A stretch of DNA of 64,000 nucleotides from Paramoeba atlantica (GCA_977017575.1 CDRNVI010000063.1:186001-250000), one strand, 5' to 3'. Positions 1-64,000 are shown, counted from the stretch's first letter. Numbers and translations are program-made. The notes: a model not told the origin generated them from the letters alone.

Positions 1-480
1 CCTTGTGTTGAGGTGAATAAAGTGGTGGAAGAACATATTCTTCAGCCCCCACATATAAGATGCACAAGAGCAAATGTTCACTCTTTACCCGATCAATACC
101 TGCATCTACCGCTGCACCAAAAAAACGTGATTATCGATGTGGTCTCGAAGAACCCCCCATAATTCATTTGCCAGAACGGACTCGCATTCATGAAGTTTTC
201 GAGTTGTCTTAGGAAAAAATGCAAGAAATTGTGCGGCAGTCACGTTAGGAGGCCACTGCTCCAAAAAAGAGTGAACAAAAGTGATAAATTGCTGTGATGG
301 TGTGCTCATAAGAGCGTGCACACATGGAACTACCCGCGTTGCGTACACCTCCGCATTTTGCCGCATTGTTATCGTGCTGTTTCGTTCCTCCTCTTCCATT
401 CGAACAGTCCGAAGATCACATTCCTTTCTGTGTCGTTGGTAGTGATTTCGAGCCTTACTGTAAGACTAAAAATCTAAGTC

Positions 481-524
481 TCTACGTAGAATTTCTACGT
501 AGAACGCGTAGAATTCTACGTAGA
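481..524. repeat. Three copies of the 10-bp palindrome TCTACGTAGA plus one partial copy
   Basis: Read directly at 481-490, 494-503 and 515-524, with a partial GCGTAGA between the last two. Confidence 0.85.
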
Positions 525-917
525 CTACCAACTATGCTTACAGTGAGTCTATAATTTATACCAGTATGCACAAGCAACTATACGAGTATGCACATACAAG
601 CACATGTAGAGGTGCTCAGCACAAGTAGGAACATACGAAGTGAAGCAAATCAACACATCTATGAGATATTGTATAGTTGGTGGTCAACGTCTTTGTAGGA
701 GTAGTATCTATATTACTCTTTTGCTACTGATATTTATTGCGAAGTGACCTCAGATGTTTTAATTCCTACGGACCAGGATGCTTGTTTTAAGAAGCTCTGT
801 TCACTGAAGCGCAAGGGCATATAGGTCCGAAGTGTACTGGTACGTTGCTTACCAGGTGCTATCCAACACGCTAAGCGAGTAGTCAACGTTGAAAACATTT
901 TTGAAAAAGTTACCTCT

Positions 918-1652
918 ATGGCAGGAAACGGTAAAACTACCGAGGGCGTACAGAAAATGGAACTTGCGTGCGCAGCTTTGCTATCCGGAAACTTTAGTTC
1001 ACGAAACGTAAGTGATGAGATACTCGTCGCTCTACGAGATGCCGTATTTGAAATTGAAGTAGACTCCAAAAACATGGAAACAAAGGAGCCAACGGAGGAA
1101 AAACCCGCGCATGAGCTTTCCTCTGCGCAGAAGCGCCTAAAGGAGATCCAGGATCAGGTTCGGCCGTATATCGGCACCATGGACGATCCTCGTTGTGGAG
1201 AACTGATCCACAAATGCCTTTTGAACGTGGGGTTCGCCAGTGAAAGTTGGATGACCCCAGAAATTGTTGCAAATGTGCGCAACGTAGTAGGAAAGGCTCC
1301 CTACATGCGATATTATGCGCAGCTCTTCACGAAGCATCCAGCTGGAGACCCACTTCCAGATGTGAGTAACAAGGGAGTTCGCCTGGTAATGTGGAGTCTA
1401 TTATGCAAGCTTGGATCTGTAATGATGTCACACCGGCTGGCGCATCACGGAAAGATCATCGCAGCAGAAAAGATAGAAGAAACACTATTGAACAACGAAC
1501 ACATCAAAGTTGATCATAGTATCGTGGCGGTTATTGCAACTGATGAGAGAGCTACGTCACAGGTGAACCTCAAGAGCTCAGCTCAAAAGTGTTATCGGGA
1601 AATTCGTGATTTTATCACCCGCCTCGTTTCACCCACACCCGGCCAACCATAA
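918..1652 (+). CDS. Orphan 244-aa ORF antisense to the host polycistron, probably transposon cargo or a remnant
   Basis: ATG-initiated ORF with protein-like composition and no recognisable motif. It is followed at 1864-1876 by GGGGGGATGAG|TA, which resembles the family-B MITE end. Confidence 0.4.
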   Translation: MAGNGKTTEGVQKMELACAALLSGNFSSRNVSDEILVALRDAVFEIEVDSKNMETKEPTEEKPAHELSSAQKRLKEIQDQVRPYIGTMDDPRCGELIHKCLLNVGFASESWMTPEIVANVRNVVGKAPYMRYYAQLFTKHPAGDPLPDVSNKGVRLVMWSLLCKLGSVMMSHRLAHHGKIIAAEKIEETLLNNEHIKVDHSIVAVIATDERATSQVNLKSSAQKCYREIRDFITRLVSPTPGQP

Positions 1653-2360
1653 AGACGAATAGGCAGAGGTTGTAAACAACCCCCGCAATTATAAGCACAT
1701 AATCCCAGAATAAGGTCAAGCCGAAAATAAAATTTGGTTTTACGAACGTCTACTTTATGATGAGTCATTTTGCTCCTCTCTTGAATCATTTGATTCAGAA
1801 GAGCCCGAAGGCTGAGTAAGTCTGTAAGAAAGTAAGAGTTGGAGGGATGAGGGAATCCAAAAAGGGGGGATGAGTAAGTCATTCAGTAATTCAGTAAACA
1901 AGACAATGCTTAATTCAGTAACCCGGGGGTCAGGTTACCATTTAAAGGTGGATTACCGTTTAAATTGCAATTTACAGGTAGAGATGTATTTACGAGTCTC
2001 TATTTACAGATAATAACGCATGGGATGGGGCAAGGAATGGGGAATAATAACGCAAGGATGGGGTGTTGTTTTGTGCAGAAATCTTCTAGTGTGCGCATTC
2101 TTGATTTTCTTTGGAATTCGTTGATGTTTAGTTACGTTTCGGGAAATTTTTGAAAAATGTGCAAACTTCGTTCAATCTTGTGGGCTTAAATAGTAAACCT
2201 CATTTTTGTGGAACTAAATGTTTTACGCCACAAGAATATAAATTAAGGTAACTTTAATTAACGTAGCATTAATAAAAGTAAAAAATTTTCTCTCGTCAGA
2301 AATTACGTTAATTAATATTTTTCTTATTTAAAGTCTCACTGGTATACTTACACTTCATTG

Positions 2361-3053
2361 TTACTTCATGCGAGAACGAAGGCCATTTTTCACAACAATA
2401 CGCGTCGCCCTCACATCGTAACTCAACATTTTTTCCAGTTCCTCCACATGTAACGTCCCCTCCAGTCTTGCATTCCCATTAACATACAACTTCATCAAGG
2501 AGGTGGGCATCAACGTAAAATCAACGTTCCCGGAAAACTGATTCTCGCTGATATTCAGCACCTCCAACAACTGTGGAAGGCACGCGAACAACAGCGGCCC
2601 GGTAAACCGATTCCGCGCAATCGACACAAACGTCAACGAGGCTGGCAAAACGTTTTGTTCAAAATTCTCACAAAATGCCCCACATTGGTTATTATTGGGC
2701 AAATATAAAAATACAAGAGTACTGGGGAGGTGGTTCCAAATTAGCGACCCCTCGAGACCGTAGTCCGCCCAATTCATACAAAACACCTCTCCCCGGGGGT
2801 CACACATAACTCCCTCCCAGCCACACCCCGGGGTGTGGGTGTCCCAGGAGGGGCGGGGGTTGGTGATCTCTCGGACAAGCTTGGCTAAAACAAATTCCAG
2901 GGGTAACGCAATCCCAGTGAGTTTGGCTGCACGGGAAGGGTGCGAAATGGATGGGGCATTTTGCGGAAAAGAGGGGGGGGTGCAATCGTCCATGCAGCCC
3001 ACATGGGACATAGCAGTGGGGTAGAAAAGGGACACCATAGCTATCGTGTACAT
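2361..3053 (-). CDS. Short leucine-rich repeat protein with an N-terminal W-x-G-V-x-C cap
   Basis: GCGWEGVMC cap, then about 24-aa repeats of the LP-x-x-L-x-x-L-x-L-x-x-N-x-F-x-G type. Confidence 0.85.
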   Translation of the reverse strand: MYTIAMVSLFYPTAMSHVGCMDDCTPPSFPQNAPSISHPSRAAKLTGIALPLEFVLAKLVREITNPRPSWDTHTPGCGWEGVMCDPRGEVFCMNWADYGLEGSLIWNHLPSTLVFLYLPNNNQCGAFCENFEQNVLPASLTFVSIARNRFTGPLLFACLPQLLEVLNISENQFSGNVDFTLMPTSLMKLYVNGNARLEGTLHVEELEKMLSYDVRATRIVVKNGLRSRMK

Positions 3054-3169
3054 TGAGATATACTCCTCCTCGCATTGATTTTTATAAATATGTATTATAA
3101 CAAAAAAGAAAATTTATATTTATAATTATTAAAATCAATGAGAATGCTTTCCAAAGATACCGGAGACCC

Positions 3170-3335
3170 GCCAGTAAACGACCCCCGGTAAGAGAGATTG
3201 GCTTGGGAGGCTGGCTGGTTGGCGGGGCTGAACGGGCGGGGGTTGTTGGACGGGTAAGGGTGGGTGAGCGGGGTGAGGGTTATTGGGAGGGCTGTGGTAC
3301 GAAGTTGTCTGGACAGAAAATGAATGCACACATGA
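3170..3335 (-). repeat. Dispersed C-rich repeat of about 165 bp, with a diverged copy at about 51615-51790 (+)
   Basis: The reverse complement aligns by eye with 51615-51790 (GTGCATT..TTTTCTG.CCAG; CCAACCAG...TTAC.GGGG). Confidence 0.55.
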
Positions 3336-3935
3336 GTAAAAGAGGTCTTAAACAGAGTGGGAATCCGAGTTCAACTCCTTTCGAAGACGTGTGTGCGAAA
3401 CACAACGTGTGTGCGATAAATGTGATATAACGACTACTTGTAGAAGGGGAAGGAGCATTTAATCAAAACAACCCAGGCTAAAGTGGACGACGGAGTTACT
3501 CGTCCTTGCGCCCTCTCCTTCCTCTAAGGTCTTGAGCGTCACACACGTCCAGTGTGTGTTAAATTTGGCCTTTGCAGGTGTATTACTAGAACAGGTTGAA
3601 GATGTATCTAACGAAACCAAAGCGCATACAGGTACATCAGGGCCCAAACTGTCCAAATACGGTCGAGGAGTTAATTTGGGATTCTTTTATTTTCACCCAC
3701 GAATTTTCAGGTTTTCATTTCGAAAACTCACCTGACACAAAATGAGGCCACAAATCGGGCACGACGAATTAACCTACGGTGCCGAGGGAATAGTGCCTCC
3801 CTCTATATTTTCTAGCATGTCGTGAAAGCTTTGTGCGAATATAATCAAATTTATTGATTTCACAATTTTTATAATTTTTTTTTTCGAAAATTCTATCTTG
3901 CCATTTATAAAAATCAATGAGAGACAGAGTAGATA

Positions 3936-4232
3936 CCATCCCCCCTATATAATAGGGCTATGTGTCACCCCCCTTTAACAGGGCCATTTTGTCTGGAAGG
4001 CCAAAAAGAGATTTCAGGGAAAGTGCCAAAAAATTGTTGAATGCGCCGCGAAGCGGCGGATTCTTTTTCCGTATCTACCAAAAGTGTATCAAAAGGGAGT
4101 AGGACCTTGTTTCTTAACGATAAAAAAGCCGTGAGGCGGCGCCGATTTGTTTCTTTCATATTATTTTCCATGTCCCCCCATTTATTAAGGCCTTTTGCCC
4201 AAAATCGGAGTCCTATTAAATAGGGGGGGTAG
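3936..4232. mobile_element. Complete MITE of about 300 bp (family B), TA-flanked
   Basis: 21-bp TIRs CCATCCCCCCTATATAATAGG / CTACCCCCCCTATTTAATAGG (3 mismatches), TA on both sides, internal hairpin CGCCGCGAAGCGGCG at 4044-4058. Confidence 0.75.
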
Positions 4233-4236
4233 TAGT

Positions 4237-4361
<125 letters not shown>

Positions 4362-5825
4362 CAGTAACTCAAAAAAGTGTTCAAATGTTTCGACATTTTT
4401 TAATGTTTTAATTTTTTACCAAAGAGAATCAGAGGATAATGCTGTAGTATATGGTAGTAGTGTAGGCTGGGGTAGTGCTTATATCCCCACGTACTTTGAG
4501 TTCATCAACGATCTTACTACGAAAAACTACGAAAAACTATGAAAGATATAATGTCAATCCAACATATGAACACTTTTTTGCCTTTTTTTCGGACACGTTT
4601 TTTTATAGGAAAACGTTCTATTGCTTCACCCTTAATGGGCCAAAATATTTAGACTTAATACTTAGTAAGTCCCCCCTTCGCCCTGATGACTTCCCTCAAA
4701 CGACGGGGCATGCTTTGGACAAGAGGGAGGCATGCACTTGGAGGAACTTTCGCCCATGCTTTTTGGGACCGTTCCCATAACTCGATCATTCCTGAGGGTG
4801 GGTCGGGGTAATCTGCCGTTGCCTTTTTCAATTCAACCCATAGATTTTCTATGGGGTTTAAGTCGGGAGACTGAGGGGGCCAGTCAAGCACACACAGCTC
4901 CTGCAAATTTTAAACATCGCGAGCCTTCTTACTCGTGTGCTTCGGATCGTTATCCTGTTGGAAGACGATCCGATCCTTCGTGAGACTCAGCTTTTGTAGG
5001 AAAGGGGGCAAATTTTGTTGCAGTATTTGAACGTACTGCTCGGCGTTCATATTCCCGTGAACCAGCTCAATGGTTCTCACACCGTGCTCCATCATGCAAC
5101 CCCATATCATGATGGAGCCGCCACCATAATTGAGCGTACCTTGTGTGTTTCGCTCAGACAGCTCCTCCCCAAAGTCTACCCAAACCCACCGGCTACCATC
5201 CGACTCGAAACGGCAGATCTTCGTTTCATCCGTGAAAATTACACGGCCCCAGTCGGCGTGCGTCCAATGCTCGTACTTTCTTGTAAAAGCAAGACGTAGA
5301 GCCTTGTGACGTTTCGTAAGGTAGGGCTTCTTGACCCTCTTCTTTCCCTTCATACCACGCTTACGAAGGGAAACCCGAATGGTTTCCGGGCAAACATCCG
5401 CAATACCTTTGACTCTCAACCTTTTGCTGGCGGCAACTGCGTCTTTTGTGGCGCCGCTAGTGATGAGACGGCGGACGCGCCTACGGCAAGTATCACTCAG
5501 CTTACGTGGGCGACCGGTTGGTTGTCTAGATAGCGACGGAAGATATTTATTTTTAATGCGGCTGACATTTCCTACGCTTAAGTTTAAATCGGCGGCCACT
5601 CTACGAAGTGAAGATCCGTTTTCAAGTTTTTCAATAGCAATCTTTCGTAAATAACTCGGTGTACTGTGCATAAGTAATGTAGTAAATAGAGCAACTTGGT
5701 TTTATTTTCCTATTGTAGATCTTTGTTCTACTATGCACAGTACACCGAGTTATTTCCAAATATTTCCAAAATCAGACAAAATACAAGACCTGTAGGGGGG
5801 GGGTAAAAGAGGCTGAACACCACTG
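4362..5825 (-). mobile_element. Tc1-family DNA transposon copy with non-matching ends
   Basis: Both ends read TA|CAGT but then diverge (CAGTAACTCAAAAAAG versus CAGTGGTGTTCAGCC). Encloses the DD34E transposase. Confidence 0.7.
4655..5671 (-). pseudogene. Tc1 DD34E transposase interrupted by a single in-frame TAA
   Basis: HTH N-terminus, GRPRKL, FTDE, QQDNDPKH, WPPQSPDLNPIENLW. TAA at 4910-4912 is in frame, and D-to-E spacing is exactly 34 counting the stop as one codon. Confidence 0.95.
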
Positions 5826-5951
<126 letters not shown>

Positions 5952-6249
5952 CAGGGGCGGTTGTTCGTTCCCCTAAGGAAGAGTTTTTGCCGCCTTTTTT
6001 TCATACAGACCCCCTGGTGCCCCCTGGGTCCAAAAAACTGTTTTTTGGACGTTTTCTGTGTACACACCCGTTTTTTCCCGATAATTTCATGTTTTTGTGG
6101 TTTATTTGAATTTGTGTAAGCTTAAATAGTCTTCTAATTTCTTTATGCTCAAGCAATGTTTCTGTAGAAACATCAATAGCTATTTAATAGAGTTTTTCAA
6201 ACCTCAACAACATGAATACAAGACCGACTAACCCTAAAAGTGGTGAATA

Positions 6250-8712
6250 TGTAGAAGGGTGGAAACTTGGCGAAAACAATGGTAAAACAAATATTTTTTA
6301 AAAATCCTTTCCCCTATTGTACTTTGTTAGTTTGGGACCTATACTCATACCTATGTGCTCTGTGAACACTTATGTGTGTTCAGTGGTTCTATGGTTCAAT
6401 GAACACTTTTATGAACCAATAGAACACTTTTTCGATTTTTTTTCGTGACGTACAAACATTTTTTTTTGAAGCTTTGTTTCATTCAAATGGCCCCAGATGG
6501 TACTACACGACCTAGATCCTCACGTACATGTAGGTACATGGCAGAATAGGTGGTGCGAGTCTGTGCCATCGATATGATTCCAGCGTCAAGGGAGACCACG
6601 AAGAGGCCCCAACCCCCAGTTAGGCTGGCCCGAACACGTGTCAGGCATTTAATCAATTCGGCACACGAACGGTTTTAATGCATATAATGTATTCACAGTG
6701 CAAAAAGAATATTTTGTGGAAATGACGACAACAAAGATGAGGAAAAAAATTCAAGCTTTTTCTTTGGGGAAAAAAGTCCCTTTTCACTTTTTGTGAAACC
6801 CAATTAAAAGTGACCCACCACTTTTTTTCTTCGTACAAGCGTCCGTTTGAGCTGATTTTTGTAGCATTTTGCAGATCTCAACACAAAGGCTTTGAGCGTG
6901 AATAAACGAAACAAAAAGAAGCGAATACGTATATTTTAGAGAAGAACTAACATTTTGTCACTTTTTCACCTGCGATCACAACCTGTACATGATCCAAATA
7001 CAACACCGCTCCCCACCCGTGTAAATGGGCGTGCTGTGGATCATACTTTGGGTCCACTCCTGAAGATCCATCCGAGCGGCATACGGCAGAGGGCTCAGTT
7101 CGTACAAACGTTTTGGATCACGGTTTAAAGCGTTAATGCGCCTTCTTACTAACTTCAAAGTAAAATGATGCTCCGGAATCGATTTCCCCAAAACCAAAGT
7201 TTGGAAATGGGCCAACGCAAGACATTCCTGCATCCAAGCGAGAAGCTGAGGTACGAAGTGTGCTTCGAGGTAAGGTTGCGAGAACTGGCGGTAATAGCAA
7301 ACCGCCTAAGTAAGGAAAGAATTGATGGAATTGTAGCTTTGCAAATTTGGAATACCTTGAGGATTATTTGTAGGTTATGGGAAAATTATTGTTTGTTTAT
7401 ACCGTATCAGACACATATAAACTCTGAACTTGGAAGTCATAGATGAAAGCTTTCAAGGTGAAAGTGTTAAGCTTTTCAACTGACTTTAAGTCGATCTTAT
7501 TGCGGTGGTTGTATAACTACCACTCTACCCTCAATTATTGAAAAAAAGTGAACAAAAACAGTGAAATATAAAGAGAAACACACTAATATAATAGAAGAAA
7601 AAAAACGTTTCATATAAAAGAGGGCTCCGGTGGTCCAAAACTGAAAAAAATATTGAAAAAAATGGGGGGTCCAGGGGGAGGGGCATACGTCGCGACTTTT
7701 TTTTCGAATTTTTTGTTTCTCGAGCGCCGGGAAGTGTTAGAGTAGGCCGCGGCGATAATTTTCTGCCCCCCAACCTGGGGGTACCCCCCCCCCTCTGTTA
7801 CGCGCAGGAGGGATCCGACATGGTCAAAGTTTCCGAAATTTTTGGGGTGACCAAGAAAAAAACTTTTTGATAAAAAAAAGGTAAAAATATTATTTTTCCA
7901 AAATCGACTCCTAAAACGTATTTTAAGAGTTTTGGACCTCAGCTACCATTCTACGGCGTTGTTTTCGTCAGATCCGCCTCCTACCCCTACTGGTAAGGCA
8001 TCAAAAACGGCCAAAATTCGGGTTAAAATTTCGAAATTTTTGCTTAAAAATCGGGCTTTTTTACCTAAAAAAGTAGATTATTCATGATCTTTTGGCAATT
8101 TTTCTATTTTAGGCTCTTCGTTAAACGCGGTGGTAGTTTTCAACGCGAAGTGTGCAGCATGAGTGACTTCCAAGTTGAAAACAACCACCGCGTGTAACGA
8201 AGAGCCTAAAAAGGAAATTGGATATTGGATTCATTTTTGGATTTGGATTGGTTCCCCAAGTAATCGATTGGGGTGGTTCCCCATTTTTCTTTGACGGGCA
8301 CGAAAGGTTCCTGTGGGACCTCGTCCTCTCATTAGAAATTGTTGAGGGCAATAGATCTGCTTGACCAAATGCGGGAAACAATAGTTTTTTACAACAACAA
8401 CAAAAATATTTTGAAATAAGAAATGCATTACGTTCGGCGAGTACAAAAAAAGCTGCCACGCTTACTAAGAGAGAACCTCATACCGCGGCATTCTAATACT
8501 GTATAGCTAGGGCATGTGTAATCACTTGGATATGCGCAAAACAAAAAAGGTTTATGAAAAATACTCAACATGTTCGTGGGATGTGTACCTCCCCGAAAAG
8601 TGTTCAATGCGTTCTATGTGTTCAATGAACAAAAAAAAGTGTTCATAGAACACATAGGTATGTATACTAGCTTTCTATGCCATTGTTTTCGCAAGATATC
8701 CCTCCTTGTAGC
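6250..8712. mobile_element. Degenerate non-autonomous element of about 2.5 kb with inverted GAACAC-rich subterminal regions (family C)
   Basis: 6250-6433 and 8595-8712 are inverted homologues: GCGAAAACAATGG exact, CATACCTATGTG-TCT-TGAACACTT with 2 mismatches. There is a decayed ORF at about 6976-7300 (-). Confidence 0.55.
8107..8211. repeat. Palindromic element of about 105 bp, copy 1
   Basis: 38-bp arms TTTTAGGCTCTTCGTTAAACGCGGTGGTAGTTTTCAAC / GTTGAAAACAACCACCGCGTGTAACGAAGAGCCTAAAA. Confidence 0.9.
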
Positions 8713-9158
8713 CCTGGTATGCTTCCCAAAATGACCCATTTTTTTGACCAAAAAAGGTGAAAAAATATATTTCGGATCCCAAGGGGTCTTTTTGCGTCGA
8801 AAGAATGGTGTGGTTGGAGTCGAATTCTCTATCCAATACGTTCGGTAGGCTTTATAAAGATACAGTTTCTTTACCTTGTTGCCTTAGTTCATCCTTTCTT
8901 TCCCCGGCAACGGGCATACTCTTACTGTATTTTCATGCCTGTTGCCGGCCGGCGCTAAGGCTGGAACTGTCCCCCTTTATCGCTGAAGCAGGGGAAGCGC
9001 CTCCATCCCTTCACCCTTCCCCGACTCACTCCCCTGGAGTGAGTGCTTCTCCCTCTCGGATTCCTTCCTCCCGACCCGTACGTCTCCGAGAGGGCTAGGC
9101 GTCACGGTGGCCTCCCTTGAGGACCACTAGACGCGTCCCTCGCTGCCCGCGTTTACGC

Positions 9159-9323
9159 CTCTCCGCACCTGACGGTCGCCCAGCTCTCCGCACCTCGGCT
9201 CTGTCGCAGCTCTCTGCACCCGGATTGCCCCCGAAACTGTAATATGGGGATTACGCATCCGGCTCTCTGCACCTGCACATGACAACCGAGCTCTCTGCAC
9301 CTGGGACGTCAGCTCTCTGCACC
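9159..9323 (+). repeat. Six interspaced copies of GCTCTC(C/T)GCACC with unique spacers
   Basis: Copies start near 9159, 9183, 9209, 9262, 9290 and 9312. Confidence 0.85.
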
Positions 9324-9583
9324 CATTCTCCTCCAGCGAGGGCAAATCCTCACGTGATCCACCCGTCGTATGCGGGTAAGGACAATGTGAGACAAATCTC
9401 TGCAATCTAAGTGCATGAATAAACAACAAACAACATGCCTACGAGTGATTTCCCACACGCAAATGTCGGATTTAGTGCTCTGAGAGCAAAACTACCCAAA
9501 AATCACCCCATTTTTACCCCAAAATCGTCTATTTTTGCCTATAGTCCCTCCGTTTTTTTCAGCTTTCGAAGCTAACTTTCCTT

Positions 9584-9681
9584 TTTTAGGCTCTTCGTTA
9601 AACGCGGTGGTAGTTTTCAACGCGAAGCGCGCAGCATGAGTGACTTCTAAGTTGAAAACAACCACCGCGTTTAACGAAGAG
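9584..9681. repeat. Palindromic element of about 100 bp, copy 2 (direct repeat of 8107-8211)
   Basis: Nearly identical to copy 1, including the loop GCGAAG...GAGTGACTTC. Confidence 0.9.
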
Positions 9682-10415
9682 ATGCAAAAAGAAATAATTA
9701 TAATCATAACCTTTGGTGGAATCTCCCTTTTTTCTCCCAAAATTATTTTCAAAAATAAATACTTCAATGTTTTTTCGAGTTCAGCGATTTTGCAATCCTT
9801 CTAGATTGGTATTGACGAAAGAGAAGACTTTGACTTATTTACACCAAGACATTCGGGGACATTTATAAAAAACAAGAGTTCTAGGGCTCAAATTGTGGCA
9901 CACCAGGTTGGGAAAAGGTGTGACACACTTTTAGAGTCCGGTGGAGTATCGATACTGTATGGGCAACACATGAACGAGCGAAATGGGAAATTGAAAGCAC
10001 GAAGGCCTTTATTTCAGCATCAGAAGATGAGCAGATGAAATACGAGTAACTAATTTTAGTATTTGGAGTGCCCTTCAAAACTTCAAAAAACAAATTGGGG
10101 GAAAAAAGGGAGATTTCACCTAACTGTTTTGTATTTATAATTAATTTTTGATCACATGAATCCATTAATTTTTACGAAACTGATTTATACATTAATTTTT
10201 TATTCATTAATTTTTCTCAACATTCATTCAAACTTTATCAATATTAACTTTCCCAACATCAACCTTCTCAACTCCAACCTTCCCAACTTCAACTTTACCA
10301 ACTTGAACTTACTCGACTTCGTTCCCAAAAAAGCGACACCAATTAAAAATACTCCAATTTTTATGACTCGATATTGTACTACACTTACGCTTTTTACGAA
10401 CGCTGTAACACATGA

Positions 10416-10549
10416 AACGTAACTCTGCGAGAGCTCTCCAATGAGGTGTTTTTTTCCAAAATTGGCCAAGTTATACGGATTTTGACCCCCCCCCTCACAA
10501 TTTCGTGCCCACATCCATAGGGCACCAGTTTGTGTTACTGTATCCCCCT
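10416..10549 (-). mobile_element. Isolated, degenerate family-A TIR
   Basis: GAGAGCTCTC...TTTTCCAAAATTGGCC...TTTTGACCCCCCC...TTTCGTGC matches the right TIR at 45005-45113. Confidence 0.65.
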
Positions 10550-10875
10550 GTTTGTAATAGCCTCGACCCCTCCCATAAAGTACGGGTAGCCCTTCCATCA
10601 GCTCCACAATCTACCCCATACCAACATTTGTGAATTCTGCAAGTTCGTGTTCCTGCGGCAGTGGTGCTCTTGCCTTGCCAAGACGCGACGAAGTACAGTA
10701 TGTATTTTCATTACGAAAAGCTGTAGATTCTGCACAAAAATAAAGTAACGTGTGTGATAAGGAAATAAATATACTGCAAATCCAGCACATGGCAATTAGG
10801 ATAGTAAGTTACGATTTTTAAGACAAATTTTATAACACGAAACTTTGAAGATACAGGGAAAATAAATGAAAAGAG

Positions 10876-12669
10876 CTACATGCAACCCCAAAGGACCCAA
10901 AGAGTGACTAACACCCCATACACACCCCAGTGCAGTCTTCCTTGCGACAAAACTCCACTGTTTTGGGTGCCTTCTCTAGCGTAGTAGGACGCCTCCGAGA
11001 GATCAGCCCCTTCACTTAACGCCCGGGTGCAGATGTCACTCGCGGGGGGACAGTGAATGATTCCCACATAACCATCCGGGGCGGCAATATCTCCGGCAGA
11101 CCCATTCAGCGGACAGCGTAGCCAATCGGTCGTGTGTGCCACCCGCAACTCCACTCGAGTACCCCCCGGACAACGGGTCTCGAAACACCGCGGTGAGATG
11201 CGATTCGCGTACGTTGAGGGGGCGTGCTGGGAGCGAAACCCGCCCTCTTTCTCCGCCTCCCCCGAGGTCTCGAAACACCGACTTGATACGCTAAAAATGT
11301 TTCCCTTCCCCGAGGTCACGACGCCTAGTTCCTCATTCACACACAACGTGTTGCTATCCCCGACATACGTCGGACAAAAGTCCATGTGGGGAATAACCCC
11401 ACCCTTGTGCGCGTCCCCCGGAAAGTACTGATAACTCTCCGGCAGCGCAAACGGGTAGGAGTGTGTCAGGCAGATCCCCGCCCCCAGGCGGTCGGTGGTA
11501 CACCCAAACGTGTTGTCCTTCCAACAAAAATACCGATCCCGCCCTCCAACCACCGTGTCACAACGTTGCTCAATAAACCCACACCCCGCGGCTCTTCCAT
11601 AACTCAACTCCGCGGGCTCACTACACACCCTGTAATCCACATCATAGTGTCCACTGTCCTCAAAAAAAGCCAACGTCATCGGGGAAAGCCCCAGGGTCAC
11701 ATCGGTGGGACTCGTTGTCCCCGTCATCAGTTCATTCCCCATGACCCGTTTATCCCAATGCGAAAGCGCGGTGGCCCCTCCACCCACATCCTCCATTTCC
11801 AGGAACGTGAGATTGGAGCAGTTAAAATACACCTGGGCCTGGGCCACCACGTGGGGGGTCACCATCCCAATCGTTTGCTTCCCCCGCACCTCGACACTAC
11901 GAAACGGGCTCTGGTTGGGGGGGAGAAACCCAATCCGGGCATAGGGGAAACCAAACCCCAGGGCGTGCAGGATCTCATGCAACGCGACCCGGACGTTCCG
12001 CAGCAGCATGTCGTCGGTGCCCGCAAGCCTTGCGGGGGCGAAGTTCACGTGGCCGACGAGCGGACGACCCCGGGGTCCGATCTCACACGGGAGCGCCCAA
12101 GCGAGGGTGTCGGCGCTGTCCATGGGGACCGCGGTGACGTAGAGCACAAAGTCGGTGTCGGGGACGCCGGTGAGGGAGTGGGAGGGGTTCGTACTGACAT
12201 GGCCGAAACAGGGGCGCTCACTGGTACGGAGGGGGGAGGTGAGGGGGGTGACCCGGAGCGCGGCGTGGATCACGGCCAGGGCTTTGCGCAGGACGGTGTG
12301 GAGGAGGTAGTCTTTTTTAGCCTCGGTAAGGACGTCCTCGGGGGTGCAGGTGACGTTGGAGAATTGGAAGCTGGAGCGTATGTCACCGGGTTGGGTGCAG
12401 TACCGGGCGGGGTTTTCCAGGTCGATGGTGCTGAGCGCGATGCGCATGTTGCGACGACGTGGGGGGTGGGGAGCACGGGCTGCGGGTGGGGGAGTGGGCT
12501 CCCCGGGTTGGAATACGGTGCGTAGGGTGCTGTTGGGGAGGTGGAGGGAGTGGTGGGTGAGGACCTCGTTGTGAATGCAACGGTGGGCGAAGGCTGAGGT
12601 GGGGGTGTCGGCGGTGTGGAACAAGCAGGCTTGTACCAGGAAGGACACGTACAAGAGTAAGGGTTGCAT
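10876..12669 (-). CDS. GP63: GP63/leishmanolysin (peptidase M8), intact active site, probably GPI-anchored
   Basis: HEILH, third ligand in SHWDKR, Met-turn ELMT, conserved Cys pattern. Start moved from 12777 to MQPLLLYVSF (signal peptide). Hydrophobic C-terminus. Confidence 0.95.
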   Translation of the reverse strand: MQPLLLYVSFLVQACLFHTADTPTSAFAHRCIHNEVLTHHSLHLPNSTLRTVFQPGEPTPPPAARAPHPPRRRNMRIALSTIDLENPARYCTQPGDIRSSFQFSNVTCTPEDVLTEAKKDYLLHTVLRKALAVIHAALRVTPLTSPLRTSERPCFGHVSTNPSHSLTGVPDTDFVLYVTAVPMDSADTLAWALPCEIGPRGRPLVGHVNFAPARLAGTDDMLLRNVRVALHEILHALGFGFPYARIGFLPPNQSPFRSVEVRGKQTIGMVTPHVVAQAQVYFNCSNLTFLEMEDVGGGATALSHWDKRVMGNELMTGTTSPTDVTLGLSPMTLAFFEDSGHYDVDYRVCSEPAELSYGRAAGCGFIEQRCDTVVGGRDRYFCWKDNTFGCTTDRLGAGICLTHSYPFALPESYQYFPGDAHKGGVIPHMDFCPTYVGDSNTLCVNEELGVVTSGKGNIFSVSSRCFETSGEAEKEGGFRSQHAPSTYANRISPRCFETRCPGGTRVELRVAHTTDWLRCPLNGSAGDIAAPDGYVGIIHCPPASDICTRALSEGADLSEASYYAREGTQNSGVLSQGRLHWGVYGVLVTLWVLWGCM

Positions 12670-12999
12670 CGCAGGTGTAAGAATATAAGAATGAAAAATG
12701 TTAGAGATTGCTTTTTGTATAATATTCATGAATTTCTCGACCATATTCGAATCATACGATTTAATTTTACCCATCATGCCTAAACTCTATTGTGTGTATA
12801 AAACCTATTGTATGTATAAAATGTATAAAAAGCAAAAAAATATTGAGTGATGGAAGATGAATGAAAAAGGAGTAAGATCCAGGGGCTGCTAAAATTTCGA
12901 ATAAGTAGAATGCACATCACTATAAACATTTTTCTACTGATCTAGAAACATCTAAAAAAGTTGTACAAGGAAGGCTAGATAGTCCTGCACGCGGCAGAG

Positions 13000-15219
13000 T
13001 TAGGTACCCAATGCGAATATCCAGTCTGTTAGAAAGGTCCATAATCTGTTTCTCCTCGGGGATTCACATTGACCTTGTGTACTGTTCGATTGGACAACTA
13101 GATTAGTGGGTGATACCACACTCTCTTGAATTCCGGGTGCCTCTTGTTGAAATAAGGCACCTGAGCCTTCCGGTAAACTTTGTACGAGAGGTAGATCACC
13201 CTGAAATCCGATATCCTGCGCGATAGGCAAACTCAGCAAATCGGATACGCGTGTCATTCCGTCCTCCATTGCACTATCGTCGATAAGTGGTAAGGACTCT
13301 GGAACTCCAGGTTTGACATTGTCTAAAACATCGGTGCTGTTTCCTGCCTCCTCCACCCCAGTAGAGTTGCTTACTCTCGTTACGTTACCGGTGCCTTCCG
13401 GCACACTATCTGTCACCGTTTCTGAGTTCGTTTGATTGCTTGCACGAGTTTCTGTCACATTGCCCGTGGGATCTGTGCTAAATTCACTTTCCGATTCAGT
13501 GTCTTCCTTAACTTTTTGTAGTTCCTCCTTTACGATATCTTCTGTCACAAATAGTTTCGTAGTACAAACCTCCGATGCCGGAGGGCAGAAAATTTGTCCT
13601 ACATAACCCGGGATCCCGGTGAGTACCCCAGGGGAGCCATCTTCGGGACAGAGCAGCCAGGTAGCGTTCTGCCCAAGCCGAAGCTCCACCCGTCTCCCGC
13701 CCGGGCACCGCGTCTCGAAACAACGAGGTGAGTTGCGGTTCAGCGCGCTCGGGGGCGTTCCCTGGGCATGGAAGCCCCAGGTAAAGTTCGACTCGTTTTC
13801 AGGTTTTCGCGCCCCAGCGGTCTCAAAACAACGACTGGAGGTGGAGAAAAAATTCCCCGACTGCGCGGCATAGCGCTCCGCCTGGTTATTTGGGTTCACA
13901 CAAACCATCTCCGGAATCGCCTTTGGGACGGGGCAGTAATCCATGCTTCGGAAATACCCCCCAATAGTGGGCTCCTTGGGAAAATACTGAAACGCCGTCT
14001 CCAATGGCTCCTCATGGTTAATGATCGCACATACCCCCGCCGCCACGTGGTTCGGCATACACGACAACGTAAACGGGTGCCAGCAAAAATACCGATCCCG
14101 TCCCCCGTCCTCCGTGTTACACCGTTGCTCAATAAACCCACACCCCGCGGCGCGTCCATACCTCAGCTCCCCCGGTTCACTACACACGGCGTAATCCACC
14201 TCGTAGTGCCCGCTGTCCTCAAAAAAAGCCAACGTCATCGGGGAAAGCCCCAGCGCCACATCCGCCGGGCTGACCCCCTCCGTCATCAGCTCCCCATTCA
14301 GGACCCGTCGGGTCCAGTACCCCGTGACATCGAGCTCGAGCGCGTCTAACGAGGAGCAGTTGAAGTAGTCTCTCGCTTTTTCGACAATGCTCGGGGAGGT
14401 GATCCCGAGGGTCTGGTGTTCCCGAACCGTGAGGGCACGCAGCGCGCCCTGGTTCGGGGGGAGGAACCCGTAGAGCGCAAAGTGGAGCGAGAACCCGAGC
14501 GCGCGGAAGAGTTCCCGCGTGACCAGCCGGGTGAGTCGCCCCGGGGGTTGTTGGGGGTCGAGGTACCGTGGACTGAGGTTTAGGACCCCCACGGTGGGAC
14601 GACGGGAGGCGTCGGATTCGCACATGAGCCCCGTGGCCTGGATCTCCATCCCGGGGTAGGGGCGCGCGGTGACGTAGAGAATAAAGTCGGTGTGGGGGAA
14701 GCCGAGCTCCCAGTCGGTGGGGGCTGAGGTGACGTGACCAAAACAGGGGGTAGGGCTGGTGTGGAGAGGGGGACGTGGCCGGGAGACTTTAAGAGCACGA
14801 GAGGCGAGATCGGTGGCCTCGTGGAGCGCGTGGAGGAGGAGGGCTTTCTTCTCCTCCGTGAGCACGTCCGCGGGTCGACAAATCGTGGTGCCGAGATCAA
14901 AGGAGGTGCGCTTGTCTCCGGGGACGGAGCAGAATTTAGAGGGGTCGTCCAAGTCACGTGTGCTGAGGTGAATGCGAAGAGGCTGGCGTGTCGGAGAGGA
15001 GGCTTCGTGCTGGAACGGAGACAGAGGGTTATGTTTAGGAGTTTGCTGCCCCTTTTGCTGAGGTACGGATTTAATTCCTTGCGGGGGGTGTAGAGGGGCA
15101 AAGAGGTCATTTGAGTAAACCGTATCGTGAAGCCATTCGGCGTCGGATTTAGAGTAGGCTCGTCGGGAAGTAGCGAGCTCTGTGAGAGCCACCAGTAAGA
15201 GTGTGTACCGCAGTGTCAT
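13000..15219 (-). CDS. GP63: GP63/leishmanolysin paralogue, predicted catalytically dead, with a Ser/Thr/Glu-rich C-terminal extension
   Basis: Colinear with the neighbouring GP63, but HEXXH reads RELFR and SHW reads GYW. Signal peptide MTLRYTLLLVALTELA. Confidence 0.9.
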   Translation of the reverse strand: MTLRYTLLLVALTELATSRRAYSKSDAEWLHDTVYSNDLFAPLHPPQGIKSVPQQKGQQTPKHNPLSPFQHEASSPTRQPLRIHLSTRDLDDPSKFCSVPGDKRTSFDLGTTICRPADVLTEEKKALLLHALHEATDLASRALKVSRPRPPLHTSPTPCFGHVTSAPTDWELGFPHTDFILYVTARPYPGMEIQATGLMCESDASRRPTVGVLNLSPRYLDPQQPPGRLTRLVTRELFRALGFSLHFALYGFLPPNQGALRALTVREHQTLGITSPSIVEKARDYFNCSSLDALELDVTGYWTRRVLNGELMTEGVSPADVALGLSPMTLAFFEDSGHYEVDYAVCSEPGELRYGRAAGCGFIEQRCNTEDGGRDRYFCWHPFTLSCMPNHVAAGVCAIINHEEPLETAFQYFPKEPTIGGYFRSMDYCPVPKAIPEMVCVNPNNQAERYAAQSGNFFSTSSRCFETAGARKPENESNFTWGFHAQGTPPSALNRNSPRCFETRCPGGRRVELRLGQNATWLLCPEDGSPGVLTGIPGYVGQIFCPPASEVCTTKLFVTEDIVKEELQKVKEDTESESEFSTDPTGNVTETRASNQTNSETVTDSVPEGTGNVTRVSNSTGVEEAGNSTDVLDNVKPGVPESLPLIDDSAMEDGMTRVSDLLSLPIAQDIGFQGDLPLVQSLPEGSGALFQQEAPGIQESVVSPTNLVVQSNSTQGQCESPRRNRLWTFLTDWIFALGT

Positions 15220-15407
15220 GGGGTAATACTAAACAAGAATAGAAAAGCTAAAGTTTTGATATCACAGACTCTCTTCCAAGAATCATAATATTGTATGTTT
15301 GAAAGAATGTAGATATCTTGAGACTCCAGCTCATCACTCTTGAAAACACTTTTCCAATTGAAAGCAAGCTCAGCCCCTCAGCAGGTCACGCCACATACCT
15401 GTCACAC

Positions 15408-16097
15408 CTACATTTGTGTCAACACCAGGGCGGTAATATTATGCCCCGCGGTGGCAAGCCCGGAACCCACCAGCCACACCACCCCGAGCGGGAGTAACAT
15501 GTAGGGTTGGATCGGGAGCAGTGGGAGCTCCAGCAACCCACGATACACGATATACCCCCAGTAGGAGGAGGCGAGGGCCCAGAGCGTGTTGGCGCAAAGA
15601 CACGCCAGTATCCCGGGCCGTAGCACCAGCCACAGCAGATAGTGCTGCACGACGTAGAGCAGAAGGAACGGGGGGAAGAACGCGCTGGTGGCAATATCCC
15701 AGCAGTACAGCCACTCGACATCACGTCGGACCTCATTGAGATAGGGACGACGGGTACGGATGTATCGATTGCATCCGTACCATAAAAATGTGGTGAACAG
15801 CACGCACCCGGTAAGGTAGAACCCGCAGAGGTGAAGCAACAGCGCGTGAAGAAGATGGGAGAGGGAAACGTGAAAGGTAAGTCCCCAGGCCAGGGAGGCT
15901 GCGGCCAGAAACGCAAGCTGGAGCAACACGAATGCAGGTTCCTCCCGGGCGTAAAAGTTTTTGGTCATTTTTCGCACTTTTGCGGCACGAAAGACCAGGG
16001 AGGGACGGGAAAGGAGTTGTAACATTTGACTAAGAGCGTTGTCGAAATCAAGGCGGTCCAGGCGGGTGGCACGCCTGAGGTAGAGGGAAGGCTTCAT
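15408..16097 (-). CDS. UNC50: UNC-50/Gmh1 family Golgi membrane protein
   Basis: MDFD.A..QM..L-like N-terminus (LDFDNALSQMLQLL), YARE.PAF, VEWLYCWDI, five TM segments. Confidence 0.9.
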   Translation of the reverse strand: MKPSLYLRRATRLDRLDFDNALSQMLQLLSRPSLVFRAAKVRKMTKNFYAREEPAFVLLQLAFLAAASLAWGLTFHVSLSHLLHALLLHLCGFYLTGCVLFTTFLWYGCNRYIRTRRPYLNEVRRDVEWLYCWDIATSAFFPPFLLLYVVQHYLLWLVLRPGILACLCANTLWALASSYWGYIVYRGLLELPLLPIQPYMLLPLGVVWLVGSGLATAGHNITALVLTQM

Positions 16098-16358
16098 GGA
16101 GGGTGGAAGAATTCGTTCTTTTTAAAGTTGTGAAAACGGCACTTTAGAACGAAAATAGCATACAGTTGTATAAATGAACTTTACTGTAAATAACATAAAG
16201 TAGTGCATGAAGCGTATCATATGGAAGTTTCACCCAATAGGCTGAAAACAAGTATAACACACGTCGTCATCCACCATATCTTTGATGGAATATTTCTGTA
16301 CGATGAGGCGTACGATTTCTACCTATCAAAACAACTTGTGATTCTAACCAGCCATTTT

Positions 16359-17429
16359 TCAAACTATCTTCGTTTTTGCCTCTACATTTTCTGCGTACTT
16401 TCTCATTCTTCGTATTCGGTCTAATTTTTCTTTGATCATGCGAATTTTCCTATCATACTTATACAATCGGCCTTTTTCTGAATTTAAGATGCGTAATGAT
16501 ATCATGTTGGCGGTATGCAATTTGTGGTACAAAAGCTTCATCTTGAAAGTCAAGTCCCGATAGCCGTTCGTGAGCAGTTTCAGCTCGTGTGCGTTTTGTG
16601 AAAATTTGCCTTTCATTTCTGGGATTGTAAGTGGGGTCGGGGTTGGCTTCCGAAATGGAGTCAACGCGGTACTTGGAACGCTTGTATCCTTCAACGACAG
16701 TTCTTCACATTCCGCCTTCGAACTGCTTAATTGATTTTTCGCATTGGAAGATTCCTCAATAGTTTCCTCGTCAAGAGAAAATTTATCGAAGGACTCTTCA
16801 GAGGAGCCATCGGGTGCAATACCCGAACCTGCCGCTGTTACCGCTTGAGGATTGATGTTTGGGTTGCTTTCCATGTTGACCGGTGATGCATTCGTGGGAT
16901 CTTGCAAAAGAAGTCGGGCTAAATGCTTCTCCCTATTTTTCCGATGTCTATCCTTGTCACTGGTTTTCGAGCCTTGCGCATTCGCCATAACTTCCGACTC
17001 TTCCTCCTCTAGTACGAACTGCTCTAAATCATTCGGAAGAGATGTGGACACTATTTCTCCTGTAGTCTCTTCAAGGTTGGATGAAGAAAGTGGAGGAAGA
17101 TTTTTTGTTTCTTCATCCGAGTCGTATTCCCGAAGAAAGCTTGGGGTGTAGGAAGATGTTGGAGTTTTAATGACACCGCGACGTTTAGTGCTGATTCGAC
17201 TGCTCGTTTCGCGTAAACGGGAAGCAATAGTTGAAGTAGGAGTCGGTCTGGGAGAAGAGCAGACGTATTCCACTGTCTTTCTTGAACGTGTAATCGCAGG
17301 AATTGATGTTTTAATTTCAATGCGAGACTCTGTTGGCTGAGTAGTGTGTTTGCGAGAGTGTGTTGACCGAGAACGCAGGAAGCGAGTAAAAAAGAAGTGA
17401 TGGCGAAGAAAGGAAAAAGATCGTTCCAT
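16359..17429 (-). CDS. Hypothetical protein: Ser/Thr/Glu low-complexity body with a basic coiled-coil C-terminus
   Basis: 356-aa ORF on the polycistron strand. No recognised motif. Confidence 0.65.
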   Translation of the reverse strand: MERSFSFLRHHFFFTRFLRSRSTHSRKHTTQPTESRIEIKTSIPAITRSRKTVEYVCSSPRPTPTSTIASRLRETSSRISTKRRGVIKTPTSSYTPSFLREYDSDEETKNLPPLSSSNLEETTGEIVSTSLPNDLEQFVLEEEESEVMANAQGSKTSDKDRHRKNREKHLARLLLQDPTNASPVNMESNPNINPQAVTAAGSGIAPDGSSEESFDKFSLDEETIEESSNAKNQLSSSKAECEELSLKDTSVPSTALTPFRKPTPTPLTIPEMKGKFSQNAHELKLLTNGYRDLTFKMKLLYHKLHTANMISLRILNSEKGRLYKYDRKIRMIKEKLDRIRRMRKYAENVEAKTKIV

Positions 17430-17913
17430 GGATGTTCAAACTTCCCCGTTTCTTATTGAACTAGTGAAGTCTTCTCCTTAGGGAACATGTAAGTAGGGAG
17501 CATCGACTAAATGCGTACGAAAGAAAAAAAATTGTAATCCAGTGGAAATATATACTAAAACTTTATATTGTATATGAGATACAAATTTCCATTTTTAGAA
17601 AGCGCAGAAGTCACCGCTTAAAAAAACTTCTAAGAACTTATTTGCATCTTCACAAAAACTTGCAAAAATGCATGTGCAACACCACAAAAAAGAGATTTAA
17701 AAAGAGAAAGTAGAAACACTTATTAAGAACCTGAACAAACGGTTCGCAACAATTGAATTGCAATTGCTGTAGGCATCATACTGGCACGAATATATGAATT
17801 TTTTTTATCCTAATTTTGATACGAAAAAACAGATTTTCGTGTTAAATGCACTACGTTCCATTCTTTTAAAGACTACGTATCGGCCGAAATACGAACTGGA
17901 TCCACATTATCAC

Positions 17914-18513
17914 TTAGGACACTTCACACCATGCATTTTCTTCTCGGATACGTGCTTCTTCTTCCGGTGTAAAGTCGTTCTTGATTCCGAACAAAGTCCG
18001 TATCTCCTCAACAGACTTGCCCCGGATCATTGACGCCACAGATGCACTTGTTAGGTCAATCAAATCTTGGATATGCAAGTAGTTCGCGGCGCTCAAAACA
18101 GCCAACAATGTACCGTGCTTTGATTCATCACCGTTTTCTAGCAACGAATTTGTAAGAAAATTAAAGTCCCATTCCCCAATCACTTCTTTTATTGGGGCAC
18201 GTAGTGGCTTCTCTATGGCCGGGGCCTTTTCCTGTACATGATGCTCCATGTAAGTGATCACATGGACTAACATATCCGCTGGGACACCGGGTACAGGGAC
18301 CACTACAGGAGTAGTTCTTCTGTGTTCTGCGCTGGTATACTTTCCACTTGATACAGATGTGAGCGCTCCGATCAATACAACAGACTGTTTTGTAGCCTCG
18401 CGGGTGATACAAAACTCCTGCGGTGGAGTGTCGTTGCTTTGAAGAACAATGTACTTCCCGAAATCCACGTCGGGATACGGTGCCTGTACGGCCTGCGGTG
18501 TCTTAATTGTCAT
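17914..18513 (-). CDS. SKP1: SKP1 (SCF ubiquitin ligase adaptor)
   Basis: AANYLHIQDLIDL, IRGKSVEEIRTLFGIKNDFTPEEEARIREENAW. Confidence 0.96.
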   Translation of the reverse strand: MTIKTPQAVQAPYPDVDFGKYIVLQSNDTPPQEFCITREATKQSVVLIGALTSVSSGKYTSAEHRRTTPVVVPVPGVPADMLVHVITYMEHHVQEKAPAIEKPLRAPIKEVIGEWDFNFLTNSLLENGDESKHGTLLAVLSAANYLHIQDLIDLTSASVASMIRGKSVEEIRTLFGIKNDFTPEEEARIREENAWCEVS

Positions 18514-19273
18514 TAGAACAATATATTGGTAAAATTGGGTTATATCTAGAGATTAAAAATCTAATCAAATTAAAAAAGAAGAAAAAGACCAAAATTCTTT
18601 GTATATTTTTGTACACCAGTTCTATTTTTTTGAAAAAAAGGAAATATTCACCTTGGTCGCATCTGGAATTGAATTCTTGAGAGAACAGAATAAACCATTT
18701 TTAGGTCCAACATATTCACTCAAGTTTATACATAAAACGTATAAATACAATATATAGAATGTATAAATTCTCTCTACTATATACACGTTTGCCGCCATTG
18801 AAACGTGGCGGCCGAAATTATTTGGGCGTTGCCACGTTGTATGGCGATGTCAATGACCATCATAGCATGGCAGAGAAAGCCGTAACTGTCCGAGGTGTAC
18901 CCTCCGCACTTCTGTAGAAATGCGAGTTTCATTTCCGGGAACACCGAATGCAGTAAATGCTAACTAAGTATAGCTTGGCTAGTCCCCGCTCGGGGATCAG
19001 ACACGCGCACTTCCTGTAGGAGGGAAGGTCCGACGTCAACCCTCTCATGCAGCGCGAGTAGTACAGTGTATCTTGTTATCATATCTCTTTTAATATTTTT
19101 TCCACTATCATACATGTATGTTACGGTTTCACGCTGTACAAATATGCATTTAAAAAATGACTTCAGTTTTATTATAAACAAAACTTTTGTACTAACACCC
19201 AGACCTTCTAGTAACACTATTTAGGAATTACCCCTTCCCGATTATGGATCCATCGACACTGCATCATGCGAAC

Positions 19274-19395
19274 CGTAGTCTCTGTGCGGCAGAGCCTTTG
19301 GCTCACAGTTTCGTCTCCCTTCGGGGAGTCGGGACTCCGCCTTCTGGGCGGGGGAGCCTCTGGCTTTTTTCATTTCGTTTTTCCCTTCGGGGAGT
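19274..19395 (+). ncRNA. Candidate structured RNA: several adjacent hairpins ending in T6
   Basis: Stems CTGTG/CACAG, GAGCC/GGCTC, CTCCC-TTCG-GGGAG, CCGCC/GGCGG and AGCC/GGCT, then TTTTTT. No family recognised. Confidence 0.25.
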
Positions 19396-20530
19396 GGAGG
19401 ATCGTTGGAGTTAGGAGTCCGGAAGTTTTTGCGTAGCCTACTTTTCTCACCTGGCGGTCCCCCAGGTGGATGGATGGCTGAGCATACATGTATGGATCGC
19501 CCCCCGACGGGACAAATACTTTATATGAATTATAGAGCAATGATAATTTATATTGTACCCAAAAAAATATTGTTTCCATTTTTCAGTGTCTCGATTATAG
19601 AGCTTTCAATACTTGTTTTTCCTTGGTTTTCCTGACATGTGCACCTGTCCTGACCTTCCTGACCTTCGCTGAGTCCTCAGATGGAAGCATGATGGGGATA
19701 TTCCGCAAGATTTTGTGTCCTTCGTAAAGAATCACGGAGTAGTGCTGGATGAACTTTTCCTTAATCATAAGACATCAGGTTCACCACATAAAAGAAATAA
19801 GTTTCTCGGCGTATGTTGGAGAAGGAATGGAAACGCAAAGTGTCGAAAGCGATTAAGCAGTTTGGCTCCTTATTTTTCGGCTCAGCAAAAGATGTCAAAG
19901 ATGAAATTCATATTCTGGATTAAGCTATGTCAGAGGGTCGAAATGTCTAGTATAGCTTCCCAGTGTATGGTCAGCCGGGTGACTGCTTTTTGGCATAATG
20001 GCCACTTTTGGTGTTCATCTACATCTTGGAGGGGGGGCTATGGTGATAGGCAGAATATGGCAGAATGCGGCACAATATGGCAAAATTCAACTGAAACTGA
20101 CTCACTTCAGAGGAAATCGCTGATTGAACCGCGAACAATACCGTTCCCAACGGTTCTGAAATACACACCCTCACGATGCAAGATCGCTTGGAGATTTGTC
20201 GCCCGCCTCTAAGCGTAACACAGATGTGTCCCAAATGCGCAACACCAAAATGGAAGATTATGAGGACTAGGAGTAAAGGTGAAGCTCACTACCATGCATA
20301 GAACGTAAAACGGGGCGGGCGGTGTAAAAAACGGGAGCATGGCTTTAACTTCCAGCGTCAAATAGCTATGGAGGAAGTGAACACTAAAATGGCAGAGGCC
20401 GTGGACGAAATTCTTGAGTGAAAGGTGATACCATCTCACACCTAAAAATCTCACACCTAAAAAACGTAAATCTAGAACACGCGTATGTCAATAAATATTT
20501 TTCACGTAGCAAAGGCAAGAAACGAGCTTT

Positions 20531-23500
20531 TTAAATGAGTTCTCCCGACGTTTTGTTGAAAACTTTCATATTTCCTAATGATTCACCAATCTGAATTTTT
20601 GTGAATAATGGAACTTTCAGATGCATTGTTTGTTCCATGCATACCGCAATTTCTGTTGCCATTGTAATAACGAATGGAGACACGACTGATTCAGCCGGAA
20701 ACGAGATCGACGCGACATTTTCTTCCTTTAGAGCCGCTTCCCAAGGATGCGAACTTTCATCTACTGCGCGTGCTTGGAGCTCCACCACACATTCGGATGC
20801 ACCTTGTTCGGGTACTAAAAACACGAGTTCATCATGAATCTGACCTACAACGCGTATGTCCCCCTTACATTTTCTTAAAATGAGCTCGTTTACTCTTACC
20901 ATTGCTGCTTTCACAAGGTCGGCCGCGGAACCCTGAACTACTGTGTTGATGGCTTGACGCTCTGCAGTGGTACGACGCGTGGGATCAGTTGCATTCATAT
21001 CAGGGAGAAGCCGCCATCGATGAAAAAATGTCCGCACGTGTCCCTTTTCCTGGGCGTGCTTCACTATGCGAGTCATGTAATTTGCAACCCCACAAAACAC
21101 GTCTCGGAAACGAGACAAAAACCGAGTGGCATCCTCAAGTTCCATGCCAGTTTGCTTCGAAAAGGCCTGTGGACCCATACCGTATATTATACCGTACGTA
21201 AGACGCTTGCCCACTTGACGCTCCTCCTGTGACACGGATTCTGGAGACTTATGGTAAATCATAGCTGCTATAGCGCAGTGTACATCTCCTCCGGCATGTA
21301 AGACTCCCAAGAGCTTTTCATCGCAACTGAGATGTGCCAGTACGCGAAGTTCGATTTGCTCGTAGTCAATCGTTACATATAGATACCCCCCAGGAGCACG
21401 AAAAGCACGCCGTACCATTTCCATAGAATCCGAAACTCGAGGTAAATTTTGAATATTCGGCTCCGCGCAAGAAATCCTTCCCGTGTCAGTCGCTTCTTGC
21501 AGAAAGTGAGGATGTAAGTAGTGAACAGTACGATCATCACTTTCCTTGTGTGCCACCGTGCACGTTACGAGTCCATCTACATACGTTTGTATAAGCTTTG
21601 CCTTTTTCCGGTATTGAATAATTACCTGTGGGAGCTCGTGAAGCTGTGCAAGTTCTCGAAGATGTTCCTCATTTGTGGAAATTTTTCCTCCTTTCGTAAC
21701 TGCAGCTCCTTCTGAAGGGAGCTTCAACTCATCAAAAAGAATGCGCCGTATCTCATCCGCACTTTGTAAGTTAAACGTTTTTCCTGCTAGAACATAGGCA
21801 CGCTCTTGCAAATGTGTCATATCATGTCTGACTTCGGAGGTGTTGCTGTGTAGATCTTTCACATCCAACATCATACCATTGATATGCATTTCACAACACA
21901 AGAAAGCAATCTTTCGTTCTATTTCGTTGTGAGCGAATAAGAGCCCATTTTCCCGAAGCTTCGCGGATAGTTGGCGGTGAATCTCCAAAGTCTTGACGAG
22001 CTGATCCCTAACGTCAGAAATATTTTCCTGCGAAAGCTTCTTTCGGCGCATGATTTTCTCTGTACTGCGCGCACTGGGTTCTCCTTCAGTCAAACATTGG
22101 ATCGAATGAAGATCTAAACCGGCGTGTTCGGGTCTCCAAAGCCATGCCATAAGTCGAATGTCGTCCACGGTTCGAGGGAAAAAGGTTTCTACATTTTGCA
22201 GATTTTGTCGCAGAAAATTCACCACTGGTGAACCGCTCTGCGTCGAATCTTCCTTCAATCGACGTCGCAAGTCTAGGAGTGGAAGATACACGGCACTGGC
22301 ATGGTAACATACGACTTGGATATTCGGATGACTGCATACTTCCAAGAGAAAATGTAGTATGGAGGCCGCGAATGCTATTTGATCTGATGCAGGTGAAGTG
22401 ATACAGTCACGTATGGGAAGAATGTAACATTTGTTCGAATAGGCCAATAATACGGTTTGCAGACGGTCAAAGGCTTCCCACGGATCAAGACCGTCTCCTA
22501 GGATTCGATCTTTCTTACCGCCATTGTGGTAATTAGATCCGTTGGCACTTAACGTGGCCAATGCTACAGTGCATGAAGTTGCTTCGTGTGCGGAATACGT
22601 TGAATCCTCTTTAAACTCTGTAAGGGGTTCGTTGCCAACTGTCATCTCTATAGTGGAAGGTGGTAAAATGATTCTTCTCAGTTCTTCGAACTCTGTCTTC
22701 GTGAGCTTGACGAGGTCATTGTGAAAGGTATCAGACACTTGGCCCAGTGATTTGTTGCTTGTACTGTTACCCGAAGTAAAATGCGAAACATCTGGGCCTG
22801 TATTCCCTGTGGGCGAACGTTCTTCGTAGGAATTAATGACGTTCAGTCCATTTTCCGTTTTGCGGTTTGTCGTGACGGACGGAGCAGAACTGGTAAGCTG
22901 ACCTTTGAATTCATTTGTAATTCTTTGCGGCAATATGCTTACCGATGAATCTGATTCACGTGCTTCTGTAGATTGAAGAGCCCGGGAAAAAGAATCAGAG
23001 GAATAGTTTTCTGGTTCGCTATCTACTGTTTTTGGGCTTCTAAAATTGGATAATACAGCATCCGATGATAGTGTATCAATGGGTGGTGTAGTATTCGTAG
23101 TTAAAATCAAAGAATCGGATCGCGTTAATTCTGAGACACGAGTCGCAATGTCTCCAGCCAAAAACACCCTTGAGCCAGAATTAATATTTTGTGGCGCCGT
23201 TTCTCTTGTATTCGTGGGAGGCTGGGGTACCCCGCGGGCTCGCTTGAAAGAAGAAGTGTTGTTCCCTTCCCGAGGCGACGCTCTGTTTTTCTTGTCCATG
23301 ATTGCATGCTTTTGTCGCAAGGCTTGGTTCCTGGCCGCGGTCGATGCGGCAATCGCCTCCTTGGTGTCTTCCACATGCTGTCGTAGTAAACTCTCTTCGG
23401 CTCGCTGCAAGCGATCAAGAATTGTTTCTTCTGTGTCTGTTTCCATTTTTAATGCGTCTTCGGTGGTTAGGTTTCGGACGGAGCTGAAATTATATTCACG

Positions 23501-23650
23501 TCTTGGCCCATGCATGGCAAGGTCCAAGGTACGCGCTTGGATAGGGTCTTGTCGCGTCAAATTCAATGCTTCTGTCACAGTTTGCTTTGCTATCAGTTCG
23601 GACACAGTTGGAATACCTGCATAGGGGTGAAAATGGCCTTCAGAATTCAT
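20531..23650 (-). CDS. Family A DNA polymerase, Pol theta/nu-like polymerase module without a helicase domain (PolIE-like)
   Basis: TDTGRISCAEPNIQNLP, motif A IDYEQIELR, motif B RQVGKRLTYGIIYG, QGSAADLVK, motif C QIHDEL. Confidence 0.92.
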   Translation of the reverse strand: MNSEGHFHPYAGIPTVSELIAKQTVTEALNLTRQDPIQARTLDLAMHGPRREYNFSSVRNLTTEDALKMETDTEETILDRLQRAEESLLRQHVEDTKEAIAASTAARNQALRQKHAIMDKKNRASPREGNNTSSFKRARGVPQPPTNTRETAPQNINSGSRVFLAGDIATRVSELTRSDSLILTTNTTPPIDTLSSDAVLSNFRSPKTVDSEPENYSSDSFSRALQSTEARESDSSVSILPQRITNEFKGQLTSSAPSVTTNRKTENGLNVINSYEERSPTGNTGPDVSHFTSGNSTSNKSLGQVSDTFHNDLVKLTKTEFEELRRIILPPSTIEMTVGNEPLTEFKEDSTYSAHEATSCTVALATLSANGSNYHNGGKKDRILGDGLDPWEAFDRLQTVLLAYSNKCYILPIRDCITSPASDQIAFAASILHFLLEVCSHPNIQVVCYHASAVYLPLLDLRRRLKEDSTQSGSPVVNFLRQNLQNVETFFPRTVDDIRLMAWLWRPEHAGLDLHSIQCLTEGEPSARSTEKIMRRKKLSQENISDVRDQLVKTLEIHRQLSAKLRENGLLFAHNEIERKIAFLCCEMHINGMMLDVKDLHSNTSEVRHDMTHLQERAYVLAGKTFNLQSADEIRRILFDELKLPSEGAAVTKGGKISTNEEHLRELAQLHELPQVIIQYRKKAKLIQTYVDGLVTCTVAHKESDDRTVHYLHPHFLQEATDTGRISCAEPNIQNLPRVSDSMEMVRRAFRAPGGYLYVTIDYEQIELRVLAHLSCDEKLLGVLHAGGDVHCAIAAMIYHKSPESVSQEERQVGKRLTYGIIYGMGPQAFSKQTGMELEDATRFLSRFRDVFCGVANYMTRIVKHAQEKGHVRTFFHRWRLLPDMNATDPTRRTTAERQAINTVVQGSAADLVKAAMVRVNELILRKCKGDIRVVGQIHDELVFLVPEQGASECVVELQARAVDESSHPWEAALKEENVASISFPAESVVSPFVITMATEIAVCMEQTMHLKVPLFTKIQIGESLGNMKVFNKTSGELI

Positions 23651-23937
23651 GAGCTACAGAATAACAACTGAGAAATAAGGATAGTATTGCGGGTATTAAT
23701 GTACTTTTTAACGGCTATTATTGTATTTTTTTAGAACCTATACAATAGGTTCCAGGGTATAACCCTATAGTATAGGGTTTTTCACTACACGTTTCGCTAC
23801 AACTTGCCCGTAAGATAAAAGATAACTTTTACATGTAGCGTAACTTTGTCAAAGCACAGCCCAAAGAGATTGTCGCACAGTACATGTATTTGGTCTTGAC
23901 GCTTTCTGTGCCTACAGGAACTCCACAGTATCCCCAA

Positions 23938-24564
23938 CTAGTCTAAGAATACGTTATCTGGTAATATACAACGGGGCTTCACACATGTCCCTTTCAAATG
24001 TACTGCCTTTAGACTTTGCGGTAGGTTTCTTAAATCCACACTCCCCGCAAAGTCATTGCTACTCAGATCTATGTACTCGATGTGCTCGGGAAGCGAGTCG
24101 AAGTACACCGTTCCGAAAAATTCATTCTCTGCCAAATCCAACGTCACCAAGGCGGGAGGCAACGCCTTCCACGCCACCTGGCTACTAAAATCATTTTCGC
24201 GCAAATTTAGATAGGCCAGACCGCGAGGTAGGTGCTCGAACGGTACCTCCCCTGTGAGCTCATTAGGTTTGTCCTCGCGCGAGGCTAGGTTGATTTCCAT
24301 CACTGTGAAAGGGAGCCAATCCCACTCCAGGGGTCCCGCAAGGCCAAGCCCAACCCAGTGCAGCACTGTCACCACCCCCGGGGCACTGCAGTAGACTCCC
24401 TTCCATGAGCACCCGGAAGTTTGCTCGGACCAGTCAGGGTGGGTGGTACTGAGCGAGGCGGTGAATTTCGCCAGGGCGTACTCGAAGGGGAGGGACGCCT
24501 TGCTGACACGTCCGCGGCGCACGGATGAGCCGGAGGCATCGGACTGGGAGAATCGTAGAAGCAT
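23938..24564 (-). CDS. Short leucine-rich repeat protein
   Basis: GCSWKGVYC cap and LP-x-x-L LRR units, as at 2361 and 62195. Confidence 0.85.
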   Translation of the reverse strand: MLLRFSQSDASGSSVRRGRVSKASLPFEYALAKFTASLSTTHPDWSEQTSGCSWKGVYCSAPGVVTVLHWVGLGLAGPLEWDWLPFTVMEINLASREDKPNELTGEVPFEHLPRGLAYLNLRENDFSSQVAWKALPPALVTLDLAENEFFGTVYFDSLPEHIEYIDLSSNDFAGSVDLRNLPQSLKAVHLKGTCVKPRCILPDNVFLD

Positions 24565-24870
24565 GGGGGAAAAGGGGAAGGGGTGGGGCGGAGGGAAGAG
24601 GTAAAATAATCTAGTAGTTCAAGAATATCGAGGTTGATATTGGTGAAAGTAAATCCTACTTCGATTCTAAAATGCTATACACAACAAAATCTTAAATAGA
24701 AATTTACACTTTAAGTCTTGAAGTTTACTAAATTTTATGCCAGTTGTAAATTATTGCTTGCGCCTTTTCATAGTAAATGAAATGAACTTTACGCTCCTTC
24801 TTTGAGTCACATCTTACCAATTTTATTCTTTTACCACAATATCTTTCCTTCACTTCACCTTTCCCCCCAC

Positions 24871-25674
24871 TTAGGCGCGGACCAACGACCGGCTGGCCAA
24901 AAAGTCAGTGTACTCCTGGTACGGATCCTTCTGGTTCACCGTCTTCGGCCACAGATCCGGGGTTAGGAACCCGTACGTCTTCGTCAGTGCCTCGAACGTG
25001 GCCATGGCAAAGTTCCCCGTGGTCTTCGTCTTGCCCTCCGTCGAGGTGTACACATCCTGGATCCCCGCCAGCGTGAGAATCTTTTTCGAGACCGGTGGGG
25101 CGACGATTCCTGTCCCACGAGGGGCAGGAGTCAGCCGGACCCGCACGGAGCCACACTTCCCGGTCGCCTTGGTCGCAATCGTGTGCGGCTCCCCGAGCTT
25201 TGCTCCCCAGTACCCCCGGCGAACGGGGACCATGGCGAGTTTCGCATTGTTCGTTGCGGCACTGATCGCGATTCCTGTCTCCTTGGAGCACTTAGAGCCC
25301 AGCCCTACATGGCCGTTCTCATCTCCAACCACGACGTAGGCCTTGAAACGGTTACGCTGACCCGCACTGGTCGCTTTCTGCACGGGAAACATCGCAAGTA
25401 GCTCGTCTTTAAGGCTGGGAAAGAACCGATCCACAATCTCAGGCTCCTTGATGGGCAGCGAGTAGAGGTAGATCTCCTCAGGTTTTTGGATTTTGCCCTC
25501 CTGGACGAGTTTTCCGAGTTTCGTGGAGGGGCTCCAGCGCTCACCTCCGCCGCCACCTCCACGGCCACCTCGGGACATCCCCCCGCCCCGGCCCCCGGGA
25601 GCTCCACGACCGCCACGACCTCCGGGACCCCCACGGCCTCCTCTACCAGAGGATACCCCACCGCGATTCTCCAT
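24871..25674 (-). CDS. RPS2: 40S ribosomal protein S2 (uS5)
   Basis: RGG-rich N-terminus, [32 protein letters not shown]. Confidence 0.98.
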
Positions 25675-26420
25675 GTTGGGTAGAATAGGTAGTGAGTGCG
25701 TAGAAATGCTAAGTCGTTTAAAAAGGTTGTGATAATAATAGAAAAGGTTTGTAATTTGTTTTTATAAGATTTGTGAAACGTAAAAATCGGACTTTGTTAT
25801 ATAACGTTTGCTCAAGGAGGGTAGGTAAATGTAGGTTGATTGATGGTTGATGTTCATGCGCTCGTTGGCGCAGAGATACAGCCCTTGATGCGACAGCCGA
25901 TATCATCGGCACAATCCGTATTGACGGATGTCGCACCAAGGGGGTTTAGCTCGGACTCTAAATAAGTAAGAGACTCTAAGTAAGAAGAGCTAGGAGTTTG
26001 TACAATGGATAGATTGATTGTGCCTAAAACAAAGAACAATGCTATTTTAGAATACATAAAAAGATATTTCACTAAACTATGCAGAAATTTATTAAGGGAT
26101 TGCGGTGAAAAACTCCTACTGAAACTATTCCAGTTAAGGAACCTACTGCTCTCTCATTTCTCAGTTAGAAATTATCAAGTCATGTGACTCAGTGAGACCA
26201 TAGCTAGGGGTCTCTATAGGACTAAATCTGACTAAAAGACAAATAATATGACGACAGACATCTTATAGATTAACGGAAAATGGTTAATGTACCTAATTTT
26301 ATGTACATTTCTATCTACGAAAAATGCATATCTCTACGAATATGCGCATGGCAAAACTGGACCTGAGTCCACATCAGTTGAAGTGCCGCGATTTCTACTC
26401 ATTTTACTACAACATACTTT

Positions 26421-28070
26421 TCATTTCAAAGGCCCTTTTTTTAAAAGAAAACAGATAGCGTGTTCAAACCGCACATAAAAGCTGTGCAGTGAGAATTGGG
26501 TTTTTGCTCTCATAGCGGCATGGTGCGTCATTACTCGTGTCCGGTGTGGGTCCTCCAGCAAGCCTGACACCGCAAAGGCAAACGCTTCTGGGTCGGGCGA
26601 GGTCAGAATCCCGCACTCACCTGATTGCCCAATCGACTCTTTCGGCCCTCCATTGTCGACGGCTACGACTGGCTTTCCCACTGTCATCGCCTCTAACGGG
26701 GCAATGCCAAAGTGCTCACTGACAGGAGTGTACAAGAACACTGAACAGTGCTGAAGTAACTCGAGCTTTTGCGATTCAGAAACCGAAGTAAGAAAATGTA
26801 CTCGATCGGGGAGATCGAGAGTTGATGCCAATTGTTTCAGTTCCGATAGACAATTGCGGTGGTGTCGTAGACGGACGTCATAACCACCGGCGAGCACAAG
26901 GGACATATTTCCATAGGACTCCTTCATGCCGTGAAGATGCCGAAGTGTCTCAATCGCAAGAGAGAGATTCTTTTGCGGATCAAAGCGGTTAAGAGAGAGA
27001 AGAAAAGGCTTCTTGATCTCCTCGCCATTCGCATTTTTGAGATGTAAAGACGTTAGGCCGCTACCATACTCTTCACGTACGTTGGCGAAACATGAAAAGA
27101 AACTCCGTGGACGAATACGAGAAACGGCACATGACTTTTGTGATTGGAGACGCTCGGGTATTATGGGTGGGTAGACTATGTCGGAGGCGTGTGATGGTGC
27201 GAATATTTTGGTGTCAGATTCTTTAATGTAGTTATCCAGTACTTTGTTTTGCTTTTCAAGTTTGTAACGCAGAGAGGGGAAAGTCTTCAAAGTAGCATAT
27301 CTCGTGAAATCACTGTTGAAGAGTATTAAATCTGCCCACCAAAGACTATATTCTTCTATTTTGTCGAACAGGAGACGATATGGACACTTCAGGCACTTAA
27401 AAAGGAGGCCACGATTGGTGACACCAGTAGAACCCATAGAGCATTTAGAAGGATCACATAACTTGTCAGGGAAGTGACAATAGAAAAGGATTGGAGTTCT
27501 AAACCTCGTCAGAATTTTCAAAAGAAGAATAGGCGTGCTGAGCTGATCAACGACGATGAGATCTGCGCGAGGAGAAAAAAGGCCAACATAAAGAGAGGCG
27601 TACATCAACCGTACTGTTGCGCAAAAAACGTGAGCAATACCAAATAAATTGCGAGGCAATAAAGACCCCACGACTCGAACTTCTACCTTATTGTTTGCGA
27701 TTGCACTCTCCAAGGTTGAGTTATCACTGTCCTTTTCTAAAGGATCATCTTTTGGCTCTTTCAAAGAGAGCGATGCGTTGCTATCCTTCAGTGTAGTCTC
27801 CGGGAAACACCGGTCACGTGCGTAATGAGTAGTATAAATAACCACGTTGTGTTTACCGTAGCATTGCAATCCCAATGCGGCGTCTACAACTAAACGCTCT
27901 GCACCACCCAAGCCTAAATCAGGATGAAGAAACGTAACGGAGAGCGGAAACTTCTCTGTGGAATAAGTCTTGCATCTTCGCAGATGGCGCAGATACCAGT
28001 AGTATACCAGAGACACGAGGAACACAAGAAAGCCCAGTCCCCATTGCAGAGAGACATTGCAGAACACCAT
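26421..28070 (-). CDS. ALG2: Alpha-1,3/1,6-mannosyltransferase ALG2
   Basis: FLHPDLGLGGAERLVVDAA, FYCHFPD, SLNRF, YTPVSEHFGIAPLEAM, N-terminal TM segment. Confidence 0.96.
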   Translation of the reverse strand: MVFCNVSLQWGLGFLVFLVSLVYYWYLRHLRRCKTYSTEKFPLSVTFLHPDLGLGGAERLVVDAALGLQCYGKHNVVIYTTHYARDRCFPETTLKDSNASLSLKEPKDDPLEKDSDNSTLESAIANNKVEVRVVGSLLPRNLFGIAHVFCATVRLMYASLYVGLFSPRADLIVVDQLSTPILLLKILTRFRTPILFYCHFPDKLCDPSKCSMGSTGVTNRGLLFKCLKCPYRLLFDKIEEYSLWWADLILFNSDFTRYATLKTFPSLRYKLEKQNKVLDNYIKESDTKIFAPSHASDIVYPPIIPERLQSQKSCAVSRIRPRSFFSCFANVREEYGSGLTSLHLKNANGEEIKKPFLLSLNRFDPQKNLSLAIETLRHLHGMKESYGNMSLVLAGGYDVRLRHHRNCLSELKQLASTLDLPDRVHFLTSVSESQKLELLQHCSVFLYTPVSEHFGIAPLEAMTVGKPVVAVDNGGPKESIGQSGECGILTSPDPEAFAFAVSGLLEDPHRTRVMTHHAAMRAKTQFSLHSFYVRFEHAICFLLKKGPLK

Positions 28071-28282
28071 TTCGGAAAGGGAGCTAAATAAAAGTACTGC
28101 TTGATTACTAGAAGATTACTAAAACTTACTAAAATATTTGTACGAATACATACATATGGAAACTTTGTAGACTTTCAAAAGTAATTGAAAGTGTTCAATT
28201 ATTAGATTAGAAATATTAATAGTCATCAATAAAAATCGCAATGGAAGAAGCCCAATTATGCAAGAAGTTATCCGCCACAACG

Positions 28283-29446
28283 CTATGCTATTAAGTCGGG
28301 AATGCGGTGCTGCATACCGTGTGCTACACACTCTAGTACCCACTGAAGATTGCCAAGCTCCATCTCCTTTAGACGGAGGTAGCTGTAGAAACTGCCATAA
28401 TGGAATTGTCTGGCGAAGCTACGGTGGTGTAGTGCCGCGAGTTGTACCCGGAGCTGTTGTTCCACCCGTGCTTGGAGACTGGTCGCGGACAAGGGGGAGA
28501 GCCCAAAATCGTTTTGGCTTTTGCCGTCCCTTGGCCTGCGAGAAAACTCGGCCAGGTCTGTATTCCCCAGCAATACGGCATACTCGGGAAATGGCTGCAA
28601 CACGTTCCGAAGTTCCCCCTCCGTACGTACACTGGCAATGCTCTCATGCAACGGGAGCAAGTGCCCCAGACAAGGAAACAGCTTGCGACGTTCCTCCGCA
28701 GGAAGCGCACTAGGGTGTGCCATGGCAGAAAGTGTCAACAAGATCACATTCTGGTCGGCTTCGAAGAAGAGAATTTCTTCCATCACCTCCGCTGTGGCGC
28801 CTCCTTGAGTCGCACAGTACGTCGCGAACTGCTCCGTCCAGCTACGCAACAGGGCGTAGTACAAATACTCAACAGAGCACTCGCGTAGGTCATGCACCGT
28901 GGTGTCGTGAAAGAACCGCCCGACGGGGGAATCACGGAGAACAATTTCAAACATCTCTTCCAGCGTCAGAGTTTCACTCTCAGTAAGTAGCGAGAGCCCC
29001 GGGAAGCGTCCCAAGGGGTGACACTGCTGCAGCAATTCCTGACGCGCAGTGGTAGTTTTCTCCGCGCCCCCGGTGTTGCGACCGTGAAGAAGGACTTTTA
29101 AAAGGTTGCGGAGCATGTAGTGGGCCGAGACAAAGTCCAAAAAGGCCCGCAGTTCCGGGCATGCCTCCTCGTAGATCGCGAGAAACTCATTGGTGAAGGC
29201 TTGCTCGAGTCCCTGATGAAGGATACGAGCGCTATTTTGGATCTCATCCTTCGCACCTGGCGGTGAGGATACTACGTCTTTAAATGCCGTTTGTGCACTG
29301 AGATACTGTTTGACATCGGAAACTGATTCGCACTGGGCTAGTGTGTGATAATCCGTGGATTTTAACAAGCTCGCGTATAGTCCGTGAAGATAAGCCTCTA
29401 TCGCTCCACTTTGAATGTTGTGTGTAAGAAGACCCGGCGAACTCAT
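28283..29446 (-). CDS. ATP6V0D: V-type ATPase V0 subunit d
   Basis: EAYLHGLYASLL..TDYHTLAQCE, CHPLGRF, ILFFEAD, QFHYGSFYSYLRLKEME. Confidence 0.93.
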   Translation of the reverse strand: MSSPGLLTHNIQSGAIEAYLHGLYASLLKSTDYHTLAQCESVSDVKQYLSAQTAFKDVVSSPPGAKDEIQNSARILHQGLEQAFTNEFLAIYEEACPELRAFLDFVSAHYMLRNLLKVLLHGRNTGGAEKTTTARQELLQQCHPLGRFPGLSLLTESETLTLEEMFEIVLRDSPVGRFFHDTTVHDLRECSVEYLYYALLRSWTEQFATYCATQGGATAEVMEEILFFEADQNVILLTLSAMAHPSALPAEERRKLFPCLGHLLPLHESIASVRTEGELRNVLQPFPEYAVLLGNTDLAEFSRRPRDGKSQNDFGLSPLSATSLQARVEQQLRVQLAALHHRSFARQFHYGSFYSYLRLKEMELGNLQWVLECVAHGMQHRIPDLIA

Positions 29447-30229
29447 AAGTACCAGTAAAGTTTCTTAGCAAAATACATAAAACAATTACCGTGGTTTTTT
29501 GACATGATTGGTTATGTACTGTATGAAACGTTGCATTATAAATTACATATACATGTATGAAGCATACGTATACTGTAGCAATGTACTTTATTCAGAACTC
29601 AATGAAGTGACCCAAAGTGTAATCCCTGAGGCTACTATTCACCCCTTTACCAATATTCACGTCCCCGTAACGTTAAGGCCTGTACTATCTGCTCGTCCCC
29701 CTTCTGAATAATGAGTCCAGAATCGTTTAAATTAAATGATTTAATTTATGAACTATTAAATTAAACTATTAAATTACTGTGACCCCCCCTTTATACTTCG
29801 CTGGTCAGACCCCCCCTTTATAATTCGTTTTCCGCGTGCCCGTTACACGGTTTAGTGCGGAAGTATATTGTGGACAGCTACCGAACCATAGTTAATACGG
29901 ATGAGTGGCGTGGGTGTGAAGGACTGAGTGCGTTTCGTAATCATCGAACAGTCAATCACAGTAAAAGGTGAAAGAAGCGATTTGTTACAGAAGACGGTGT
30001 GCACACCAACAATGCTGAATCATGAAAGACTGCTGAATCATGAAAAACAATGCTAAATCAAGATGACACGTGAAACATGATACAACAATGCATGTCGTAA
30101 AGCGGAAGCGAGTATACAAGATGAAATCAATATATTTCGTAAAAAAGTGGTCCAAATAATAATTTTGAAAGTGGGTACAATATTATATTGTACCCACTTT
30201 CAAAAATATTTTTTTCAAAAACTTATATA

Positions 30230-30323
30230 CTGTGCCCCCCACTTATTTGTCACCCCTTTTTCGAAAAAAGGACAAATAAGTAGGGGGGGTGGAGCTATGA
30301 CAATTAAGTGGGGGGGATTACAG
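30230..30323. mobile_element. Minimal family-B MITE of about 95 bp
   Basis: TA|CTGTGCCCCCCACTTATTTGTC ... GACAATTAAGTGGGGGGGATTACAG. Confidence 0.7.
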
Positions 30324-30534
30324 TTCGTGCATACTTCAAAAATATCTGCTTACGAATGTTCTTAGGTCAGCGTTAGTACCATCAGTAAGATAGCAGTGCC
30401 AGGGAAGACCACGAGGAGGTCCCGACCTTACTTCCCCGTTTTGGGTTGCGCCCAGAAGCAAGACCACTTTAATTTTGCAATAGTCAAAACTTTGCGATAG
30501 AGAAAAAAGGTTATGGTAGTGGTATCATACATGA

Positions 30535-30604
30535 AGCGAGTACGGTACTCGTGTACTCACCCGAGTAAGTACAGCGTGTAATCACTCGGAGTACCGTACT
30601 CGCT
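30535..30604. repeat. Perfect 16-bp inverted repeat inside a cluster of GTACTC/GAGTAC motifs
   Basis: AGCGAGTACGGTACTC at 30535-30550 and GAGTACCGTACTCGCT at 30589-30604. Confidence 0.85.
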
Positions 30605-31416
30605 GTACTCGCTTCCAGCAGGTATGTACTCGCTATACAAGTGAGTTTGGAACAAGTGACGTTATGTTAAGAAATTTCTGGTCGAGCAATTTCTGGTCGA
30701 GGAGGATGTGGGATGTGATAAGGGATGGAATGCGGGGTGTAAATGCGTTTGCAGTACAATCTTGCCGACGCAATCTTGTTACTAATTACAGTAAAGTATT
30801 GTTGACTAATTTGACTCAGACGAGACGTAGTGCCTTCTTATTCATTTCCGAAACGGTGTAACTAGAAACTAAATAGAAACTAAAGCATATGGTAAAAAAC
30901 ACTAAGCAAATTATTGTTTCCATATCATATGACATGCGATAAATTTAGTTTGGTAAATTTGAAATACCTAGCGAGGGTTTGCGAGTCACTAAGTAAAACC
31001 ACAGAATACTTAGATACGACGATTTTCGAGAGTTGATGTAGTGATGGTTTCGTTTTTCATATTGACACAATTTGAGAGAGCGCCGACTCGTGGGGCAGGG
31101 GGGCGTATGGTCACCCAAGCATCAAGGCGACGAGGACGACACGGCAGGGTTGAGGGGGGTTGTGGGGGAGAACCGTTGGGAGGATGAGGCATAGTTGAGG
31201 AGAGTTGTGGGGGAGAACCGTTGGGAGAATGTTGTTCTAAAATTGTTGAAAAACGTATTCAGTTACTATGTTATGAGGTGAAAGACTTAGAGTAGTAAAT
31301 ACAAACGGATATTAAACTTTGATGGTTTGGACTTCTTCACCAGTCAAGTAAAACATTAGAGTATAACATGAGGAAGAAAGACTAGCCTGTCCTGCTCCAT
31401 CAAAAAAAAAAAATTC

Positions 31417-31512
31417 GGCGCCGCTTCGCGGCGCCCGATCCACTAGGCTTCGTCGAAAAGGACGAATAAGTGGGGGGGATGGAGCTGTGACAAATAAGTG
31501 GGGGGGGCATTA
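31417..31512 (+). mobile_element. Family-B right end: hairpin followed by a TIR
   Basis: GGCGCCGCTTCGCGGCGCC, then GACAAATAAGTGGGGGGGG. Confidence 0.6.
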
Positions 31513-31627
31513 AGTTGTCTGCACCCAAAAATTAATATCAGTGTGAAGAGTTGATGCTGATAGGAGTTGGGGCGTAACCCCAAATTCGGTAAACTGGTAC
31601 CTTCGGGAAGTCTATTGACGATGAAAT

Positions 31628-34600
31628 TCAATATTGGTGAAACGCAGATACATCTTCCGGGCGTATGTTACAGCCCTTCAGCGTATTAAACAGTCGAATA
31701 GAGGTATCAAATCGTCGAGGGTGCGATTGCGGAGTTTTTCTTGCCGAACAAGGAACACCCTTTCCGGTCAAAATCCGGGGTTTGTCACTCATCCATATCC
31801 CTTCTTCGACAAGAAAAGTAAATACGTCTCTCATTGCAACACTAAAACTCACCAGACGTCCTGCAAGAGCTCGTGTGACGCGCAGAGACAGTGCCTCGAC
31901 GTTTGGTAGATCGCCTAAACGCAATCGACGACGAACAATCGCACGCCGATAAGGACTCAGATGTTTCACTTGGAGTTTGCGTATGTATTTCTGTGCGTTT
32001 TGTAATCTGTCAGAAGGAATGGCATTATCGAGAACAAATGGTGACACAGATCTATTGTGATCTCCAGAGTAGTTACTTTGTGAAACATTTTTTGTTGATT
32101 GCGCTTTTGATGGGACACCAAGTGCAGCGTTCATTAATTTGCGAAAATTGGAAAGTCCTTCAAAATCGAAGTCGGAGGATGCAAGGTCTGAAACTAAACA
32201 TCCCAGTGCGCCAGATGGTAAGTCCCCAATTCGCATTGACTTGTAACGCTGTAAGTAGGAAGATAATTCGCGTAATTCGTGCTCACTTTTTGAAAGATTC
32301 AGATGAGTGGAATCTAAACGTTGAAGTAGTGCATTTAATAAAGGCGTCCAGACGTAGTTCACTTTATTTGTTTCGTCATTTACAGAGCCTCGTCGAAGTT
32401 GTGATCTGATACGAGAAGCTAGGTTTAGTGAAACATTCTTCGAAAATCCGGGTAAGTCTGATGACTGAATATCTCTTTCGCTCTCTTGAAAATTAAACGT
32501 CCCGTCACGAAATTGGGTTAGCAGCTGTTCGATGCGACGAAGACGCCGCAGAAGAACGAGCACTGAGGCGCGAGTGCCCTCAACTACATCGTATATCGCC
32601 ACCCCCAATGAAGTATCTTTCGCGCTCAAGGGATTAAAAAAATGAGTTTGTAGAAAATGCGCAACGAGGCTAGTGGACCACGCCTCGGAACTCCTTGGTC
32701 CGTCTTCCCAGGAAACCCATTGCATCCAATGCGTAGAACTAGAGTTGAAATGCGAATTGAGCGCATAAAGCAGAGCATGCAGGCGAGAGGAAATATCTGA
32801 TTTCATGTTCAGTAATGCAACGTCGCTTGAATCACTTTGTTTTCCCCCAATGGCGGCTTCCTCGACAATCAATCTGTATACACCTTCGAGCGTTTCCCCT
32901 GCTAGATCGTTTTGTAAAACACTAGAAATATCTCCGGGAGATGTGATTTGTGACATTCTTTCCACAGAAAAATAAATTTGATCAGAAAGCGTGTTTACAC
33001 TTCGTATCCAAAGTTTTGCCAATAATTGCTTGCGCACTCCTGAGAAGGGTGCTGCATTGGTACGACCTGTATTCAGGTAGAGTAATGGAATCAGTTTTTT
33101 GTGGAAGTTATTTACTGTTTGATCGAATTGCCAACCGCTCAGACTATTCCCTCGGATAAAAGAGCGGTCGAATGCGTTCCATACAGTCAAGCCTGTACAT
33201 GACTCTTCACTTTTTATTGTCTGTAGAAAGGGCTCGATTTTATCGTCTTCGACTGGCCCGATACCATTCAATGATGGATCTATGGTGCTGGGTGCTGTAA
33301 AAAGCCGAAATGGAAGATCCTCTTTGCATAGTTCGAAATAAAAGTTTGAACGTGCATCAGAAATAGCGCGCAATAAATTTGAAATGGCAGCTTGATTAGG
33401 ATATGTTTGCTTTAACTGGCAACTTTCTATCTTGCCACGCGTAATACGTTCCCTGTATACCGGAAGGGCCCTTCGGTTTTGGTAACATGCTGATCTCAAG
33501 AAGTCATGATCTTCTTCCTTTCTTGATTTTCTCCTCGCTTGAGGAATCGTGTTGGCAGGATAAATTCTTGCGTCGGAAGTACGCAAACCACCCTCATCAT
33601 CATCTTCACATCGCATTGCCGAGCTTGAATCGAGTAGGGTTTCAAATTGCCGAATCGCATATTGAATTAAACTCAGCACTGGAGGCAACGTATTAGAAAA
33701 GAGGTCTACTATAGTTTTCGATACCATCTTTTCGCTGCAGCATGTCTGGGCAAGGTAATTTAAACGAACGAGTTCGTTCTCGTATTCACTTTGTAGCGCG
33801 AAGAGATCTTCTGCTACCCACGCCATGCCGGACTCCGAAGATGAATTCTGCATCTCGTAAATAGCAGGGGACGAATCTTGCGGTTCCTCACATAAGCTAC
33901 GGTAATAGTTCACTAACGATCCAGAAATCATGTTCAGAGCATGACGAAAAAACTGTATGCACTCAAAAACATAATCGAATACGACTCCATTACTACAAGC
34001 TGGGATCCGCTGTGACGGAATGTCATACTTATGGTCACGGCTGTCGCGTGCAGTGTCGAGAAGAAAAGAGATTAGATCTTTTCTGCCTCGAGCCGCGTAT
34101 CCGTACTGCAATGTGTGATGTTGTGCTCGACGCGAACTGGCGTCACTGTACCCTTTCTCTCTCATACTTTCTGCGCTATGCTGCAATTTTGCAAAAGCGC
34201 GGTGCAATTCATTCCAATCGGACGGGTCTGATGGGAGTGGATCCTCGAATGGATCTTCGATGTTTCGAAAACCTGGCGGCGTGTTGCCCGAAAGTAACGC
34301 TATCAAAAAGGTCGTACATTTTTCTATCGAACTCATGTGTTGCTTTGTGGTTAATGAATCAATCAGGAGAGAGTAGTCTGCCTGAGCACGTAGTAATTGC
34401 AACGTAAGCTGTACCCGAAGACGGCGCGCAATCTCGAAAGCAACCAAATTTTCTCGAACCATAAATTGTGTGAGAGCGTGGAGCACTATATTATGTGCTG
34501 TCGCAGTCTGGTTAAGCAACTGAGGGTCATCCTCTGCCGAGAGTGAAAATTTCGTGGGAGTTAAGCGAGGAGATATTTCTTCTTTTTCGGAGGCCGATAT

Positions 34601-34864
34601 TGCAATGACGTCCGTTTGATCCCGACAGCTTTCTTCATCAGACGGGGCGAACACAATTGGAAGAAGATACAGCAATCTGCCCTCCAGAATTTCCGTGGAA
34701 ATGGAGTCATCGCTAAGAGCTCTATGGAGTGTACGTAACTGTTGGTGTGAATAAGCAGGCGGAGACTGTCTATGTAACTCCTCGACTGCAGCTACAGATT
34801 CGGCTGAAAATAGAATCACTACCAAGCTTATAAACAGACAGGTACTGCGACACCGAATTATCAT
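31628..34864 (-). CDS. Orphan 1078-aa predicted secreted protein
   Basis: Long intact ORF with signal peptide MIIRCRSTCLFISLVVILFSAESVA. No recognised domain. Confidence 0.8.
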   Translation of the reverse strand: MIIRCRSTCLFISLVVILFSAESVAAVEELHRQSPPAYSHQQLRTLHRALSDDSISTEILEGRLLYLLPIVFAPSDEESCRDQTDVIAISASEKEEISPRLTPTKFSLSAEDDPQLLNQTATAHNIVLHALTQFMVRENLVAFEIARRLRVQLTLQLLRAQADYSLLIDSLTTKQHMSSIEKCTTFLIALLSGNTPPGFRNIEDPFEDPLPSDPSDWNELHRAFAKLQHSAESMREKGYSDASSRRAQHHTLQYGYAARGRKDLISFLLDTARDSRDHKYDIPSQRIPACSNGVVFDYVFECIQFFRHALNMISGSLVNYYRSLCEEPQDSSPAIYEMQNSSSESGMAWVAEDLFALQSEYENELVRLNYLAQTCCSEKMVSKTIVDLFSNTLPPVLSLIQYAIRQFETLLDSSSAMRCEDDDEGGLRTSDARIYPANTIPQARRKSRKEEDHDFLRSACYQNRRALPVYRERITRGKIESCQLKQTYPNQAAISNLLRAISDARSNFYFELCKEDLPFRLFTAPSTIDPSLNGIGPVEDDKIEPFLQTIKSEESCTGLTVWNAFDRSFIRGNSLSGWQFDQTVNNFHKKLIPLLYLNTGRTNAAPFSGVRKQLLAKLWIRSVNTLSDQIYFSVERMSQITSPGDISSVLQNDLAGETLEGVYRLIVEEAAIGGKQSDSSDVALLNMKSDISSRLHALLYALNSHFNSSSTHWMQWVSWEDGPRSSEAWSTSLVAHFLQTHFFNPLSAKDTSLGVAIYDVVEGTRASVLVLLRRLRRIEQLLTQFRDGTFNFQESERDIQSSDLPGFSKNVSLNLASRIRSQLRRGSVNDETNKVNYVWTPLLNALLQRLDSTHLNLSKSEHELRELSSYLQRYKSMRIGDLPSGALGCLVSDLASSDFDFEGLSNFRKLMNAALGVPSKAQSTKNVSQSNYSGDHNRSVSPFVLDNAIPSDRLQNAQKYIRKLQVKHLSPYRRAIVRRRLRLGDLPNVEALSLRVTRALAGRLVSFSVAMRDVFTFLVEEGIWMSDKPRILTGKGVPCSARKTPQSHPRRFDTSIRLFNTLKGCNIRPEDVSAFHQY

Positions 34865-35267
34865 GTCGTTAAAAAGTACAGTTAGACATGGTTTGGTGCA
34901 AAATGGATAGAAATAGGGTACAAAGGGACTAATAATTACTCTTGATGCAGTGGTAGTTGAATAGTGCGTATGAGATTATTGATACAGAGCTGATAACAAG
35001 AACAACATCGACGCGATAAAATACGCAGATTAATCGTGTGCGAGCAATTTTCTATAACATGAATTCACCGGGTGCTTACGTAATGTACCTCGCTTTTAAT
35101 AATTTCCATGCGCAAAGCTACGCATCTTTATCCCACAAAAAACAAGAGCTACTTTACTATCTATTTCATACAAAAAAACTGTACAACTACAATATATTCC
35201 TGACTATATTCCTATCGGTGTGTCCACAGACACGATTATTCGCACCGAATTACATACATAACACCTC

Positions 35268-38200
35268 CTAGTCATCATGCACTATAAAAGATCCCGTCAC
35301 GGAAAACGGGGGAGGGGCACTCGACCCGTTACTCGGACCGCCACGGGTTTCATTTTTCTTCTTTTCCTCCCCCTCCTGCACTGCCATAGTGCCTGTGGTA
35401 TCGGAACTTGTTGCGCCCAGCCCAGAGGAAGACACGGGGATGGCCTTGGCCGCACCTGGATGCCGCCGGGCTAAATTTTCCGACCCTGCACGTGGCGTGG
35501 TGGCCACTCGAGACTCCGGATCACACAACAACTCGAGCACTTGTGATTTCCATTTCGGAGTCTGCGGTAAGGGACTCTCGCCCTCGTGGGACGCAATCCC
35601 GAGCGCAAAATGCAGTACAGGGAGAACATGCTCGCGGTAGAATGTATTTCGCAGCGCCACATACCGTGACAGTGCCGGGGAGATGGCATCCGCAATATCC
35701 TCCGCCTGCTGCGCCCCTCCGGCCGACAACGTCGAGGCCTCCACCAAATTCGCGGACAGCAGCGCGGCCTCCCCGACTTTCTTCGCCTCCTGGAGCGCTC
35801 TCACCAACGTAGCTTTCTGCACCCTCATCTGGGACTGCTGCATCACCCCCCGCTTCACGGGGCGAGTCCCTCTCTCCACACTCTCCACCATACGATCCAC
35901 AAACGAGGCAAACTGACCTAAAAACCCTGTCTCTCGCCACAACCCACGTTGAATCACCATCACGTGCCGTAACACTTTCACCTTGGACAGCCCCGACAAA
36001 CTTTGTACCAACCCATGTCGAAACTGGTTTTGTACTTTTTTCGAATCCTCTACCGCTTTTTCCTTGTCTCCTTTTCGTCCTTCTTTTTCCTGTCTTATCC
36101 CCTCCCCCCTGACCACCACCGCCACCGGCAGCGGGATCGCCCCCGCCTCCCCGGCCCACGCGTGGAGCATACACGCCTTGATCTCCAGGTTGCGCCGGTC
36201 CTTGTTCCCGACCCCCACCGGGGGGCGCAGCGCGCGGAAGAGCTCCTCGGTGAGGTGACGACGGAACGGGGCGCCGTCCTTGCTGGGGGCGTTGCGGACT
36301 TCGGTGAGGACCTCGAGAAGGGCACGGAGACGGTGGCGCTCGAGCTGGGGACCGGTGAGAAGAGTGGAGGGGTGGAGGGTGGAGAGGCGGGAGCCCTTGC
36401 GCACGGCCCGGGTACGGCGGGAGGAAGAGGAGGAAGAGATAGAGGGGTTGAACAGATGAGAGGCGGTACGTTTGTGGTGTACAACAGTCGGTTTTTGGGG
36501 GGATTTGAGGTGACTGGGGTATCGGGAGGAGGGGGTTTCGGGGATGTCCTCACTTGCGGAGAGGGGAGTTGAGGAGGGGATTTTGGTGTCGGGTTTTGGG
36601 GTTTTGGATGCTGTTGCTTCTTCCCCTTCTAAGGCGGCATTGGTGTTGAGAGTTTCAAGGGCGACGGCGGTGGTGAGGGATTCTAGGACGGAGGAGACCC
36701 CGAGACGGTGAAAATCCAGAGCCAGGTCGACGACAGCTTCGACCTCAGCGCGAACAATGCTCTCGCGATGGGGTCCGAGTACGGGGGCGAAACGGCGGGC
36801 TTGGAGTAAGGGTGCGCGTAACGTCGCCTCGCTTTCGAATACGATGGGGCCGTCGTAGAGATCTTCCCACTCAAAGGCTTCTTGTAGAATGTTCTCCCGC
36901 AAGAGACGCACGTCCTCTTCTTTCGGGACGGACTCCGATACTCCTGACACGACCGAAATCCCTTGACTGGGTAGCACATTGAGAAAATCCCCCACAGCGG
37001 TGTCCCAGCGCGTATAAACCTGTGTACGACGTCGTTGGACGAGATCTAGTACATGGAGAAGAGAACGCTCATGAACGGGGGCTACTAAGAGCGATTTCCC
37101 TGACTCAATCTGGGCGGGGTTCATTTTGCTTTGTTCCACACGTAGCCGCACGACGACACCCAGGGCGTTTTGCAACTCATTGGTACCGTCCACCAAGGCG
37201 GCTGTGACGGAGTGGTGAAAAGTTTTCGCCGCGTCTCGGATAGGGTCCTCGAAGACGGAGCGCAGCGAGGAGGGGGCCTCCCGCTTCTCCTGCTCTGTTG
37301 CGGTACATATTTTCGTCTTTATAATATCCATGGCATCGTAGGTGTTGATTTCTGTTTTCAGAGCGAGCTCAATTTCAGAAAGGGGGACGCGAAGAAGGTC
37401 GCGCACGTGGGTGGCGGCTTCAAGTTCAGAAGCAGAGCCTGCGTCGTCGGAGGTGAGGGAGCGATCGTTTAGGAATTGCCGCGCTGTTTCGTGTTGGATA
37501 CCTACCCCGGACCACTGCCGAGAGGTTAACATTATTCTTCTCCACCCATTCGTGACTTTTTCAACACTCTCTGTGCGGCTCTCTGCTTTGTGCTGTGATG
37601 ATGCAAGCGACAGGATGTACGATGCCAGGCTTTTGATTTCGGTAAGTTGAGGAGCGAGAGTAAATTCTTCCTGAAACAGGGGTGGGACATCTTGCACATC
37701 AACAGCAGCACGGAGCACAATACTTTCCAACAGAAGCCGTCGTTCAAGGGCTCTGGCTACCCGCTTTCTGGTGCCCATTAAAGAGCGAAAAAATTGAGCC
37801 AAGCGCCTTCGCTTGCGAGCTGCGTTGTCCTCATCATCGTCGGATGCAGGGGAGGAGGAGAGTGAGCCTAGTTTTTCGAAGCCTCGGGGACCAAAAGCCA
37901 CGTAGCGCATCACATCTTGGAGTAAATAAGACTTACCGTCCGGCAACGCCTCTGCGTCGGCAGATTTGGGGCCTTGCTTCGCACAGAAAGCCTCCTCTTT
38001 TTCTGGGGAAATAAAAATTTCTTGTACAGCTTTTAGAGCTTCCTCCTCATTTAGTCGAGAGCCGTGTAGAAAAGCCATAGTTCGTGGGCTCTCCGTTTGC
38101 GATGATGATGGTTCTCCTGGGGATTTTAAATTGATCTTCGAAACAGATGTAAAACCCAAGGCCTGGCCCAAAGATGGAGGTTTAGAACCCTCCACGCCGC

Positions 38201-38594
38201 CTTCGCTGCTTTCGATCACATCGTCCACAACATCTTTCCTCGTATCACCGGGCGAGCAATTCGAAGAAGAAAACGGGAAGCACATGACGGAAGAAATGAT
38301 GCCACAAATTCTCTGAAGCACTTGTACAAAGAATATGAAAATTCGACGAAAAACGCTTACAGAAGGTGGAAAATCTTCCACCGATTCGCCATCGGTGGAA
38401 GATTTAAAGAACTCCTGCTCGTTAGAGACTCCGGAGCCGATGTCGTCAACTTCGGCCTTAGCAGAAACACGTTGAAGTGACGACAGGCTCAGCAGAGATC
38501 CTTTTAACGTTGGCCGAGGTACATCACGCCTAGGCACCAGACAGCACACCAGAAGAGCGACAGCGACATGAAACCAACGGCAACTAAGCTTCAT
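35268..38594 (-). CDS. Orphan 1108-aa protein with a signal peptide and an SSVxCFP N-terminal module
   Basis: Long intact ORF. Signal peptide MKLSCRWFHVAVALLVCCLV; motif at residues 76-107. Confidence 0.8.
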   Translation of the reverse strand: MKLSCRWFHVAVALLVCCLVPRRDVPRPTLKGSLLSLSSLQRVSAKAEVDDIGSGVSNEQEFFKSSTDGESVEDFPPSVSVFRRIFIFFVQVLQRICGIISSVMCFPFSSSNCSPGDTRKDVVDDVIESSEGGVEGSKPPSLGQALGFTSVSKINLKSPGEPSSSQTESPRTMAFLHGSRLNEEEALKAVQEIFISPEKEEAFCAKQGPKSADAEALPDGKSYLLQDVMRYVAFGPRGFEKLGSLSSSPASDDDEDNAARKRRRLAQFFRSLMGTRKRVARALERRLLLESIVLRAAVDVQDVPPLFQEEFTLAPQLTEIKSLASYILSLASSQHKAESRTESVEKVTNGWRRIMLTSRQWSGVGIQHETARQFLNDRSLTSDDAGSASELEAATHVRDLLRVPLSEIELALKTEINTYDAMDIIKTKICTATEQEKREAPSSLRSVFEDPIRDAAKTFHHSVTAALVDGTNELQNALGVVVRLRVEQSKMNPAQIESGKSLLVAPVHERSLLHVLDLVQRRRTQVYTRWDTAVGDFLNVLPSQGISVVSGVSESVPKEEDVRLLRENILQEAFEWEDLYDGPIVFESEATLRAPLLQARRFAPVLGPHRESIVRAEVEAVVDLALDFHRLGVSSVLESLTTAVALETLNTNAALEGEEATASKTPKPDTKIPSSTPLSASEDIPETPSSRYPSHLKSPQKPTVVHHKRTASHLFNPSISSSSSSRRTRAVRKGSRLSTLHPSTLLTGPQLERHRLRALLEVLTEVRNAPSKDGAPFRRHLTEELFRALRPPVGVGNKDRRNLEIKACMLHAWAGEAGAIPLPVAVVVRGEGIRQEKEGRKGDKEKAVEDSKKVQNQFRHGLVQSLSGLSKVKVLRHVMVIQRGLWRETGFLGQFASFVDRMVESVERGTRPVKRGVMQQSQMRVQKATLVRALQEAKKVGEAALLSANLVEASTLSAGGAQQAEDIADAISPALSRYVALRNTFYREHVLPVLHFALGIASHEGESPLPQTPKWKSQVLELLCDPESRVATTPRAGSENLARRHPGAAKAIPVSSSGLGATSSDTTGTMAVQEGEEKKKNETRGGPSNGSSAPPPFSVTGSFIVHDD

Positions 38595-38894
38595 AGGATA
38601 ATCTTTGTCTAGGCAAGCAAATATCCTTGATTTTGCTTTAACTGATAGAAAATACTGAGGATAAAAATTACTAAAGAAAGAATAGGCAATGCAGTGGCAT
38701 ACACTATTCTATACAATGCAAGTCATGCCGTTATTAAATTATATAAATTTTAGGTAGTGTGGAACCATTATCCCTTTTACTACAATTGTCTGTACAAAAC
38801 ACATCATCACAACATATTTTATGAGAGGAAGTGGTGAAATAAGAAATAAATGCACGCCTACTGCAGAGTGAAGTGAAGTGCAACCAGCGAACCA

Positions 38895-39818
38895 TTAGTT
38901 CTCTTCTTCAGGATTCGATGATCCGCTTCCGTCACTGGATAGAGCGCTAGTCTCCGTACCTGGGCAGTCCCCGAGTTCTACTTTTGGTTCGACTTCTGAA
39001 GGATCTGTTGAATGAGTTGTACTTTTTTTTATGGATGAAAAATCGAACTGGTGAACCTGTTCCGTCGTTTCTATATTTTCCCCACCAGACGTCGGAGGAT
39101 ACAACTTAAGGCCTTTTTGAGGTTGCTTGGGAGGTGAAAACCCACCCGGGTAATATGAAAAATTGGGTAAAGGAGCTGAAGCATGAGGCTCTAGGTAGTC
39201 CGGAGTCGTTTCTACTTGTGTTCGTGATGCTCCTTCAAATACAGGTTTATCATCTACGAGTGTGGAGCTCTCGTCCCCGTCCGAGTCACTCGTTCTCTGC
39301 ATTTCAGATGGCATTGTACTCTGATTCTTCACCGTAGACGGGGGTTGTTTTTGCGCAAGAGGAGGCTCGGCTTCGGAATACACTTCCCGTATCCCCTCCA
39401 TCATCTGGTTAAATTCAGTAACTAACTCGGTTACACCCTCCACGACACCGTCGAAAATTCCCATCGAGGAGGAAAATACTGTGGAGACGGAGCACACGGG
39501 GAAGCACCCGACACTGGACACGCAACAGCATAGATGGATGAGAAGACTAAGGAAGAAATGGAAAACAGTGCTAAGAATTCCAAGAGGTGGCGGCGGGGGT
39601 TCATCAGGCACGGTACGGTCATACCTTGGCAGGGAGCGCTGGTAGAGCTTCTGTGAGGAATCCGCGTCTGTGTTATATGCAATGTCCGCTACAATACGAT
39701 CCGCTTCAACCGAAGTGATGGAATGAAGTAAGGAAGAGCTTCCAATGATGGGAGATGAAAGTCCAGGGCAGATTGTGAGAAAAAGTACTGTGAAAGTGTG
39801 AAGCGAAGGAAAAAGCAT
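38895..39818 (-). CDS. Orphan 307-aa protein with a signal peptide and an SSVxCFP N-terminal module
   Basis: Start moved to MLFPSLH (ATG at 39818). It follows a polypyrimidine tract and AG (ttttcgtttttctccatattctttAG), a trans-splice-acceptor pattern. Confidence 0.75.
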   Translation of the reverse strand: MLFPSLHTFTVLFLTICPGLSSPIIGSSSLLHSITSVEADRIVADIAYNTDADSSQKLYQRSLPRYDRTVPDEPPPPPLGILSTVFHFFLSLLIHLCCCVSSVGCFPVCSVSTVFSSSMGIFDGVVEGVTELVTEFNQMMEGIREVYSEAEPPLAQKQPPSTVKNQSTMPSEMQRTSDSDGDESSTLVDDKPVFEGASRTQVETTPDYLEPHASAPLPNFSYYPGGFSPPKQPQKGLKLYPPTSGGENIETTEQVHQFDFSSIKKSTTHSTDPSEVEPKVELGDCPGTETSALSSDGSGSSNPEEEN

Positions 39819-40149
39819 GGAGGTGAATGCGCGTCTAAAGAATATGGAGAAAAACGAAAAGTTACTTGGCAATACGAAAAAGTGGAGTAAAAGGAATCGG
39901 TACATAGCAATCGGCATAAAAATGAGGTAACTTTTGTCCGCTGTGCAGCCGGATAGACACTTCATCCCAAACTGTGCGAGGGAATCGAATAAGTCCCTTT
40001 CTACACTTTATTATGGCTACTACTAACTTCCCGTCCGGGTTAATGTACCCCGCGGTACAATAATTAGCTACAGGTGCAATATAAATTCCGAAAATAGTGC
40101 AAAAAAATCTCAGAATACAATGGAACGCATTTTTTTAGATTTCGTATTT

Positions 40150-41180
40150 ATGCTCCGTACAATGCGTCCGCCTGCTGACGATGAGTTCTTCTAAGATGAA
40201 TTCTCCTCTCCGGGTTCTGAGAAGTACAGTACTGTATGTGGGTGGTATCTAGTATGTGGGTAGATCTCTGAGAAAGTGGGTGGTATTCCAGAGGCGATCC
40301 ACTTTCCTGAAAATGGTGGTATACAAGAGACATTGCCAATAACTGTGGAAGACCTGGGACCCAACGTAACAATGCGTGCATACCTTGATGTTGCCTTCCT
40401 CGGTCCTCCCACACTCGTAAAACGTGCGTATAGGATTTGTTACTGGCAGCATCTGTATACACGAGATAATGGATTTCTAAGTCTCACTCGTTCAAAACAG
40501 CACCGTATACTTCAGACTACAAGAGCGTAGTGTTCAACCTTGTAAAATCATCTGTCTGACCTCTAGAGTTCGTGTTTGCGATTTTGTTAACGGAACCCCG
40601 AGATAATGTACGATCTTCTACCTGATTTCTTCCCGTAAACCTCGAGAGAGAACTCACACAACTGTTGTTGCTGACATCGTCACACAGCGGATCTCGGCGT
40701 TTGTCCCCCGATGCGCGACGATCTTGGGACGGCTGGGCTTCACAGCCGGGACGACTTTTCCGCCTGTTATCCCCTTGAAACCGTTTCGGGGCATATTCCT
40801 TGTTCGCGGCCAGCGTCTGCAGACGAAGTCGTCCCATCGTGCTCAGTCGGATCGTTTTCTCCTGGGGGATATGTGAGCCTTGAGTATGGGGCAGAGTCCA
40901 GGTGCGGCCTACGCGAGCAAGATCACGCACGTCGCTGTGTTTGACACGGCGAAAGGCTTCTTGTACCATTCGCTGGGCAGGGTTGGAGCGGCCGCGGATG
41001 AGATTCCCTCGAACATGACGTCCAATGGCATAGGCCTTGGCAGACATGAACTGTACTGGATTGCGAATGTACATTCGATACGTTCTTGTAAAAAGTAAAA
41101 GTAGTCGCAGAAGTAGTAGAGTTCGTCAAAGACATGCTGCAAAAATTCAGAACCTTCATAAGACATATCTTCATATGAAA
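40150..41180 (-). pseudogene. Decayed ORF remnant, possibly with a Cys/His finger
   Basis: Overlapping broken frames, including ECGR...VCTHC...FHSYWQC. Several stops and frameshifts. Confidence 0.25.
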
Positions 41181-41889
41181 AAAAGCTTATGTAAACAACT
41201 GACTGTGCCCCCCCACTTATAGTGCCGCGGTTTTCGACCAAACGGCACTATAAGTCCCGGACCCAACATAGACGCTGCTATCAGAGAGCATGTAAAACCC
41301 GTAAATGTGAGGCACTCCGTATCATTCGTAATGGGAAAAATGGACATTGGTGAAAAAACCTATTTATGAGGATGCAAGAACGTAGATCCAAGAGTGGAAG
41401 GTGAAGGCAACAATACAAAAGTAATAAAAAACAGGAGAAAGAGAAAGATTTTTAGGCAAAACAAAATGCCCATCGAAAAAAAATTCGCCGCTTCGCGGCG
41501 GAAAGGCCGAATAAGACAGCGATCGGCAGAATATGGCAGAATACGGCAGAATAGCCAGTTGCCTCCCCTCTATATTAGGGCCTTATCATAAACACATTAT
41601 CAATGTAAACTATGCGATCGGGGAATCCATAGCTATTGGTTCAGCGAACCCACTGAACTACCAGCGAACCACCAGCGAACCAAGCGAACCACTTTTTGTG
41701 CTAAGCAGTACCACGCAGTAGAAATGGTTTACTCGATGTTACAAAGCAATATTCAACTTATCTTTTTTTCCTTATGTAGTTAGGGTAATTCATCATGGAA
41801 TAATCGTCTTTAAAAAATAGACTCTCTCGAGGTCAACGATGACATGGTATTTAGGACAGTAAATACATGAGTTAATTGACAGCTACGAG

Positions 41890-43561
41890 TTGTTTGGTAT
41901 TGCTTTGGACGGAGGCACGGATCAGGTTCTCGGTGAACACATCATGGTAGCGGTGCTCTATGTAGGTCCTCATCATTGGGTACTTCCGCCTATGTATCAC
42001 GAAAAACATGGCGCATTTAATGGTGTCCAGATCGGTGCACAAATTGTTGATGATCTTCGCCGCCGTTTAGGGGCGCAACGTCTGCGAAAATGGGCCTACT
42101 TCATAGTAGATGGGGCTGCCGTCAATCATGTGGCCCGGCAGGAGGCTGAGAACGAACTTGGCGAATTGTATCGACGATTGGGCATTTTGGGTGAGAGCGA
42201 TTTCTCATCAATGAGGAATGCGGTTCAAGGATCAATTGCTCAACGCACCTTGTACTCAGCGGTTGGCGCTGGTGACATGCATCGGCCATTTTCTCAACCA
42301 AGTTGCGAAGTCGGCACTAAAGAGTTGGAACACTACGAACCTCTTTCTACTTCGTAAACATTTCACTAATACTTTCTATAGTGGAGCGAAAACTTCAGCT
42401 CGGAAAGGTGAATTTCGGGGTATAGCTCTGGACTTGCGTCTTGAAGAACTTGGTGACGACGTCCATAAGGCCGCAAAAACTGTTTAATCCTACTACAGCC
42501 TTTTGGTGGGACATGGTTTAGGAGATGTCGAGAAAGAAAAAAAATTGATTTCTTTGACAAGCGCAGTTTCTCTCTTGAAACGTTTCGTTGAAACTCCCGG
42601 TGTGGAACTTTACAACGCTCTAGTTTCGACTGCAACGTATGAGCAAAAATATGAAGTCTCAAAAGCCCTGGTCCCCGAAATTTTAGAAGGTCTCGACAAG
42701 GCGCACAAAGCTCCTGTTCATGGATCCCCCAAGCTTTGGGGTGTGACTCGATGGGTATTGGACAAGTTTACCTCAATTAGCTACATTGCCAACAAGGCTC
42801 CGACGATAGCCCGACTAGTGGAGGCGCACTGCCGTAAGAGTAAGAAACCGTCTGCTTCAATAGAGCAATGCTGGGAGTGCTTAAAAACCGAAGGATCAAT
42901 CCAGGCTATCATCAATCAGGCTAACGAATTCTTAAAGCAGTGCGCCCCCATAAAAAATGCTTTGGAACTTTTTTCTGACGTCACAGTCACTCCGAGAGTG
43001 CTTAGTGTTTTCCCTGTTATAAACAACCTTCGCAAGCAAATGTCGTATAATGAACAGGTAGTAGAAGCAATTTTGGGCCATCGAGATCGCGTTCGCCGGC
43101 ATCATCTCCGGGATTTTTTTATGAATGTACAATGGTTAAATCCTATGTATATCCAGTGGTCAGTCCGGAACTCTGATGGGTCTTTCTTGACTTCTCTTCC
43201 TAGTACTGAAATAATGAATGCCATGTTGCGAACTGGCACTCCGATGTTTTCGATATCGGATAACGAATTTAATGATTTTCTTACGTGTGAAGATTATGGT
43301 TGGCGCGCTACACCGCAGTACACAGCGGCGACTTGGTGGGAAGAGACAGGAACACTTAGGTACCCGGAAATATATCGCGCAGCACGATGTTACCTCTGGG
43401 TTCGGCCGATAGTTACAGAATGTGATTCAGTGCTTCCCGTAATGGGACAGAAGTACTGCAGTCGACAGACTAGTATGTCTCCGGAAAAGATGGCAGTGTA
43501 TATTTTCGTACACTGCAATATTAAACGTTTGGATCCTCAAATCAATGCAATTGTTGATTGA
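41890..43561 (+). pseudogene. hAT-superfamily transposase, frameshifted and 5-prime truncated
   Basis: LDGGTD, VDGAAVN, CIGHFLN (CxxH), TRW, and C-terminal WWEE...YPEIYRAARCYL...TEC, spread over three frames. Confidence 0.85.
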
Positions 43562-44360
43562 GCTTACAATTTTTTTATTAAGATGTATCTTCACTGTTCT
43601 TTTCTTTCTTTGCCAAGGCTCGAGGATAAACTCGACTGACCAAAAAACAAATTAAAAAAAATAAAAAAATCCAGAAGGGTAATTCCCAGATTATTCAGGC
43701 GGCGGTACAAGATTGGTACTGCCGTGGTGTTAGGGGTAGGCTTCCGGTGGGCCTAGGGGGGTGCACAACAAAAAAAATACTTTGGGCGATGAAAACTAAT
43801 GCATGCAAGGAAATAATCCTTTTAGAGATAGAGATACTGTTTCTATAATGCTTTCGACCATCTTGAAGTTTAACACCTGAAGATCCGCGTTAAGTGGTTC
43901 GCTGTGTTCGCTATTTTGTTCACTGAACCAGCGAACACAGCGAACCAGCGAACACACCAGCGAACCAAAAGGTATAGAATCCATCGCCAAACACAAAAAG
44001 AGAATCTATTTACGACTGTCAAACGAATAATTTCAAAGATTACATACATACAATACTTTATGTATACGTGTCCGGGTCTTGTGATATAGGTGGGGTGCCC
44101 TCCCCATTTATCCTATATCAAACTTGTTTTTCATTTTTACTTTTTTTTGTATTTCTTTTTTTTCTTCTTTTTTGTTTTTCTTTTTTTATTGACGACCGCC
44201 CACTTTAGAGTCGCCTCTTGGGTCTCTTTGTTTCTGCTGAACGGTCGTGCCCTCGAGCCGAACAGTTGGGGCTTTAATATAACATATGAATCCTATGGAT
44301 ACCAAGATTCCTTTGCAGTTTTCCGACTAATGACTGGAGTATCACTGGAGAAGAGGTTCA

Positions 44361-45113
44361 TAGGGGGGTGCACGAAAATATGGGTGGGGGGTCAAAATTC
44401 TTATAATTCGGCCAATTTTGGAAAATAATAGCGCATTCGAGAGCTCTCACAGAGTTACGTGTCATGTGATATTACGTTTTACGTAGTTTCCAGGTATATG
44501 CATTCTCCTGAATACCTTAAAAAGGGCAACTGCAAGTTTTTTTTCCGGTAAAAAAAAGTTAGTATCCACAATTTCCACCTTTTTTCTCCAACACAATTTT
44601 TACGTTCGTTGGAATACTCTCTAAAGTCCTCAAAAATACATCGTATTGCGCCCCTTTTAATTTTTCGACCCCAGAAGCGATCGCTCGTCTCAAATCTGTA
44701 CGATTCGTTGGACAAAGCGAGTTTTTATGCTCGTCCATATCAGAATCGAGAATATTTTAACCAAGAGTATCCTGTGAGACGCTCTAAGTTGCCCACAAGG
44801 CGAATAACAAAATCTGCTCCGTTTCTGCACCTTTTTATTATTCGAATATGACCTTTTCTGGGGCATAGTACTGTATTAGGATCAAAAAAGTCAATAAATT
44901 CACAAAAAAAAGCATGTTTTTCAAAAAACTGCAGAATTTTGCACTTTGAAAAATCATGATTTTTTTAAATTGTTTAAAAAATTTAAAAATGCGGGAAACG
45001 CATTATCACATGACACTTAACTCTGTGAGAGCTCTCGAATGCGCTATTATTTTCCAAAATTGGGCGAGTTATAAGAATTTTGACCCCCCCCCATATTTTC
45101 GTGCACCCCCCTG
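44361..45113. mobile_element. Complete 753-bp MITE with TIRs of about 110 bp (family A, CAGGGGG terminus)
   Basis: 44361-44470 and 45005-45113 are near-perfect inverted repeats. The right end reads CCCCCCTG|TA. Confidence 0.9.
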
Positions 45114-45863
45114 TATATAAATTATTTACGACGTGCAAAGAACAGTCATTGTTTCCAGGAGCTTGTTGCACGCAATCAACATATGTGACCTGTAGTCGAT
45201 GATATCGTTCGTGCGATAATTTTAAGGTTTCCACAAAGCGATTTAAGTTGTCCATTGCTGCACGAGGAGCGTGTTGTATTAAACTGTCAAAGACTAGAAG
45301 GGTGTTGGAAGAGACCCGAACAAGTGAGCTTCGTAAAGGACCTGAAATCGCCGATCCACGAGTGTGCGCGTTGTCTAGCGTCTCGTTCTCGTTCGAATCG
45401 ACAGTCTTTGAAAGGATAAAGGGAACTATTAATAAAGTTTCAATGATTTCCATAAAAGAAAATATTACGCTACATTTACTCTACCTTTTTGGTAAAAAAA
45501 ATTGTTCAATTTTTTTTTCGGACAATTTGTTTTCTTCTAAACGGCACTATAAGTGGGGGGGTACCCCGGCACAGTAAATAGAAAAAGAAGTTTCTTATTC
45601 AGCGTTTTTCACTGAGCTTTCGGTCCTTATCTGTACGGCGGAAAACCTAGCTTTATTAACCTTTTGCTTGAAGTACTACATTACGAAAAGCGCAAAATGT
45701 ACATTCACAGAGATCTCCTTAACCGTCTAACGTTAGATGCTTTCTTTGTTGCGTGCTCAACAGAGCATCAAAACACGCAGTCTCTAGTCCCATCTACACT
45801 GTACAAAGAACTGACACCTGTCTACTTTATCGTGTTCCTACACGTATCTGTTCTCCTCTTCCT

Positions 45864-47501
45864 CTACACTTTTTCTTCCTCTTTGCATCCACTTTCTTCC
45901 TCTTCCTCTGCCTCATAGGTAAATCCCAACACCTCCGTGGTACCCGAGCCACTCCGTGACAGTACCACCTCCTCCCTCCACTGCCTCAACCCGGATGCGG
46001 TCATAGGCTCCAGCACTCCCTCCGGTGCTGCTCCGTCCCCCGGTACCCTACTAACTCTACTCAGCCCCTCCCAATCGATGCCCTGAAAAAAAGCATGTTT
46101 TTTCAACAAACTCGCCCCCGTAACCCTTTTCATCGGATTCTTCCGCAGCAACAGTCGTAACAAATCACATGCGGCAGGCGACAACACCCCAATCGGCAGT
46201 GCCACCGGTTCGGCTATAATTTTCGCAAAAACCTCCCCCGGGGTACTTCCCCCAAACGGAGGGGACCCCAGGAGCATTTCATACACCATGACCCCGAGGG
46301 CCCAGTAGTCCACCCCGGACCCATAGCCTTTTCGTCGAATCACCTCCGGCGCGAGATACAGCGGGGTGCCACAGAACGTGTACGCCTGCTGCGCCTCCTC
46401 GAGCAACAGCGTGCGAGCGAGTCCCATGTCCGTAAGCACACAGTGCCCTTCGGAATTAAAAACCACATTGTCGGGTTTAAGATCGCGATAGATAATCCCG
46501 TGGGAGTGGAGATGGGAGAGCGCACAGAGGAGCTGTGCCGCGTAGAGGGCAGTAGTGGGCTCCGGGAGACGTCGATGATGGGTGAGGAAACGGCTAAGGG
46601 AGCCGTTGGGGAGGTAGGGCATGAGGAAACATAATTTTTGGGGCGTCTGGAACGCGGCCTCGAGGCGGATGAGGAAGGGATGACGGAGCTGGAGAAGGAT
46701 TTGCCGTTCGGAGAGAATGAGCTTAAGGTCGAGAGATTCGGATTTGCGGATGATTTTGAGCGCGCTGATGCGGTGTGTGGTTTTGTGTTGAACTTTAAAG
46801 ACTTTTCCAAAGCTGCCTTCGCCTAATATACCGAGGGGTTCGAAATCTTGTAATGAAATTTTGTGACGGCAAGCCGCTTGACTGATTTTATTATTTCTCC
46901 CCAAGCTGTGATGACTAAACGGAGTTAGTGAATGTGTTGGCATGGGTTGCTTCTGGTTAACGCATTCGGTTTTGGAATGAATCGATTCCTCCACTATCTT
47001 AGTTTGACGCATCTCAATTGCTTTTTCAAAGTCAGGGGACGTATGCAAATTTTCATCCCCACTCTGAACGCTATTCTCGTGCATTTGTCCCTGAGAAGGA
47101 AAGTCCAATAAATATAAATTCGAGTCAGCAATTGCGGTTCGGAGAGAGCTGACCCACGAGCACAACAGTGCTTCATCGGTGACCCGTAAGCGGAGCTTTG
47201 ATTTACGCAACGGGACGCATAAGACGAATGTTTTCTCATCTCGGACTGATATGGAAGAGCCAGCCAGAGGAAGCTTTAAATACGGTGTCTTTCCATTCGA
47301 CCCTTTATAAATCTCTAGCGTATTTCTGCGTAGAACGCCCCAATGTGTGTTGTAAGAATTGAAAATTTTCCCGTTATGGATGCGAAGGTGAGAAGAAAAG
47401 CCCGTAAACTCACTGTTTGTTTTAGGAGCAGAAATTGTTCTAGTCTCCTGAGGACGACACTCCCATTTCTGATTCGTGCAAGGTAGAGAACACGCCGCCA
47501 T
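45864..47501 (-). CDS. AGC-family Ser/Thr kinase with an N-terminal PH domain (RAC/PKB-like)
   Basis: PH-like WGVLRRNTLEIY...SWVSSLR; GEGSFGKV, YRDLKPDN, DMG, FCGTPLYLAPE; C-terminal GFTY. Confidence 0.9.
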   Translation of the reverse strand: MAACSLPCTNQKWECRPQETRTISAPKTNSEFTGFSSHLRIHNGKIFNSYNTHWGVLRRNTLEIYKGSNGKTPYLKLPLAGSSISVRDEKTFVLCVPLRKSKLRLRVTDEALLCSWVSSLRTAIADSNLYLLDFPSQGQMHENSVQSGDENLHTSPDFEKAIEMRQTKIVEESIHSKTECVNQKQPMPTHSLTPFSHHSLGRNNKISQAACRHKISLQDFEPLGILGEGSFGKVFKVQHKTTHRISALKIIRKSESLDLKLILSERQILLQLRHPFLIRLEAAFQTPQKLCFLMPYLPNGSLSRFLTHHRRLPEPTTALYAAQLLCALSHLHSHGIIYRDLKPDNVVFNSEGHCVLTDMGLARTLLLEEAQQAYTFCGTPLYLAPEVIRRKGYGSGVDYWALGVMVYEMLLGSPPFGGSTPGEVFAKIIAEPVALPIGVLSPAACDLLRLLLRKNPMKRVTGASLLKKHAFFQGIDWEGLSRVSRVPGDGAAPEGVLEPMTASGLRQWREEVVLSRSGSGTTEVLGFTYEAEEEEESGCKEEEKV

Positions 47502-47719
47502 ATTCGTGATACAACTTACGAGTAGGTGGCGAACACGTCACAACGATCAGACATCAATTTCCTCTCTTCATATAAAAACCAAATATGACATGAATGAACG
47601 AATCATAAAATACGCTAGTTCACCTGATTCTCACTCATTATGAAAAGAAATGAAAAACAAAGAGGAAAATGTTATCTCTCATTACGTACATGCGGTATCA
47701 CCATATATCCCCACCCCTG

Positions 47720-48619
47720 TCACTCCATCTCCCCACACTTCCCCTTCGTATAATCCCTCAACCTTTTATCCAAAAACACCACCAACTTCTTACACGCCAC
47801 CACCGCCGTCTCCCACACCCTCCCCATCTCCCCCTCCCTCCCGCCTCCCCCCATCCGAAAACTCACCCCTTCCGTCGGGGTGTGGCCGTAGCACACGTAC
47901 CACCCCCCGCCCCTTCCCGCCGCGGCCTCCTCCCGGGTCGGGTCCACCACCACCCGCTCCCCGAGCACCACCACGGAGGCCGACACCACGAGGTCCCGCA
48001 TCGGGACCCCGGCGTCCTGGAGCGCCAGCCCCGCGGCGTTCACCACCGCCGCCTCCACCCCCCCTTCCTCCTGGAGCACCTGGATGTGGAGGTCCAGCGT
48101 ACTGTGGGGGTAGGCCCCGCGGAGGATGGCCCCCGCGAGGGTGTCGAGGACCGCCTGGGCCAGCAGCCGGTCTCGGCTACCACTACCACCACTGCTACTC
48201 GTAGTGGAGTACAGCCCCCCACGTGACCCGGTGTTTGCGCGGGAGCTGGCAAAGACAAGGTCACAGGTGAGGAGGAGGGCCCCGGGGGTGGGGGGTTCAT
48301 CCATAGGGGAAGTAGAAGTAGAGGTAGAGGTTGAAGAAGAGGAACCCCCCGCCCGGGGGTGTAGTGCGGCAGGGGGGAGGGTTGTGGTTGCGGTGCTGAC
48401 TACGGCGCCGGAGGCTGCGGCGGAGAGGCTGAGGGGCTCGGTGGCTTTGGGGCCGTAGACGGCGGCGACGACTTTGGTGCCCCCGAGGTCGAGCGCACAG
48501 CTGCCGTCGGCGGTGTGGAGGATGCCGAGGGAGAGGGAGGTGTCGCGCCACTCGGTGAGGCGTCGTCCGTCACGGCGGAGACCGGCGAGGGAGATGTGTT
48601 CGTGGTGGCGGGAGACCAT
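47720..48619 (-). CDS. RRP41: Exosome RNase PH subunit RRP41
   Basis: GLRRDGRR, GGTKVVAAVYGP, YPHSTLDLHIQVLQEEGG, NAAGLALQDAGVPMRD. Confidence 0.9.
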   Translation of the reverse strand: MVSRHHEHISLAGLRRDGRRLTEWRDTSLSLGILHTADGSCALDLGGTKVVAAVYGPKATEPLSLSAAASGAVVSTATTTLPPAALHPRAGGSSSSTSTSTSTSPMDEPPTPGALLLTCDLVFASSRANTGSRGGLYSTTSSSGGSGSRDRLLAQAVLDTLAGAILRGAYPHSTLDLHIQVLQEEGGVEAAVVNAAGLALQDAGVPMRDLVVSASVVVLGERVVVDPTREEAAAGRGGGWYVCYGHTPTEGVSFRMGGGGREGEMGRVWETAVVACKKLVVFLDKRLRDYTKGKCGEME

Positions 48620-49088
48620 GGAGGGGTGAGGAAGGATAGAAGGGGTAGAAGAAGAATCTGTAATGGGGACAAAGTTTATTAAGAAAGGTTTTTTGGTTAA
48701 GAAGATTATGCTGCTGCCCGATTTAAAGAGGACACATCAAGAGAGTGTGAAAGAGGCGAACCTATTTAAAAAAACAATAATTTTGTCAACGAAATGCGAA
48801 GCATAAATGGCAGGTGCTGCTATCAGTACGACATCAAAGCGACTTATCTATTTCACAGGCCGGAGTAATCTTTATGCTTTACGCATTACGTTTTCGGGAG
48901 GCAGTAGCGTAGAAAAAAACAAAATAATGTAATCATAAAACGAACTTCTACGGGAAACGTGATCAGTTCTACTGTATTTATAGCAATCGAGAATTTCAGA
49001 AATCACTTTTACTGCACATCAAAAGATGGCATGATAGTCTTCCTTGTTCAGTGCCGTATTTTTTAGACCCTCTTACAATGGAAGTAGA

Positions 49089-49424
49089 TCACGAAGCGGG
49101 CTTTGCGGCCTGTGGATTCTTTACGACAAGAATTACGTTATCACCCCGCACAAAAACTTTAGAAAGGGATCTTCGTTTTGGGACACCTCGAGTACTGCTT
49201 TTATCTCGTTCAACCCAGATTTCTTGAACATTATCCATAATGAGGTTCATGTGTCGGTCAAAGGCGCGTACACGCCCAAGCATTTTGTGATTATCCCGAC
49301 AATATACGAATATTTGCGCGCCGGACTTCAAGCTTGAATCCAAAACACTGAGCGGACCACGTTCGAACTCTTCTCTTTCGGCTTCGTCAGCTGCTTCTCG
49401 GGTCAGCGGCTTGTGTGTTACCAT
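49089..49424 (-). CDS. SNRPD2: snRNP core protein SmD2
   Basis: EFERGPLSVL, CRDNHKMLGRVRAFDRHMNL, VFVRGDNVILV. Confidence 0.96.
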   Translation of the reverse strand: MVTHKPLTREAADEAEREEFERGPLSVLDSSLKSGAQIFVYCRDNHKMLGRVRAFDRHMNLIMDNVQEIWVERDKSSTRGVPKRRSLSKVFVRGDNVILVVKNPQAAKPAS

Positions 49425-50076
49425 AGTGAGAGTGACAAGTTATAAGAAAGTAAATGATAGCACTATAGGATAAATTAGCAGTTCTTCTGAATCCAAATTT
49501 GTACGCTGTATTTGTTTCACATGAAAGCGAGACAAAGAGTAGAGTATAAATGGGGAGGAAAAGAGCTCAAGGAGGAAGGTTCGCAATATTAAGTACCCTT
49601 GCGACATCTGCTGTCCTAGCAAAAATCGTATGCCGGTATAGGACTATTCACCCGAACAGTGCTATTATACAAAGTGGTGCAATTTTCACTTTAATTTGAT
49701 AAATACAGTATCATGAAGTTTACACTGTAAACTTTACAGTGTAAAATTTATGCTTTATACTATAAATTTTATACTTTATATTACTTTGTTCCAATTTGAA
49801 ATAAGAAAGCTAATGGTTTCCAAGTTTTATTGAAGGGTATCCATACAGTTTCAGATACTAGTCGTGCTTATAGAATGTTTCTTTTCATAAACAGACAGAA
49901 CGCCTGAATTCCAACGGACCGAAACTATTAATCATCATTTAGAGATGTATAACCCTTTTGGCAGGGGAAGCTGAGGTAGAGTTTATTCTATACACAATTC
50001 TATACAGCTTATTCTAAGTACAATGGCACAACCAATAATGATAATAATTCAAATACAATGACCACAAGTCAAATTA

Positions 50077-51125
50077 CTGTACCCCCCCTAGTTATCTGTC
50101 GTTACTTTTCGAGGGGTGCGACAGATAACTTTTTTAAGTCAAGGTTTCTAGATGGGTTCGCTGTTTCGTTCACTGAACCAGCGAACCAGTGAACACCAGC
50201 GGGCCAACGAGTATGAATGATGTGATTGAGGTCTATTTCAGACACGGATGAAGTCACGACAGCCAAGAACGCCTCCAAGGAACCGAAAGAACTGCAGGGC
50301 AGAACGCGAAAAGACAAAACAAAAGCACCTGGCGGAGTACTTGGCAAGTACTTAGTACGTACTATCCGTACTAGGGAGATGTATGACTTGCGGGTTATAA
50401 CCTTGCGTGTCGATCATGATCTTCTCAAAGCACAGCACTACTCGCTTCGAAAAATAGCCTAATTCTGCTTTAAAGGATGAGCATGTTACAGCAATAGTGA
50501 CCTTCAATTTTTAGTTAGCGCATCAAAAGTTTCGATGCGCATGATTTTGATTCAAGTACGCATGATAAGACGCCGAAAATCGCGAAAAATGGCGTGTCAC
50601 TTTACAGAACTACCGCTCTACCCTCGATTATTAATCAAAAATGAGAAATTTAATGAAAAAAAAGTCTAAAAAAAAAATGAAAAACTAAAAAGGATGTGTT
50701 TTGCTGGTCTAGGGGTACCAGGCATTCTCTTTAAAAATTCCCCGCAAAGCTTAGGGTTACATTAACAAGGTTGTTCGTTAAAAAAATTACCCAAAAAAGA
50801 GGAAACAAATAACTTTGTTTCAATATACTGTTTCAATATACTGCGGAGGGGAGAGAAAGAGTGGGGTTGAGGTTACTGTGGTGTGGAGGGGAGAGAGAGT
50901 GGGATTGAGGGATACTGTGACCCATAATGTGCTTCTGCCTCGGAGAACCATGAGGCGGGGTAATCTACACTGTATGTTAAAAACGCAGCTAATCGCAAAA
51001 AAAATCAGCGCCGCTTCGCAACGCCTGTTTTGTCCGACTGACAATTATGTAGGGGGAGGGTGAATTCATCTTTTCTCAGAACTGACAAATAAGTAGGGGG
51101 GTGACAATTATGTAGGGGGGGATGG
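50077..51125. mobile_element. Family-B element of about 1.05 kb, TA-flanked
   Basis: TA|CTGTACCCCCCC ... GGGGGGGATGG|TA, with internal CAGCGAACC repeats and a degenerate GCCGCTTCGC hairpin. Confidence 0.6.
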
Positions 51126-51326
51126 TACCTTGCTAAGCGAAGCTGCTTCGCATTACCGAAGCTGTACTAAACTTACTGAGCAATTGTACTAAACTCCCGA
51201 TTCGAATATTACTCTAGATATTCAGTGCAGGTCCGTGTGATTTCTCTCATGGTGCTGTCAGAAAGATTGTGATGCTATATTGTATGAGATTCATCATAAA
51301 TGTTGTTAGCACGAACTAAAGACATA

Positions 51327-51428
51327 CAGGGGGTGGCACGGAAAGATGGGGGGTCAAAGGTCGTAAAACTTGGCCGATTTTGGAAAATAGCACCGCATTC
51401 GAGAGCTCTCGAAGAGCTACGTGTTGCC
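51327..51428 (+). mobile_element. Family-A left TIR
   Basis: TA|CAGGGGGTGGCACGG...GGGGGTCAAA...TTTTGGAAAATA...GCATTCGAGAGCTCTC. Confidence 0.75.
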
Positions 51429-51908
51429 TAATATGCGCATGTTTAAAAATGCGCTTCCTGTCTCTTAAACTTTTCATTGTTCACAGAAAAATACGTTTTC
51501 GAAACTTGCAATTTTCCCCCTCCCATCGGATGTGCCAGACGTGCGCTGACTCATCCCGTCGATCATCCCGATCACCGCGGGACAACTCCACTTCTCTTGG
51601 GCGCACCCACATTTGGGTTTTTCATCAGTGCATTGGTTTTCTGCCCAGCTAACCTCGCAATTACGCCATCGGCGCCCGCTCAACCACTATCGGTCCGCTC
51701 AGCCAACCCCACTCTTCCAACACCCCTGCCCCCGTCCAACCAGTCTTCCGAGTCAAATCCTTGTTACTGGGGGATCTGTTTATAGGGGGTTTACGATAAA
51801 TATTTTTTCACGGTTCCAGCGAGGAAAACTCACGGTTTCAGATCCCGCAGTAGCAAGGGTCTTTCCATGTCCCACCTAGACTTGCACTGTGCAAGTTGGG
51901 CATCGCAA

Positions 51909-52553
51909 TTAATCAAGGTTTCGGCGCGCATTAGCGCTTTTTACAGACTGACGTATGTGCCGTCGGGATACCAAAAGAGGGGTAAACAAACTTCGAAGAA
52001 AACAAAATATAAGTACGAATAAAACAACCCCCATAACAAAGGAATAAATATACCCCATCCTGCGTTGCCGCGCAGGTAGGAGTCTCATAAAAAGTCGCAT
52101 ACGTGCAGGATCCCCAGGAACCCGCGTGCCTCGATAATACGCTGACGTTGGGTCTAAGAGTAGTGCCCGAGCCTGCTTAAGCTCAGACGCTCTGGCACGA
52201 CCATGTGGGGAGTTGGGGTCACAAACTGCGGATTTAGTTTTAAAAGACCTTTCAATGTCATCTTTTGTTGCCGTGGCCGCATTTAATCCCAAAACGTGAA
52301 GAGGATCACTGTGGAGAAGAAAAAGTTCCTGCTCGCGTGCTTCGCCCGAGAACGTGTTCGCAGAGTCGTGAGTATGATTAAACATCTCCCAACCTCTTGC
52401 ACTTGAGCTCGCCTGCCGAATATTCGACGTAAAAATGGGAATGGCGGAGTCTATCGTGCCTGATCGGAGAGAACAATGGGAAACTACAGGTGCTGTATGA
52501 CCTCGAAAGCGCTGTGCTAGGTAGCAAATAACGGCCTTTTTGCTACTATTCAT
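51909..52553 (-). CDS. J-like domain protein lacking HPD, with a C-terminal TM segment and a possible mitochondrial presequence
   Basis: DPLHVLGL...IERSFK...CDPN...ELKQARALLLDP; TM segment YIYSFVMGVVLFVLIFCFL. Confidence 0.7.
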   Translation of the reverse strand: MNSSKKAVICYLAQRFRGHTAPVVSHCSLRSGTIDSAIPIFTSNIRQASSSARGWEMFNHTHDSANTFSGEAREQELFLLHSDPLHVLGLNAATATKDDIERSFKTKSAVCDPNSPHGRARASELKQARALLLDPTSAYYRGTRVPGDPARMRLFMRLLPARQRRMGYIYSFVMGVVLFVLIFCFLRSLFTPLLVSRRHIRQSVKSANARRNLD

Positions 52554-52744
52554 GAATGAAAAATCTTAAAGTATTTGTGTAGAGGTTTATGACTTAATAT
52601 TTGGTAAATCCAAAACATTCATAAATGCGCTGACCATCAGTCAGGAAACCTAGAATTAGCGCTTTACATTTTTTCTTAACGATTCAGAATAAACTTTGCA
52701 GCCTCCAAGCAAATTGATACATAAAAAGCCCATAGGCACCTTCC

Positions 52745-54547
52745 TTACCCTTCTAAAAGTGCGAACTGAAAATGAACCTGGGAGGCCAGCTTTTCTAAGC
52801 TGTCCCTTGCGGATTGTGGCGTGCAACCACGTGCTGCAATCCAACCCAATGCCGTGCTTCGATGGGGTGGTGGGTGAAGTTCCTGGCCCACAGACCAGTA
52901 CAGCTGATGTCCTACGTAACAAGGGTCATCGAGAACACTCGGTACCACCCATTGATCACGCAAAACTGCTGCCACCGAACATGGAGGGAAGTTTAAAGTA
53001 GCGACATATTGGTTCGCTGAGAGCGTATGCGGATATAAAGCTGGGGTGATAAAGTGAAACGTGTTTGTGTTGTCCGATGATTTGGAAGTTTCAGAGTCTC
53101 CTGCGTTCAAAAGGGGTGTAGTAGGGTGTTCAACGTGAACTGCACTGATAAATTTCACTGTGGGATGCGCGGTGACAGGAAGCGAACAGTTTCGTAAAAA
53201 CGTATTTTCCGCAAGCTTCCAGACATGTTCCTTAATCGGATATGCGGCTTTCGCACGAGCATGAATGGTAGGAGAAAGTCCGCACGCGATGCGACAATAT
53301 TGTACTGCCAGATCAATTCCTGTGACAGCTAAATTCAGCGCGTGCGTTTCCGCAGCACCGAGTCTGAGGTTGACTTCTACAACGTATGCTTTATTTCTGC
53401 GCATGTCATATTTGGCTTCAAAATGCATAACAGTGTTTAATTGCGAGCCATGTATGGCAACAAACTTTCTTGTGAGACAAATGAGCTTCTCCAGCGCCTC
53501 GCTCGGTAGCGCACTTGGGGCTAGTCCTCCCGATTCCACAAAATATGGCGCACTATGCGGAGCGCAATTATCAGAAACCAAGGCATACTGTAAGTCTCCA
53601 TGGTGAATGACGCAGTCAATGTCCACTTCTGGGCCTTCTATGTATTCTTCAATTAGCACAGAGAGTGGTGTACCTAGTGCATTCCAGTGATCTCGTTCCT
53701 TCTCATTGAAAGCAGATTGTGTGTTTGACAAGCAGCGGATAGGAGTCGATGGCGATTGCTCAGTATTCACGCGTTCGGATTCGTCGCTCACGTTTTCTTC
53801 ATAAGGTAAAGTGGGTGGCGTTGGAATGTTTCCGCCATTTGATTTATTGAGAATACCCAATACGTTTTGAGCTGCACACTTGAGTTGTGCATAGTCTTCG
53901 CATTTTTGTACCAAAGCCCCACCAGCACCGGGATTGGGCTTTACAATTAAAGGAAATTGTATCAAGTGCGAGCAGTGCACTGCTCGCATTTTTGTTCCCG
54001 TTTCTATTTTAGACATTCGGTCTGCATCAGTGATTAGCCCGCCTTCATTGTCCGCCAATAAGCGAAGAATTCCTTCTAGTTCGCCCAACGTACGAATGCT
54101 ACGACTCCATGGGGCGCACAACCCTGTGTCGTGGCACCAATTTCTAAATCGAGCTTTGTCATGAGTGCAACGGATTACCTCGACAGGCGCAGGACACGAA
54201 ATTTTACCCAGAGCAGTTGCTAGCGCCGCGGCTGGATAAACCCCATACTCGTCGAAGGAGAGAACACCGTCAATAAGTGCTTCCGATGGGTAACTTCTTA
54301 CTTGTAACGACTCAATTTCCTGTTGCACATGTGCTATCATAGGCTCAACCTTCTGCGTGTCGGTAAGAATCCATTTCCACACGTAAGGAGTCGCCCAACT
54401 TACAACATGGGGGTGTACCATCACTATGCGAACTCCCGATTCGTACAGTGTGCGATAGGCGACGACTCGACTGTCACTACTCGTCCTGACAAACAAGACG
54501 CATTTCCCTTCCAGCTCTTGCCCCTTGATATTCGGTGATGACATCAC
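52745..54547 (-). CDS. ATP-grasp ligase, carnosine-synthase/L-amino-acid-ligase-like
   Basis: IDGVLSFDE, HDKARFR, FPLIVKP, LIEEYIEGPE, HFEAKY, VVEVNLRLG. Confidence 0.85.
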   Translation of the reverse strand: MMSSPNIKGQELEGKCVLFVRTSSDSRVVAYRTLYESGVRIVMVHPHVVSWATPYVWKWILTDTQKVEPMIAHVQQEIESLQVRSYPSEALIDGVLSFDEYGVYPAAALATALGKISCPAPVEVIRCTHDKARFRNWCHDTGLCAPWSRSIRTLGELEGILRLLADNEGGLITDADRMSKIETGTKMRAVHCSHLIQFPLIVKPNPGAGGALVQKCEDYAQLKCAAQNVLGILNKSNGGNIPTPPTLPYEENVSDESERVNTEQSPSTPIRCLSNTQSAFNEKERDHWNALGTPLSVLIEEYIEGPEVDIDCVIHHGDLQYALVSDNCAPHSAPYFVESGGLAPSALPSEALEKLICLTRKFVAIHGSQLNTVMHFEAKYDMRRNKAYVVEVNLRLGAAETHALNLAVTGIDLAVQYCRIACGLSPTIHARAKAAYPIKEHVWKLAENTFLRNCSLPVTAHPTVKFISAVHVEHPTTPLLNAGDSETSKSSDNTNTFHFITPALYPHTLSANQYVATLNFPPCSVAAVLRDQWVVPSVLDDPCYVGHQLYWSVGQELHPPPHRSTALGWIAARGCTPQSARDSLEKLASQVHFQFALLEG

Positions 54548-54934
54548 TCATTAAGGAACTTGATACATGAATTTTTCATCTCGCTTGTGCATGTGGTGCG
54601 CGGACGCCATTGTTAGGAAAATTAATTTGATGCAAATGTACGTATGGTTATAGGACGAGAAACACTAAATTATTACTCAGAAAAATCCATAAAAGGACTC
54701 TTGGTTATAGGGTGATATGAATAGGTTGATTCAAAAAAACGGTTGATGTACATGTACATACGAAAAGGTTGATGTACATGTACATGTACATGGAAGTTCT
54801 ATTTATCGGAACGTGTATGCTACAGCAATTCAAAGTGGGTGGATCAAAGTACCGTCTGAGAGCCATGTGAGAGAATCTGTAAAAATCCTTCCAACGTGTC
54901 GAAGAGCGGAAAATATCGTACAATTTAAATTGTA

Positions 54935-56230
54935 TCATTTCTGCCTATTTTTTCTTTTCGCTCGTTTCCGCTCTTTTCTGATGGCTTTTTTACTTTGATT
55001 CTTGCTCTTAGATTTTCCTCCCCTCATGGCACTTTTACATCCTGGTGTAGGTGTCGGGTATATACCTGCAAAAAGATTTATCACGCCCGGGTTAGCCATT
55101 CCTGGTGTTTGGCGTGCCGATGAGGGAGGCTTCGCAGAGACATGATATTTTGCACTAGAACCTTGAACTACGCTAGGAAACAAGCCCCGCGTAACAGGAT
55201 CAGCGATGTTGAGTATGCCCGGAATCCAGTGCACTTGTAAATGACAATTTTCTTCGAACAGTAAATTTTGCAGTTCCTTGATCCATATCCATTGTCGTTT
55301 TTCTACAAACTGTTCGCGCCTTCGATCCGCCCCTCGCAGTATTAAATCTGCATCTGGTAAGAGGCATTTCTCAAACTTGATTTGTTCCAGTGCACGAACA
55401 AGTCCTATAGCATCACTGAAAACATGCAAGGTCCGCAGTCCAGTAAACGTGGCCAGCGCATGTGTAATTCCATGTACGGCCGCCAAGAGCTCCTCGTCAT
55501 GGGTACCGCGCCTTATAAATTCCAAGCTGTACGCAGCACTTTCGATGGCAAAGCGTGTAGGCGCGAGGTGAACCAGTCCCCAGCCATGACGCGAGGCATC
55601 AATAAAAACCGCAGAGGAACTGACCGGTAGCGGCTCGATGGTATGTTTACGCCTTCGGCAGCTGGCTCGTACTACGTTCCATCCTTCCGTTCCAACACAA
55701 TAAAACAGATCCGTGACCATGTGACGAACCCAGTCCTCCATCTTCCACTGACTAAGAGTGATCAGCACCTTCTGACACATGCTTCGAGACTGCTCTACAA
55801 AGGATGGGTTGCCGCCGGGGTCTGGAGTATTCCGAGAAGCGCGGAAACGCCGTTTCGCTGCACGACTCTCCGCCCTATCTATCTGCCGGAAAACTGCTCT
55901 TCGTACTTGATCGATATGCGCCATTTTACGTATTTGCCGTGTCTCGCTTGAACCTATTTCCCTTTCTAGCTTAAATCGGCTCACTCTGACACCCAAATAC
56001 GGTATATTATTTTGCTCTTGAGCATTTTTTTGAGCGTTTTTCTTTTTGTTTCTTTTTTTCTTCTTAGTTGTGAGTAAAGCAGAGGTTCCGTGAAAACAAC
56101 AAAAACTAAAAGACTGTAACTTGTTTAGAATGGGTGTCGATAAATTTCCGCGCGTAAAGAACTTAGTAGAGGCAACTCCTGCACTCCTAACCATTAGTTT
56201 TCCGATCATCCCTATCATGGACATTCCCAC
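54935..56230 (-). CDS. Stand-alone retroelement-type RNase H protein with basic termini; start uncertain (56230 or 55924)
   Basis: FIDASRHGWG, EELLAA, VFSDA, HWIPGILNIADPVTR. Confidence 0.75.
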   Translation of the reverse strand: MGMSMIGMIGKLMVRSAGVASTKFFTRGNLSTPILNKLQSFSFCCFHGTSALLTTKKKKRNKKKNAQKNAQEQNNIPYLGVRVSRFKLEREIGSSETRQIRKMAHIDQVRRAVFRQIDRAESRAAKRRFRASRNTPDPGGNPSFVEQSRSMCQKVLITLSQWKMEDWVRHMVTDLFYCVGTEGWNVVRASCRRRKHTIEPLPVSSSAVFIDASRHGWGLVHLAPTRFAIESAAYSLEFIRRGTHDEELLAAVHGITHALATFTGLRTLHVFSDAIGLVRALEQIKFEKCLLPDADLILRGADRRREQFVEKRQWIWIKELQNLLFEENCHLQVHWIPGILNIADPVTRGLFPSVVQGSSAKYHVSAKPPSSARQTPGMANPGVINLFAGIYPTPTPGCKSAMRGGKSKSKNQSKKAIRKERKRAKRKNRQK

Positions 56231-56699
56231 TTGCTCGACAGCATCTCGAAATATTTACTTGTGTATTCAAGTCAAAACAAGAAAAGATAGAACGTGTAAT
56301 ATTAAAATTCGTACGTTAGACAAAATAAAATTGTAGCACACCCTTTAAAATTTGTATCAAGCGGATATCGGAATCTGCTGGACTATTACAAAGATACAAC
56401 GTATAGCCGCGCAACCTTTGCAAGTATGTATTCACGGAAACCTTAAAAGTACATAAACGCAGAAAAGATTACGTTGGCGTCAGTCAGACAAAGCTGCTGG
56501 TCAGTACTGTCCCAAGGTTCAATAGTGTTTGGGTACATTTAAAATACATTTTTTAATCGATACAAGCTTCATATAATGTTTGCAGAAATATTGAGTATTG
56601 TAGCATTAAAAGCGTAAAAACGTCAAGAATATACTACATTGTGTGGCATGTTATGTAATATAGTAGAGCAGATCGCCGGCGGTGGGGGTACATTTAATA

Positions 56700-57281
56700 T
56701 TAAGTTGTAGCACTAACTGTATCAAATAGTGCCGTTTGCTTTGATAAATTTCCGGGATGTTCCTTTTCCTCGGCTGTGGCTTTCTGCGCGTTTGCCTCAT
56801 TGGCCCGTACCAGATCTTCTGGACATCCCCCGTGGTCGTGTGCCATGCACGCCTCGACAACCCGACCTACACGGAAGTTGCCGCACTGCACACAGGCCTT
56901 CATTACCCAACTCCAGGTCTCACCATTCGACTTGATCTTGTTCCGGTGCTCCATTTCCTCAATGATGTCCAACATCGCACACACTTTACTTTCCCCGGGT
57001 GTTGCATCCTTTTGCTTCTTCTCGCACTCGTAGATTCTTTGAAGCGCGGTGTTGTACGTCGCTAGGTCGGGCGGAGTGTTTTGAAGATTCATTTGCACCA
57101 TTAGATCTCCAGCTTCGTCGTAATATTGCACTTTTTTAATTTTTTCCATCCAGGGTTGGGTGTTGGTGCTCACTTCATATCCAAACAGATCGTATTTCTT
57201 GGTCGAGGTGGCGCAGTGTCGGACAGCTGTAGGGACAACCAATGTACCAACACAGGACACCAAACGGTGAAGTCGGCGCAT
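56700..57281 (-). CDS. p18: Euglenozoan mitochondrial F1-ATPase subunit p18 (PPR)
   Basis: KKYDLFGYEV.TNT.PW.EKIKK..YYDEAG, PPDLATYN, EEMEHRN, GCPEDLVRANEANAQKA match the trypanosome p18 pattern as I recall it. Confidence 0.95.
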   Translation of the reverse strand: MRRLHRLVSCVGTLVVPTAVRHCATSTKKYDLFGYEVSTNTQPWMEKIKKVQYYDEAGDLMVQMNLQNTPPDLATYNTALQRIYECEKKQKDATPGESKVCAMLDIIEEMEHRNKIKSNGETWSWVMKACVQCGNFRVGRVVEACMAHDHGGCPEDLVRANEANAQKATAEEKEHPGNLSKQTALFDTVSATT

Positions 57282-57422
57282 CAATATGAAGCCAATATTA
57301 AACAAAAAATTGTTTAAGAAATGAACGATCTAAGGTGATCTTGCGATACTACATGAGATCACGCTAGATCATAAAAGATTCTTTAGAATTATGCTAGATG
57401 TTTCTATTTAAAAAGATTTTCT

Positions 57423-59021
57423 TCAGATTTGTGGAGAATTTTCTAATTGCCGGGACTGTCTTTTCCCCTGAACTACGTTCCGAATGAAGAGTTCTCCTGC
57501 CTTGTAGCTGGAACGCACCATGGGACCACTGGCAACATAGAGAAACCCCAAATTCTCGCCGTAAGACTTGTAGTGTTCAAATTCATCGGGGTGAACAAAA
57601 CGCTCGACTTTTTTGCGGCTGCGGTCAGGCTGCAGATATTGACCCAGGGTGAGGAAGTCTACCCCCACGTCTTTGAGATCCCGCATGGACTCTTCCACCT
57701 CGCGCATAGTCTCCCCGAGCCCCACCATGAGACTCGACTTTGTGAATAGCTTTGGGTTTACCGATTTCGCGTACCGCAGCACCTGTAAGGACTGGTCGTA
57801 CGACGCACGACGGTCCCTAATATAGGGAGTAATCCGCCTAACCACTTCCAAGTTGTGGGCATAAACATGCAAACCACTATGTGCGACTTTCTCAATGCTA
57901 CTCTGCTTCCCGCGGAAATCACCCACAAGACATTCAATGAGAAGATCCCGTGAGTCGTCACCCCCTGACACAACACCAGATTCCAATACCTTTTCGCTGT
58001 CCCCTTCGTGCGGCGTAATCTCATGTTCGGTGGAGTTACCCGGCTTCATAACCAAATCCTCCTTTTGTTGGTCACCACCTTCCCCTCTCCCCTCCCTCCT
58101 CCCCCGCAAAATCTCCCCAATCGTCCTCACCACATGCCCCGCCCCCCCATCCGGAAGATCATCCCGGTCCACCATCGTAAGCACGACGTAGGACAGGTTC
58201 AGCCCCCGCAGGGCGTCTCCAATCCGCCGCGGCTCCCCCTCCTCCAGCGGCCTCGGGTCGCGCCGGGTCTGGACGCTACAGAACCGGCACCCCCGGGTGC
58301 ACTCGTGGCCCATCATCATGACGGTGGCGGTGGCGACCCCGGAGTCCCCGCCCCCCCAGCACTCCCCGATGTTGGGGCACCGTGCCTCCTCGCACACCGT
58401 GGACAGGCGGTGGGCGCGCATCTGGGCCTTGAGGCGCAGGTAGTGGGGGTAGGCGCGGGGGCCCTTGGGGAGGGCGAGGCGCAGCCACGGGGGGAGGGGG
58501 GAGCGGCCGCGGGTGGTGGGGGAGGGAATGTTGATAGGGTAGGTCGTGGTGGGGAGGGAGGGGGAGGAGGAAGTAGAAACAGAACTGTTGTGGGGCGTAG
58601 AGATCGTCTCTATAGTCTGTGTGTTGTTGTTGCTGGGAGACATAGAGATGGTCTCTATATTCTGTGTGGTGTTGGTGTTGTTGGGAGGCGTAGAAATGGT
58701 CTCTATATTCTGTGTGGTGGTGTTGTTGTTGTTATTATTGTTGGGAGACGTAGAGATACTCCCCAGAATATCTTGTGTGTTGGTGTTGTTGGGAGGAGTA
58801 AACAGGTCAAAATCTTGAGGTCCGGGCTCGGAGGCGAGTCGGGTACGGAAGTTGGTGAGAAAGGTTTGTTGGGTGGGGGTGAGTTCGGGGTGGGTGGAAT
58901 AGGGATGTGTGGTGGGGGATGTGATAGGGGGAGGGAACGTATGGAGATGGTGGGTGGTGCGAGTCGGGGGGTTGAGCTTTGAGAAGGCTCGTAAAGAGGA
59001 TAGGAGTTGGGTAGAATGCAT
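57423..59021 (-). CDS. LIAS: Lipoyl synthase, mitochondrial
   Basis: CEEARCPNIGEC, CTRGCRFC, RSSY. Start moved to MHSTQLLSSLRAFS (presequence-like). Confidence 0.96.
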   Translation of the reverse strand: MHSTQLLSSLRAFSKLNPPTRTTHHLHTFPPPITSPTTHPYSTHPELTPTQQTFLTNFRTRLASEPGPQDFDLFTPPNNTNTQDILGSISTSPNNNNNNNTTTQNIETISTPPNNTNTTQNIETISMSPSNNNTQTIETISTPHNSSVSTSSSPSLPTTTYPINIPSPTTRGRSPLPPWLRLALPKGPRAYPHYLRLKAQMRAHRLSTVCEEARCPNIGECWGGGDSGVATATVMMMGHECTRGCRFCSVQTRRDPRPLEEGEPRRIGDALRGLNLSYVVLTMVDRDDLPDGGAGHVVRTIGEILRGRREGRGEGGDQQKEDLVMKPGNSTEHEITPHEGDSEKVLESGVVSGGDDSRDLLIECLVGDFRGKQSSIEKVAHSGLHVYAHNLEVVRRITPYIRDRRASYDQSLQVLRYAKSVNPKLFTKSSLMVGLGETMREVEESMRDLKDVGVDFLTLGQYLQPDRSRKKVERFVHPDEFEHYKSYGENLGFLYVASGPMVRSSYKAGELFIRNVVQGKRQSRQLENSPQI

Positions 59022-59410
59022 GGAGAGTACGGAGTAAAATATACAACTTGGTTGAAGTGTATGTTGATAAACACGTAAAGTGGAGTGTGGTTTAGGTGAC
59101 AAAAATGGCGTATGGTAAGGACCCCCTCTGACAGAGGTCCAACCATTTCTGGTATAATTCTTAAAGAGTTCAGTATACCATGTATTAGGGTATACAAACA
59201 CGAAATATAGAGTAGCACTTTTAGTGGTATAATCGGAATCGGATACGTACTAAGCAGTTAGTAAAAGTTACAGGTCTTTGTTTTGCTCCTACTAATTTCT
59301 GGTAATAATAAATAGTGTTTAAGTTTAGCATTCTGTGTCGAGTCAAAAGAAAGTAAAAAAAGCAATGGGAAAAGCAAATGGTTGCGCAACCTACCAAGAA
59401 GCTAGGCACG

Positions 59411-60643
59411 TTACAATTCGTAGAAAGATGTCTCAGCTCGCTCTTCATCCTTCTTTCGCTGTTCCTCTTCCATCTGTTCCTGTCTCTCCTTGCGACGTTG
59501 CTTTCTTTCTCTTTTTCTCTCACGTTTACGTTCAGCATCCTCCTCCTTGTCACGTATTTCCTCCAGTTCCTTCTCCTTTTCGATTGTTTTCCCCCAGGTT
59601 TCCGCAATGAACGCCTCTACTTCCTCAACACTGTCTGAGACGATAATGTTATCAAACACGGTTCCATTTTTAACGTTCCAGAGCTCAAACCCAACAGAGT
59701 TAAGTGGCTTTCGGCTCCAGTACAAATACGGATCCGGGTGGTATAAAGGATTATGCAGCTGCTGAGGCTGAAAAGGTTTGTAATTCGGATTTTTGATACG
59801 GCCGGGAAACCAGTGCCCCTTGGCATTTTTATTATCTATCAGGGGTGCAGTCCAGTTTCCATCCTCATCGTCATCCCAATCCTCCGGTTTATCCACGTCC
59901 GGGTCCGGTATCTTCTTCGGCTCCTTATCCCAGTCGTCCGGTTTCTTGTCATCCGGGTCCGTGACCCACTCCTCTCCCTCGTCGTAGTCATCCGGGAACT
60001 CATCAGTGGTGTCGTCCAGCGTGGGCTCAGGCAGTAGTTCCCAATCGCGCTCAATTTCTCCACCATCAAAGTATTCGTTATCCACCCGGACCTCATAGGT
60101 GTTATCCGGGCGAATAATCAACGTATACAGGTGGGTGAGTTTATCACGTTTGCATTTTGGCTCCTTCAGCCACGGCACATTCACCCCCTGGTAGTTCCAC
60201 ATAATTTGCACCTTCCACGGACCACAGATGTCGGGTCCAAACATGATAAAATAAGGCGTCTTCCCATCAAACTCCTCCTGGTCGATATCGGGCATCAGTT
60301 TAATGTATCCTCCCCCGCAGTCATGGTCCTGGTCATACTTTACGGTGTACGAAAGAACAAGGGTCTTATTTTTGTTGTCAAAAGGCTTTTTAAATTTCGC
60401 ACTGATAGCGTACTGGTGCTGATCCTCGGCGGTAATCATTCCGCGGTTAATGTTTTCATCTCCATAGGTGGTAGGGAGTCCGAGACGAAAGCGCCCATAG
60501 CTGGCATTCGCCCGGCTCTGTATCCATCGCTTCTCAAAGGGGTCTCCGAAAGGGGTCTCCTCGAAGGTCTCTTTGAAATAGATTTCGGCGCGCAAGGTGG
60601 GGCACAAAGGTGCCAGAAACCCTAGAAGGAATAAGAGAAGCAT
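59411..60643 (-). CDS. CALR: Calreticulin
   Basis: Signal peptide, IYFKETF, DCGGGYIKL, IMFGPDICG, P-domain repeats (DPDDKKPDDWD, KPEDWDDDEDGNW), GTVFDNIIV. Confidence 0.96.
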   Translation of the reverse strand: MLLLFLLGFLAPLCPTLRAEIYFKETFEETPFGDPFEKRWIQSRANASYGRFRLGLPTTYGDENINRGMITAEDQHQYAISAKFKKPFDNKNKTLVLSYTVKYDQDHDCGGGYIKLMPDIDQEEFDGKTPYFIMFGPDICGPWKVQIMWNYQGVNVPWLKEPKCKRDKLTHLYTLIIRPDNTYEVRVDNEYFDGGEIERDWELLPEPTLDDTTDEFPDDYDEGEEWVTDPDDKKPDDWDKEPKKIPDPDVDKPEDWDDDEDGNWTAPLIDNKNAKGHWFPGRIKNPNYKPFQPQQLHNPLYHPDPYLYWSRKPLNSVGFELWNVKNGTVFDNIIVSDSVEEVEAFIAETWGKTIEKEKELEEIRDKEEDAERKRERKRERKQRRKERQEQMEEEQRKKDEERAETSFYEL

Positions 60644-60770
60644 TTAAAAAGATAAAAATATTATGACCTAATTTGCTAACCAACTGTTTGCAAAACTTTT
60701 CGTAAAGGGTGGAAAAATTGAATTGTGCTTTGTATTGTAAGTCAGTGAGTAAATTGAAAAAAAAGACATA

Positions 60771-60894
60771 AAGAGGGGGCTCGTTTATTCAATTTTTTCG
60801 AGCATTTTTTGCTAACAATAATCGAATGTTAACAATCAATGAATTTATCGATTGTTAACAATAAACGAATGCTAACAATAAACGAGCCCCCCTT
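60771..60894. mobile_element. 124-bp TA-flanked MITE (family D)
   Basis: TA|AAGAGGGGGCTCGTTTATT ... AATAAACGAGCCCCCCTT|TA, with internal TAACAAT repeats. Confidence 0.75.
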
Positions 60895-61019
60895 TAGATT
60901 TTATACACAAGCATTAAGCGTTAAAACAAGTTTTAGTATACTCCCTCACACAACATTGGAACGCACAGATGTGCATTACAATCGCTTCCTAGTTCCCAGA
61001 GTTCACTCTCGCATTCTGC

Positions 61020-61685
61020 CTATTTGTCTCCAGAGAGTCTGCGCTGCATTTGGTCAGCTACGGTGCGAAGACTTTCTTGATCCCACTGACCCATGGGTTC
61101 CCAATACACTCCCAATCCTTCTATACGATTTGGCTTTGGAATAAGATGATAATGCACGTGGGGAACGGCTTGGTGAGCCATTGCTCCGTTGTTCTGTAAA
61201 ACATTATAGTCCTCAGAGGGTAAAAGCCCTCCAACACGACGAAGCATATGGGCAACAGCTTGAGCCGATTCCTCTGCAACTTCATGCATTTTAGTGTAGT
61301 GATTCTTAGGAATAACTAAAGCGTGTCCAACGGCCAAGGGATGAATATCCAGAAAGGCTAAAGCTAAGTCAGTCTCCATTATTTTAACACAAGGAAGCTC
61401 ACCCGAAATTATGCGACAAAAGGGGCAAGAGGGAACGCAAATTAGATTCGTGGATATAATATTGTTAAAATTAGATTGCTGTTGATTCCCACTTTTTGCA
61501 TTCTTGTTTACGGATTTTAGTTGCTTTTTTACTTTCTTGATATTCGATTTACTGGCCAATCGATTCGAGTAGCAATACATGGCGACTTGGGGAACAATAA
61601 AACATGTCCGCGTGCGCAACAAATTAGCAGCAGAACCCTTAATGCAATGAAATTGCCTTTTTTGAAATAACAGAGACAGAGACAT
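61020..61685 (-). CDS. HIT-family nucleotide hydrolase (HINT-like); start uncertain
   Basis: CPFCRII, AFLDIHP, GHALVIPK, HQAVPHVHYHLIP. First ATG at 61685, alternative at 61580. Confidence 0.92.
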   Translation of the reverse strand: MSLSLLFQKRQFHCIKGSAANLLRTRTCFIVPQVAMYCYSNRLASKSNIKKVKKQLKSVNKNAKSGNQQQSNFNNIISTNLICVPSCPFCRIISGELPCVKIMETDLALAFLDIHPLAVGHALVIPKNHYTKMHEVAEESAQAVAHMLRRVGGLLPSEDYNVLQNNGAMAHQAVPHVHYHLIPKPNRIEGLGVYWEPMGQWDQESLRTVADQMQRRLSGDK

Positions 61686-62194
61686 ACACAATTAGCTCAA
61701 CGAGTTCATCCCGTAGTTTCGTAGAGCGAGATCAAAATAAGATTCCAATAGAAATACAAAAACATGTTTGTGGCATAAAAAGGTGTACATTGGTGGAGGT
61801 GCCATTTTCTCGCAATCCTATGTTGAATACGATTAATTTTAAAAACTGAAACAAAATACACATAAGAAGTGTTTTTCTCCAAAAAAGGCTATACAAACAG
61901 GAAGCAAAAAACTTTATCCCCAAGAGGAAACAAATGGCTAGATCCCACTGTGATCGTTCGGGAGCTCACCCACACCCTATAACCTTTCCTTTAGATTTCT
62001 ACTTTCACGGCCTAGCTAGCAAGTGAATAAGAAAATGACGCATCTTTTATGAAGATAAAAGAAAGAATCCTTTTCGGCACATGCATTCCGACCCGTAGAA
62101 ACCGGTGTTCAGGTTAATGCAGGTTTATACAGTTTTAAAGATATGATCGCCATGACAATTTTACACGTTACATCCAAGCTCTATAATTTCTTGT

Positions 62195-62836
62195 TCAATA
62201 ATATCTGTACGTTATTCGTCCATCAGCCCAGTTCGTGACGTGCCTCTCTTTCATGTTGTTCCAACATTGAATTTTTGTCCCTGAGAAATCGTACGTCGTG
62301 TGCTCTGGAAGCTCGTGTTCCCCAAGTGTCCCAGTTAGCTCTTCATTTTCCTGAAGCCATAGTGCCGACAGAGTCGTAGGCACCACTTGAAAATACACAT
62401 TCTCAGAAAATTTATTTGACCGCAATCCCAAAACTTGGAGAGTAGAAGGAAGTCCTGAAAGATCGACCCTACCGCTCAGCTGATTGTGATTTACAAAAAA
62501 GTATTCCAATTGTGGCGGTAAGTTAATAAGATCTACTTCGCCCTCAAGACTGTTTGGTGAAACGCTGAAGAATGTCAATGTTCGAGGTAAATGTTGCCAT
62601 AACATGGAGCCATGTAGTTTTAACCAGTCCCAAGTAATGCGATCAACCATGGCTGCATCATTACAAGTAACACCACTCCACCTACACGCATTTGTTGCCG
62701 TTGTCCACGAGGAATGGGTGTTCTCAACATTTCGCACGAGGCGCTCCAATTCATATTCCTGGGAAAATATCATTCCGCGAACCTTGCCTGGCCGAGTACC
62801 TTGCGTCGAGGGATCGACGCACGTAGACGTGTTCAT
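62195..62836 (-). CDS. Short leucine-rich repeat protein
   Basis: ACRWSGVTC cap and LP-x-x-L LRR units. Confidence 0.85.
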   Translation of the reverse strand: MNTSTCVDPSTQGTRPGKVRGMIFSQEYELERLVRNVENTHSSWTTATNACRWSGVTCNDAAMVDRITWDWLKLHGSMLWQHLPRTLTFFSVSPNSLEGEVDLINLPPQLEYFFVNHNQLSGRVDLSGLPSTLQVLGLRSNKFSENVYFQVVPTTLSALWLQENEELTGTLGEHELPEHTTYDFSGTKIQCWNNMKERHVTNWADGRITYRYY

Positions 62837-63031
62837 ATAGTGTTGATGATATTGTATACTGCAATAAGGACTACTCTATACTTTTTGTATTGTTCTGCAA
62901 CGATTAAATGTTTGACTAGTATAACTACTCACACGTAAAGAGCTAAAACGGTATAAAATACCTACCTCTCGTTCCATAAAAAAAATCAGGGTTCGACCTA
63001 CAGTAACAGTAGGGCCAGCTGGCCAAAAATT

Positions 63032-64000
63032 TCATTCACTTGGTAATACAGGATCAATTCGCCTCGGACGATTAATGTGTCCCAATGCCCGGACGGCGCT
63101 TTGAGCTTGTTTATGTGCTATTCGACTAGCCGGCTCGTGGATGCGGCTTTGTCGACCGTCTGACCTGACGTATGATTCTGACGGAAGACTTTCAAAATTT
63201 TTCTGCAACAGCTGATCATGACAAGTTACGGATTTGATGTCTCTCGCATCCAGCAGCTGGCGCAGTAGTTCAAGATCACTTGCGTTGCTTTTATGATTGT
63301 CAGCTGCGAGAGGTGTGACATCACGGACAGATACTATGCCGCCTCTTTGAGAAGAAATATTATGTAATTCGTCGTTGCCCTTTAGTGATTCGCTACACGA
63401 ATCAATTGTATCGCATCGTGATGTCTCCTCTGCATGAGACATCTTAAAGTTTTCAAAATTTTGCGATCCAAAACGTCCTTTGCGCAAAATATCCAGAGTT
63501 TCATCATAATCTGAGCCCAACGTAAAGTAATCAGAAAGCTGCTGTCGGTGAATGCCAGTGGTATGAGATTGAACACCAACGTCGGACAAATTGGAGCTCG
63601 CCTTATTAACACGTGTCGATTTCAATACCGTTTCAGTTGAACAGAGTTTCATAATTTGTCGCTCGTAAACTTTTTCTTCAATGGTTCCCGCCGCCAGAAG
63701 ACGATATATTTCCACATCCTTTTTCTGACCGAGACGCCATACTCTTTCACGTGCCTGAATATCAATGTGAGGATTCCAATCAGGATCTATGATGACCACT
63801 CGACTGCATCCAGTAAAATTAATACCAAGGCCCCCAACACGAGTTGTTAGGAGACCAATTGTGATACTGGGATCATTATTAAGAGAATCGATCAGTGTAC
63901 CACGATGTGCAATCGGAGTAAGTCCATCCATACGTATGTAGTCGTACCCCTCATACCGGATGCATTGCTCGATTATGTCAAGCATCATACGTGTTTGAGT
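63032..64000 (-). CDS. SNF2 helicase, CSB/ERCC6/Rad26-like, C-terminal part (5-prime end lies beyond the window)
   Basis: [58 protein letters not shown]. Confidence 0.88.

Follow-up and report, generated by a model that had tools for sequence, protein, structure and literature searches.

Two adjacent orphan genes share an N-terminal helix module, most likely the trace of an ancient tandem duplication of a membrane-protein gene

What does it mean when two neighboring genes encode proteins that resemble each other over only a short N-terminal stretch? We asked this of two open reading frames, here called A and B, in a 64,000-nucleotide stretch of DNA (the window). An earlier note, made from the sequence alone, had described their products as orphan secretory proteins, proposing that a conserved bipartite leader (a signal peptide, a spacer, and then an amphipathic Cys-containing helix) is fused to different cargo. 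We found that A and B are a two-gene family, and that an ordinary event, the duplication in tandem of a membrane protein, is enough to account for all the data. Our favored reading, to which we assign a probability of roughly 0.55, is that A and B are old tandem paralogs in a kinetoplastid-type, probably Perkinsela-like, genome. Under this reading, both kept a common membrane-insertion module, formed by about the first 107 residues, and the remainder diverged beyond recognition.

The gene pair and its shared module

The ORF list confirmed both reading frames where they had first been described. A and B are neighbors in the same orientation, 300 nt apart, and are composed as follows:

35268..38594, minus strand: ORF A, 1108 aa, with a signal-like N-terminus, a spacer, the conserved helix, and about 1000 C-terminal aa that are all-alpha apart from disordered stretches
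38535..38594, minus strand: A residues 1-20, comprising an n-region with positive charges (K2, R6) and a hydrophobic h-region
38274..38369, minus strand: A residues 76-107, the conserved module, with PP leading into an amphipathic hydrophobic helix that ends in SSVMCFP
38595..38894, minus strand: the 300-nt spacer from the stop of B to the start of A, read from the sequence
38895..39818, minus strand: ORF B, 307 aa counted from the ATG at 39818, with a signal-like N-terminus, a spacer, the conserved helix, and an acidic, Ser/Thr/Pro-rich, disordered-looking tail of about 200 aa
39498..39593, minus strand: B's copy of the conserved module (residues 76-107), with the triplet C97-C99 and SSVGCFP at its end
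39819..39965, minus strand: the in-frame upstream extension of ORF B to an ATG at 39965, read from the sequence

The intervals 38274-38369 and 39498-39593 do encode the two 32-residue segments said to align, and the claimed ungapped identity was borne out. Residues 76-107 are identical at 13 of 32 positions without gaps (BLOSUM62 score of 77), and this match is the top HSP of the entire A-B comparison, lying exactly on diagonal 0. Composition-adjusted BLASTP gave the pair an E-value of 1e-5. None of 100,000 within-segment shuffles equalled the observed score, and none of 500 whole-protein shuffles preserving local composition reached the observed 79 (mean 38.6, standard deviation 4.4, maximum 60; z of about 9). 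Two unrelated hydrophobic segments could resemble each other by chance, as hydrophobic helices are alike in composition and the agreement at 24 of 32 second codon positions is largely due to that. However, the failure of either type of shuffle to reach the score, the composition-adjusted E-value, and the placement on diagonal 0 between adjacent genes together make coincidence extremely improbable. On sequence grounds, the modules of A and B are homologous.

Codon positions 1, 2, and 3 of the module agree at 12, 24, and 11 of 32 sites, respectively, implying that synonymous sites are saturated while the peptide pattern was held. With third positions randomized in this way, the duplication is old and selection acted on the peptide. 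The spacer (residues 18-75) is 58 residues long in both proteins, and its similarity was not significant (9 of 58 identical, p of about 0.03-0.06, with other diagonals equally good). Cys17 was confirmed in both translations. From residue 108 to the end we detected no similarity (z = 0.07), in agreement with the earlier description of the proteins as unrelated downstream of the motif. Hence B is not, in the literal sense, merely a truncated duplicate of A, an outcome that the earlier note had said would refute its proposal. A weak resemblance of A's signal segment to B's module (E = 0.28) was not significant and was set aside.

Coding status and the start of B

A's codon-usage index was 0.82 in frame versus 0.74 and 0.76 off frame, resembling the window's conserved genes. 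B gave a weak coding signal, with 0.79 in frame versus 0.76 and 0.78 off frame. The best evidence that B is translated is its peptide conservation with A, in frame and at the same offset. Short, 100% identical contigs from a possible RNA sequencing run, whose RNA status is a guess, fell inside A only, with none on B. Between samples, variants in A comprised 6 or 7 nonsynonymous versus 3 synonymous changes, which suggests that the body of A is weakly constrained. Separately, run X4 has a 4-nt insertion (CGAT) at 37461 that would disrupt A. All loose ends in that run begin or end in GATC, giving it the look of a Hi-C-type library, and we therefore treated the insertion as an artefact of a filled-in and religated GATC site.

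These observations bear on whether B is a relic, that is, a non-functional partial duplicate of A's 5' end joined to unrelated sequence that is open by chance. Its frame is barely distinguished by codon usage, the possible RNA run has no contig on it, and its tail is low-complexity and disordered-looking. Yet third positions in the module are randomized (11 of 32 identical) and the 13 peptide identities, as well as the same polar stripe along the helix, were kept, which demands long purifying selection on B's copy too. The 307-codon frame is also still open, and, counted from an ATG preceded by a pyrimidine tract and AG, the residue numbers of its module match those of A's. We regard a relic as very unlikely.

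B's 307-aa reading is nested in a longer ORF of 356 aa that starts at the ATG at 39965. The shorter reading is the one that gives the module the same residue number in both proteins. Upstream of its ATG at 39818, a pyrimidine-rich tract (39860-39837) is followed by an AG (39836-39835) located 16 nt before the start codon. We infer that 39819..39965 is probably 5' UTR or intergenic sequence rather than coding. The pyrimidine tract and AG cited previously as independent support for this start are indeed present, but that support is weak if the genome is Perkinsela-like, because only 27% of trans-splice sites in Perkinsela sp. carry AG (PMC5601477). Downstream of B, the 300-nt spacer must comprise B's 3' UTR and A's 5' UTR; UTRs in Perkinsela sp. 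are reported to be short, at < 100 nt (PMC5601477).

Helices and proposed membrane topology

Kyte-Doolittle profiles with a 19-residue window had exactly two hydrophobic peaks per protein, one at the N-terminus (residues 1-4 in A, 1-9 in B) and one at about residues 80-105. In both proteins a hydrophobic h-region directly follows a short n-region. When given the two-sequence leader alignment, AF2 placed helices at residues 4-19 and 78-104 only, and A's N-terminal helix spanned 4-19 or 6-18 across two models. The second helix is about 27 residues long with a pLDDT of about 75. Mean pLDDT was 38.9 for full-length A and 52.7 for the leader, too low for fold matches to carry meaning, and the full-length model was used for secondary structure only. 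By eye, B has a plausible signal-peptidase site (G19-L20-S21 / S22) and A has at best V16-C17-C18 / L19. For A, visual inspection gave no clear site by the (-3,-1) rule. Its residues 1-20 may form a signal peptide or else a signal anchor.

The module helices differ in hydrophobicity and share their orientation. A's helix has a mean hydrophobicity of 0.40 and a hydrophobic moment of 0.50, versus 0.62 and 0.28 for B, and the two moments are aligned (74 degrees in A versus 69 degrees in B). A common polar stripe runs through R/T84, Q/S91, R/H95, G/C98, S102, and C105 (A/B where they differ), and the helix ends in SSVxCFP. Kyte-Doolittle maxima were 1.91 for A and 2.13 for B. Rough insertion free energies were about +4 kcal/mol for A and about +0.4 to +1 kcal/mol for B, which is marginal. 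Judged by these values, B's helix appears adequate for a membrane span. A's helix is borderline, and its Q91, Q94, and R95 may make it too polar for halting transfer alone.

Since what has been conserved is a hydrophobic helix of 27 residues, a membrane anchor is its simplest reading, and both products are likelier to be membrane proteins than the soluble secretory proteins first proposed. In the mechanism that we favor, the N-terminal signal sequence would deliver A and B to the ER. Next would come about 58 residues of acidic, unstructured spacer, kept in length but not in sequence, and then the helix at 78-104. This helix is only marginally hydrophobic enough for the membrane and would act as a stop-transfer anchor, and its polar side, where a basic residue would lie at mid-membrane, could dock a partner helix. 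The partner would be the protein's own N-terminal helix, the other protein, or one common to both. One or more boundary cysteines might be S-acylated, and A's 1000-aa helical part and B's 200-aa acidic tail would stay cytoplasmic.

The distribution of cysteines and sequons fits this arrangement for A. Cysteines are concentrated in the first 113 residues, which contain 6 of A's 10 and 6 of B's 7, and the 995 residues of A that follow contain only 4 Cys and 2 N-x-S/T sequons, consistent with a cytoplasmic location for its bulk. By comparison, 17 Cys and 8 sequons occur in the neighboring 1078-aa secretory orphan. Candidate S-acylation sites are the conserved C97 and C105, together with C109 in B and C113 in A. 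Counting against the proposed topology, the charges run counter to the positive-inside rule for a cytoplasmic C-terminus. Neither protein fits the expectation of basic residues on the cytoplasmic, C-terminal flank of a type I helix: residues 105-125 hold 2 K/R versus 4 D/E in A and 0 K/R in B, the latter therefore having none in the 21 residues after the helix, and A's R83-R84 lies on the N-terminal side.

Some of these values would also suit secreted proteins with a latent membrane-active helix, in which the signal is cleaved, transfer is not stopped, and the released protein associates with or inserts into a membrane later, as in GRA proteins. A's high moment and low mean hydrophobicity, its insertion energy of about +4 kcal/mol, and the lack of basic residues directly after B's helix are all in line with this route. 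In contrast, B's helix suits a membrane span, both by its Kyte-Doolittle maximum and its insertion energy, and A's C-terminal 1000 residues look cytosolic given their few Cys and sequons. We consider there to be only a slim chance that A and B are such proteins.

Relatives and comparison with known systems

A modular leader would be expected to recur, and the earlier note had proposed looking for it with a profile, taking a search that returned no other proteins as a refutation. In the window, an HMM of the module found A (E = 1.9e-23) and B (3.9e-22), with the next best match at 0.06 and no third copy in any of the six frames. The 1078-aa signal-peptide orphan next to the pair (31628-34864) is without the module. 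JGI metagenomes were scanned with exact degenerate DNA patterns based on the module, and none matched. Full-length A searched with phmmer against 1.84 billion representatives returned only fragments of itself, although a module-only match would probably fall below threshold, making this weak evidence on other carriers of the module. A word search with B found no relatives, neither protein belongs to a Pfam or NCBIfam family, A has no PDB sequence match, and ESM-Atlas gave no usable match. Their description as orphans thus holds across Pfam, NCBIfam, the protein searches, PDB for A, and ESM-Atlas.

The only other contig carrying both genes, ENA ERZ24900291 (L001), was rejected as an independent copy. 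Its DNA is the same apart from 30 single-base insertions, with 0 substitutions, indicating a noisy assembly rather than a second strain. We considered an AKT-like kinase (45864-47501) as a synteny anchor, and its best full-length relatives were 34-35% identical and from diplonemid or unnamed transcriptomes. It had no close kinetoplastid matches, so no synteny comparison could be made to positional orthologs. A search of Rfam and a scan for bacterial-type promoters and terminators gave nothing relevant.

These searches weigh on the possibility that signal peptide, fixed spacer, and Cys helix make up a transferable address, used beyond A and B, that sends cargo to the symbiont surface or host cytoplasm. 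The C-terminal parts are without similarity, and the helix was kept at an unchanged distance from the start codon, as such a leader would predict. The organism is also probably a Perkinsela-like endosymbiont, and Perkinsela resides in its host's cytoplasm within a single bounding membrane, with secretion of proteins to the surface or host having been proposed (PMC5601477). However, only two copies were seen, adjacent to each other, with none elsewhere in the 64-kb window and none matched by exact patterns in JGI metagenomes, and the phmmer search, for what it is worth, added no other. Moreover, the disordered or fast-evolving tails of true duplicates soon lose similarity, and unrelated cargo is unneeded. 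We therefore judge a modular leader unlikely. The architecture described earlier is real, homologous, and followed by dissimilar C-terminal parts, but the pattern does not require a modular leader, since tandem duplication and divergence explains two adjacent copies without a third in the window.

A bolder form of this idea, in which the signal, 58-residue spacer, striped helix, and SSVxCFP are an address label of the Perkinsela lineage, borne by many unlinked proteins bound for the bounding membrane or amoeba cytoplasm, seems quite unlikely. If true, it would be a previously undescribed type of eukaryote-in-eukaryote effector leader. Returning to tandem duplication of a membrane protein, which the common module most likely marks, A and B are lineage-restricted and only one polar-faced membrane helix was held by selection, offering a handle on a shared partner or sorting step. 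If the organism is a Perkinsela-like endosymbiont, its secretory-pathway proteins are candidates for contact with the amoeba host, and we know of no contact protein between such an endosymbiont and its host. The main value of the pair lies in an annotated lead and a seed profile for a whole-genome search.

Known sorting signals were also compared with the pair. Residues 1-75 of A and B contain no PEXEL/HT motif (RxLxE/Q/D, expected some 15-30 residues past the signal peptide), the nearest being R-I-V-A-D in B with V in place of L. A GPI-addition signal is absent, as both proteins end in hydrophilic sequence and lack hydrophobic peaks past residue ~105. Neither protein has the Met-Gly start, soon followed by Cys, of the SH4-type (HASPB-like) dual-acylated kinetoplastid proteins, which carry no signal peptide, as A begins M-K-L-S-C and B begins M-L-F-P-S. 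In concept, A and B resemble Plasmodium PEXEL/HT proteins, in which unrelated cargo carries a signal peptide and, a set distance further on, a short conserved stretch. In A and B, however, the conserved element is a 27-residue hydrophobic helix rather than a short protease-cleavage motif.

Toxoplasma dense-granule (GRA) proteins, made by an intracellular eukaryote and acting at the host interface, offer an analogy only. They too are lineage-restricted and otherwise unrelated to one another, each combining a signal peptide with a single internal helix that is amphipathic or hydrophobic. A and B come from a different phylum and have no sequence relationship to them, and secretion or post-secretory insertion would be hypothetical here. 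Immune-receptor/adaptor pairs include type I single-pass proteins with a juxtamembrane S-acylated Cys and a polar or basic transmembrane residue used for assembly. A and B share with them a signal-like segment with one later hydrophobic helix, cysteines at and beyond the end of the helix (C105 in both, plus C109 in B and C113 in A), and a mid-helix basic residue at the same position (R95, H95). Unlike those pairs, their ectodomain would be only ~55 residues, their charges depart from the positive-inside rule, and acylation and partner binding are putative.

Lineage-specific tandem families of surface or membrane proteins are known from kinetoplastids, such as the MASPs and mucins of T. cruzi, in which a conserved N-terminal signal region precedes a divergent body. 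Similarly, A and B are adjacent paralogs in a polycistron, conserved in the hydrophobic part that would target or anchor them, with fast-evolving bodies that lack relatives outside the lineage. They differ in that only two members are seen and the C-termini are hydrophilic without a GPI-type signal, and the conserved piece is not the signal peptide but an internal helix ~58 residues past it.

Two neighbouring genes and the segment they share

ORF B lies 300 nt upstream of ORF A, and both belong to the minus-strand array. The gene downstream of A is a third orphan, without a Pfam or NCBIfam family, so three secretory-pathway orphans follow one another:
39818-38895, minus strand, ORF B, 307 aa
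38594-35268, minus strand, ORF A, 1108 aa
34864-31628, minus strand, orphan of 1078 aa; strong signal peptide at the N-terminus, 17 cysteines, 8 N-x-S/T sequons

A and B each have two hydrophobic peaks, at the N-terminus and at approximately residues 80-105. The cysteine at residue 17 in both proteins and the gapless alignment of residues 76-107 (the module, which ends in SSVxCFP), both described in the earlier note, were confirmed. Identity across the module is 13/32 and its BLOSUM62 score is 77, a value matched by none of 100,000 within-segment shuffles. BLASTP of A against B produced a single significant HSP (79-110 in both, composition-adjusted E 1e-5). The top ungapped segment of the full comparison scored 79 on the diagonal of equal residue numbering, and no whole-protein shuffle preserving local composition reached this score (0/500; mean 38.6, sd 4.4, maximum 60). 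Scaled to every protein pair of the window, we infer that the pairwise E becomes about 2e-3, to which equal offset and adjacency add. Together, the shuffles, BLASTP E, equal offset and adjacency argue for homology rather than shared hydrophobicity, and make a chance resemblance of the two segments very improbable. Judged by sequence, the similarity is homology and the observation is statistically solid. The 1078-aa orphan has neither the module nor any similarity to A or B.

Within the module, codon positions 1, 2 and 3 agree between the A and B DNA at 12, 24 and 11 of 32 codons. Third positions are thus randomized, implying that the duplication is old, that recent gene conversion is absent, and that no DNA or RNA element is conserved. 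By this codon pattern, the conserved entity is the peptide. The spacer preceding the module (residues 18-75) is equally long in A and B without significant similarity: 9 of 58 residues are identical ungapped (p 0.03-0.06), diagonals -6 and -3 are equally good, and gapped local alignment gave z 1.8. From residue 108 onward, B has no similarity to residues 108-1108 of A (z 0.07), in agreement with the view that the two proteins are unrelated beyond the module. B could be a remnant of a partial duplication, but this is unlikely given that selection has clearly acted on its copy of the helix for long.

Starting at ATG 39818, B has 307 aa, although its frame stays open upstream as far as an ATG at 39965. 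A polypyrimidine tract and AG, previously cited in support of the downstream start, are indeed present upstream of ATG 39818, but their weight would be reduced in a Perkinsela-like organism, since just 27% of the acceptors in Perkinsela sp. are AG and its UTRs average < 100 nt (PMC5601477). The better argument for this start is that the module then has identical residue numbers in A and B.

Several features were observed upstream of B. A stretch of about 50 nt at 40030-40080, 210-260 nt upstream of the ATG of B, is a short dispersed repeat with an internal palindrome (TGTACC..GGTACA): further copies, 90-95% identical and differing in their flanking sequence, are present on several other contigs of the same runs. 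The approximately 5.9 kb at 39966-45863 lack a convincing minus-strand gene despite lying inside the minus-strand array, and hold the following:
41642-41691 and 43938-43967, clusters of short CAGCGAACC-type repeats
41890-42357 and 42503-43561, plus strand, ORFs without a Pfam family
44383-44489 and 44986-45092, inverted repeat with 107-nt arms (91% complementary) separated by 496 nt, resembling the termini of a small mobile element

Relatives, further carriers and variation

We searched six-frame, stop-to-stop segments of at least 30 aa from the 64-kb window with a module HMM and filters off. Only A (E 1.9e-23) and B (E 3.9e-22) were recovered as carriers, the next best match having E 0.06, so the additional carriers envisaged by the earlier note did not appear there. 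Neither protein has a Pfam or NCBIfam family. A word-indexed search of 5.8 billion proteins matched solely fragments of the A and B genes, called on a noisy contig that represents this DNA, and phmmer with full-length A, which uses no word index, found only self-fragments among 1.84 billion representatives and nothing among PDB sequences at E up to 1. Their status as orphans, in the sense of belonging to no family described by sequence, therefore held as far as these searches reach. An ESM-Atlas feature search gave no usable match for A or B, and none of 599 matches to degenerate module patterns in JGI metagenome contigs was upheld by tblastn.

The noisy contig (ENA ERZ24900291, ctg2777l) corresponds to 34521-46572 of the window, from which it differs by 30 single-base insertions but by no substitution. 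The insertions split A into three called genes and cut B to a 189-aa fragment, so the database proteins of that assembly are fragmentary. As the caller began B at Met119, its module-bearing N-terminus is missing from the database as a called protein. Moreover, a match confined to the 32-residue module would probably miss E 0.001 in the 1.84-billion library. For both reasons, the negative searches do not establish that carriers are lacking elsewhere. A modular sorting or export leader carried by further genes is possible, though unproven and rather less probable: the shared module that prompted this idea is real and homologous, but a duplication retaining a functional membrane helix is the more parsimonious reading.

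Every run covering the stretch is stored as contigs. One 2015 run, whose RNA status is a guess, contains five short contigs that are 100% identical to the stretch and fall within A, with 0/5 on B or in intergenic DNA. By our own arithmetic, random placement would confine them to A with a probability of about 0.06, which is a hint at most. Across other samples, A carries 3 synonymous and 6-7 nonsynonymous variants (835 synonymous and 2489 nonsynonymous sites). The resulting ratio of about 0.7, from very few events, suggests that constraint on the body of A is weak. The module is free of these variants, with one low-depth covering run showing no difference and the variant-rich run covering other parts of A. 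We rejected a 4-nt CGAT insertion at 37461 in a DNA run (X4) as a frameshift allele because it sits at a GATC site. All loose ends in this run begin or finish at GATC, consistent with our reading of the insertion as a filled-in, religated GATC, that is, a Hi-C-type library junction kept in Logan contigs. Such junction variants should not be taken as frameshift alleles.

The gene array and its source

The window is a single long minus-strand gene array. Recognized genes include two leishmanolysins (GP63), a family-A DNA polymerase, ribosomal protein uS5, a GT4 glycosyltransferase, V-ATPase subunit d, an AKT-like kinase, an RNase PH homologue, lipoyl synthase and calreticulin, among others, and none of the recognized ORFs requires an intron. 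This arrangement is that of a kinetoplastid-type genome, and the leads point to a Perkinsela-like endosymbiont in a Paramoeba-type amoeba. The array also contains a Tc1/mariner-like DNA transposon or part of one:
5671-4910, minus strand, ORF of 253 aa with Tc3-type HTH and DDE_3 transposase domains

The AKT-like kinase (45864-47501, minus strand), which has a PH domain, has full-length relatives at most 34-35% identical among 5.8 billion proteins, a diplonemid (Hemistasia) sequence being one of them. A shorter match, in the kinase domain alone, carries the label PhM_4, presumably a free-living prokinetoplastid strain. Among the best 120 matches listed, none was a close orthologue from a trypanosomatid or from Perkinsela CCAP 1560/4, and the lack of a close trypanosomatid relative implies an organism remote from well-sampled kinetoplastids. 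UniProt contains Perkinsela sp. CCAP 1560/4 proteins (PMC10903960). If that proteome belongs to the searched library, it has no detectable orthologue of A.

A putative membrane anchor

AlphaFold2, applied to the alignment of the A and B leaders (N-terminal segment, spacer and module), predicted helices at 4-19 and 78-104 with disorder elsewhere and pLDDT of about 75 at residues 81-100. A single-sequence model of A, usable for secondary structure alone (pLDDT 38.9), has the same two helices and an all-alpha body disordered at 108-180, 660-750 and 1025-1108. On a helical wheel, polar residues share one face in each protein, and the hydrophobic moments have nearly equal directions, 74 degrees in A and 69 degrees in B.

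Residues of A and B by helical-wheel position
Position 83/84: A R83, R84; B S83, T84
Position 87: A I87 (not polar); B H87
Position 91: A Q91; B S91
Position 94/95: A Q94, R95; B H95
Position 98: A G98; B C98
Position 101/102: A S101, S102; B S101, S102
Position 105: A C105; B C105

The helix of A is amphipathic (mean hydrophobicity 0.40, moment 0.50) and that of B membrane-like (0.62 and 0.28). A crude and approximate sum on the Hessa 2005 scale put the insertion energy of A at about +4 kcal/mol and that of B at +0.4 to +1 kcal/mol. By these estimates, both are marginal transmembrane helices, a class that usually relies on a partner helix. The leader holds 6/10 cysteines of A and 6/7 of B; C97 and C105 are conserved, and further cysteines, C113 in A and C109 in B, lie shortly past the helix.

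We consider it slightly better than even (about 0.55) that A and B are old tandem paralogues sharing a membrane-insertion module and anchored with their C-termini in the symbiont cytoplasm. The N-terminal segment would send both proteins to the ER and the spacer would be translocated, whereupon helix 78-104 would halt transfer and act as the anchor, so that the large C-terminal parts would remain in the cytoplasm. Since this helix is the sole part kept by selection in both copies, it presumably has a role beyond anchoring. Residue 95 on its polar face is basic in both proteins, and this face probably packs onto another helix, which may belong to a shared partner or to the other protein of the pair, or may be the uncleaved N-terminal helix of the protein itself. 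S-acylation would be plausible for the cysteines at the cytoplasmic boundary. A cytoplasmic body of A would fit its few cysteines and sequons (4 and 2 in the 995 residues after residue 113, versus 17 and 8 in the adjacent 1078-aa secretory orphan). Against this mechanism, the charges flanking the helix break the positive-inside rule, and the helix of A may be too polar for stop-transfer. Secreted proteins with a latent membrane-active helix, by analogy with GRA proteins, would be an improbable alternative. We lean, by a small measure, toward an orphan pair of signal-anchored membrane proteins.

Lineage-specific tandem families of membrane or surface proteins in kinetoplastids likewise keep a hydrophobic targeting part while the body drifts. 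In contrast to GPI-anchored proteins, SH4-type proteins and PEXEL-type export leaders, A and B have no GPI signal, SH4 acylation start or PEXEL-type motif, respectively. Were A and B secreted, GRA-type proteins would be the alternative analogue. For signal-anchored A and B, the functional analogue would be single-pass proteins with a juxtamembrane acylated cysteine and a polar transmembrane face for assembly.
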